The position numbers and the translations under genes were made by a program. Positions 1 to 46,210 of a DNA stretch of 46,210 nucleotides are shown in pieces. The DNA lies in the IMG/VR virus record IMGVR_UViG_3300017774_000291, positions 1 through 46,210 of that record; one strand, given 5' to 3'. Source of the DNA: a virus. Taxonomy: Duplodnaviria > Caudoviricetes. The stretch's first letter is position 1. Each line of letters starts with the position of its first letter. Under the pieces are notes generated by a model. It ran no database searches, had not been told where the DNA came from, and saw only the letters and a list, made by a program, of their open reading frames with translations.

Positions 1-6
1 ATTTTA

Positions 7-777
7 TCATTCAAGTTCTTTCCTTCTTTCTATCTTTATTACACCTTTATCCCTAGAGTCACATACTTTTTCTATAGGACAAGACTTGCATACCTTAGAA
101 TCTTTTCTATATCCTCTTTCTGGTAATTCTTTATCGTCAAATGCTTTTTTAACCTTACGCATCCAGTCAAAGAAGTAGTCTATAAACTTAACATAGTCTT
201 CATTTGCCACTACTGGTATAACTAATATTTCATGAGTATTCTTATTCTCATAAACAATTGCACCTACTTGTTGCTTTAGTATCTTCATATAAATTAATAG
301 TTGTTCTATATGATATAAACTAGCAGTACCCTTTGCTTTATGATATTCAAAAGCCTCGTTCTTTGTTGTTTTAATTTCAAGAAGAACTAATCTTTCTTCC
401 AACTTCACCATAGCGTCAGCATATCCAAAGATTGGTGGATCTTCATTAACTATCTGTTGCTCACTCCACTCAAGAATTCCTTGAGCCTCTAAAGCACCTT
501 GAATTCTTTCATGACTACTAGATCCTGTATTCATGTTGGCATAATTAATACCTGTATTCTTTTCTTCCCACTCGTTACCTTCAAATGCTAAGTACCAATA
601 TCTTGCACAATGACCATTGCCAAAAACTAATGTTGATGGACTAAATGTTTTCTTTTTCATAAAGCCAGCCTTGCTAGACACCTTCATGTGTCCTTCATGA
701 ATATGATCTGCAATCTTACTTAAATCCATAGTTGGTTCTTTTTTCTTGACCATCTTATTTACTAATCCCTTTGTCAT
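7..777 (-). CDS. Cas4-like PD-(D/E)xK exonuclease with 4-Cys Fe-S motif
   Basis: N-terminal SPS...HCARYWY Cys, GYAD...LEIKT nuclease motifs, QLLIY motif, C-terminal CKSCPIEKVC; sits in a recombination cluster with no CRISPR array. Confidence 0.85.
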   Translation of the reverse strand: MTKGLVNKMVKKKEPTMDLSKIADHIHEGHMKVSSKAGFMKKKTFSPSTLVFGNGHCARYWYLAFEGNEWEEKNTGINYANMNTGSSSHERIQGALEAQGILEWSEQQIVNEDPPIFGYADAMVKLEERLVLLEIKTTKNEAFEYHKAKGTASLYHIEQLLIYMKILKQQVGAIVYENKNTHEILVIPVVANEDYVKFIDYFFDWMRKVKKAFDDKELPERGYRKDSKVCKSCPIEKVCDSRDKGVIKIERRKELE

Positions 778-1091
778 TAAAAGTTCCTTACACTATATTT
801 AAGTGCGTCAACAAGTTTATCTGTTGCTTCTCTAATTGCATAGTACATATTCTTTTTAGCCCTATCGTCTTTCTTTACATGTGAGTACCATGCAGCCATC
901 ATTGCAAATTTTGCAGAGTAGGCTTGTAATTGTGTAATTAGCAGGGTTGCTTTTGCTGCTGGAACGTCTGGATTAACTATTAACTTTGCAACTATACCAA
1001 GTGTTTTTTCAAACTCTTCATCTTGCATATATTCAGACATCTCATTAAAAGATGTTAGTTTATTAAGTAACTCTACCGTTGGTTCCATCAT
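777..1091 (-). CDS. hypothetical helical protein in recombination operon
   Basis: 104-aa ORF overlapping both neighbours (translational coupling). Confidence 0.7.
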   Translation of the reverse strand: MMEPTVELLNKLTSFNEMSEYMQDEEFEKTLGIVAKLIVNPDVPAAKATLLITQLQAYSAKFAMMAAWYSHVKKDDRAKKNMYYAIREATDKLVDALKYSVRNF

Positions 1092-1378
1092 TGCTTCTCT
1101 CTTAACTGTTCAAATACTTCCCACTCAATTATAGCAAGTCTTACCTTTTTGTGCCCTGATCCAAGCACTACCATCAATACTGGATCTTTTTTTCTATCTA
1201 CCTTCATTGTATCTGAGACAATCTTAGCCCAAGAGTCTTGGCTGACAGAGTAGGATTTAGAATATTCTTTGACATCTACAACGAAGTCATCCAACGATCC
1301 GTCAGCCTTGACTGGTCCTCTACCTGAATTGACATGAGGCTTAGCACCAATACGTTTTAGTTCTGAACGCTCACTCAT
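1088..1378 (-). CDS. putative Holliday junction resolvase (PD-(D/E)xK type)
   Basis: E..SGRG..KAD....VDVKE motif; ATG at 1378 overlaps the upstream TGA. Confidence 0.65.
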   Translation of the reverse strand: MSERSELKRIGAKPHVNSGRGPVKADGSLDDFVVDVKEYSKSYSVSQDSWAKIVSDTMKVDRKKDPVLMVVLGSGHKKVRLAIIEWEVFEQLREKQ

Positions 1379-1548
1379 CAATACCCCTTTATGTTAAAAC
1401 TAACTTTAGATAAATGCTTTTCAGCACACATCCACGTTAACTCTTGTGTTTCTTTATACATTCTTGCTGTTGCTGCTATTGCTTTACATGTATGACAAAC
1501 AAATTTACCAGGATATAAGGTATATTTATTATTTAATTGTTGATTCAA
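1378..1548 (-). CDS. small Zn-ribbon protein (56 aa, absent from ORF track)
   Basis: Hand translation MNQQLNNKYTLYPGKFVCHTCKAIAATARMYKETQELTWMCAEKHLSKVSFNIKGY; CxxC plus CxxxH; fills the recA-resolvase gap, TGATG coupling; TTG start uncertain. Confidence 0.7.
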   Translation of the reverse strand: MNQQLNNKYTLYPGKFVCHTCKAIAATARMYKETQELTWMCAEKHLSKVSFNIKGY

Positions 1549-2533
1549 GTTCTTTTAGTTTCTCTGGGTTTTCTTTTAGGTATTCAATTACTTTTGCTCT
1601 ACCCTGTAATCTCTCACCTAGAACTGTATACCAGGCACCACCCTTTTCAATGGTTCCTATAAGTTCTGCGGTATCTACAAGGTCTGCTACCTTATCCACT
1701 CCAATGGTATCTCCATCAAAATAAAAATCATATTCTCCTGCAAGGAATCCTGGCCCAGTCTTATTGAAGTCAATATGCCAGTTAACTTTTCTTCCAACCT
1801 TGCCTTCAATTAATTTATCTCCTACTGTAATCTTTGACTTTAATGCGTTGTTATCAGAATCACTTGACCATAGTTTTACTACGGTGCTAGAGAAAAACTT
1901 AACTGCTAATCCACCTGTTGGCATATGAGATGCATACATTGCACCAATATTATTTCTTAATTGTGATATTAATACTAAAAGTGTTTGACCATCTTGATTA
2001 TTAGCATAGTTAAGCATCTTAACAGCGTTGGTCATATCTTTTGCCTCAGCACCAATTTGCTTAGTGTTCTCTAAAGCCTTTAGTTCATTAGAATCTTTTT
2101 CAAAATAAATAGCAGGTAGCAATGCAGATATAGAGTCTACTACTATGATATCTATCTTTGCTTTCATTAGTTGAGTAGCAACATCTACCATATCATTAAT
2201 AGTTTTAGCAGCAGAGTATACTAATTTATCTGTGTCTACCCCAAGTTTTTTAGCCCACTCTGGATCAAATGATTGCTCTGCATCTATCCATGCACATAAC
2301 TTTCCTTCTTTTTGTGCTTCTCCAATCATCTGTAAACAAAATGATGACTTGCCTGCAGACTTATTGCCCCAAACCAATACTTGTCTTCCGTATGCAAACC
2401 CACCCTTTAGTGCATTGTTAAGACTTATGCTTGGTGTCTTTTGCTTTATAACCTCAACGTCTGTAGCGTTGCTTAATCTTTTTCTTAAACTAGGATCTAG
2501 TTGTGATAAGAACTCTTCTATCTTTATTGACAT
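1529..2533 (-). CDS. recA: RecA/UvsX-like recombinase
   Basis: Walker A GNKSAGKS, WIDAE, IIVVDS, ISQLR, TGGLAVKF, GGAWY motifs. Confidence 0.95.
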   Translation of the reverse strand: MSIKIEEFLSQLDPSLRKRLSNATDVEVIKQKTPSISLNNALKGGFAYGRQVLVWGNKSAGKSSFCLQMIGEAQKEGKLCAWIDAEQSFDPEWAKKLGVDTDKLVYSAAKTINDMVDVATQLMKAKIDIIVVDSISALLPAIYFEKDSNELKALENTKQIGAEAKDMTNAVKMLNYANNQDGQTLLVLISQLRNNIGAMYASHMPTGGLAVKFFSSTVVKLWSSDSDNNALKSKITVGDKLIEGKVGRKVNWHIDFNKTGPGFLAGEYDFYFDGDTIGVDKVADLVDTAELIGTIEKGGAWYTVLGERLQGRAKVIEYLKENPEKLKELESTIK

Positions 2534-5500
2534 TATTTAACTACCTCATTCAGTATTAAGGAACCATCTTCTGATTTTCCAAATGTCATTTTGGATACAG
2601 TTCCTGGCTCACACTTCATATAGCCTTCAGAAAATTGTCTAGGAAAAACTATAATAGGTTTCATTTCACGATCAGAATTAACAACAATCATATGAGCCAT
2701 TTTCTTTCCAGCCTTAGTTACTCTAGGTTTAAATGATAGCACATAATACTCTTCTCCGCTATACGGCAAAGACTTGTAATTTAAAAATTTAACTAAACTA
2801 TTTTTACCAAAGTTTTTAATCTCATCTACTATGATTGCTTCACTAATCCTATTAGCACCAACTAAGAACAGATATGTCTTTCCCTGCTCAATTCTAGTTT
2901 CTTCGTCATCAAATACTCCAAGCATTCCTGTGGCATCCATGATTTCTATCCTTGACCAGCCCTTACCTCTTTTAATGTTTTTAACTACACCCATAATAAT
3001 GTGAACATTGGTTTCATCAAAATCCTCAATGTCATCTATATATGCGTAGTAGTGAGGTGGAACGCTAGTTGTAAATTCTGGTAGGTTTAAATATTCATAC
3101 AAGTTTTCTTTAACCACACTTTCTTGTCTAAGGTTATCTGGAAATGCTAATGCTCCTATTGCGTTTAGTGCTTGAACTGCTCTAACATTAATCCCACTGC
3201 CTTTTTTAGAAGCAAGAGAAGAAAATTCTTGATATGTTTTATATGGTCTATAGGCCATGATCTTTGAAGATACTCCATCTGATATCCACTTTATAGATGA
3301 TAGTCCAACACGAATACCTTTTCCTTCTATTGTAAAATCTGATTCAGACTCATTAACGTGTGGCAATCTTATTGCGATACCCATTCTTTTTGCTTCAATT
3401 AAATACTCAGTTCTTGCATCTTTGTCTTGCTCGTTTCTTAATAAACAATACATAAATTCAATTGGGTAGTAATATTTTAACCAAGCAGTCCAGTAAGACA
3501 ACATTGAGTATGCTACTGCATGTGATTTATTAAACGAGTAACCCGCATGAGCCTCAAAATCGTGCCACAATGCCTCTGCCTTAAATGGTGTAACGTGTTT
3601 GGATGCACCAACAACAAATCTATCCTTAAACTCATCAAATTCTTTTGCATCTTTTTTCTTTCCAATAATTTTACGAACCTTGTCTGCTTCTGACATTGTC
3701 ATTCCACCAAGATGTACACAAGCCTGCATAACTTGTTCCTGATACAGAACGCATCCATAAGTATCTTTTGTGTATTCTTGCATAATAGGATGAACATACT
3801 CTGTTATTGTTTTACCAGTTTTTCTAGAAAGATATGTTTTACCAATAGTGTTCATTGCACCTGGTCTTACTAAAGCATTTGATGCAGCAAGTTCATCTAG
3901 ATTAGATACTCCCATTTTAACAAGAAGATTTGTATATGGAGTTGCTTCGCATTGAAATACTCCCTTGGTTCTACCATCAGAAAGCATTTCATAAACTTTC
4001 TTATCATTTAAATCAATACTGTTTAACTTAATATCTATCTTGTGTCTTTTCTTAATAGACTTAATTGTTTCATCAATTACAGTCAAAGTTTTTAATCCAA
4101 GAACATCTAACTTGATAAGTCCAATATCTGCTGCTTCGTTCATGTCTACTGCGACTACCGGTATGCGATCCTTTGTTCCGGGTGCAACTCTTGTTTCTAA
4201 TGGTGCATATTTAAAAATAGGTTCTTTTGCTGTAACCACTCCAGCAGCATGAATACCAGTTCCACGTATTCTCCCACGTAACTGCTCTCCGTACTTAACA
4301 ACTTCTGGATATTTCATTCTAAACCATTGTGCTGACTTGCTTGTTGTAAAGTCATCCCAGTCATCAACATTTTTTAATACTTTATTTACGTCTGATAATG
4401 GAACGTTGAATGCTCTAGAAACATCTCTAACAATACCTTTACCCTTGAATTCTAAGAATGTAGCAATAGATGCAACGTTTTTATATTCTGCCTCAAGATA
4501 CGCTTTGACCTCATCGCGTCTATTGTCTGCAATATCTGAATCAATATCTGGAAAGTCATTACGGTCTGGGTTTACGAATCTAAAAAAAAGTAGGCCGTAT
4601 TTAATTGGATCTACATCTGTGATTCCAAGCACGTAGCAAACTAATGAGCCAGCCGCTGATCCGCGACCTGGACCAACTAGTATGCCTTGAGACTTGGCCC
4701 AGTTAAGCATATTAGAAACAATTAAAAAATAGGGTGAAAAATTTTTATCTCTAATAATATCTAGTTCTTCTTGCATTCTTTCTTTATATTCTGGAATATC
4801 ATATAGTCCTTTTTCTACCATTCCCTTTATTGCTAAATCAACAAGACCCATATGTGGATCATCTATTTTTGTAGGTAGCAAGTCTAATCCAGATTTAATA
4901 TCATATTCTTCTATCTTGTCTGCTATATCTAATGAGTTAGTATAGATATCTTCTCTCTTAATACCCTGCATATTCATCTGTTGTTTCATTTCTTCATATG
5001 AAAGCAAGTGGATATCAAAAGATCTAAATGACATTTGTCTATCTGGTCCATAAAGATAATCTAAACGCTTCATCATGTCATCTATCTTTTGAGACTTATC
5101 AAACTTGGCTTGCTTATCTAACTTAGCATGAGTATTTAATAACAACATAATTTCTTGTACAACTTTTTGATCAACCGTAGAATGATGACAATCTGGAGTA
5201 ACAACTGATTTAATCTCCATGCTGTCTGCAATTTCTAACAATTCATTGTTCAACTCTCTAGAGTTATGTGGCATAACCTCTACATAAAAATCATCTTTAA
5301 ATACATCTTTAAACCACTTTAAAATTCTTTTGGCTTCTGCATATTCTTTATTCTCTAATGCTTTTGCAATAAAGCCAGACATGCATGCTGATAAAACAAT
5401 TAGTCCATCTTTATATTTTTCTAATATTTCAAAATCAATTCTAGGTTTTTTATAAAATCCTTCTGTCCATGCTATTTCATTTAGTCTATTTAAATTTTCT

Positions 5501-5808
5501 AATCCTTGTTGGTTTTTAGCAAGAATAACAATATGATTATATGTTAAATCTAAAGGACCATTTCTTTCAGACTTATCTCTTTTATCAAATCTATCATGAG
5601 TCATATAGCCTTCTATACCAAGAATTGGCTTTATACCCTGGGCTTTTGCTGCACGATACATTGGACGATGTCCAGATAGTGCACCGTGATCTGTAATGGC
5701 TATGGCTGTCATACCGTTTTCTTTTGCACGTTTGCAATACTCTTCTGGAGTTGCAACACCATCCATTAATGAATAGTGTGTATGAACGTGTAATGGAACG
5801 TAATTCAA
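2533..5808 (-). CDS. dnaE: DNA polymerase III alpha subunit (DnaE-like)
   Basis: PHP motif LHVHTHYSLMDG, TDHG, GPGRGSAAGS, PDIDSD, HAAG, KLDVLGL, GYSFNKSHA; TTG start with AAAGG 7 nt upstream. Confidence 0.97.
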   Translation of the reverse strand: MNYVPLHVHTHYSLMDGVATPEEYCKRAKENGMTAIAITDHGALSGHRPMYRAAKAQGIKPILGIEGYMTHDRFDKRDKSERNGPLDLTYNHIVILAKNQQGLENLNRLNEIAWTEGFYKKPRIDFEILEKYKDGLIVLSACMSGFIAKALENKEYAEAKRILKWFKDVFKDDFYVEVMPHNSRELNNELLEIADSMEIKSVVTPDCHHSTVDQKVVQEIMLLLNTHAKLDKQAKFDKSQKIDDMMKRLDYLYGPDRQMSFRSFDIHLLSYEEMKQQMNMQGIKREDIYTNSLDIADKIEEYDIKSGLDLLPTKIDDPHMGLVDLAIKGMVEKGLYDIPEYKERMQEELDIIRDKNFSPYFLIVSNMLNWAKSQGILVGPGRGSAAGSLVCYVLGITDVDPIKYGLLFFRFVNPDRNDFPDIDSDIADNRRDEVKAYLEAEYKNVASIATFLEFKGKGIVRDVSRAFNVPLSDVNKVLKNVDDWDDFTTSKSAQWFRMKYPEVVKYGEQLRGRIRGTGIHAAGVVTAKEPIFKYAPLETRVAPGTKDRIPVVAVDMNEAADIGLIKLDVLGLKTLTVIDETIKSIKKRHKIDIKLNSIDLNDKKVYEMLSDGRTKGVFQCEATPYTNLLVKMGVSNLDELAASNALVRPGAMNTIGKTYLSRKTGKTITEYVHPIMQEYTKDTYGCVLYQEQVMQACVHLGGMTMSEADKVRKIIGKKKDAKEFDEFKDRFVVGASKHVTPFKAEALWHDFEAHAGYSFNKSHAVAYSMLSYWTAWLKYYYPIEFMYCLLRNEQDKDARTEYLIEAKRMGIAIRLPHVNESESDFTIEGKGIRVGLSSIKWISDGVSSKIMAYRPYKTYQEFSSLASKKGSGINVRAVQALNAIGALAFPDNLRQESVVKENLYEYLNLPEFTTSVPPHYYAYIDDIEDFDETNVHIIMGVVKNIKRGKGWSRIEIMDATGMLGVFDDEETRIEQGKTYLFLVGANRISEAIIVDEIKNFGKNSLVKFLNYKSLPYSGEEYYVLSFKPRVTKAGKKMAHMIVVNSDREMKPIIVFPRQFSEGYMKCEPGTVSKMTFGKSEDGSLILNEVVK

Positions 5809-5835
5809 GCCATAGCCTTTCAGATTATTTTCTGT

Positions 5836-6486
5836 TTACCACTCTGCTGCTGCAGATGTGGTTGGGTTATTAAACCCTAAATAAAACGCTTCTTGCTCTG
5901 CGTAAGGAAGTTCACGAATAACCTTATCTAAATCAAAGGCTTCATGTGATCCCCAGTTAAATGATTCTGGATCTTGTTTTCCTGGAAGAAGGATGTATGT
6001 TGTTTCAGTACCCTTTCCATTTCTTTTTAATTTCCAGACCATGTTGCTTAGGCTACTTGAGTCTGCTGCAAATTCACGAATAGTACTGAATGTAGCAGTT
6101 TTGCTAACACCCATACTCCAAACTGCAACCTTTGGCTCATCCGTTCCATTGTCAACTAATACGTTGCAATAAAAACGAAGACGTGCTCTCCATCCGCTCT
6201 TTGGTTCTTTGCGATACATTTCACAACCAAAACAACGACCTTGAGTATCAGTAGTGCATGCTGCTTTTCTCTTATAGTCTTCTGGATTAGTATGTTCACT
6301 TAGAACAATTGCAAGACCACGTTTTTCTTCATAACTTGGTGAGTCTGCATCTAGTTCACTTACAAAGCGAATTTGTACACTTTGTCCATCATCTATCTTA
6401 AGCCAATTAACTTTGGCACCACTATTTTCCATTTTAGTTCTATCAAGAATTGCTTCTATATTCTTGAGTCCTTTTATAATTGCCAT
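5836..6486 (-). CDS. single-stranded DNA-binding protein, T4 gp32-like
   Basis: His..Cys..CxxC Zn-site spacing like gp32, KRNGKGTETTY motif, terminal Trp, position between primase and polymerase, AAGGAG SD. Confidence 0.7.
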   Translation of the reverse strand: MAIIKGLKNIEAILDRTKMENSGAKVNWLKIDDGQSVQIRFVSELDADSPSYEEKRGLAIVLSEHTNPEDYKRKAACTTDTQGRCFGCEMYRKEPKSGWRARLRFYCNVLVDNGTDEPKVAVWSMGVSKTATFSTIREFAADSSSLSNMVWKLKRNGKGTETTYILLPGKQDPESFNWGSHEAFDLDKVIRELPYAEQEAFYLGFNNPTTSAAAEW

Positions 6487-6523
6487 ATTTCTCCTTAGTA
6501 TTTGTCCTGTAAATGGACTTACC

Positions 6524-7480
6524 TTATTGTAGCATTGACAGCACTATGTTGTCAAATCTTGCTACAAATTCTTTTAATTGATTATCAGACAATTCAGACA
6601 CATCTTTTACGCCTTCTGGAAGTTTAGCCACCACACATTTTTCTGTTCCAAGATCTGTAATTAATTTATTAGACATATTTGTTCCAGCATCATCATTATC
6701 TCCTAATGCAACTATTTGATTAAAATACTGCTTTAATAGTTTTCTTTGTTCTTTTGATATCGTTGCACCTAAAGTAGCAACTGCATGAACTCCTATCTGC
6801 TCTAGTCTAATAGCATCGAATGAAGACTCAACAACAAATATCTTATCTACTCTTTTGTTTCTCCATAGATTAAATAGGGTTTTACTCTTTGGCAGATCCT
6901 GTGTATTTTTAAATACCTTTCCCTCTATTGATCTACCCACAAAACCTATGCAGGTTCCATCTGGAGAATGAACAGGGATAGTAACCATGTCTTGACTTAA
7001 AGAGTATCCTAGTTTATACTTCTCAACGCTTTCTTTAGTAATGTTTCTATTAGAATAATACTTAATTGCTCTTTCGCTTTCAAACACATTTTTATGTAAC
7101 TGTTCTATAGACTCTAATGAATACTGCTTAAACATTACCTTCTTTTCTAGACTACCACTTAATTGATCAACTAAATTTCTAGTGTCTGCTTTTGAATCTA
7201 TTAATCTCATTGCTTCAAAATAAGATCTCTTGCTTATATGCATAATTACTTCTACTAAAGTTTTAGATTCTTGACATGAGAAACACCAAAATATTCCTGT
7301 TTCTTTAGATACCTCTCCTGCTGGAGATCTATAATTATTATGAAAGGGACAAAAAATCATTAAGTCATTATCTAATTCGTACTGTATGTCAACGCCAGCA
7401 GTTACAAGACTTCGCTTGACTTGCTCTTCTGAGTAATAGGTAACATTATCGCGGTGTTCTTGTCTATTCCTGCTATACAC
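6524..7480 (-). CDS. dnaG: DNA primase (CHC2 Zn finger + TOPRIM)
   Basis: CPFH...WCFSC Zn finger, GFVGR, VVESSFD, GDNDDAG, KDVSE. Confidence 0.92.
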   Translation of the reverse strand: MYSRNRQEHRDNVTYYSEEQVKRSLVTAGVDIQYELDNDLMIFCPFHNNYRSPAGEVSKETGIFWCFSCQESKTLVEVIMHISKRSYFEAMRLIDSKADTRNLVDQLSGSLEKKVMFKQYSLESIEQLHKNVFESERAIKYYSNRNITKESVEKYKLGYSLSQDMVTIPVHSPDGTCIGFVGRSIEGKVFKNTQDLPKSKTLFNLWRNKRVDKIFVVESSFDAIRLEQIGVHAVATLGATISKEQRKLLKQYFNQIVALGDNDDAGTNMSNKLITDLGTEKCVVAKLPEGVKDVSELSDNQLKEFVARFDNIVLSMLQ

Positions 7481-7713
7481 TTTGCTCTATCCTTGCCAAC
7501 GTATACCCCATATACTGATAGTCTAAATTGAAATGCTTTACCATTATATAACAATGTAAAGTCTGTGTCAACATCATACCTAGGAACGTATCCACTACTT
7601 CTCATAGCAGACTCAAGCATAAGGATGTATTGCTCTTTTAATCTAATAATTTGAGAATCATCGTAGATCTCGCCTTCTAGATCAAATTTTTTAATTGATT
7701 TATGGTTATACAT
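7402..7713 (-). CDS. hypothetical protein
   Basis: 103-aa ORF between helicase and primase; TATAAT 6 nt upstream of its ATG. Confidence 0.7.
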   Translation of the reverse strand: MYNHKSIKKFDLEGEIYDDSQIIRLKEQYILMLESAMRSSGYVPRYDVDTDFTLLYNGKAFQFRLSVYGVYVGKDRAKCIAGIDKNTAIMLPITQKSKSSEVL

Positions 7714-7719
7714 ATAATA

Positions 7720-7725
7720 ATTATA
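7720..7725 (-). promoter_or_regulatory. -10 box (TATAAT) positioned for a leaderless transcript
   Basis: TATAAT-tattat-ATG, no SD in the 20-nt gap. Confidence 0.5.
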
Positions 7726-7733
7726 TACTTAGA

Positions 7734-8960
7734 TTAAGATTTATCCTCAAAGTCTTTGTATATAAATCTACCGGAATCAAAGTCAACATCTATCATAAAG
7801 TCTCCAGAGAAGCCGTGTCTATTCTTTCTAAAGGCACACTCTAGGATTGTTGTACCTTGTGCACGACCTAATGCTAGCACCCAGTCTGCATCATATGCTA
7901 ATTGTTTTGACCATGCTACCTGACCTAGTGATGGAACGCTATTCATATCTGTAGCATCGTCTGGAGTTGCTGATGCAATTGCAACAATAGGAACCTGTGC
8001 AGATATAGAAAGAACTTTTAGTTCTCTAGAAATACTTTTAATTTTTACAACTTCATTGTCTGTTGGCGTATTTGATTGCATCAATTGAATATAATCAACA
8101 AATACAATATCTGGAGAGTATTGATCTATCTTTCCTCTTAATACAGAAGTAGATAATTCTCCTATACCGTCATTCGAAACAATATGAAATGGTGGCATGT
8201 TAGATAAATGTTGCTTACCCCAAATATTAAATGATTCTTCGTCTACTTGTCCGGATGTAAGTTTTCTATGTGAAAACATTCCTTGACCCATAATAGTATA
8301 GACACGATTTCTAACCTCTGTCTCTGTCATTTCAAGAGATATAACTAGTGGCTTTCTTCCGTTCTTCCATGCTTGTACAGCCATAAAAAGTGCAAGCCAA
8401 GATTTACCAATAGCAGGATAGGCAAGAAGAATACCAAACTGACCAGGAGTAATTCCAGCAGGAAGATAGTTGTCAAACCCAGCAAGACCTGTTTTAATAC
8501 CATAATTCCCCTTTTCGTTTAATTCTTTAACATGCTGAAAGTGTGCTATTGCATCTTCTATGTCTGTAGCATCAACATCTCTAATGTTAGCAGTGATCTT
8601 TTTTAATTCTGAAGTTTTACTAATTAAGTTATTTAAAGCATCATTTGGTTTATTATCTTGTAATTGTTTTGCTGTAGACATCAAGACATTGCTTAGACTG
8701 TCTTGCAAGTACGAAGTTCTTAGTTCTTCTAAATGATGCTTAGTATTTCCTATTTCTCCAACAGGATCAAAGTCTCTAAATTTTTCTACTACCAAAGGTA
8801 TTGATGGAACTACAGAATTTTGTTCACTATATTGTTTTATGAATTCCCATACATCTTTATGAGTTCTAAATAAACTATCTGGATTTGCTTGTAATAATAC
8901 ATGTAGTTGTTTATCTTTCAATACCGCTGAAAGTACTTTGGCTTCTAATTCTGCAGACAC
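7734..8960 (-). CDS. dnaB: DnaB-like replicative helicase
   Basis: AYPAIGKS Walker A, ISLEM, VFVDYIQLM, ISRELK, YDAD, KNRHG; GTG at 8960 overlapping the upstream stop preferred over 8972. Confidence 0.95.
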   Translation of the reverse strand: MSAELEAKVLSAVLKDKQLHVLLQANPDSLFRTHKDVWEFIKQYSEQNSVVPSIPLVVEKFRDFDPVGEIGNTKHHLEELRTSYLQDSLSNVLMSTAKQLQDNKPNDALNNLISKTSELKKITANIRDVDATDIEDAIAHFQHVKELNEKGNYGIKTGLAGFDNYLPAGITPGQFGILLAYPAIGKSWLALFMAVQAWKNGRKPLVISLEMTETEVRNRVYTIMGQGMFSHRKLTSGQVDEESFNIWGKQHLSNMPPFHIVSNDGIGELSTSVLRGKIDQYSPDIVFVDYIQLMQSNTPTDNEVVKIKSISRELKVLSISAQVPIVAIASATPDDATDMNSVPSLGQVAWSKQLAYDADWVLALGRAQGTTILECAFRKNRHGFSGDFMIDVDFDSGRFIYKDFEDKS

Positions 8961-9262
8961 TACTTTAACCACTCTTTCGCTTGTTCACGCATTATTGCAC
9001 GAACCCTGTCGTCTTCTTCTTTTAACTTCTTTGCTGAATATATTTTATTTGCATTATATGCAAACCACTTCCATGTTGGACTTGCACTTACTACAAAGTA
9101 ATATTCTATCAAATCATAACAGCCTTGTAAAGTGTAAGACTGGATCAATGAATCAGCAACCCACTGTTCTACGTGCATATTCATCGTGTCGTCTAAACCT
9201 TTATCTTTTAGACGTTTTCTAAACTTAGTAAGAAGTGCAAATTTTTCTTGCTTGCTAATCAC
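8960..9262 (-). CDS. hypothetical protein (possible helicase loader/initiator partner)
   Basis: coupled directly upstream of dnaB; function inferred from position only. Confidence 0.6.
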   Translation of the reverse strand: MISKQEKFALLTKFRKRLKDKGLDDTMNMHVEQWVADSLIQSYTLQGCYDLIEYYFVVSASPTWKWFAYNANKIYSAKKLKEEDDRVRAIMREQAKEWLK

Positions 9263-9462
9263 TATTCTAGTTCTTTCTTAGCCTCATCTACTTTGGCTAC
9301 AACTTGATCTTCAACAAATTTATAAACACGATCCATTGCTGAATCCATTGTTTCGCCATCTCTTAAGAAATCTGTGCATCCAAGATCTACTCTTAGACTT
9401 TGAAAATTACCAAGGTTTAAAGTATAGCCAAGAGTTACTGATACTGTTGTTTTGTCAGACAT
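9262..9462 (-). CDS. hypothetical phage protein
   Basis: 66 aa, YTLNLGNFQSLRVD motif, coupled to neighbour. Confidence 0.7.
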   Translation of the reverse strand: MSDKTTVSVTLGYTLNLGNFQSLRVDLGCTDFLRDGETMDSAMDRVYKFVEDQVVAKVDEAKKELE

Positions 9463-9465
9463 AAT

Positions 9466-10011
9466 TCACCACGTTTCTTCTGCCCAAACAGGGATAAATT
9501 CCCCATTTTTATTTTGCGTATATAACATAATAGCATCTCCTATCAAAGAACGCAACTCTTTTTCAGTAGGAATATTTTTTCTAGGAGTAATCCTTCCATC
9601 CTTTCTTGGCCTTCCTGAATGAATATGAGACATTGCCTCACGAATCATAAATAAATCTTCTTCTGAATAGTAGGACATCTTTTGCCAAACTCTTTTCCCA
9701 CCTGGAACTGCACCTGTTGGGGGCAAAATAATTTCACTCTTTATCATTCTTTCAAACTGTACTCTAGATCTTGCAAATATTTTAGTTATACTCATAAATG
9801 TATATGCTTTTTTTCTATGTTTTTTAAAATCAGACAAGATCATACTCTGTTCTTTATCTTGTATATAGTTATATATAGTACAAATATTTGATGCTCTATT
9901 AGAATGTATAAGTCTTACCAGATCGCCATTTATAAAAAATATAATACTGCTAGGTTTTACAGATGACTGCCATTCTTTTTTGCTCTTTCTCTTTCCTGCT
10001 GCATTATCCAT
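9466..10011 (-). CDS. putative DNA-binding protein (HTH-like, basic GRPRK segment)
   Basis: basic protein; YTF..I..IF.RS..L.P..YYSEED pattern reminiscent of MerR-type HTH. Confidence 0.5.
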   Translation of the reverse strand: MDNAAGKRKSKKEWQSSVKPSSIIFFINGDLVRLIHSNRASNICTIYNYIQDKEQSMILSDFKKHRKKAYTFMSITKIFARSRVQFERMIKSEIILPPTGAVPGGKRVWQKMSYYSEEDLFMIREAMSHIHSGRPRKDGRITPRKNIPTEKELRSLIGDAIMLYTQNKNGEFIPVWAEETW

Positions 10012-10151
10012 TGTATTGTTTTACCATATTTTTGAGGGTTATGATACATATCTCGCTTTCCACATATAAGACAATATAATTCTAAATGATCGTGGGATGA
10101 AAATACCCTATCAACGAACATTTTTCCACTACACTTAGTGCATTTCAACAT
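9957..10151 (-). CDS. small Zn-ribbon protein
   Basis: CTKC...CLICG. Confidence 0.75.
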   Translation of the reverse strand: MLKCTKCSGKMFVDRVFSSHDHLELYCLICGKRDMYHNPQKYGKTIQWIMQQERERAKKNGSHL

Positions 10152-10176
10152 AATTTGCCATTCTATTAATCAAGTC

Positions 10177-10185
10177 AGTATACCA
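10177..10185 (-). promoter_or_regulatory. extended -10 promoter TGGTATACT heading the replication operon
   Basis: TGn-TATACT in intergenic gap; same ATATGGTATACT recurs at 34107-34118. Confidence 0.55.
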
Positions 10186-10189
10186 TATT

Positions 10190-10621
10190 TTACTGAGGTA
10201 GGCCTACAACAATAGAATTAACACTTAGGTTAACTGTTCCAGCCTCATTGTATCTTACAATACCCTTGGCCAAACTTGTTGTTATATTAGTTAAAACAAT
10301 AGTAACGTTATTACCAGCATTAGACCCAGTATTATTCAATACCGTCACAGTTACTACTGGAGTATATTTGTAATTAGTTGGATAACTTATTGTAAACTCT
10401 TCTGTTTGTCCACCGCTAACGCTTGTAGCAACAAGTGGCTTGGTTTCTGCATAAAACTTAAGACTTGATGTTCCAACCGATCCAGTGTCTTTATTAACCT
10501 GAGAACTGCTACTAGCCTTTACGGTAAGAGCATTGGTTAAAGTATTGACCTGTTCTGTTATATCATAAATGATATTAACGTCTAGTGGTTGGCCACGTTC
10601 TGGTAATGATAAAGCACCCAT
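10190..10621 (-). CDS. putative minor tail protein
   Basis: beta-rich, last gene of tail block, GGAGG SD. Confidence 0.55.
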   Translation of the reverse strand: MGALSLPERGQPLDVNIIYDITEQVNTLTNALTVKASSSSQVNKDTGSVGTSSLKFYAETKPLVATSVSGGQTEEFTISYPTNYKYTPVVTVTVLNNTGSNAGNNVTIVLTNITTSLAKGIVRYNEAGTVNLSVNSIVVGLPQ

Positions 10622-10636
10622 AATACCTCCAGTATA

Positions 10637-11221
10637 TCACGATAGGGCGTAGATGAGTCCTTCTACGTCTGCAACATTTTGATTAATTTGAGTTACGCTA
10701 GCACTTATGTTTGTTACTGATGCTGAAAGTGATGCCGTATCTCTTAGATCAATTAAGTTTAAAATACTTGTTTCAAATATTTTTAAAGATTGAGTTTCAA
10801 CTGGCTCTCCATCAATATATTGTGATGGATACTGTCCTTTAATCCTAACGGTAGCACTACCGCTATTTGAAATGCTAATTCCGTTTGCATTCATCCTATT
10901 ATAGAAATCATATGATGAACCGTCCCATTTAACAAAAATATCATAATTTTTTATAAACTCACTGTAGTCTGTTCCTGGAGAATCAAGTGTAACTGATATT
11001 GCATCGTTTCTACTATCATATATTGCACTTGCTGAGAAAGCAATAAAGCCTTGTTGATTTTCATTGCTATAAACTATTTGACTATTGTTGATTATTTTAA
11101 ATATAGGAGACCAATATGATATAACGTTCTTATCTTCTGTAATAATTCTAAATCTAAATTTTTGAGTACCGTCTGAGGCTGGAGGTGGAAGTTGGTCTAA
11201 TGGGACTATAAATTTTGCCAT
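10637..11221 (-). CDS. putative minor tail protein
   Basis: tail block position, C-terminal coiled-coil-like tail with SASV repeats. Confidence 0.55.
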   Translation of the reverse strand: MAKFIVPLDQLPPPASDGTQKFRFRIITEDKNVISYWSPIFKIINNSQIVYSNENQQGFIAFSASAIYDSRNDAISVTLDSPGTDYSEFIKNYDIFVKWDGSSYDFYNRMNANGISISNSGSATVRIKGQYPSQYIDGEPVETQSLKIFETSILNLIDLRDTASLSASVTNISASVTQINQNVADVEGLIYALS

Positions 11222-12327
11222 TAGGAAACACTTACTCCAAATCTATATTCAATATAGTTGTTAGTGTTCTCAACTTTAATAATTGGATATCCATTTGAAG
11301 TTCTTGCAACATTATATCCAACTAGTGAGTATAAAGGATTTGATGTGCTTTCGTTTTCTAGTCTCATTCCATCAAAAGATATGTAGTACTGATTATCGGT
11401 CCCATTGCCACTGGTAACAAATGCTGTAATTTTTATTAAGTTTATTTGACCCCAGGAAAAGTCTGTATCTTTTGTAAAACTTCCTAAAGGTATATCTAAA
11501 ATTTTATATCTAGTAGGAAGAACTCCACTACTAGTTGTAACATTAAAATCATTTTGAACAAGATTTTTTGTAAAGGTAGCCTTTGGTCTAGATCCTACAT
11601 TATTAATAAAGTCTATTTTAATTGTAGTTGTTGCTGGAATTGAGTTTGAATTAGCAGTTTTATTTACTAATGACATAGCAAGTCTAATCTTATCTTGAGG
11701 TAAGTTTTGGCTAAGGTCAAAATTAAATGTAGAGTTTTCAATTGAATATGAAGAACTGTCTCCTCTAACCATTAATGCCTTGTTTAAAAATCTTGAAGGC
11801 TCATGTTTATTTTTTCTATTGGTATCATTAAAAATTCTATCATTGGCATTAAAGTAAAAGATTTTATCAGAAACATTAATATCTGTTGTACTAGTATTTC
11901 CATTATCAAGTGCAACAACTTCTGCTACGGCAGATGCTGATGTGACGCTGGCTGAGGTAAAGTTATATAGCCAAGACTCTGCTGTTGAAAAAGTTATTAG
12001 GAGTTTGCTATCATATTGATTTGCTATTGAGTTTCTTATTGCTGGAAATACTCCAACTTCTGTAATTTGATATCTTTGGTCAGATGGCATTTCTGCTTTA
12101 AAGACAATTTTGTCTACCCCATTTTCTCTAACAAATCCTTTAGACAATATAGGAACCCTAAACATTTCAAAATCTAAATTTTTTCTTGCTGCATCATAGT
12201 AAGGTGAGGCAGCATTTGCTTGAGTAAATGGCACATTGCCAGAACCCGCAGCAAGATATGCAGCAAACTCTGGTGCCTGCCCAAGCAGGTATTTTGCTAT
12301 AATCTGTTTACCATTATTAGTTATCAT
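11221..12327 (-). CDS. putative tail/baseplate protein
   Basis: MITNNGKQII N-terminus and ITEVGVF motif typical of baseplate/fibre-attachment proteins. Confidence 0.6.
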   Translation of the reverse strand: MITNNGKQIIAKYLLGQAPEFAAYLAAGSGNVPFTQANAASPYYDAARKNLDFEMFRVPILSKGFVRENGVDKIVFKAEMPSDQRYQITEVGVFPAIRNSIANQYDSKLLITFSTAESWLYNFTSASVTSASAVAEVVALDNGNTSTTDINVSDKIFYFNANDRIFNDTNRKNKHEPSRFLNKALMVRGDSSSYSIENSTFNFDLSQNLPQDKIRLAMSLVNKTANSNSIPATTTIKIDFINNVGSRPKATFTKNLVQNDFNVTTSSGVLPTRYKILDIPLGSFTKDTDFSWGQINLIKITAFVTSGNGTDNQYYISFDGMRLENESTSNPLYSLVGYNVARTSNGYPIIKVENTNNYIEYRFGVSVS

Positions 12328-12328
12328 A

Positions 12329-12742
12329 TTAAGACCTTACCCTATAAATTGTACCACTAGTGTCTATTTCAATTTCTAAAGATTCATTTATACCCATATT
12401 ATTTAAATTAATAACTATGTTTCCATTTTCAATATAAGCATAGTTTCCATCTTCTGGCAGCCTATTTATAAGATCTATTCCATATACGTCAAATAATGAA
12501 TTGCTTGATTTTGTAGCAGACAATAGACTGATAGGATCAAACTCTCTATTGATTGAAGATAGATTAGATATAACATTGTAGAAAGGATTTATTCCTTCTA
12601 CCGTGTCATGTTTGGTAAACTTTGTTAATTCTAAAGATGATAGGTTTTCAAAAAGAAGGTTTTGTATTTGTGCAACGTCAACCCCTGGATCGTCTAAATT
12701 AACTACAACGTCTCTTGTCGGAATCTTTACTGGATCTGCCAT
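12329..12742 (-). CDS. putative minor tail protein
   Basis: tail block position, coupled ORF. Confidence 0.55.
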   Translation of the reverse strand: MADPVKIPTRDVVVNLDDPGVDVAQIQNLLFENLSSLELTKFTKHDTVEGINPFYNVISNLSSINREFDPISLLSATKSSNSLFDVYGIDLINRLPEDGNYAYIENGNIVINLNNMGINESLEIEIDTSGTIYRVRS

Positions 12743-15700
12743 TATACTTCAACCATCCTTAACTTAGTTTCTGGTCCACCCGATGCTGACGAGTACTCCA
12801 TTTCGTAAACAACAAACTTTTTATCCTTATCTACAAACCTATGACCACTTGGCATTACATAGTCTATTGATACTATGTCTCCTAATTGTATCGTAGATGC
12901 ACCAAATACGGAAGCGGCAATGTCTTTTCTTTGTCTTAATGTTTTTTGTATAATCCAAGACATCAAAGATTCTGCCTCATCTTTATTTTGAATGTATATT
13001 GATTCTAATGAAAATCCTTTTTTGCCATACTTTGATCTGCTGAGTCTTATGTCTTGATATAACTGTTCTGCACTTATAGGAGAAAATATAGTTCTGTCAA
13101 CATATTTATCGCTATATACCGTAGAATTATCTTTAACAAATTCATCTACAGATAGTGTGTGACTTGTGCTTTGAGTAAAGGTGATGCCGTGAATCTTTAG
13201 ATAGTTAGAAGAGTTTTCTCCCAAGACTATTGTCTTGTCTGTAGAGTTAAAGATTAAGAACTCTGCTCCATATGATCCAGCCCTAAATCCAGATATGGTA
13301 AACGATCTTTCACTACTAAAGGTCTTTGCTATTTGTGCAATGAATGCCGGATATGCTTGATCATACTTGATATTAAAGTATGCACACTCTCTCATAATAG
13401 TTCCAAATTCTTCAAAGTAGATATCATATTTTGTAGGACTATCTATTCCTATATTGGATAGATATGATCCTTTTACTAATCCAGATACTGCATATCTTCT
13501 TAATGCATCTGAAGAAGTTATTTGATTATTATAAAATGTTTGATCTATTTCTTTAATTACCGCAGTATTTGTTTGTTGGCTTTGTAGATTTTTTAATGCA
13601 TAGATGTTTTCAAACATGCATTTTGAAGATCCTCTAACAAACAAGGCTGCGTTGTTATATACTGGCAATGGCTCTGCATCGTCAACAATTGCCACCAATT
13701 TATTGTTTATGTATAAATAGAACCTTCTAGTAGTTCCAATGTTTTCATACTCCACTGCTAAATCGTATACTGTAGGATTTTCAATATTCATAAGTCTGTC
13801 TTGTCCAACAAAGCCCCCATCGTCAACCAATATTTGTGACAGCCCTCCCCATAACTTTTTAGGGATTGCCTGGTGTACATCTGAGCCTATTGTTCCTGGT
13901 ACTACTTTGTAAAACATAACATTTTCTAATACTGTGTCCTGACCATTTGTAGTTGATACATTGTAGTCTTGCAAGTTACTTCCTGTTAAAGCACATATTT
14001 CAAAATAGTATCCGTAGTTTGTTGTTGGGTTTACCATGACACCTAAACCACCAGAGCCACCTGAAACAATTGCGTCCTCTACGATATAGTATTCTGAAGC
14101 GTTTGTTGCTGTCTGCAATTCATCTGTTGATTCTGGCTTTCCAATAATTCTCATTCTAGTTCCAAAATGTTTAAAGTCATTTGTCATTTCTTTATAAATA
14201 TATGTAACAAAGTTTTTAGGAGTTACTCCTGTTGTCATTGGGTTGGGTCCAGTAAATACTAATGCTGATGATTGTATTGTTGCAGCAGAAGTTGTTTTTT
14301 GATATCTAATAACATCATCTGATGGAACAGTTTGTCTTAGAAAGTTTGCAACTACTCCATTTCTACTTGATCTAGTTGCTGTTCCGTTATCAACACCAAC
14401 TGCTTGACCTAGTGCTTGAAAAGTTGGAACTGTTAATACTGTTTGTGCTGAGCCAGATACATATTGTGGATATACGGTATCAACAAAACCATATCTATTG
14501 TCAACCTCTATTGGTGCTAGGGTATTAAATAAATATTCAGATTTCATATTCATACCTCTAAGGTAAGTATTGTCAGACCAGTAGTCTGGTAATCCAGCAC
14601 TATGATCGGTTATTTTTGTTCCAAACTGTGCTCTGCCATGTTCTTTAACTGCACCATTCTTATATACAGTTCCATTACCACCTAATTGATAATATGGCTT
14701 AACATAAATTCTTACATTTCCTGTTCTAAACATTTTTCCATTAAATGGCAATTGTCCAAAGTATTGTTCGTATTGCTTTGAATTAGTAATCCATACTTTG
14801 TTAGATAGTACTGGTGTTGTACTTATTAAAGGATCATTTGTTATTTCTACCCCGCCGTATACCATGTACTCTATGGCATCGTATCTTATTATTTCACCAT
14901 TAGCATATAGGTATCCATTAAACTTTTGTAACCACATAACGTTCTCGCCTAAATCAATTACGTTATTTTTAATAATATTTAACTCAACGTATGGCTCTAC
15001 ATCTGGTATGTTAGAGTTTAGTGGTGCTGCTGAAAGAGTATAGTCTCCTGAAGAAGCCGCTTCATTTTGAGATATCTGAAATTGTTGTTGGGCTATTTCC
15101 CAAAGAAGGACTGGTTTGTATACATATGTTATATCTTCATCTATATATGATGCTTGGCTTAAACTTGATGGTGACTTTTGAATATATCTATTTGTATAGT
15201 TTATTTGTCCATCATTAATAATAGGAGTTTCTCCATCTATTAAATCAAAGATGTTAGATAGTTTATAATTTGTACCCGGCACATCTGCTGTTGGATTACT
15301 TAAAGATACCTCTGGGGTTGTTTGTCCGTATAGAGTTAGGTCTGTTGATCTTTTATCTTGATCAGGCATCAAGTATTCTTTTGGCATTACAACAAAGTTA
15401 TTGTATTCATCAAAAAACATTGCTGACTGAGTTGATATCGCAAGTCTCTCAAGAACTTCTGCAACGCTTACGTCTGGCTCTACAAAAAAATATGGAATGA
15501 TTGGATCATAGATGTAGTTATTTTCAAATGCTTTAAATACATAGTTGCTAAACCCAATGTTGTCTAGAAGTATTGCTACTGCCGCTGTTAGGGTTACGTT
15601 CTTTAAAAATATAGTTGGTGCAACAGATGTTTCTAGTCTGAAGTATGCATCTCTTAATTGTATGGTGATATCGTTAAGCCCACCTACTGCCTTTGGAAAG

Positions 15701-17214
15701 GTCTCTGCGTAAAGGCTCTTTAATGGAACAAACTTATCATACTTAAGGCCATCTATATCTGTTACCTTTAAAACTCTTTCATAAAAGTCAAACTTAATAT
15801 TGTTCTTTAGTTTATCTGAAACAACGCTATCTGTATTTTGCTCACTAAAGGCTGAGTCAAAGTTCATTAGGGTGATTGACCCATTGGATGCTACAAGGCC
15901 TCCTACAGGGATTCCTGAGTCGTTTTTAGCCATTGCTTTGTTGAAGTTGAACCCAAGTGTATAGTCTGACATATCGGCCTTAATTCTTGGCGATAATTCA
16001 ATTAGATCAAAAGGATTATCTGGAGAGTTCATTGTTTTAATAACTAGTCTTAAACCCTTTAATTTTATAAAGTCTCTATATATCCTAGCATTGTTAGTAT
16101 TTACATATTTAGGATCTACCAAAGATCTTGCTAATCCTGTTTGTTTTGTATCTTCATAGTTTATATTACTATCTTGTAATAAAGAAAATCCATAGTTTGG
16201 AGTATATGATTCCCATATCTTTCTATTACTATTGTCATTCCATATATAAAGAGTTCCCATGTTTGTTTCACTACCCCCGACTAAATAGGCATCTCCATGA
16301 TTATTGTTGAAGTCTAGTCCTGGCAATTGTGTTTGTAAATCTAAGTAGTCTACAAAGTTAAAATATTGTCTATAGTCATTTGGTGCTATAAGTCCATAGT
16401 ATGCTTCTACGTATCCGTCCCAAGGAACTATCTCACTACCGTCTCTACGAGTAGAGTTTTCATCAAATGATATTGCATCGACCCAAGTATTAGTGTCATC
16501 AAGATACTGGATAGACCAAACTTTTGGAATGCTAGACTTTGTTCTGTCATTAAGTGGATTCTTTATAGTTTCATCTGTATAGATTCTTACTGTCTCGGAT
16601 GAGTTTTCATCATCTGATAAATTGGTTTGCATCTTTACAACTACTCTATTAGCAAACATAGATTCTTTATAAACCACAAATGGGCAGGAGTCTTCTATGT
16701 AGTAACCTAGTGCAGTTTCAGTTTGAGAAGATATTCCTCTTTCAACATTATCTTCTTTTCTGTATGATGTCCAGTATTTAAACTTGTCATATTTAGAAGC
16801 CATGTAGTATCTTGGTCTTGTTCCAGATCTAATGTTATCTATATATTTATTTTTTCTAAGAACTACCTTGTTAATTCCAGACCTTGGTCTAAATGGTAAA
16901 AAACAATCTTCCAAACTGTAATATAACTTTCTAGATAATTCGGGGGTAACAAAAGAAATAGGAGTCTGTCCATCATTCTCTACTACATACTCTGTCTTAA
17001 TAGAAGAGTCTAATGCATTTATAAATGTTGCATCATCATTATTAAAATTTATTGGAAGGTTATTAAAAGAAGATCCTAATGGTCTATATCTATAATTGCC
17101 AGATGCTGATATGTTTTCTAAATCATTTAAATTCCATTCCCCTACTATAAATGATTTAATCTGTAGAGTAGTATTTTGCTCAATATGAGATTTTAAAACG
17201 CTATCTTGAAACAT
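12742..17214 (-). CDS. large tail tip / baseplate hub protein
   Basis: 1490 aa, second gene after tape measure; hub-like LERLAISTQSAMFFDEYNNF and IQLGDIVSI motifs. Confidence 0.7.
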   Translation of the reverse strand: MFQDSVLKSHIEQNTTLQIKSFIVGEWNLNDLENISASGNYRYRPLGSSFNNLPINFNNDDATFINALDSSIKTEYVVENDGQTPISFVTPELSRKLYYSLEDCFLPFRPRSGINKVVLRKNKYIDNIRSGTRPRYYMASKYDKFKYWTSYRKEDNVERGISSQTETALGYYIEDSCPFVVYKESMFANRVVVKMQTNLSDDENSSETVRIYTDETIKNPLNDRTKSSIPKVWSIQYLDDTNTWVDAISFDENSTRRDGSEIVPWDGYVEAYYGLIAPNDYRQYFNFVDYLDLQTQLPGLDFNNNHGDAYLVGGSETNMGTLYIWNDNSNRKIWESYTPNYGFSLLQDSNINYEDTKQTGLARSLVDPKYVNTNNARIYRDFIKLKGLRLVIKTMNSPDNPFDLIELSPRIKADMSDYTLGFNFNKAMAKNDSGIPVGGLVASNGSITLMNFDSAFSEQNTDSVVSDKLKNNIKFDFYERVLKVTDIDGLKYDKFVPLKSLYAETFPKAVGGLNDITIQLRDAYFRLETSVAPTIFLKNVTLTAAVAILLDNIGFSNYVFKAFENNYIYDPIIPYFFVEPDVSVAEVLERLAISTQSAMFFDEYNNFVVMPKEYLMPDQDKRSTDLTLYGQTTPEVSLSNPTADVPGTNYKLSNIFDLIDGETPIINDGQINYTNRYIQKSPSSLSQASYIDEDITYVYKPVLLWEIAQQQFQISQNEAASSGDYTLSAAPLNSNIPDVEPYVELNIIKNNVIDLGENVMWLQKFNGYLYANGEIIRYDAIEYMVYGGVEITNDPLISTTPVLSNKVWITNSKQYEQYFGQLPFNGKMFRTGNVRIYVKPYYQLGGNGTVYKNGAVKEHGRAQFGTKITDHSAGLPDYWSDNTYLRGMNMKSEYLFNTLAPIEVDNRYGFVDTVYPQYVSGSAQTVLTVPTFQALGQAVGVDNGTATRSSRNGVVANFLRQTVPSDDVIRYQKTTSAATIQSSALVFTGPNPMTTGVTPKNFVTYIYKEMTNDFKHFGTRMRIIGKPESTDELQTATNASEYYIVEDAIVSGGSGGLGVMVNPTTNYGYYFEICALTGSNLQDYNVSTTNGQDTVLENVMFYKVVPGTIGSDVHQAIPKKLWGGLSQILVDDGGFVGQDRLMNIENPTVYDLAVEYENIGTTRRFYLYINNKLVAIVDDAEPLPVYNNAALFVRGSSKCMFENIYALKNLQSQQTNTAVIKEIDQTFYNNQITSSDALRRYAVSGLVKGSYLSNIGIDSPTKYDIYFEEFGTIMRECAYFNIKYDQAYPAFIAQIAKTFSSERSFTISGFRAGSYGAEFLIFNSTDKTIVLGENSSNYLKIHGITFTQSTSHTLSVDEFVKDNSTVYSDKYVDRTIFSPISAEQLYQDIRLSRSKYGKKGFSLESIYIQNKDEAESLMSWIIQKTLRQRKDIAASVFGASTIQLGDIVSIDYVMPSGHRFVDKDKKFVVYEMEYSSASGGPETKLRMVEV

Positions 17215-17855
17215 TAGACTTCCTCTAGAGTTACAGACACATTACAAAAATCGTAAGTATTTCTACCTCTTTTAACAACTGTCAAATCAAATGATGAAAA
17301 ATAAACTTCTACTAGTTCATTGTATTCACTAAGTCTATTAAATTGTGGGTCATCATTTGCATCTAACATATTGCTATATTTGTCAGCAGCAATCATCATC
17401 CAGAATGATCCAGGATTACTGTTGTACCAACGTCTCATCTCTTCTGCTCCAGCACCACCATCTGAGGTGTACTGTGTTAGGGATGCTGCATCAGGCTTTC
17501 CGTCTGCTCCAAACTCAGGATCTTTATTAAATGCTCTTGATGGAATCATTTCCCAATTAAGACTTACTCTTAGTTTATCTGCTACATGATAAGAACGCAT
17601 CTTAGCATTGATAGTTCTTTTTCTATTTTCAATTCTGTCACAAGAGTATTGAATTGGCTGTCTATTGTCATCTGTAAGTATTATGAAGTCTTCATATTCT
17701 ACCCCGGTTGGAACAAGTGTGGTTGCTCCAGCAATAGATAAATGTGTATCTTTTGTTCCATATGTTTTAGACCAAGCAATTGCTTGTGGTCTTTTAGGAA
17801 GGTTGCTTAAGTTCCAGCGGCCGTTTAAATATGAACTACTAGACAACTTTAACAC
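17214..17855 (-). CDS. putative distal tail protein
   Basis: immediately downstream of tape measure; ends VSVTLEEV. Confidence 0.6.
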   Translation of the reverse strand: MLKLSSSSYLNGRWNLSNLPKRPQAIAWSKTYGTKDTHLSIAGATTLVPTGVEYEDFIILTDDNRQPIQYSCDRIENRKRTINAKMRSYHVADKLRVSLNWEMIPSRAFNKDPEFGADGKPDAASLTQYTSDGGAGAEEMRRWYNSNPGSFWMMIAADKYSNMLDANDDPQFNRLSEYNELVEVYFSSFDLTVVKRGRNTYDFCNVSVTLEEV

Positions 17856-20800
17856 CTCTTAGGCTTCTTGACTCTACTTGTTTAATCTTAGACATTACAG
17901 CATTTGCTATTTCGTCAGGTGAGGCATCTGTTCCTGCAACATTAACATTAACGCTATAACTATTATTATACAGGTTAGAATTATTTTTTGCACTACCCTT
18001 TGGCATTGCTGCTCCTGGATAAATATTTCCATTTAATTGTTCTAGCAATGGCATGTAAGCATTAGCAACTGATTTTCTAATTACAAATTCTCCAGGTGTT
18101 AGTAATGCTGGAACTCTATCAGTATTTCCCATTCCTGGAACCATACTTCCGTAAGCCATTTTAATTGCTGGAGGGGCTTCTTTAGATCCTTTATAGTTAA
18201 CCATTCCACCCATTGCATAACGTGTTCCATTAATCTTTAGTCCATATCTACTAATTAATAAATCTCTTTCACCTTCACTCAAAACTTTATTAGCACTATT
18301 ATTAATAAATCTATTAAAATCTGAACGTGCATTTGCTTTAGGTGTGCCCTTTAATTGTTGATCTATTGCGTCAGTTATTTGTTTTGCTCTTTTTACGTAT
18401 TTATCTTGTTGTGCCATTGGTGGCTCTGAGCCAGTTCCGCTTCCTGGTGTTTGAGGAGTTCCTCCACTACCAAAGCCTGGAACTGAAGCACCCATGCCAG
18501 ATAATACTGCAGCAATTTGTTTGTAAAGATCAAGTATTGATGTTGTAGCAGCCAAAGTTTTTAATTCTAACTGATATCTGCTATCTGCTAACTGTTCTTG
18601 TAGTCTTAAGATAGGAATTTTTTCTTCTTCTATTTTTTTAATATCTAAACCTATTTGATATATTCTTTCATTTGATGCTTTGATAGCGTCTTCAATTTCT
18701 TTTCTTGTCATCAATACGCCATTAACGGTTATCTTTATTGCCTTAATAGCATTTTCTCTTTGAACCTCTAGGGCTTTTCTAGCATCTTCTATTTTATATA
18801 ATGCCTCTTGAGATGTTATTTCAGCAGCGGCTTGTGCTGCAGCCCCAATATCTCCACTTGTAAGTGCTGTTGCTAAACTAATTCTTGATTTTTGTCTAGA
18901 AGCATTTCTTTGGTTTGCATTATCAACCTTGTCTAATGCTTCAACTCTTTTATTATATGCTTCATTAATTTTTTCTTCTTCTTCTGATATTTTATCTAGA
19001 GACTTTTGTCTTATTTCATTTAAATCTTGCTCTTGATTAATTTCTCTTTGTTTTGAGTTTATTCTTCTATCAATTAATGTTAGTTGTCTGCTATAAATTT
19101 TATCTTGAAAATCAACAATTTGTAATTGTCTTTCTTCTGCTGTCATAGTACTTGCTAATATTTCATTTCTTCTTTGTAGCAATTGTTGAAATTCTTGTTC
19201 TGCTTTTTTTCTATCTTTTGTATTTTTAATACCAGCAATTTGTATGGCTAGTTCTTGGCTCATAGAATTTATAGCCATTGGAGATACTTTGTCTTTTTGT
19301 AGTTGCACAAGTGCCTGTTGATATTGTTTTGTAAGTTTAAGTTCTTCCCTCATTTGTTGAAGTGGGCTTTTTTCTCCAGTGCCTGTAGGGGTAGGAGAAG
19401 TTTCTGTTGTAGTTTTAGTTAGTCCTAACTTAGCAAGTGCATCTGCCCCTTGGCCAGGTCTTTGAACTTTTGTATTTGTTGCTAGTTGTAGTAGATTTAA
19501 GGTTTCTTTATCTCCAGCGTTTAATGCACCAATTAATACTGGTATTGTAAGAGGATCTAATTGTTTTCCAGCCATTTTTAAAACAGTTTCAAGCATGCTA
19601 GCATACGGTCCACCAAACTTTGCAATAATTTCAGTTTGAACTTTGCTATTTGATATATCTTTGTTTGTTTTTCTTAAATATTTATTTACTTCATCTATAT
19701 TAGATTTTATTTTTGGTGCTATTTCTCCAAATTTAATAACATCGTCTAAGTTTCCAGTATCTATTTGTAATTGAGTTCTTACAGATTCCGGTAAAGAAAG
19801 AATATTGGCTAACTGTCTTTGTACTTTATCTATATCAATTTCTTTTCCATCTTGTGTAATTTGAAAATTTATTATTTGTTCTTGAAGATTTGCATCGGAC
19901 AATCTTCCTATCTTAGCCATATAATCCTGAACACTTAGGCCTGCCTTTGTAGCATTGGCTTCTAAATTGCTTAATTGTTTATCGTCTAATCCAGCAATTT
20001 GAGCAGCAACATTTAAACTCATTTCTCCACTTAGTATCAAAGATTTTAATTTAGTTGCTATTCCTGTACTACCCTTGGCTAACTTATTAATCGCTGTATC
20101 AAAATCTGATTTAATATATTCAATTCCAGCATTTTTAAAGGCTTCTGTTACGCCAGCATTTATTGTTTTAGTTACTGGCCCTATAACATTGTTTAAATTA
20201 TTAAGAGCAACTGCTGCCGCTCTATTAGCAGTAGTATTCTGAGGTTTTCCTTGTATAGATTTTATCGCCACATCGTAATCTTGTATGGCTTTTTTAACAT
20301 CTTCTTTGTTAAAGAAATTTCCCATAATTTTTTGACTTGGAGAATTTTGTGCCATATTGTTTATAGTTCTAATATATTCTTCTGCAGATATTTTATTTTC
20401 TTGTAAGGCTAATGTAACAGTTGCTCTTGCTTCTCTTTCAATGGCTGCTGCCTGAACTGCTGCTTCTGCAATAAGTCCTTGTTGTATTTTATATTCTTGA
20501 GAAGATTTTACATCAAATAATTTAGTAATTCCCCCTACAAATCCTTTTGTTTGCTCTTCATATAAAAATTGTGATTGTTTTTTAATAGCCTGCTCGTCTA
20601 TTTTAGGAATTATAGATGATATAATTTCCATAGGATTGTCAAGAACATTTTTTCCATCTCTACCCACTATTTTTGTGATTTGAGCAGAAACGTCTATTCC
20701 TATTTGCTGATTACCTAACTCTACGCCAATTTCTGTTGCAATAGCCTTTGCTTCATCTGGAGTAATTATTCCAGAGACTACTTGTCTTATTAGTTGGTTA

Positions 20801-23800
20801 CGAAGAGCATCTACTGATTCTCCTCCTAATTTTGTAGCAGTTCTAATATCTTGAATTAATTTTTTACCTGCTTCAGACTGGACATATTGATTTGCTATTT
20901 GAGTAGCCTGTGGGTCTATTAAGCCAGCCTGTTGTTGTGCTAGCCTTGTAGAATTACTTTGTCTTCCAAAAGTTTCAGCAAACGCCTTAGTTGATTCTGC
21001 AGATCCATACATTGCTTTAACAAAAGTAGAACCAGATTTTTGAATTTCTTTAAATTTTTCAACGACTTTATATATTGCCATTCCTGCTAAAACAATTCCA
21101 GCAATCATCAATCCTAGTTTTGATGGCATTACTGCTAAAAGCATTGCCGCTGGTGTTAAAAATCCTAAGAAATTTCCTATACCTTTAGAAAGTTGATTTG
21201 TACTTTGTTGCATTTGCTGTCCAATCATTGGAAGCATAAATCCAGCAGACATCATACCCATTTGAGCAGTAGGGCCAATCTTAAATCCCTTGCTTGTTGA
21301 TTCTTGAACTACTCTTTGGTCTTGATCTGTAGCAAAATATTGAACACCAGGTATTTTTCCACCCATGTTATATCCAGATAAACTTCCATTGTTAATTGCT
21401 TTTAATAATGCCATATTGTTTCTAGTAGATTCTTTATTTACTATGAATTCCCCCGGAGTTAGCATGGCTGGAACTGTATCTGTATTTCCAGATCCAGGAA
21501 CTATGTTTCCCCTATTGTATTTAGCAACGCCACCCTTTTTGTACATTGCAGGACCACTATCTCCGTGATAAAGTTTATTGTAATTATCTATAGTCTTTTG
21601 TTGTTCTGCTATAGGCTTGTTTCTTATTGCATAGAATTTTTTATATAATGCACTTGTCATTGACCCCTGCATTTTTTCAAAATCTATTTTTCTTTTTATA
21701 TAATCTTCAATATCTGTTACAGGTCCTGTTTTAATACCTGTTCTTAGTTGTCCTGTTTGTGTAAGTTTGGCAAATTTAATAGCATTATCTACATTCATAC
21801 CACCTCTAACTAAATCAATTACTACGTCTTCACCATTTTTTGCCAATCCAGAAAGGTTCATTATCTTAGGAACTCCTGCGTTTCCTCTTTCAAATATTGC
21901 CCTTCCTCTTAGTCCACCTAGTCCATAGCCCGGAATTGCTCCACCCTTATTTCTTCTTATCATATTACCCATCTTTGTCATTTGACTTGGGGTTGTCATG
22001 TGAAGTCTTGTTCTTCCAGATATTGCTCTTCCACCTAAAATTGCTTTTTCTTTGCTATAGCCTTTTCCAAATCTTACTTTACCAATAGGACCTTGCTTTA
22101 TTCTATTTTGCAAAAATTGTGAAGAAGTATGTTCATCTAGATTTGATAATGTGAATAAGGCATCTTCAATATTAGAAACTTTTCCATACCCAGATTTTGA
22201 TAATGCATTAAATAAGTTTGATTTTGATTTTTTGTCTGCTTCTCCAGACGTTAATCCTTTTTGTAAAAGATTATTTTTATCACTAGCAAGAAGTCCTTCT
22301 AATATTCTTGCATTGTATAGGTCTGGATTTTTAATAGCACTGCTTAAAAATGAATATACATCAGGATATTTTCTAGGTGAAATTTTGTTATCTATTAAAA
22401 ATTGATATAGTTGTTTTGCATGATTTGAATTCAGTGGAAGATTGTCTGCCTGCATATATAAAGGCAATGTAGACTTATCTATACTTCTCATTTCTTTTGT
22501 ATTGTACAAACTATTCATTTGTCTATTAAAAGTAGCAGCATCACTTCCAGCAAGTGCAACGCTATCATATGCATAGTTTTTAGAAACTAACGCTCCATCG
22601 TTTGCGTAAAGAACTTTTCCACCCATGTTGTACATGTGAGCACCTTCAAAGCCAAGAGGTCTTTTATTTCCTCTCCAACTTTTTTGCATCTTTGTATATG
22701 AGCCTGAATTTAAATCTTGATAACCAGATCTAGGTCCAATCTTTCCTGTACTACTTCTCATTCTTTGTGTTATAACATTTGCAGTATCTTCTGATAATAA
22801 TCTTTGTAAATGATCTGGAGATAGTCTATTATATAAATCTTTATTGTGTAAGTCTTTTACAGAAACAAATTTAACATTACCATATTCTGGTCTATCCATT
22901 ACATCTTGAATTCTTCCAAAGCCTTTACTATCTAAGAATCTTATTTCTTTACCCGGATATTTTGCTGCAATACTATCAAAGTTATTTGAAAGTGTAGTCT
23001 TGTATGCAGTCTTTGCCCACTTTTGACCAGCAAATGCATCTATCATCCACATTCCAATATCGCTTGTCATTTCTTTTCTTAATTGATCTAGTGGTACGCC
23101 TCTCTTGTCAAACCCACCCATTGTTCTATTTCCAATTAACTGTTTATTTGTAGTTGGATTAACTAGATATACTAAATTGTTTAATAAGCCTTGTATACCC
23201 TCTTTAGATGCTGCACCTGCCACTGTTCCTTTGGTAGCACTGGCTCTTCTGTTTGATGTAAACGCTCCAAGTTCTGCTGTAGATTTTGATAATGCTTCTC
23301 TTGGTCCTAAGTATCCACCATGAGCGGCATAGGTAACTCCACCTTTATTGTATCCAGCACCACCACCATTGATTGAATAAAGCAATCCTAAATTCTTTTC
23401 AGTTGCTTGCTTGTTAACAATAAATTCTCCTGGTGTTAACATTGCTGGAACTGTATCTGAACTTCCAGTTCCTGGAACAGTAGACCCATCGCTCATAAAT
23501 ATTCTTCCACCAGAGTTTCTCATTTGCGGTGGTCTAATAATTCTTCCAGTTGCTGACTTTCCGGTCTTAGCAAGTCCTGCTGCTGATTGTCCAACTCCCA
23601 TTGTGTATGGAGCAAGTTTTGCTGCTTCCATCATTTTTGCAATAAGAATAGTATAGGAATCTCCTAAGTACTTAACAGCACCTGCAGCACCCATTGCTTG
23701 TGTAACTTGTTTTCTAAGTGCACTGTTTGTAAATTCTGTTGCAGTACCTAATTGCTGTGCAGCAAGGGCTGCTTCAATTTCTGCTGTTGAAAAATACTTT

Positions 23801-25575
23801 GTTGACTGAGTTGCGTTCTTAAATGCACCAACAATACCACCTTGTAAAAATCCTTTACCAAAAGCACCCATAAACTGAAACAGTTTTGCAAGGGTACCAG
23901 TTAAGTTCATTAATAAACCAAAGAACATAGTTCCAGCGGGTATAACAAGACCAGTAATGATAGTAGCAAAGGCTATAAACTTCTTTGAAAAGTCTGGAAG
24001 ACCATTAAAGGCATCTGCAATTCTTGTAGCAAAATTAACTAATGGAATTGCTAACTTAACAAATATCTCTCCTAAAGGGGCTATTGCTAGTTTAAACTTT
24101 TCTACCGCCGCTTTTAGTTGAACACTAAATGCTTCTTCAATTGTTTTTAATTCTCGATCAGCGGTCATGGCTAGTTCTTCTACGCTATAGCCCATGGTGT
24201 CCATAACTTGTCTTGCTTGAGATCCGTCTCTGATTAAGTTTTCAAACAATGCACCTAGACGAGCGTACTGATACTTTCCAAATACGTCTTCTAGTGCTTG
24301 CTGTTGTTGGAATTCTCCAAGTGTTGATAATGCGTTTGCAAATCCTGTAACTGTTTTCATCAAGTCACCTTGATTTGTTTGAATAATTGCGTCTAGATTA
24401 ATTCCAAATTTTCCTAAAGCCTCTGTTGCTGATTTGCTTGGATTAATTAAAGATCCTAAACCAGACTTTAGTGCGTTTGCACCTTGCTCTGCACTTACTC
24501 CACCTTCTTGCATTGCGGCTAAGAATACTGTTAAGTCTTTTACGCTACCGCCTAACCCTTCAATTACTGGTGCTACACGTGGAATTGCGGCAGCAATATC
24601 CTGTAGGCTTACAACTGTTTGATTTTCAACCATGTTTAGATAGTTGATGGTGTCTGCTAATTCAGCACCTGAAAGTTTAAATGCACTCTGAAGTGCTATT
24701 GTTGTTTCTAATGCAGCATTTTGATCCATTTGACCAAGTGTGGCTAATCTAGTAGCCTGTGAAACTGCGTCTGTTAAATCAGAGTTTCTTCTACCTGCTG
24801 CTGCAGCCTGTGCTGCAAGACTCATAGTATCTTTTACAGCAATACCATATTTAGTATATTCTCTACCTAAATCTTGTACTGCTTTTAAGTTTGATTGTAA
24901 TTCTTTTGGAGTAGTAAATAAATCTCCATATACCTTTTTAAATGCTACCGTTTGTTTTTCTAAATCAGCAAATACTTTTCCTGCTGTTGTTCCAAAGATG
25001 GTTAGTGGAACTGTAAAACCAACCATAAGTTGACGACCAGCCCATTGTACGTTCTTACCAAAATTTACAAGTTGAGTTGTTCCTTGTCTAAACATTGATG
25101 ATAAAATTTGAGTTCTTTGAGAAGCAATAGTTGCTTGATCAGCAAATGCTTGAAGTGGTCTAATTGCTAAAGCGTCTTGCATTCCTTTTGAGGATTTTCC
25201 AGTAGCAATAAATTGTGTTTGAAGAACGCTTGCTTTTTGTCTTGCCAAGTCTAGTGTTTCTGCAAACAGTGCACCATTTTTTACATACTTAGCACTAAAG
25301 TATTGACCTAGGGTTGCTTGACCTTTTTTAAGTGTATCGTCAAGTGCTCCAGCAGCGGTACGCATTTTTACTGTTTCAGCAGTAAACACCTTGCTTGAGT
25401 TAATCATGTCAGCAAGACTTGATGCATACTTTTGAGAGGCTGCTAATGAAGCAGCATTATTTTTATTTAATGATAAGAAAACAGAGTTGATCTGTTGTTG
25501 TAAAATCTTTAGTTCTGCGGAAGAATTTCCGGTATTGATTTCAATATCAACAATACCTTTTACCACTTCGGCCAC
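17839..25575 (-). CDS. tail tape measure protein with internal inserted domains
   Basis: 2578 aa, TP901-type core (approx aa 180-500), hydrophobic segments, coiled coils, position after tail chaperones, three DxVPAxLTPGEF motifs. Confidence 0.93.
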   Translation of the reverse strand: MAEVVKGIVDIEINTGNSSAELKILQQQINSVFLSLNKNNAASLAASQKYASSLADMINSSKVFTAETVKMRTAAGALDDTLKKGQATLGQYFSAKYVKNGALFAETLDLARQKASVLQTQFIATGKSSKGMQDALAIRPLQAFADQATIASQRTQILSSMFRQGTTQLVNFGKNVQWAGRQLMVGFTVPLTIFGTTAGKVFADLEKQTVAFKKVYGDLFTTPKELQSNLKAVQDLGREYTKYGIAVKDTMSLAAQAAAAGRRNSDLTDAVSQATRLATLGQMDQNAALETTIALQSAFKLSGAELADTINYLNMVENQTVVSLQDIAAAIPRVAPVIEGLGGSVKDLTVFLAAMQEGGVSAEQGANALKSGLGSLINPSKSATEALGKFGINLDAIIQTNQGDLMKTVTGFANALSTLGEFQQQQALEDVFGKYQYARLGALFENLIRDGSQARQVMDTMGYSVEELAMTADRELKTIEEAFSVQLKAAVEKFKLAIAPLGEIFVKLAIPLVNFATRIADAFNGLPDFSKKFIAFATIITGLVIPAGTMFFGLLMNLTGTLAKLFQFMGAFGKGFLQGGIVGAFKNATQSTKYFSTAEIEAALAAQQLGTATEFTNSALRKQVTQAMGAAGAVKYLGDSYTILIAKMMEAAKLAPYTMGVGQSAAGLAKTGKSATGRIIRPPQMRNSGGRIFMSDGSTVPGTGSSDTVPAMLTPGEFIVNKQATEKNLGLLYSINGGGAGYNKGGVTYAAHGGYLGPREALSKSTAELGAFTSNRRASATKGTVAGAASKEGIQGLLNNLVYLVNPTTNKQLIGNRTMGGFDKRGVPLDQLRKEMTSDIGMWMIDAFAGQKWAKTAYKTTLSNNFDSIAAKYPGKEIRFLDSKGFGRIQDVMDRPEYGNVKFVSVKDLHNKDLYNRLSPDHLQRLLSEDTANVITQRMRSSTGKIGPRSGYQDLNSGSYTKMQKSWRGNKRPLGFEGAHMYNMGGKVLYANDGALVSKNYAYDSVALAGSDAATFNRQMNSLYNTKEMRSIDKSTLPLYMQADNLPLNSNHAKQLYQFLIDNKISPRKYPDVYSFLSSAIKNPDLYNARILEGLLASDKNNLLQKGLTSGEADKKSKSNLFNALSKSGYGKVSNIEDALFTLSNLDEHTSSQFLQNRIKQGPIGKVRFGKGYSKEKAILGGRAISGRTRLHMTTPSQMTKMGNMIRRNKGGAIPGYGLGGLRGRAIFERGNAGVPKIMNLSGLAKNGEDVVIDLVRGGMNVDNAIKFAKLTQTGQLRTGIKTGPVTDIEDYIKRKIDFEKMQGSMTSALYKKFYAIRNKPIAEQQKTIDNYNKLYHGDSGPAMYKKGGVAKYNRGNIVPGSGNTDTVPAMLTPGEFIVNKESTRNNMALLKAINNGSLSGYNMGGKIPGVQYFATDQDQRVVQESTSKGFKIGPTAQMGMMSAGFMLPMIGQQMQQSTNQLSKGIGNFLGFLTPAAMLLAVMPSKLGLMIAGIVLAGMAIYKVVEKFKEIQKSGSTFVKAMYGSAESTKAFAETFGRQSNSTRLAQQQAGLIDPQATQIANQYVQSEAGKKLIQDIRTATKLGGESVDALRNQLIRQVVSGIITPDEAKAIATEIGVELGNQQIGIDVSAQITKIVGRDGKNVLDNPMEIISSIIPKIDEQAIKKQSQFLYEEQTKGFVGGITKLFDVKSSQEYKIQQGLIAEAAVQAAAIEREARATVTLALQENKISAEEYIRTINNMAQNSPSQKIMGNFFNKEDVKKAIQDYDVAIKSIQGKPQNTTANRAAAVALNNLNNVIGPVTKTINAGVTEAFKNAGIEYIKSDFDTAINKLAKGSTGIATKLKSLILSGEMSLNVAAQIAGLDDKQLSNLEANATKAGLSVQDYMAKIGRLSDANLQEQIINFQITQDGKEIDIDKVQRQLANILSLPESVRTQLQIDTGNLDDVIKFGEIAPKIKSNIDEVNKYLRKTNKDISNSKVQTEIIAKFGGPYASMLETVLKMAGKQLDPLTIPVLIGALNAGDKETLNLLQLATNTKVQRPGQGADALAKLGLTKTTTETSPTPTGTGEKSPLQQMREELKLTKQYQQALVQLQKDKVSPMAINSMSQELAIQIAGIKNTKDRKKAEQEFQQLLQRRNEILASTMTAEERQLQIVDFQDKIYSRQLTLIDRRINSKQREINQEQDLNEIRQKSLDKISEEEEKINEAYNKRVEALDKVDNANQRNASRQKSRISLATALTSGDIGAAAQAAAEITSQEALYKIEDARKALEVQRENAIKAIKITVNGVLMTRKEIEDAIKASNERIYQIGLDIKKIEEEKIPILRLQEQLADSRYQLELKTLAATTSILDLYKQIAAVLSGMGASVPGFGSGGTPQTPGSGTGSEPPMAQQDKYVKRAKQITDAIDQQLKGTPKANARSDFNRFINNSANKVLSEGERDLLISRYGLKINGTRYAMGGMVNYKGSKEAPPAIKMAYGSMVPGMGNTDRVPALLTPGEFVIRKSVANAYMPLLEQLNGNIYPGAAMPKGSAKNNSNLYNNSYSVNVNVAGTDASPDEIANAVMSKIKQVESRSLRGVKVV

Positions 25576-26251
25576 TATTCAATCACCTCGTAATCTAACC
25601 CTTCGCCAATACCGAATCCTGCTCTATGTGCTGCAGCACCCTGTAATGACACAATGTCATTTGGATTAGTTGTTTTACCACCACTAAATGCTTTGGCTTT
25701 AATTTTTTCCCAAGCATCTTGACCATTGGACGAATCGGAGTTTTTATCTAAATCAACACCTTGCATTGCGGCTAAGAATCTACGGTTATCGTTTTCTTCT
25801 TTTTGCTTTGCTTCTAGTATTGCTACTAATTCTGGCATCGATATGCTGTCCTCCATCTCCTCGTAATTCTTCCAAAAACCTAGAAGAAATACTCTGGATT
25901 CTAGTTCGGCTAGATCTAGTTCGTTCCAACTAGAGCCGCCGCTAGTGCGTTTGGGTCGTTCAACTTAATCCCAGCAGCAACTTCAATAACTTTATAAACA
26001 GTTGGAAGATCGATTAAATCTTCTAATTTTACCTTGTCAGCAATTTCTGGTTTATATTGTTTCATTGCGATAACTGCACAATCAAGTAGAAGATCCATAG
26101 ATTTAATATTGTCTTCTGCTATATTCTCATCAGATATTTTTTGAAATTCTTTCATAAAGTCTCTCAATATAGATATCTTCAATGGCTTCATTTCTATTTT
26201 TGTACCATCTTGTAATTCAATTTCTACAACTTCGTAAACACTTGTTGCCAC
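25575..26251 (-). CDS. tail assembly chaperone long form (gpGT-like, -1 frameshift, about 225 aa)
   Basis: The 25575..25856 frame stays open upstream to about 25964 and is -1 relative to the chaperone; slippery C CCA AAC lies in the overlap. Confidence 0.8.
25916..26251 (-). CDS. tail assembly chaperone short form (gpG-like, 111 aa)
   Basis: between major tail and tape measure; GTG at 26251 with AAGGAGG SD (track start 26320 spans a terminator). Confidence 0.85.
   Translation of the reverse strand: MATSVYEVVEIELQDGTKIEMKPLKISILRDFMKEFQKISDENIAEDNIKSMDLLLDCAVIAMKQYKPEIADKVKLEDLIDLPTVYKVIEVAAGIKLNDPNALAAALVGTN
25949..25955 (-). other. programmed -1 ribosomal frameshift slippery site CCCAAAC
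   Basis: X XXY YYZ heptamer in correct phase; downstream stem-loop 25907-25938. Confidence 0.8.
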
Positions 26252-26278
26252 GTAAAGCCTCCTTAAGACTATATAAAA

Positions 26279-26287
26279 ATTATAGCA
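26279..26287 (-). promoter_or_regulatory. extended -10 TGCTATAAT upstream of tail chaperone
   Basis: consensus match directly after a terminator. Confidence 0.55.
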
Positions 26288-26288
26288 C

Positions 26289-26317
26289 AAAACCCACCCC
26301 CCAAAATGGAGAGTGGG
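26289..26317 (-). terminator. intrinsic terminator after major tail gene
   Basis: CCCACTCTCCA-TTT-TGGGGGGTGGG followed by TTTT; G-U pairs work only on the minus-strand RNA. Confidence 0.8.
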
Positions 26318-26339
26318 CAAAGTGTTTTATTAAGTTGTA

Positions 26340-27023
26340 TTACATTTGTGTTGGGGCTTGTCCAACTGTTCTATCGACAATCTTGCCGTATGAACCGTTA
26401 GATGCTGACAACAATCTGAATGTAACTTCGAACATAGAAGGTGTATCTCGTTTTGCGGAAACTGATACATTCTCAATTGAGAGTGCACGGTTTGCTACGT
26501 AAATACGTTCTACTGCTGTGTTTCCTGTTTTTGTTGGGTCTCCAGATCCTGGACCAACTGCTACAAGAGCACGTTCTACTGGAACATCGCCAATATCTCC
26601 TGAAGAGAGATTTAGACGTGCACCGCCGAATCCTTTGTCTGATTCTTTTGCTGCAATTGCAGTAACTAAGTTATCAAGTGTTGCTTCTGCAAAGCCTGTA
26701 ACCATGGATACTTGCATACCTTGTTTGTAAAGTTTTGCAACGTCTAGCAATTGATCAACTTGAACTTCACCAAAGTCTGGTTGGAATTGTAATTCCAAAC
26801 CATTCATTGTGTAGCCCACGCTGTCCCAATCTGCTGAATCACTAAGGGTATCTTTGTATGATGTGCTGCTTACAAATGCTGGAAGGGATGAAGTTCCTGT
26901 TCCAGTAAATGAATAAATTGCTGATGCACCTGTACCTGAAATGTATTCAAGTGGGTAATCTGCAATAAATAGTGCTGCTGCACCTACGATGATTTGTTTT
27001 GAATCACCACGTGTATATGCCAT
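26340..27023 (-). CDS. major tail protein
   Basis: IIVGAA..WDSVGYTMNG..VQVDQLLD..FAEATLDNL pattern; GAGGAGG SD; own terminator. Confidence 0.88.
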   Translation of the reverse strand: MAYTRGDSKQIIVGAAALFIADYPLEYISGTGASAIYSFTGTGTSSLPAFVSSTSYKDTLSDSADWDSVGYTMNGLELQFQPDFGEVQVDQLLDVAKLYKQGMQVSMVTGFAEATLDNLVTAIAAKESDKGFGGARLNLSSGDIGDVPVERALVAVGPGSGDPTKTGNTAVERIYVANRALSIENVSVSAKRDTPSMFEVTFRLLSASNGSYGKIVDRTVGQAPTQM

Positions 27024-27072
27024 ATTTTTTTCCTCCTCTATTGTTTAACATAGTGGGGGCGTATCCTCAATA

Positions 27073-27597
27073 TCAATTATAACTTGTATTTACGTGATAG
27101 TCAAATTTAACAATTAGGTCAGTTTGATAAGGTGTTCTAGTAGTATCTAGATTTGTAGCATCTTTCATGTATGTTACTTGATATGCATTTACACATTGAA
27201 ACTTTACATCAGATGATCCAACATAATTATTTATATCCTCGGCTGCTGCATCTTCTCTGTCTAGTGATGATAGCATTACGTGCCTCATGGCATAAACATC
27301 TTCTACGGTAGCCCCTCTAATTGAATAGAGCATTTGTTGGGATTTAATAGGATAGAAGTATTTATCTTTTCCTGTTCTTGCCTTTACAAAATTATCATAC
27401 AAGATATATGGTCTTGATCCCCAGGCTATATTAGAAGCATTTGGATCATTGATAGGGAATATAGGTATAAAACTAACACCGTTGTTTTTATATTGATTGT
27501 AGAATGTCTCATCTGCCAATCTAAATTGCTCCCATACATATTTATTTACCAATAGTTCTGGTGTCTTAGTATTTAAGTTAGGTATATTAATTGTCAA
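27073..27597 (-). CDS. putative tail terminator protein
   Basis: synteny directly upstream of major tail. Confidence 0.55.
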   Translation of the reverse strand: MTINIPNLNTKTPELLVNKYVWEQFRLADETFYNQYKNNGVSFIPIFPINDPNASNIAWGSRPYILYDNFVKARTGKDKYFYPIKSQQMLYSIRGATVEDVYAMRHVMLSSLDREDAAAEDINNYVGSSDVKFQCVNAYQVTYMKDATNLDTTRTPYQTDLIVKFDYHVNTSYN

Positions 27598-28282
27598 TTT
27601 GATCTTCCCCCGGTAATTTTGATATCCATGAAAGGGCGGTCATCTTTCCTATGCTTGTCGCATTTGTACTTTTTAATGCTGACTTAAAGTTTTTCTCATA
27701 TTCTTTTGGGGATTCAAAATGCTTATAAAATTTAATTGCTCTTAGATATACTTGAGTTAAATAGTTATTATAAAATTCTTCAAACACACTTACGAAGCCA
27801 CCTCTGGTTTCTGCACCACCAGGATTAAGAACTGTTATAGGTCCCATTCTAAAGTATTCTAAACCGTCTATTTCGAAAAATAAAGCCTGTGCTTCTTTCT
27901 CCCTAATAACTACTGGGATGCCTTCTTCCATGACCTCTGCTTTGTCGTAGAACGGCTCCTTGGACCCATCCTTAACTGTTTGTGATTGTAAAAATTCTGC
28001 AGTTATTGTAGAGCCTCTTCCTGAAGAAATAACTCCAAGATCTACAAGTCTTGCTGTAGGGTTTCCAACCTCTCCCCACTCGTAAACATGATGAAGCATT
28101 CCAGGATGCATTCTTGCAACTCCATCAAGGTATTGATAAAAAGCGTTAATGCTAGTATTGGCAACCTTTCTATTAACATATGATTGTTGTGCTTTAGTTT
28201 CTGTAATAAATCCATCTGAATATTGAACCAGATTATTTAACATCTTATTTAAATTTTTAGTATTAATTTTTGCGGTAATCAT
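27587..28282 (-). CDS. putative neck/tail completion protein
   Basis: synteny; LHHVYEW and FYDKAEVMEEG motifs. Confidence 0.5.
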   Translation of the reverse strand: MITAKINTKNLNKMLNNLVQYSDGFITETKAQQSYVNRKVANTSINAFYQYLDGVARMHPGMLHHVYEWGEVGNPTARLVDLGVISSGRGSTITAEFLQSQTVKDGSKEPFYDKAEVMEEGIPVVIREKEAQALFFEIDGLEYFRMGPITVLNPGGAETRGGFVSVFEEFYNNYLTQVYLRAIKFYKHFESPKEYEKNFKSALKSTNATSIGKMTALSWISKLPGEDQIDN

Positions 28283-28734
28283 TAATATAGAACCTCATAT
28301 TGTTTTTGTGATCTAGTTAAATACCCGCGATAAAACTCTACATTATGAAAGGCATCAAAAGAGGGCACAAAACTTGTTACTTCATATTGAGTAACATTGT
28401 CTTCGCTTTCGGTCCAAACATATTCACCACTTCTATCTTTAATGTCTGTTACTAGTATTTCAGTTATTGGGTAGTATGTACCATTTTTCTTTTTTTGAAT
28501 ATTTTCTGCTAGTCTAAAGGCTATGTCTGAATTGTATTGAAAAAATGAAGAGGTTGATTTTAATTCACTATTAAGAGTTTTATCTGACATTGCTGAGATT
28601 GCTGAGCATTTTACACTTCTATCAAAAACCCAAGTCTTTTCCATTGTTCCAAAGTCATTTTGCTTTGTTTCTGCATAGTATATTTCAGCAGTCATTGGAT
28701 AAAATATATTATCTATTCCGGCACCTGGGAGCAT
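28282..28734 (-). CDS. putative head-to-tail stopper
   Basis: synteny, size, QNDFG...W pattern. Confidence 0.55.
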   Translation of the reverse strand: MLPGAGIDNIFYPMTAEIYYAETKQNDFGTMEKTWVFDRSVKCSAISAMSDKTLNSELKSTSSFFQYNSDIAFRLAENIQKKKNGTYYPITEILVTDIKDRSGEYVWTESEDNVTQYEVTSFVPSFDAFHNVEFYRGYLTRSQKQYEVLY

Positions 28735-29631
28735 TTACAAGACCCCAATACGCATCGGTCTCTTATATCTCTCCAAGATCCTATCAACGATCAAGTTACC
28801 AGTTGTGGCTGTCCAGTTTTTAACAAACTTAATCTTAAAATCATCATTGTCAAAAGACTCTATATATCTGTTTATATACTTAATATTATCTTTAAATATA
28901 TCTTGAATTAGTAATTCACATGCTTCTTGAATATCTTGAGGAATTACCTTCCATCCAAAGTCTGCATCTACAATATATTCATATCCATCAAAAAAGTCAA
29001 CATCTAAATATCTGTCTCTCCATACCTTTGGATAATTTATTCTATTAGTTTCTGGTGCATCTAAGATTATTGCATTAAGTTGTTTGTTGATCTTGTAGTC
29101 TGCTTCATTTGTATTTGATGATACGTCATACATCAATTCTCCATTTTCATAAATCTTATATAGGCTATGAACCTTTTCATCTAAAATAAGTTCGTCTGTT
29201 CCAGAGCCAATAAATTCTTTTTCTTTTCTAATGAAAGAAAATCCATCTGTATGGGAGTCAATTATGTATCTAGCCAATCTTTCATATTCAACTATATTGT
29301 TTCTTTCTGCAGTTGTAAGGCCAGAGGCTTTTCCGTATATCTTTAATCCTGTAGTATCTATATTGCAGTATGGTCTTAGTATTTCAATATTTGTAATATT
29401 TACTATAGCACTAGCCGAATTTTTTACTGTTGCTACTAAAGATCCGGTGTATGTTAAATAATGATCTGGCATGACAAACGATACAACGCCTGAGCCGTTT
29501 GCTGCAGCACTTGCTGAGTAAGATTGTGAGGTAATTAAATCGTTTAATTCTAAGTTATAATTTGCACTTGCCGATAAGCCAGAAAATGATGCAGATAAAC
29601 TTGTTGTGTTATTCAATCTTAAAAGTTCCAT
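28735..29631 (-). CDS. head-to-tail adaptor with N-terminal Ig-like extension
   Basis: first gene after capsid; FGWKVIPQDIQEACELL and TGNLIVDRILERY motifs; ATG at 29631 after AGAGG. Confidence 0.7.
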   Translation of the reverse strand: MELLRLNNTTSLSASFSGLSASANYNLELNDLITSQSYSASAAANGSGVVSFVMPDHYLTYTGSLVATVKNSASAIVNITNIEILRPYCNIDTTGLKIYGKASGLTTAERNNIVEYERLARYIIDSHTDGFSFIRKEKEFIGSGTDELILDEKVHSLYKIYENGELMYDVSSNTNEADYKINKQLNAIILDAPETNRINYPKVWRDRYLDVDFFDGYEYIVDADFGWKVIPQDIQEACELLIQDIFKDNIKYINRYIESFDNDDFKIKFVKNWTATTGNLIVDRILERYKRPMRIGVL

Positions 29632-29656
29632 GTGCACCTCTATTTAATTATACTAT

Positions 29657-29691
29657 AAATAAATAAGAGGGAGACATTTCTGCCCCCCTCT
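29657..29691 (-). terminator. intrinsic terminator after major capsid gene
   Basis: AGAGGGGGGCA-GAAA-TGTCTCCCTCT then TATTTATTT. Confidence 0.8.
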
Positions 29692-29708
29692 ATAATTCGT
29701 AAAGCAAA

Positions 29709-30689
29709 TTATGCTGTACGTGCTATTGCATCAGTTTCTTCGATTTGAACGCCGAAACGTAAGAACACAGTATATTCTACTGTATCTTTCTTAGGTTGGA
29801 ATTCGCGATGAACTGTGATGTCTCTTTGAAAACCCCAAATTCTATTTTCAGGGAATGTCAAAGTTACACGGTTTGCAGGCATCAAAGGTACTTCCAGTAA
29901 AGGAAGACCTAATACGCGGTACTGTATTGGAGCACCAAGTATTTGTGGTTCTTGACCAGCAACAATTCTTTCAACGATTCTTTCGCTGTTTAAATTGCCT
30001 GATGAGCCAAGGCCATTGATGATGTTAGATACTGTTTGTGTATCTGCATAAAACTTCATTGCTGAACGTGAAGCACGGTATTTACGAGGCATTGCAAGCA
30101 CGAGTGCTTGTAAGTTTTCGATGTTTGTGCCGAACGCTGCAGTGTTTGTTGAAGTGTTTTCTTTTGCTGTGAATCCTTGAAGGATGTTCAAGAATGCATT
30201 TGAGCCTGTACCTGTTCCGTTGATTGCAAGATCTTCTAAATCGTTTGCAAACGCACGTGTCATGGTACGTACTAAATGGTCTTCTAAACCTGTTCCTTCT
30301 AGGTTATCTTCGATTGCTTCTGTTGATACTTCCCAATCAAGACGAATCTTTTTTGTTGAAAGTTCAACCTTTGTGAAAGTTACGCCAGCGTTTGTGTAAG
30401 TTGCATCTGCTTGTGCAGCGGCACGGATTACACGTTCGCCTACGTTTAGTTTTTCAAGTTCTGAAGCGTTTGTACGCATTGTTACTCTGCGGCCATCTCT
30501 TGCAAGAACTTGTTGTTCGAATATGTATTCGATAAATTGGCGTGATTGTTCAGGAGCAAGAATACCGCCATCATTACCAGCGGCACCTGCGACACCAAGG
30601 TCTCCTGCGGCTGGGGTTGTTACACCACCAATTCCACCAGAAACGATAGATCCTGTACTTGCAGCCTTTTCTAAAATTTCATCTGCCAT
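29709..30689 (-). CDS. major capsid protein (HK97 fold)
   Basis: GGILAPEQSRQF, EAIEDNLEG, FANDLEDLAING, MPRKYR; GGAGGTG SD; follows protease. Confidence 0.92.
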   Translation of the reverse strand: MADEILEKAASTGSIVSGGIGGVTTPAAGDLGVAGAAGNDGGILAPEQSRQFIEYIFEQQVLARDGRRVTMRTNASELEKLNVGERVIRAAAQADATYTNAGVTFTKVELSTKKIRLDWEVSTEAIEDNLEGTGLEDHLVRTMTRAFANDLEDLAINGTGTGSNAFLNILQGFTAKENTSTNTAAFGTNIENLQALVLAMPRKYRASRSAMKFYADTQTVSNIINGLGSSGNLNSERIVERIVAGQEPQILGAPIQYRVLGLPLLEVPLMPANRVTLTFPENRIWGFQRDITVHREFQPKKDTVEYTVFLRFGVQIEETDAIARTA

Positions 30690-30711
30690 AATATTTTCAC
30701 CTCCCAGTGAA

Positions 30712-32136
30712 TTAACGATATAGGTCAGCGGAATTGAGGAAACGCCCGCCCCACATCGATCCTTTTCTTATTTGTGTTTCCTGAACGACCCCGCCGAGGT
30801 CGCCAGACTTACGGATAGCGGTATCATCTTCTAGTGAATCAACACGCTTTCCAAACTCTTCAACATTACTTTTTACTCCTACAATTTCCTCTTTTGTGGA
30901 AGCAATGCTTTTTTGTAGTTCTGCCATCTTCTGATTAAGTGACTTAACTGTTGCCACCAAGTCTCCAAGTGCTGAAGCAACTGTATTTTGAACCTCGTCA
31001 ATAGATTCTTGTACTGTATCTACAGCCTTTGCCAATTCTGCGTCTTCGCTATCTTCGGCGGGAGTGGCGGTATCTTCTACTGGTGCATCTTCCGCTACTT
31101 CTGCAGGAGCATCTGCTGCTTCTGCTGGTGCATCTGCGGCTGGTACTTCTGCTGGTGCTTCTTGTGCACTATCAGATTTTTCAATGTTTTCTTCGGTAGC
31201 AACTTCTTCAGCGGCTGGTACTTCTGCTGCAACTTCTTCAGTTACTGCTGGTGCATCTGCTGCAACTTCTTCAGTTACTGCTGGTGCGTCCGCGGCTGGT
31301 GTTTCAACAACTTCTTCTGTTGCTGGTGCTACTTCTACATTTTCTTCTGCCATATTATTCCCCTCCTTATTAGGATTTTCAGCCTTGGTTATTTTATTAC
31401 CAAGTCCAATTTTCTGTGATTTAAGTAAACCTTTTATCACAGAATTCTTTTCAGTATCGTTTGATTCTACAAAGCCTATATTTATCATGTGTTTTTCGCA
31501 TGATGGGCAGGCAGAATCTTCTTCTTGAGAAACTCTTACTAGGGAATCTGATTCACACCAGTAAACATTTTCAAGATCTACTTTACTAATAATGCCATCT
31601 ATTCTATTTGTTCCGTCTGCTATTTTTTCAATTGATACAATATTTGCAAATTGATTAGCAGGATTATCTACTAATGAGAGTTCATGTAGGTCATATTCCT
31701 TAATAACCCTAATTGCTTTATCCATCTGGGCGTCATACATTTCTTCAGATTCTTTAATGCTACCACCAATAGAAAAGCCAGAAAGAGTGCCATCAAGAAC
31801 TTTTTCCCAGGTATCTTGGGCACCTTTTGATATGTATGCATTTACAAATACTCCATTATAAAATTTGTCTTCTTCCTTGTTATAAAATTTATCTGATTTG
31901 AATGATATTACTCTACCCACGGCAATAGGCATGTGCATTTCACGAAGGTTGCCACGGAATCTTTCAAACGCTTGAATACTGACATCGGTTGGTACGATGT
32001 CTGCCTGCTTGTCAATATTGTCAAGGGTGGCAAAACCAGAAACTGTTCGTTTCTCTTTATCGACTTTAGCGATTGGCATTGACAACTTGATACTGTTGTC
32101 TTCTGAGTGCCAAAATGCTTTATGCAAATTAGTCAT
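30712..32136 (-). CDS. prohead protease fused to acidic scaffold domain
   Basis: REMH, GFSIGG, ELSLVDNPAN; Ala/Glu/Pro-rich linker and C-terminal coiled coil; possible internal start MAEENV after AAGGAGGG. Confidence 0.9.
   Translation of the reverse strand: MTNLHKAFWHSEDNSIKLSMPIAKVDKEKRTVSGFATLDNIDKQADIVPTDVSIQAFERFRGNLREMHMPIAVGRVISFKSDKFYNKEEDKFYNGVFVNAYISKGAQDTWEKVLDGTLSGFSIGGSIKESEEMYDAQMDKAIRVIKEYDLHELSLVDNPANQFANIVSIEKIADGTNRIDGIISKVDLENVYWCESDSLVRVSQEEDSACPSCEKHMINIGFVESNDTEKNSVIKGLLKSQKIGLGNKITKAENPNKEGNNMAEENVEVAPATEEVVETPAADAPAVTEEVAADAPAVTEEVAAEVPAAEEVATEENIEKSDSAQEAPAEVPAADAPAEAADAPAEVAEDAPVEDTATPAEDSEDAELAKAVDTVQESIDEVQNTVASALGDLVATVKSLNQKMAELQKSIASTKEEIVGVKSNVEEFGKRVDSLEDDTAIRKSGDLGGVVQETQIRKGSMWGGRFLNSADLYR
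31223..31287. repeat. 33-bp tandem duplication (APAVTEEVAA x2) in scaffold linker
   Basis: TCTGCTGCAACTTCTTCAGTTACTGCTGGTGC identical at 31223 and 31256. Confidence 0.9.
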
Positions 32137-32187
32137 ACTACCTCTATTATAATTAGTCTTTATGGGTACTTATAATATTATAACAAA

Positions 32188-33744
32188 TTATTGCTGAACT
32201 CTTCCTTCACCTTGAGCATTTCGCCCAGTTGCGGTGGAAGGAGAATCAGAAGCATTATCTGTTCTTTGTTGATCTCTGTTTCGATTTCCAGTTGATTGAG
32301 CAACCTGTTCTGCTCTGGCTTGTGCACCTAGAACAATTGGGTCTGAGCCCCCAGGTCTAACTGGATAACCTAGTCTTTCACGAACTTCATTTGGAACTAT
32401 TACCTGCATACGCAGATATCTCTCATCTATTTGACTTTGAGTTTGTTCATCTGTCAATGTTAGTTCGTTGAATTTAAGGGCAAGCATATCAGTCTTTTCT
32501 TTAACAATCTTATTCATTGTTTTTTCTAGATTTCTTTGTGCTGGTCTTGCTACCTGTTCCTTAAATGTTCTATCTGCTACCAGTGCTGATGCAATAGAAA
32601 CTCCTGCACCCCCACCTACTTTTGAGTATGGAACCTGATGAGCCATAAGGATATCATCACGATTTGATCTTCTGTACTTTTCAAAGGATCCGTCTTGAAT
32701 ACCATTCTCAATTGGTTCTAGTTTAAATTCTACTTTATTGTCTGGCCCATCTCCAGGAAGTGGTATGTATAAAGTTCTATGGTTTTGACCACGTAATCCA
32801 GCCTGCATAAATCTAAAGAACTTATCCTCGGCTTCAGGGCTTAATTTAGCACCTTTTACTAATGCTATGTATCTAGGAACAGCCTTATTTTCAAAGTAAT
32901 CAACATTGTATTTACCGGCTAGTTCATTACCAACCATAGATGTTGCTGCTGAAACTGTGTCTGGAACTCCATAGTATGAATTCTTTGGAGAATACTTTTT
33001 AATATGAATTAATTCATTTGGTCTATTATCACTTGTTACAGGATTACCAGTTCTCTTTTCTTGAAAGTTTCTAAAATATACTACCTTTTGATTTACGATT
33101 TGAATATAGCCATCTCGCATACGGCGTACACGAATTGTGGTTGCTGGAATATGTCCAATATAACCTATGTCGCCATTTACTTTACGGCCAATTTCAACAT
33201 ATCCATTACCAACGGTCTCTACGTCTGTGTATACCTTTTCAAGAACGTGTGTAAAGGTATCTTCGTCATTTAAACTTTCTAGCCAGTCTGTCATTTGAGA
33301 CTTGCTTCTTTGAATCTTTCTTTGTGCCCTCATCAATTGATCTTCTGATTCTGACTCTTCTAGTTTTGCAACTGTCATATCTGTCATTTCAAAACTGTAT
33401 CCAAGCCCTACCGTGTTTGCAACCTTTGCATTAATTGCAGCATGATTGGCATATGAGTTTTCGTAAAAATATGCTAGTTCGTCTAAGTTGTATGGTGGAA
33501 GAACTACGTCAAATAATCCATAGGCTGTAACCATATCCATTTCTGGAAATAGTTGTTTTGACTTAGTGTCTTCAATTCCTTGAAATGCTTTGTTTACAGT
33601 TCTAGTTATCTTTCTTTTAAAATTTTGATGCAAGCCTTCATATGACTTGACTATTTCTCCATCTGTTATAAATGGGTCTACCTTTGATTTTTTTTCTAAC
33701 TTATCTAAATTATCAATTCTTGCTATTGCTTCATTATCTTCCAT
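32188..33744 (-). CDS. portal protein
   Basis: GNGYVE, HIPATTIR, ELIH, YYGVP, YFENKAVP, ILMAHQVP, PNEVRERLG; likely start MEDNEA at 33744. Confidence 0.92.
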   Translation of the reverse strand: MEDNEAIARIDNLDKLEKKSKVDPFITDGEIVKSYEGLHQNFKRKITRTVNKAFQGIEDTKSKQLFPEMDMVTAYGLFDVVLPPYNLDELAYFYENSYANHAAINAKVANTVGLGYSFEMTDMTVAKLEESESEDQLMRAQRKIQRSKSQMTDWLESLNDEDTFTHVLEKVYTDVETVGNGYVEIGRKVNGDIGYIGHIPATTIRVRRMRDGYIQIVNQKVVYFRNFQEKRTGNPVTSDNRPNELIHIKKYSPKNSYYGVPDTVSAATSMVGNELAGKYNVDYFENKAVPRYIALVKGAKLSPEAEDKFFRFMQAGLRGQNHRTLYIPLPGDGPDNKVEFKLEPIENGIQDGSFEKYRRSNRDDILMAHQVPYSKVGGGAGVSIASALVADRTFKEQVARPAQRNLEKTMNKIVKEKTDMLALKFNELTLTDEQTQSQIDERYLRMQVIVPNEVRERLGYPVRPGGSDPIVLGAQARAEQVAQSTGNRNRDQQRTDNASDSPSTATGRNAQGEGRVQQ

Positions 33745-34099
33745 GTTGTCTAAATCCTTTTTCTGCTGCCATCCAGGCACCGATATCTGTTTGACTTGGG
33801 ATTAAGCCATTTTTCATTCTATCTGTTTGTTCTGCATATTCTTCATCTGTGACTCTTGTCACACCAGCCATGAACTCTACTTTTCCTGGCGGAGCATTGT
33901 GGTACTCTGCTGCTTTTCTGATCTTAGCCATCTTCTCTATATCAAACTGTCTTCCAGGAATATTCATAATATTTCCTTGTCCGTCTCCAAAAGGTTTGCC
34001 ATCTAGGTCACATTTCCAAACATATATGCCCCAGTCAGACTTTTTTTCTACTATACTGATTCTTGGCTTACCACCATTTTTCAATTTCTTTGGATTCAT
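33734..34099 (-). CDS. hypothetical protein upstream of portal
   Basis: ORF overlapping portal start; ATG at 34099 lies 7 nt below a TGGTATACT box. Confidence 0.7.
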   Translation of the reverse strand: MNPKKLKNGGKPRISIVEKKSDWGIYVWKCDLDGKPFGDGQGNIMNIPGRQFDIEKMAKIRKAAEYHNAPPGKVEFMAGVTRVTDEEYAEQTDRMKNGLIPSQTDIGAWMAAEKGFRQHGR

Positions 34100-34106
34100 G
34101 TACACA

Positions 34107-34115
34107 AGTATACCA
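34107..34115 (-). promoter_or_regulatory. extended -10 TGGTATACT, leaderless geometry, heading head operon
   Basis: consensus match 7 nt before ATG; no SD. Confidence 0.55.
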
Positions 34116-34117
34116 TA

Positions 34118-37100
34118 TTATACTGCTTTGACTTCTTTTATAACCCACGTTACGTTAGTTAATGCATCAAAGCCTTCTGAATTTGTAACAGCAGTTGCAG
34201 AATCATCAAACACTTGCTCAGAAAGTCCTAAATAAGTTTTAAAAGTACTATCTCCTGTTTGAGAAACTATATCTGTAATAGCAATTTCTCCCCATTGTTG
34301 CCATGTTAGTGGAACTGCTGTCTGTGTTGGAAAGGACCAGATGCCACTATCTAGATCTGTCCACTGTCTACCTGTAGTTAGTTTAGAGAAAAAATTAACA
34401 AATTCTTGTTGGAAGAATGCTACGTTATTAGCCAAGAAGCCTTCATATATTTCAAATTTACCTGTTTTAGAATTCAGGGTTATATCATTAGTATCTGTAA
34501 ATGATATTAAGATAGATGTCCATTCTAAAGGAATAATCTTCATTTGATCTATGATTCTTCCATTGATAAAGAATTTAGCATTGGTATATAGTACATTGTT
34601 CTTATATACTTTTAGGCTACCCCTTTTTCCGTTGAGTTCTGGGACCAAGAATATGTCGTAGTAATCGTTTATTCCAGCATTTGCTTCAGTTGCTATAATA
34701 GTTGCAATCTTTTTGGTAGATGAGATTACGGAGTCCTTGTTGTAAAACATCCAGAACTGTAAACCTGTAAGTTTATATTCGGTAGCATTGTGATCATTTA
34801 TTGGAAATGACAATCCTCTTAAAGTCTCAGACTCGTATGGCAAAACAGATATTCCTGAATCTCCTGTTAGATATAGGTATGGGGTAGAATCTCTATATAT
34901 TAAAAATGGATTTTTTTCTTTATAGTTATAGTTTAATCCAGTTCTATTAAATGGGATTATTGAGTGGCCACTTCTTGTTCCTATTCTATATTCTGAAGTC
35001 TCATCAAAAGCAAGGGATGTCAAAGACATTCTTTTTATATTTACTGGCTTGGTCTTAATTCCCCTGACCCTCATTTCTAAATGTATAGTTATATAGTAGT
35101 TTTCAAAATCTATTAATTCTTTAGGTGGATATATGATTGTTCCATCTACTACTTCAAATTTTTTATTGAGAGTAGAAAATTCTGGAACTAAATCTAGAAC
35201 CCTTTCTGATCCAATTCTTTCTGTAGTAACATAACTAGAATAAGGTTTCTTACCTACTAGTTCAAAGTCTTGTAGTGTTATATAAGACTGCATGCTAAAA
35301 GCATCTGCTACTGAAGCAGAACTAGTCATTGTTATTGGGCCTGGGACATCGATATTAAACTGTATTAGATCTAGATCATAGTATGGTGATGAGTTTGTGT
35401 CTTGAACGTAGGTTCCAAAATATGAAAGGGGTAGAGAGTCTTCCCAATATCCAGCACATCCTATATCAAAGAATATCTCCCCATATGAACTAATGGGCAA
35501 TAGTGTGTAATTTCCAACATATGTAAATGGATATATACCTTGAGTATTTGCCTGTGCTTCTGTAAAGAATATAGTTCCATTACTGTTTGTTAATCCCGAT
35601 ATGTCTTTTATAGTAAACATCTTATTATTAAATGTTAAAGATCTTATTTTTCCTGTAAATACTTTATCGTCATACCCACCTAAATTAAGAGATACGTTTT
35701 GAGGATTGTTAAAAAAGTTTCCTATGATTGCAAAATTGCTTTTTATCATCTTTTCTAAATCAAGACCTACAAACAAGTCTTGAGATGCTGATGCAGAATA
35801 GTTTGCTATTTGATAGGTTGAGGCAGATGTTTGAAATTCATAGTTTAAGCCACTTTGACTTAAGCATACTTTGAATTTATCAGAAGTAAATGAGTTTGAG
35901 AATGTCAGAATTGGTTCTCTATTTGAGAATGTAGGCAAACTTGATGGTGCTTCAAATACTCCAAATATTGATGAAACTGGGGTATTGATAGGATTAATAG
36001 AGTTAAAGTATATGCTTCCAAGAACTTGACTATATGAACCATTAGGTCTAATTTTTATAAAGGTTGGATCTTCTGTTTGAATATTATAGTTATCAATCAA
36101 AAAATTATTTGATATGTCACTATCTATTGTTACTGATGCTGATGTATATGAGAATTTTATTTCTGGTAATTCATAATCTGGAAAAGAAAGGGATCTTGAA
36201 TTACCGCTTAAATTTGAAAAGAAGCCAGATGACCATCTGTTCATATCTGGGTATGTCATGGTTGAGGTGTATTTAGAGAATGGGAAATCTACAAAGAAAG
36301 ACTCTCCTTTAAAGTCACTTACTATCTCTTCTGGATTATCTACGGCTTGAGCGTATACAAATCTTCTTCTTGCTATTTGCTCTGGAACAATATAGGGGTA
36401 TATGGCAACAGCGTCTAGTTCAAATGGATAAACATCGTCTGTAGAATAAAACCCTAACCAGTCTTTTGTTGAACTAGCAAAGGTAATGTTATTAACGTCA
36501 ATATCCATATCTATTACTAAGTCACCATTTAAAAGAACGCTTACGTTAGAGGTAGTGTATCTAATGTCTATTAACATTGGTCTATACCATTTTCCAACAA
36601 AGTAAGACTGGGTGTAAGGACCAACCTTTAATGTTAAAAATTCTTGCTCTACGTATAGACCATCTGAGTTAGAAACTGGTCCAAAGATTCTTACTGGATT
36701 TTGAGAATCTGTAAATAGCCTTAGCCAGAACTCTGCGGTTAAATTTTTATATTTTCCATCCTCATTTAAAAATGTTTTTCCTGGTATTGCTATTGATGGA
36801 ACTCCTGAGTTTACACAAGCGTTAATTCTTGTTATGTTTCCAGACCCAAATACCATAGGAAGGCTTGTATTATTTGCAAGCATTTTATTTTGATTTATAA
36901 AATAGTAACCTGTATCTTGATCGTTAAAGCCATATGGTTGTATTCGAGACACTTTGTAGGCACTAGCACTTACTGATATGGCATTATATAAACTTGAGTC
37001 TGTAAGAGATATTGGCTTTGATCCAGAGGTGTCTCTGTTATAAACCTCTGACCATTGTGCAAACGATATTCCGTTTACATAAAAATCAAAACTTGAGCCT

Positions 37101-37603
37101 ACTGATTGAAAGTTTAAATATCCAACTCTTAATATTGGCTTGACGCTAGAGCCAGATGGAACATCTACTGTGTAAGAAGCGTGTGTCCAGGTTGATGGAC
37201 TATCGTTTTCAAATCTTTGATAAGTAACACTTCCGGAAACATCTATTCCTAATTCTAAGTAATCTATACTAGTTCCAGACCTAAACCAAGTGCTTAAAGA
37301 TATTGATTTTTTATCTACATCTATATTGCTTTGATTAAAGAATGTTGGAAAAGTTGCAGTAGTAACAGATACGCTTGCTGATTTAGTAATATAAGATAGG
37401 CCATCTTCTGTTATTGGTCTATCGGCAAATGTTGATGAAACTACAGAGGCAGATGTTCCATTTGTAATGGACCAGGTTGATAGGCTTTGCGTTGAGGCAC
37501 TTAGTAAGTTTACAAAAGCAAAATCGTCATCTAGGGTCCATAGGGATATAGGATGCTCAGCAAATATTTTTGAAGCATATAGATTAGAAACAATATATGA
37601 CAT
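34118..37603 (-). CDS. large putative virion structural protein (beta-sandwich/lectin-like)
   Basis: 1161 aa, Ser/Thr/Asn-rich, HPISLWTLDD and LTAEFWLR LamG-like patterns. Confidence 0.6.
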   Translation of the reverse strand: MSYIVSNLYASKIFAEHPISLWTLDDDFAFVNLLSASTQSLSTWSITNGTSASVVSSTFADRPITEDGLSYITKSASVSVTTATFPTFFNQSNIDVDKKSISLSTWFRSGTSIDYLELGIDVSGSVTYQRFENDSPSTWTHASYTVDVPSGSSVKPILRVGYLNFQSVGSSFDFYVNGISFAQWSEVYNRDTSGSKPISLTDSSLYNAISVSASAYKVSRIQPYGFNDQDTGYYFINQNKMLANNTSLPMVFGSGNITRINACVNSGVPSIAIPGKTFLNEDGKYKNLTAEFWLRLFTDSQNPVRIFGPVSNSDGLYVEQEFLTLKVGPYTQSYFVGKWYRPMLIDIRYTTSNVSVLLNGDLVIDMDIDVNNITFASSTKDWLGFYSTDDVYPFELDAVAIYPYIVPEQIARRRFVYAQAVDNPEEIVSDFKGESFFVDFPFSKYTSTMTYPDMNRWSSGFFSNLSGNSRSLSFPDYELPEIKFSYTSASVTIDSDISNNFLIDNYNIQTEDPTFIKIRPNGSYSQVLGSIYFNSINPINTPVSSIFGVFEAPSSLPTFSNREPILTFSNSFTSDKFKVCLSQSGLNYEFQTSASTYQIANYSASASQDLFVGLDLEKMIKSNFAIIGNFFNNPQNVSLNLGGYDDKVFTGKIRSLTFNNKMFTIKDISGLTNSNGTIFFTEAQANTQGIYPFTYVGNYTLLPISSYGEIFFDIGCAGYWEDSLPLSYFGTYVQDTNSSPYYDLDLIQFNIDVPGPITMTSSASVADAFSMQSYITLQDFELVGKKPYSSYVTTERIGSERVLDLVPEFSTLNKKFEVVDGTIIYPPKELIDFENYYITIHLEMRVRGIKTKPVNIKRMSLTSLAFDETSEYRIGTRSGHSIIPFNRTGLNYNYKEKNPFLIYRDSTPYLYLTGDSGISVLPYESETLRGLSFPINDHNATEYKLTGLQFWMFYNKDSVISSTKKIATIIATEANAGINDYYDIFLVPELNGKRGSLKVYKNNVLYTNAKFFINGRIIDQMKIIPLEWTSILISFTDTNDITLNSKTGKFEIYEGFLANNVAFFQQEFVNFFSKLTTGRQWTDLDSGIWSFPTQTAVPLTWQQWGEIAITDIVSQTGDSTFKTYLGLSEQVFDDSATAVTNSEGFDALTNVTWVIKEVKAV

Positions 37604-37618
37604 TTTTACCTCTAATCT

Positions 37619-37627
37619 ATTTTAGCA
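37619..37627 (-). promoter_or_regulatory. extended -10 TGCTAAAAT
   Basis: in the 29-nt gap after nrdJ. Confidence 0.45.
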
Positions 37628-37632
37628 TGTTG

Positions 37633-39573
37633 CTACTTGCTAATATCTACTATCTCACATTCCCCCGCAACGCATGAAAGTTCTTGCGTTCCAGTGGTCC
37701 CATCTTCTTTTTCGTATAAAGATAGCATTTCCCATTGAATATTTGAAGGAGATTTTTTTACCCATTCTTCATATTCATTTTTAGAAATTTCTTGATATGG
37801 GGCCTGCTTATAAGTATGCTCACTCGCTGGTAAGAAAGATATACCACCAATTGAATCAAAGTTATCAAAAACCCATGCACCTACTCTTAGCCATTCATCT
37901 TCGTGGACATTGATAGTAACGCTAGGGTTATGTTCTGTCCAATAAGTTCTGTAAGTCTTCCACATTTCTAGATGATTTATGGCTGTTAAATCTTTTGTTA
38001 ATATTGCATTTTTTGGAGCCTTCTGAGGAAAATAAAACACTGTTGTTTCTTCAGGCTTCATTACATCTGGTTCACTTGGAATTCCTGAATCTTTTAAGAA
38101 TTGAGTTAACGGATCATTGTTAGAGCCGCGAACACTTCTAATGTAATATTCTGAATACCACGGATGAATACCGCTTGACACCCCGACCAATTGACTTACA
38201 GTGCCAGAAGGCTTAACACAAGTAATTGAAACAGAAGGATTAATGTTTAATTTTTTTGCTTCGTTATCATTAATTCTTACAGACTCTACTCTCATGTCAG
38301 TCAATAACTGTTCTAATGCTTTTCCTGCAGTTGAAGTAATTTTGTTTCCGTATATTCCTGTTAAAGATACTCCAAGTAATCTTTCTTCTTCGCAATTATC
38401 TTTCCATGTTTTTCTAATATATTTAAAGTTAGTTAAAGTAGATTGCCAGGTTCCAAGTATTGTTGCTAGCCTTACTTTTTCCATTAAGTCTTCTCTTGTA
38501 TCTTCTGCAGAAATAACTACCTCAGTTAAGTTACAAAATTCGTTTGAACGAAGAATAATTTCTCCGCATGGGTTAGTTCCAGAAACTAAAGAAGCGTCAC
38601 GTCTTCCAAATGACTCTACGTGTCTTCTTACGGAATCAATATTATAAATACCACGTTCTCCTGATTTTGATTCATATAAGTTTCTCCATTCACGTAAAAA
38701 TTGAGCGGTGTTTGGTTTTGTGTTATAGACTGCAGAATTATTTGCTAGTGAGCGTTGTGGTTGTGTTTCCCACCAAGATCCACTTTTAGCCTTTGCCATT
38801 TCAAAATCATCAAGGTTTGACAAACTAATAAGAGCACTTCTGCGTACTCCGCCAACAACTACAACTTCTCCAACTTTACACATTAAGTCATGTGCCTCTA
38901 TTGGTTTTAATCTACGGCCTGCAGCATTTTTAAATGTATTAACTGTAAATGTAAATAGAGCACTAAGTGGTCCAGGTCCAGATGCACGTCCACCAAATGT
39001 TTTTAATCTAGCACCTGCTGGACGAACTTTAGACATATCCCATTGTGGGATTTGACCTTGTGATAATAAAGCAATTAATTCTTTTAATGCTTTTGCCCAA
39101 CCAAGTTTAGAATCTTCTACAACAATTGTTGTTCCTGTTTGGTTAAATGATTCTGCTATAACTGGAAGACAGTCAACATATTTTGACTCAACGCTAAATC
39201 CAACACCAGTTCCGTTCATTAAAATATACATTGCTTCGTCAAATGCACGTAGACTATCTACTGCAATAAAAGAACAGTTGTATGCTGCGATGTGATCTCG
39301 CTCTAGGGCTGGACCAGCAGACATAAGTGCTCTCATTGATGGCATGATTCTATGATTTAAAATTGCATCAGTTACTTCGTCAAAAATTTTAGCATTTGGA
39401 CTATAGCCATAATTTAATACTAGATGATCTTTCATGAAGTTAATATAACGTTCTACTGTTTCTACCCAAGTTTCTCTTCTATTCTTTTCTTCTATCCACC
39501 TTGCGTACCTTGAGATGTGTATAAAGTTCTTGTATGGATCGACTATGGATCCGTTTTCATTGATAAATGGCAT
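37633..39573 (-). CDS. nrdJ: class II (adenosylcobalamin-dependent) ribonucleotide reductase
   Basis: GGVRRSA, GTNPCGEI, CNLTE, TCVKPSGT, C-terminal CVAGEC; no beta subunit nearby, no ATP cone. Confidence 0.92.
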   Translation of the reverse strand: MPFINENGSIVDPYKNFIHISRYARWIEEKNRRETWVETVERYINFMKDHLVLNYGYSPNAKIFDEVTDAILNHRIMPSMRALMSAGPALERDHIAAYNCSFIAVDSLRAFDEAMYILMNGTGVGFSVESKYVDCLPVIAESFNQTGTTIVVEDSKLGWAKALKELIALLSQGQIPQWDMSKVRPAGARLKTFGGRASGPGPLSALFTFTVNTFKNAAGRRLKPIEAHDLMCKVGEVVVVGGVRRSALISLSNLDDFEMAKAKSGSWWETQPQRSLANNSAVYNTKPNTAQFLREWRNLYESKSGERGIYNIDSVRRHVESFGRRDASLVSGTNPCGEIILRSNEFCNLTEVVISAEDTREDLMEKVRLATILGTWQSTLTNFKYIRKTWKDNCEEERLLGVSLTGIYGNKITSTAGKALEQLLTDMRVESVRINDNEAKKLNINPSVSITCVKPSGTVSQLVGVSSGIHPWYSEYYIRSVRGSNNDPLTQFLKDSGIPSEPDVMKPEETTVFYFPQKAPKNAILTKDLTAINHLEMWKTYRTYWTEHNPSVTINVHEDEWLRVGAWVFDNFDSIGGISFLPASEHTYKQAPYQEISKNEYEEWVKKSPSNIQWEMLSLYEKEDGTTGTQELSCVAGECEIVDISK

Positions 39574-39615
39574 TGATATTCTAACTCCTAGTTTTTTGAT
39601 TTGTGAGATAATAGT

Positions 39616-39644
39616 ATTCTACACTAGTTTATGAGAGAGGTCAA
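39616..39644 (-). promoter_or_regulatory. sigma70/SigA-type promoter for nrdJ
   Basis: TTGACC-17 nt-TAGAAT. Confidence 0.7.
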
Positions 39645-39647
39645 TAT

Positions 39648-39872
39648 ATGTTATCTGTCCAGGAAGTAACCTTTTATAACGATTTGGTTGAAAAGAATGT
39701 TGCAGGTAAAATTAACTGTCCATTTGATACTGATGATGTTGTTGTTACTAAAGTTAACGATGAGGGTAAGGTATACTTTAAATGCTTAGGGTGCGACACC
39801 ATATTTTATCCAGGGTTAAAGATAGAAAAAATAATTAAAGATACTATTGACAAATACAATCCAAATAGATAA
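39648..39872 (+). CDS. small putative Zn-ribbon protein
   Basis: CPFD...CLGC; divergent from nrdJ. Confidence 0.65.
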   Translation: MLSVQEVTFYNDLVEKNVAGKINCPFDTDDVVVTKVNDEGKVYFKCLGCDTIFYPGLKIEKIIKDTIDKYNPNR

Positions 39873-39900
39873 AATTGAATGGGTGTTAGGGTGGGAATAG

Positions 39901-39946
39901 ATTAAATATAATAATAATTAATAAATAATAATATTAATATATTAAA
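39901..39946. other. 46-nt A/T-only tract
   Basis: no G or C across 39901-39946, inside the largest intergenic gap. Confidence 0.9.
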
Positions 39947-40028
39947 GATATCCACATATAGACCAATAGCACAACAATAATCATATGTCAACACTTATAA
40001 GAATAAATCACATAATTTAACAAAATAG

Positions 40029-40057
40029 TTGATTTTAGGGAATATGTGGGTTATACT
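40029..40057 (+). promoter_or_regulatory. sigma70/SigA-type promoter for transglycosylase gene
   Basis: TTGATT-17 nt-TATACT, GGAGG SD downstream. Confidence 0.65.
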
Positions 40058-40089
40058 AGATATATATCATTTCTTGTGGAGGTAATTTT

Positions 40090-40599
40090 ATGAGAAAGGT
40101 TATATTATATTTAATAGCATTTATTATTCTAGGTACTTATGTAAATCGACTGGATACGTCATTAATTGAATACCCCGCAAAAGCGTTAGTGGTCGTCCCT
40201 GAAGGACAGACCACTTCAAGTGTTTTAGGGGCCCTACAGGCCGCCAGAGAGGCTTCTAGCGGTACTGCAGCAAGAACTAGGGCTCAGTTCGAAGATCCTA
40301 AATCTGATCCTGCAATTGCTGCTTATCAACATTATTTAAAAATTTTAATTCCAAGAGGTGAGTGGTCTTGTTATTTTAACATTATTGAAAAAGAAAGCAA
40401 ATGGAATCCGCTTGCACAAAATCCTACCTCAACAGCATTTGGAATTGGTCAATTCATAGACAACACCTGGGAAGTAGTGGGTTTTGAAAAAACTAAAGAT
40501 CCTTATTATCAAATTGATGCAATGATTAAATACGTTGAATTAATTTATGGTGATGGCTGTAATGCTTGGGAATTTAAAAATAAACGTGGTTGGTATTAA
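40090..40599 (+). CDS. membrane-anchored/secreted lytic transglycosylase (SLT, lysozyme-like fold)
   Basis: N-terminal hydrophobic helix; KESKWNPLAQNPTSTAFGIGQF, QIDAMIKYV..YG..C.AW....GWY. Confidence 0.88.
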   Translation: MRKVILYLIAFIILGTYVNRLDTSLIEYPAKALVVVPEGQTTSSVLGALQAAREASSGTAARTRAQFEDPKSDPAIAAYQHYLKILIPRGEWSCYFNIIEKESKWNPLAQNPTSTAFGIGQFIDNTWEVVGFEKTKDPYYQIDAMIKYVELIYGDGCNAWEFKNKRGWY

Positions 40600-41687
40600 A
40601 GGTCTCTAATTTCTCTATAAACTTTATCCCATTCAGGACCACGCTTTTCCATAGTATGAAATTCTTTTACTATTCTCATATTTTCTTGACGTTCTTTGTT
40701 TCTTAATTTTTGATTTGATAGTTCTTCTAAATGAGATAACCATTCATCTTTAGTATGTGCTATTCTTCCTACCCCAAATTCTTTATTTAAAAATGTATAT
40801 TCTTCAAAGTCTGTAGATATCCAAGGAACTCCGGCAGCGGTATATTCAAGACCTTTAATAAATGACTTTGCTCTATTAAATTCAACACCACTTAATGGAA
40901 CAATACCAATGTCTATTCTATTAAACATCTTTGTATAACTTAAAATTGGCTGCATACCCTCTGATGAATATAGTTTATGAGGAACTCCTAGTTGCTCTTC
41001 TACCGTTGGAGCGTTTATAATATGACCTGAATGATGAAATCTCCATTGTTTCTTTTCTAAATATTCTCCTACAAAAGGGCTTAATGTTTGAAGATCATTT
41101 GAACGCCAAGGTGTTGCTCCTACCCATCCAACTGTAGGGTATAAGCCTGACTTATCTTTTCTAAAATTAAAATATTGACTATCTACTCCATTACGAACCA
41201 TGTAAATAGGTTTGTTAGGATATTCTTTTTTATAGTAATTATACAAAAATGGTGTAGAGGTAATTAAAGCATCTGCTAACTCCATACCCTTAAAATAGTG
41301 ATCTCTATTGTTCTTAGGGTTAGTCTTAGGATCTGTGGCTACATATGCCATGTTAGATGGCTCTAAGCCAGCATGGTGATCATCTATATCTATTACTATT
41401 TTTTGACCTATTGATTGTGCTTGAGGAATTTGACTAACTACACTTTCAAGCATCATTAATTTTAATACAACTATGTCCCAACCATGAACTGCTTTTTGAT
41501 CTGGAATTAATAAACCATATCCGTGATTAGGATCAAAACCAGGAAATCCCATTCCAGTTTCCCAACCAAACTTTTTTAACTCTGTCATTGGTAAATAACA
41601 ACGATACCAAGCACAACCATTTGGTTGTAATGGATTTGTACCAAAAGACCAGTCGTATGTTAAAAATGCTATTGTTGGTTTTGCCAT
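40596..41687 (-). CDS. glycosyltransferase (GT-B fold, GT4-like)
   Basis: IDIDD, STPFL, VRNG, VGWVG, DIGIVPL..FNRAKSFIKGLEYTAAGVP. Confidence 0.88.
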   Translation of the reverse strand: MAKPTIAFLTYDWSFGTNPLQPNGCAWYRCYLPMTELKKFGWETGMGFPGFDPNHGYGLLIPDQKAVHGWDIVVLKLMMLESVVSQIPQAQSIGQKIVIDIDDHHAGLEPSNMAYVATDPKTNPKNNRDHYFKGMELADALITSTPFLYNYYKKEYPNKPIYMVRNGVDSQYFNFRKDKSGLYPTVGWVGATPWRSNDLQTLSPFVGEYLEKKQWRFHHSGHIINAPTVEEQLGVPHKLYSSEGMQPILSYTKMFNRIDIGIVPLSGVEFNRAKSFIKGLEYTAAGVPWISTDFEEYTFLNKEFGVGRIAHTKDEWLSHLEELSNQKLRNKERQENMRIVKEFHTMEKRGPEWDKVYREIRDL

Positions 41688-41701
41688 TATATTCTTTCTA
41701 T

Positions 41702-41732
41702 AAGAAAAGAGGGTAGCATTTAACTACCCTCT
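41702..41732 (-). terminator. intrinsic terminator after holin-like gene
   Basis: AGAGGGTAG-7 nt-CTACCCTCT then TTTCTT. Confidence 0.8.
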
Positions 41733-41748
41733 AATGTTTAATACTTAT

Positions 41749-41988
41749 TTATTTCTTTGAGTTACCTTTTGGGGCAACTGCACCGATACCGAATTTAGTA
41801 TCTTTTGGATTAACTGCACGGATAACAACCCATGCTGCTGCTGTAATGGCTGCATTTAATACATTACCAATTACATCTCCTGTTAAAACAGATACATCTG
41901 CACCTGATTCAACAAATTTACCAATTAAGGTAATTAGAAAAGCGTTAAGAGCGGAACTCAAAACTGCTTTGTTTAATACTGATTCCAT
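41749..41988 (-). CDS. holin-like small membrane protein
   Basis: two hydrophobic segments, RAVNPKDTKFG, basic C-terminus, AAGGAGG SD. Confidence 0.6.
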   Translation of the reverse strand: MESVLNKAVLSSALNAFLITLIGKFVESGADVSVLTGDVIGNVLNAAITAAAWVVIRAVNPKDTKFGIGAVAPKGNSKK

Positions 41989-42014
41989 TTGTCCTCCTTT
42001 AAGAACATAGGATA

Positions 42015-42044
42015 ATTGTACACCATGCTATAGATCTTTGTCAA
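42015..42044 (-). promoter_or_regulatory. sigma70/SigA-type promoter for holin-like gene
   Basis: TTGACA-18 nt-TACAAT. Confidence 0.7.
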
Positions 42045-42200
42045 CTACCACTTGCCTATAGGGCAAGAAGCCTCTGGTATTCCTACCTTTATTGGCATTA
42101 CACAAGCACACAAATCACATTGTTTTGTAAGTTTGTACAAATGTTCACAAGACTTACACAAACTATATCTTTCTTTTGGATCTGTAGTCTTGTCAGACAT
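42045..42200 (-). CDS. small Cys-rich protein (51 aa, absent from ORF track; DUF6171-like pattern)
   Basis: Hand translation MSDKTTDPKERYSLCKSCEHLYKLTKQCDLCACVMPIKVGIPEASCPIGKW. Confidence 0.8.
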   Translation of the reverse strand: MSDKTTDPKERYSLCKSCEHLYKLTKQCDLCACVMPIKVGIPEASCPIGKW

Positions 42201-42498
42201 TATTATCTAATTCTTTAAATCTAGGCATTGCATTATATTCAAACTCTTTTATAGTTGATAAAATGTTAATGTAAGACTGAAGAAGCCCTTGACCGGGGGT
42301 AGAAGGATCATATAAACCCTTTATTTCAATTTCTACATATTCTTTAATCTTATTAGCAACAAAGTCTTTAATCTTATTTAATATTTCACTATCCTCATAA
42401 TATAGTTCTATCAAATGAGCATATTGGAATAAAAATACTACTTCGTTATCATCTGTTAATATAACAGGGCCTTGTGAAGAATTTAATATTTGATACAT
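42193..42498 (-). CDS. hypothetical protein
   Basis: 101 aa, GAAAGG SD, overlaps next ORF. Confidence 0.65.
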   Translation of the reverse strand: MYQILNSSQGPVILTDDNEVVFLFQYAHLIELYYEDSEILNKIKDFVANKIKEYVEIEIKGLYDPSTPGQGLLQSYINILSTIKEFEYNAMPRFKELDNNV

Positions 42499-42519
42499 TG
42501 AATACCTTTCTTTCTTTTA

Positions 42520-43698
42520 TTATACCGCTGATAGGGTAAAGTTGTCAAGTGAGGTAGCCTGAGTAACGGTAGCGTCTGACTTAGGTCCAAGCACTAAGCC
42601 GTGTCTAGTGCCCTTATTAGGGCCTGTAGCGGTATATGCTTGAATCCAAGAACTTCCTGTATTGTCGTCATTTGCATACGCTCTTAGAGTTATCGTGTTA
42701 TTAGAAGTAGAAACAGAAATATTTGCGGGTATCCAAGTATTATCATTTACTGTATATGTATTTATTACTGCCACACTTCCAGCAATTGAATTAATTAATT
42801 TTACTTTATGAGAATATGAATATGTAGTTGTTACCGAAGCAGAATTACTTAATAAACAAGTTGTTCCACTAAGTGTTCCAACTGGACAAGAATATGATGT
42901 GCTTGTATTGTATCCCGCACTAGATACATTATTATAACAGTTTCCATATCCATCATAATGTGTTGTTCCAGATGGGCATCTACTAATACTTGTTCCTGGT
43001 TTAACTATTGTTGTACATGGACCATGACTTGTATTGTATTGTCCAACTGTATTTCCAGTCCAACAACCAGGTCCAGCAACTCCAGTTCCAGTACAACTAC
43101 CTGTTCCAGCATTAGCCAATCCAGCAATAGATGTCGTGTTTCCGCTGCAAGTAGATACTGTATTTGGTGTAGCGGCAAAATCATAAACACAAGTTGCTGT
43201 TCCTTGTCCACTTTGTAACGGCTTACCATTAAAAGTAGATGCACAAGTAAATGCTGTAGTTCCAGTTAGTACAGCATCGGTATGTGCTGCCCACCAATTT
43301 GTTGCATCAATAATCCAAAATGCTATGCCAGCACCATATTTTCCAGATGATTGAGATGTTCCTGTTGCATTTATATTTGCTCCAACTAAAACATTTTGAG
43401 TATTAAATTCAACATCTATCATTGGATAAGTAGATGCAGATGTTGATGTAAAGACTTTATTACTTAGTATTGACCAACTACCGTCAGTTTGAGTCCAAGC
43501 AACATCTGTGTTTGGAACATTTCCTAAACTTGCACTGTCTGCTCTATTAAAATTATCAGATATAGATGATGTATATACAGTTTGCCAAGTGCCATTAACT
43601 TTTGCAAATACCTGTTTTGCGGTAGACCAAGTGTTTGATGTTTTTACAAATGGAGTTCCATTAGCCCAAGAGCCGTTAACTTTAGCATTTATTGGCAC
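42520..43698 (-). CDS. putative virion fibre/receptor-binding protein with Cys-rich insert
   Basis: KVNGxW N-terminal repeats, SDNFNRAD lectin-like start, 10-Cys central segment. Confidence 0.6.
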   Translation of the reverse strand: MPINAKVNGSWANGTPFVKTSNTWSTAKQVFAKVNGTWQTVYTSSISDNFNRADSASLGNVPNTDVAWTQTDGSWSILSNKVFTSTSASTYPMIDVEFNTQNVLVGANINATGTSQSSGKYGAGIAFWIIDATNWWAAHTDAVLTGTTAFTCASTFNGKPLQSGQGTATCVYDFAATPNTVSTCSGNTTSIAGLANAGTGSCTGTGVAGPGCWTGNTVGQYNTSHGPCTTIVKPGTSISRCPSGTTHYDGYGNCYNNVSSAGYNTSTSYSCPVGTLSGTTCLLSNSASVTTTYSYSHKVKLINSIAGSVAVINTYTVNDNTWIPANISVSTSNNTITLRAYANDDNTGSSWIQAYTATGPNKGTRHGLVLGPKSDATVTQATSLDNFTLSAV

Positions 43699-43707
43699 TA
43701 TAATCTC

Positions 43708-44241
43708 CTAGAATTTAACCCAGATATCACCATTATTGCCATCACCAGATACAGGTGAGGATGCTGATACTGTTATATTTCTTACTCTTGAAGTTAGTGC
43801 TTGAGATCCTTGAATTACAATGTCAGTAGCCTGACCAGAAAATCTTCCAGCAAAATCTATTAATGATATTGTTGTTGAACTTGAATTTTTAAATTCTATT
43901 AAATTTGCACTCTGACTTGCAGCAGCAGTTATGCTAATTGGAATAACCGAAGCAGAAGATGGAAGCATGACATTTGATCCAGTTTTAGTTAATAGATTTG
44001 CAGTATTTGGTAAAGTGGTTAAAGTTGATTCTATACTGTCTAACCTAGTTTCATGTCCCTGAAAAGCACCAACAACTCCTAATGGAGATCCAGAAGATGA
44101 TGTCCAGTTTGATACACCAAAATGATAGGCACGAAATGCCTCAGTAACATCTGCTGTGTCACTTAAATCAGGAACAAGGGAATCAAATTTAGACTCAACG
44201 CTTCCAGTTGAACCTGTAAGTTCTCTTAGACTTCTTGCCAT
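43708..44241 (-). CDS. putative minor virion/fibre protein
   Basis: ends SASSPVSGDGNNGDIWVKF, a common phage fibre linker pattern. Confidence 0.55.
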   Translation of the reverse strand: MARSLRELTGSTGSVESKFDSLVPDLSDTADVTEAFRAYHFGVSNWTSSSGSPLGVVGAFQGHETRLDSIESTLTTLPNTANLLTKTGSNVMLPSSASVIPISITAAASQSANLIEFKNSSSTTISLIDFAGRFSGQATDIVIQGSQALTSRVRNITVSASSPVSGDGNNGDIWVKF

Positions 44242-44251
44242 TTTTTACCCC

Positions 44252-46210
44252 CTATCCATTTGTAGTACTTTGACTTCCAGAAGTTGAATTATCTGAATAA
44301 GCGTTTGTAGCAGAAACACCAAAGAAATTTCCAAATCCACGCATTCCTGTTCCATTTTCAATTCTTACTCCATTAAGAGCAACATTTGAATTTTCTTTAA
44401 AACCTCTATTTGAATTAGTAGAACAGTTAGAACAATTACCTTCATATATTATATAACTATAAGTATTATTAGTATTTTGTGAAACATCTTTGATAACATT
44501 ATTAGATACCATTAATGCTGAACTACTAGTTTTTATGCTAATGCCATGATTTCCTATATTTTCTAATCTATTACCATTTACAATTGCATCTATTAATGTT
44601 GTAAAGGCTATTCCATTTACCCCAAAATTTTTAATATGATTATTGTTTACTGTGACTCCGTCATAGTTTACTACGTATACTCCACTGTGTCCAGAGGTAG
44701 AATTTACACCTTCAATTTGATTTCCAGTAATAATTAAGTTTTTGCATTGTTGACCACTTGTAATTCTATCAGCCTGATCAAACCCAGCACCTATTCCAGC
44801 ATAACAATTTTTAATAATGTTGTTAGCAATAACAGTATCGTCATATGCAACGTCTAGTCTTATAGCATATTCTGTCATTGAGTCAAAAGTATTTCCAACC
44901 ATCTTTACATTTGTATGTTTAACTCCCGATGTGTATGAATGAGATCCTATTCCTGTTGGCCAAGAAGTTGTTCCAGCAGTTCCTGAAGGTCCAAAGTAAC
45001 AATTTTCCACTACAACATCTGTACAAGGAGTATTATCGTAAGAACCAAAAGCACCAAATACTCCAGAACTTTTTGCTAAATCTATTTGTACTGCTTCTGA
45101 ATATGCTCTACTTCCAGTATCTTTATAACCAACAAATCTACAATTTGATATTCTTACATTTTTACTTGAGTTAACTTCAATAGCATGGTATCCACCAACG
45201 TTGCTAATAGTAGCGTCTTGAATAATAATATTAGCACCATGGCCAATACTTATACCCATTGCTGGAGTTGATGGATATGCTTGACCTCTGCATTCCCATA
45301 TCCCACCAATAATTTTAATATCAGTTTGTCCAGCATATCCACTATAACTTGCTCCACCAGCACCATTGATAATCATATTAGATGTATGTTGTCTAAACAT
45401 TACTGCTTTTTGAGATAGCAACAAAGTAGTTCCTGTATAAATTTCTAATCTACTTCCTAGGTTGTAAGTACCAGTAGGAATATATACAGTTCCACCCCCT
45501 GCATCTCTTGCAGCATATAATGCATTTTGAATTTTAGTTGCAGAATCTCCCTCTCCAGCAGAAACTCCATAGTCTCTAACAACATCATAAAAATTACTTG
45601 CTTTTTGATTTACGGATGCAGAACTAGCACCCAGATCTTCATATGTAGTTCCATTATTTGTAAATTGCCATTTATCAGATGTCTCGTTCCATTTAATAGA
45701 AACGTTGTTTGAAGTTCCTCTTTCTACCTCTATTCCAGCATCTAGCACAGGAGTAGCACTTGCTGTAGAGTTTAGTGTAATAATATTATCAGCAACTAGT
45801 AAGTTAACAGTATTTAAATTAACATTATTTCCTATAGTATATAAAGATCCATTTACGGTTAAGTCTCCATTAATAGTCGCAGAACCAGATACCGTCATGG
45901 GTCCTGGCGTTATTAAATTAGAGGCTAGATATAAGTATGCTGCACCATTTAATAAATCTACTCCCACCTGATTTGCTTGAGATGTTATATTTAACACTCC
46001 AGTATTTTCAATACTTATAGATCCATTTCCATCATTATAGGTTAAATTAACTCCAGTATGTGAGGCAGTATTAAACATTGATGCTACTTCATCTTGAATT
46101 TGTTCTTGTGTATAGTTTATTATTTTTACCCAGGCATTATTATGAGAATAATACATTGATCCTGTACCGCTTACATATGCCCATTTTCCAGTATTTGATG
46201 AGGCTGATGG
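44252..46210 (-). CDS. tailspike-like protein with pectate-lyase-type parallel beta-helix (5' truncated by window)
   Basis: VRDYG..D..IQNAL..GGGTVYIPTGTY, repeated I.NN.I rungs, AGIEVERG fibre motif; frame open to the window edge (PSASSNTGKWAYVSGTGS-MYY). Confidence 0.85.
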   Translation of the reverse strand, partial: PSASSNTGKWAYVSGTGSMYYSHNNAWVKIINYTQEQIQDEVASMFNTASHTGVNLTYNDGNGSISIENTGVLNITSQANQVGVDLLNGAAYLYLASNLITPGPMTVSGSATINGDLTVNGSLYTIGNNVNLNTVNLLVADNIITLNSTASATPVLDAGIEVERGTSNNVSIKWNETSDKWQFTNNGTTYEDLGASSASVNQKASNFYDVVRDYGVSAGEGDSATKIQNALYAARDAGGGTVYIPTGTYNLGSRLEIYTGTTLLLSQKAVMFRQHTSNMIINGAGGASYSGYAGQTDIKIIGGIWECRGQAYPSTPAMGISIGHGANIIIQDATISNVGGYHAIEVNSSKNVRISNCRFVGYKDTGSRAYSEAVQIDLAKSSGVFGAFGSYDNTPCTDVVVENCYFGPSGTAGTTSWPTGIGSHSYTSGVKHTNVKMVGNTFDSMTEYAIRLDVAYDDTVIANNIIKNCYAGIGAGFDQADRITSGQQCKNLIITGNQIEGVNSTSGHSGVYVVNYDGVTVNNNHIKNFGVNGIAFTTLIDAIVNGNRLENIGNHGISIKTSSSALMVSNNVIKDVSQNTNNTYSYIIYEGNCSNCSTNSNRGFKENSNVALNGVRIENGTGMRGFGNFFGVSATNAYSDNSTSGSQSTTNG

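Follow-up and report, generated by a model that had tools for sequence, protein, structure and literature searches.

The tape measure protein (TMP) specified by the window, by which we mean the whole 46,210-nucleotide stretch of viral DNA analysed here, carries between two copies of a conserved box an array of three predicted globular modules, and related phages exchange such modules at short, conserved glycine-glycine joints. The reading that we favor, at a probability of roughly 0.57, is that of a recombinational cargo array, the modules of which would be unfolded in the tail, ejected together with the TMP, and active in the cell while still tethered to it. Judging from the sequences, an exchangeable set of host-directed proteins likely enters the cell by way of the tail.

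The following features of the gene are used below (aa, residues of the protein):

17839..25575, minus strand: tape measure protein (TMP), 2,578 aa (open reading frame; PF10145, E 6e-27; TMP PHROGs)
24277..24882, minus strand: PhageMin_Tail domain (PF10145), aa 232-433
23902..24096, minus strand: hydrophobic cluster 1, two predicted membrane helices, aa ~494-558 (hydropathy)
23353..23520, minus strand: marker RNSGG and box 1 (GG-PGxGxxD-VPAxLTPGEF-helix), with profile matches in Douge gp16, JBD30 gp46, and lambda gpH
22633..23352, minus strand: module 1, aa 742-981, marker and slot-1 domain (Asn800, Asn810, His980), predicted circularly permuted His-Me-finger-like nuclease
21955..22632, minus strand: module 2, aa 982-1207, marker and unnamed helical domain, in 3 of 82 cassettes
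21544..21954, minus strand: module 3, aa 1208-1344, marker and unnamed small helical domain, in 15 of 82 cassettes
21331..21543, minus strand: marker YKKGG, box 2, and the next marker YNMGG (motif scan)
21052..21183, minus strand: hydrophobic cluster 2, two predicted helices, aa ~1465-1508 (hydropathy)
18022..18219, minus strand: marker YAMGG and box 3, the C-terminal copy, near the C-terminal end like the JBD30 hook and the lambda gpH motif

The protein is a siphophage tape measure protein of the PF10145 type. The PF10145 domain scores 95.2 bits against a cut-off of 33.2, membrane helices are predicted, and the gene order runs from the tail tube through two small genes in the chaperone position to the long TMP and then to the tail-tip genes, identical to the tail gene order of Streptomyces phage Muntaha; the two small open reading frames occupy positions 25575-26320. 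The nearest cultured matches are TMPs of Streptomyces phages (~31-35% identity over the N-terminus), all sequencing runs that contain the stretch are freshwater or lake metagenomes, and we infer an actinobacterial host. The TMP gene is followed by a 213-aa open reading frame without a family match and then by a minor tail protein. Elsewhere the window contains a 1,161-aa open reading frame without a family match (34118-37603), a B12-type ribonucleotide reductase (37633-39573), an SLT transglycosylase gene on the plus strand, opposite to nearly all other genes (40090-40599), a glycosyltransferase-like gene (40596-41687), and a beta-helix protein (44252-46156).

The box VPGxGxxDxVPAxLTPGEF occurs three times, as the first-pass annotation had it, at aa 700, 1359, and 2479 (nucleotides 23478-23422, 21501-21445, and 18141-18085), and all the short markers that it listed are present: RNSGG at aa 686, YNKGG at 742, YNMGG at 982, RNKGG/YGLGG at 1208/1217, YKKGG at 1345, YNMGG at 1402, and YAMGG at 2453. 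Most of them lie between boxes 1 and 2, where all had been placed, but RNSGG, the second YNMGG, and YAMGG flank the boxes from outside. The marker pattern [YFR][NAKG]xGG matches 9 times, against a mean of 0.68 and a maximum of 5 in 1,000 shuffles, and TPGEF is found 3 times in the TMP against 0 expected from shuffles; the repetition of motif and marker is far above chance. The hydropathy profile also agrees with the earlier placement of the block between two hydrophobic helix clusters. Across the 12 closest relatives, box 2 keeps 86-96% identity. Contigs from other runs span the module joints (records 6, 21, 23, and 29), so the module order in the window is not a misassembly, and this source of the cassette is ruled out.

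The three segments between boxes 1 and 2 (architecture M1|M22|M4) are basic, as had been described, with net charges of +15, +13, and +9 and lengths of 240, 226, and 137 aa including markers. Nor is similarity detected among them: the families of modules 1 and 2 match each other at E of at least 0.06, and module 3 is linked to neither among the best 80 matches. The structure prediction proposed for these segments returned globular modules, with three separate domains in the model of the cassette (overall pTM 0.35) and markers in low-confidence linkers of pLDDT below 50. Their description as non-coiled-coil needs some refinement, since segments 2 and 3 are predicted to be all-helical, but as short broken helices, nine in module 2 (pLDDT ~60-89, in a model that rests on only 3 rows) and five in module 3. 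Pfam, PHROG, and NCBIfam gave no name for any of the three modules, fold search gave no match for modules 2 and 3, and an ESM Atlas search with module 1 gave no usable match.

For comparison we collected 80 viral loci, 45 metagenome loci (L096 was left out as a likely self match), and 22 other proteins. Together with the window, 114 sequences reach the second internal box and yield 82 sequence-distinct cassettes, near-identical ones being counted separately; the remaining sequences are incomplete or, in the case of L025, have a single internal box. Splitting the 82 cassettes at markers and comparing the modules with one another by HMMER resulted in 165 modules, 36 clusters, and 39 architectures, with one, two, three, four, and five modules in 37, 15, 24, 4, and 2 cassettes, respectively; the split is imperfect, as it overlooked markers in L070, L113, and P0020 and set false ones in L034, L054, and L112. 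The family of module 1 itself recurs in 29 of the 82 cassettes. Almost all modules (164 of 165) are net basic, and a membrane helix is found inside none of the 82 cassettes. Single-module scans of viral contigs brought nothing new. The classical layout of polymorphic toxins was considered and rejected: the modules are internal, no immunity-like gene was found directly after the TMP, and the 125 sequences (1.8 Mb) contain 0 module matches outside the TMP frame. As to unusual forms, TMPs with one internal box only (L025, P0046, and P0053) possibly represent a state before box duplication, Gordonia phage Bosnia has three boxes with no named domain between them, and in L027 (4582-5412) the TMP frame ends after 276 aa within the contig, owing to either an assembly error or a broken gene.

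A region-by-region identity comparison of the window with 16 relatives addressed the suggestion that the flanks are conserved while the segments are exchanged. The segments do swap, and the N-terminus, the boxes, and the C-terminus are conserved, but aa 1521-2440 are also mosaic, at 27-68% identity. Six relatives (P0004, P0006, P0007, P0008, P0011, and P0012) share 97-98% identity with the window over aa 1-685; the figure is 83-93% for module 1 and 79-89% for module 3 but only 19-23% for the middle slot, which holds a family other than that of the window's module 2. In P0002, module 2 is kept (94%) and module 3 is swapped (28%). The mosaic region downstream (positions 18256-21015), beyond hydrophobic cluster 2, is helical and may be a host-range or channel segment; its identity is 29-68% in relatives whose N-terminus is 92-98% identical. 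Since mosaicism continues downstream of the cassette, variability by itself is not specific to cargo.

The markers had been proposed as domain boundaries, which is borne out both by the predicted globular modules and by swap points located at the markers. Where two cassettes have one module in common and diverge at its neighbor, identity on the right-hand side breaks off inside the marker, at a depth of 5-17 aa (46 of 46 pairs); on the left-hand side it stops 0-4 aa from the marker in 38 of 39 pairs, and the one exception stems from a missed marker. Since this test rests on marker-defined modules, we added a marker-independent one: for local alignments of at least 70% identity, the position of every internal end was compared with the range from -8 to +25 of a marker. 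Near a marker lie 92 of the 164 ends, whereas 1,000 random placements put 20 there on average and never more than 36; the 72 ends away from markers include many just outside this range. Within one gene, the marker DNA forms repeats of ~45 nt with 60-87% identity, and in the joint peptide the residues N, G, and G are conserved in 147, 161, and 153 of 165 cases, respectively. In ungapped comparisons, dN/dS is 0.16-0.52 in six module pairs against 0.05 in one N-terminal pair.

The first slot of the array is constant in its occupant. In each of the 82 cassettes the leading module belongs to a single divergent group, defined partly by iterated HMM and, for M1/M25, M2, M12, M21, and M32, by motif and alignment by eye. 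An alignment of 42 sequences has a mean column identity of 13% and one invariant residue, an Asn. A His motif is present in all 45 non-redundant locus modules examined: in 27 of them a small residue followed by His is found 39-77 aa before the invariant Asn and not at the end, and in the other 18 (~40%), including that of the window, the motif is near the module end (in the last 32 residues in 17 cases, slightly earlier in L064), one of the 18 having an upstream match as well. These complementary positions, upstream or terminal, point to circular permutation, and the sequences indicate that the family exists in two circularly permuted forms, the window having the His-last form. The fragments NLVYLVNPTTN and FEGAHM, earlier flagged as weakly HNH-like, turn out to be the two halves of the conserved motif in permuted order, which lends weight to the HNH suggestion, but fold searches brought no confirmation of it.

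In the model of an unpermuted member (pLDDT 89.6), a strand at residues 8-12 ends in the His and is followed by a long loop, a strand at 45-49, and a helix at 50-56 with the invariant Asn53. The model of the window's module 1 is alpha/beta, with the C-terminal EGAH in a strand (moderate confidence) and a strand at 15-18 followed by a helix at 20-27. Thus a near-invariant His is predicted at the C-terminus of a beta strand, and a second strand leads to a helix with Asn in its first turn. A loop Asn, common but often replaced by D, G, T, or S, stands 10 residues before the helix Asn; the corresponding spacing in HNH is 9 residues. The residue before the His is small (A, S, T, or G, once L). This arrangement resembles that of His-Me fingers as defined in the available portion of their classification (PMC5714182), namely a His ending a strand, a long variable loop, and a further strand that continues as a helix bearing Asn in the first turn. 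Unlike these, the slot-1 family lacks D, E, or H before the His, its loop Asn is not invariant, and it has no fold-search match: no His-Me protein is among the matches listed for slot 1, which are dominated by the helical part, and a PDB sequence search with the slot-1 profile gave nothing credible. In the same portion of the classification text the string "permut" does not occur. We speak of module 1 as a predicted His-Me-finger nuclease, a call made from motif order and modeled secondary structure.

A slot-1 profile search of 1.84 billion proteins gave 35 matches; 32 of the 33 new ones carry the box, and the other two are TMPs already in our set. At the search sensitivity used, the family looks confined to these TMPs, and it had no match in cultured phages. 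HNH homing enzymes are common in phages, and a nuclease that occupies slot 1 in 82 of 82 cassettes and is extremely divergent could be imagined to cut the DNA of co-infecting relatives and so to spread its own cassette. We consider such homing or anti-competitor activity highly improbable, as the family occurs almost only inside the TMP slot and is fused to a structural protein, with non-nuclease modules in the other slots.

Slot 2 may hold further nuclease-like domains, to judge from motif spacing. The second-slot module of P0036 (from aa 1022), which has no Pfam match, shows a His...Asn-x8-Asn spacing that we take to be the HNH pattern. Families M14 and M11, which replace module 2 (L002, 12944-13759; L035, 12965-13906), have a conserved His and a later Asn, and M11 weakly resembles module 2 of the window (E 0.003-0.008 in comparisons inside the module set).

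The first-pass annotation suggested that the segments are cargo domains. For the window this has yielded no names, but enzyme-like modules do occupy the same slots in relatives. Pfam and PHROG scans of 53 modules gave one match above the Pfam cut-off, a GNAT acetyltransferase domain (PF00583, 23.4 bits versus 20.7), and an NCBIfam scan of 15 modules gave none. By their motifs, some relatives' modules are presumably ADP-ribosyltransferase (ART)-like and kinase-like; weak leads in this direction are an ART match in the ESM Atlas (score below 0.9) and a PI3K-like match (E 0.089), and PDB sequence searches with the ART-like and kinase-like profiles gave nothing credible. In the giant TMP P0044 (5,284 aa), the region aa 679-4090 comprises four boxes, a pair of slot-1 domains, and a series of about eight modules, whose motifs are GNAT-like (weak match, E 0.026), kinase-like, ART-like, and of the HExxH peptidase type (weak match, E 0.17), the last seen in this protein only. 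In P0054, an Amidase_2 domain (PF01510, above cut-off; aa 1929-2068) directly behind a later box copy is cell-wall cargo at the same joint.

These observations bear on a structural or adaptor role, in which the modules would adjust the length of the tail, hold the leading end of the DNA, or touch host envelope proteins, and enzyme motifs would be incidental relics. Such a role would be suited by the all-helical, unnamed modules 2 and 3, by the basic charge of nearly all modules, by the equal variability of the downstream region, and by the TMP of the cultured relative Muntaha (L143, 6911-13177), which does without a slot-1 domain and has one weak box near the C-terminus (aa 1637-1687). Yet a spacer would need no globular folds, the GNAT domain passes the Pfam cut-off, and in slot 1 the His and the invariant Asn are kept at 13% mean column identity, even across circular permutation. 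We regard a structural or adaptor function as quite improbable.

The box itself is already known from TMPs, where it lies close to a region of processing. The box profile has two matches in gp16 of mycobacteriophage Douge (E 6e-9) and one each in JBD30 gp46 (residues 1019-1070, E 0.045) and lambda gpH (residues 731-784, E 7e-4, probability 27%); the window's TMP differs in having three boxes, two of which fence a cassette. In gp46 a "hook" is predicted at 1022-1066 and a cut after it has been speculated upon (PMC11445458, in the part available), and the accessible sections of the Ur-lambda paper (PMC12617516) describe a ~14-kDa piece cut from the glycine-rich region of gpH, with the exact site unknown. 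By mass, ~14 kDa puts the lambda cut near residues 713-720, 13-20 residues before FATGG (733), and T5 pb2 is cut after Arg1127, which frees a metallopeptidase (PMC10038345, as far as accessible). None of this ties cleavage to the GG itself. A prediction of the box as a homotrimer, with a score of 0.03, gave no answer.

It is in this light that a polyprotein has to be weighed, with GG joints serving as the very protease signal by which TMPs are matured near their C-terminal box, and modules freed while in the tail or during ejection. At the protein level the joint is conserved, and it looks like the beginning of the box, whose lambda copy adjoins the glycine-rich cut region; T5 pb2 is cut to free an enzyme, and the permuted His strand ends right at a marker, as would suit a free end. 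Against this, the lambda cut falls upstream of FATGG and the T5 cut follows an Arg, the domain scan named no protease in the window's TMP, a mid-chain cut before ejection would part the two membrane clusters, and joint conservation is also explained by recombination alone. We find release by joint cleavage rather unlikely. Likewise doubtful is a more far-reaching proposal, in which siphophage TMPs in general are an effector-delivery platform, a duplicated maturation signal makes them processed polyproteins with slots reshuffled at the DNA of that signal, and, in this clade of lake phages, a new TMP-restricted family of His-Me nucleases with two circularly permuted natural forms always leads the array and is released into the cytoplasm before the genome.

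The recombinational cargo array would work as follows. Related phages exchange predicted folded domains at a conserved GG joint of 12-16 residues, the DNA of which (~45 nt) would be the crossover sequence, while its peptide would link the modules flexibly. Inside the tail tube the modules would be unfolded, and they would leave with the TMP before the DNA; delivery into the host is suggested by the ejection of the TMP in lambda and T5. They would then refold, probably on the cytoplasmic side, a side that two helices in each flanking cluster do not fix. There the GNAT-, ART-, and kinase-like modules could meet acetyl-CoA, NAD+, and ATP, and the basic slot-1 domain nucleic acid. The modules would be early host-directed effectors that work while tethered, and cutting at the joints is not required by any result.

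If this is true, the tail ruler itself offers a pre-infection route of delivery whose insertion points are defined, about 35 module families are candidate anti-defence or host-takeover proteins, and a simple sequence rule is available to find more of them, along with a blueprint from nature for equipping phage tails with cargo. The cut site in TMPs, unknown in lambda according to the available sections of PMC12617516, also becomes a testable question through the repeated internal copies. Long-tailed phages are thought to be less well equipped than myophages for protein injection (PMC9503650, in the part accessible).

Several known systems share features with the array. Polyvalent proteins combine ART, kinase, GNAT, and peptidase classes in one injected chain (Iyer et al. 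2017, PMC5512222, in the sections available); here, too, at least two unrelated conflict domains occur in one chain and vary between relatives, and the same effector-type classes are seen or suspected in the relatives. In contrast to polyvalent proteins, the carrier here is the TMP and the modules are bounded by one repeated joint; their release is tied in the available text to MPTase domains, none of which was named in the window's TMP, and the term "tape measure" does not occur in the accessible main text of that paper. T5 pb2 (PMC10038345) and the TMP of mycobacteriophage TM4, with an embedded enzyme motif as cited in the available part of PMC13277306, likewise carry an enzyme in an ejected ruler, which T5 frees by a cut. 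Theirs are cell-wall enzymes near the C-terminus, whereas the array described here lies mid-chain between membrane clusters, is variable in number, and includes, in relatives' modules, enzyme classes that need cytoplasmic cofactors. The Sle1/Tme TMP-related effectors of actinobacterial contractile injection systems also join a TMP-like scaffold to an exchangeable functional domain (PMC13277306, in the same part), but they are cargo of a bacterial nanomachine with one C-terminal domain, in contrast to an internal array in a phage ruler. A literature search, confined largely to freely readable main texts, found neither a joint-delimited swappable array in TMPs nor a permuted His-Me domain in them. 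TMP-borne enzymes and polyvalent proteins are already known, and what this study adds is the measured breakpoints and the constant slot with its permuted His-Me-like domain.
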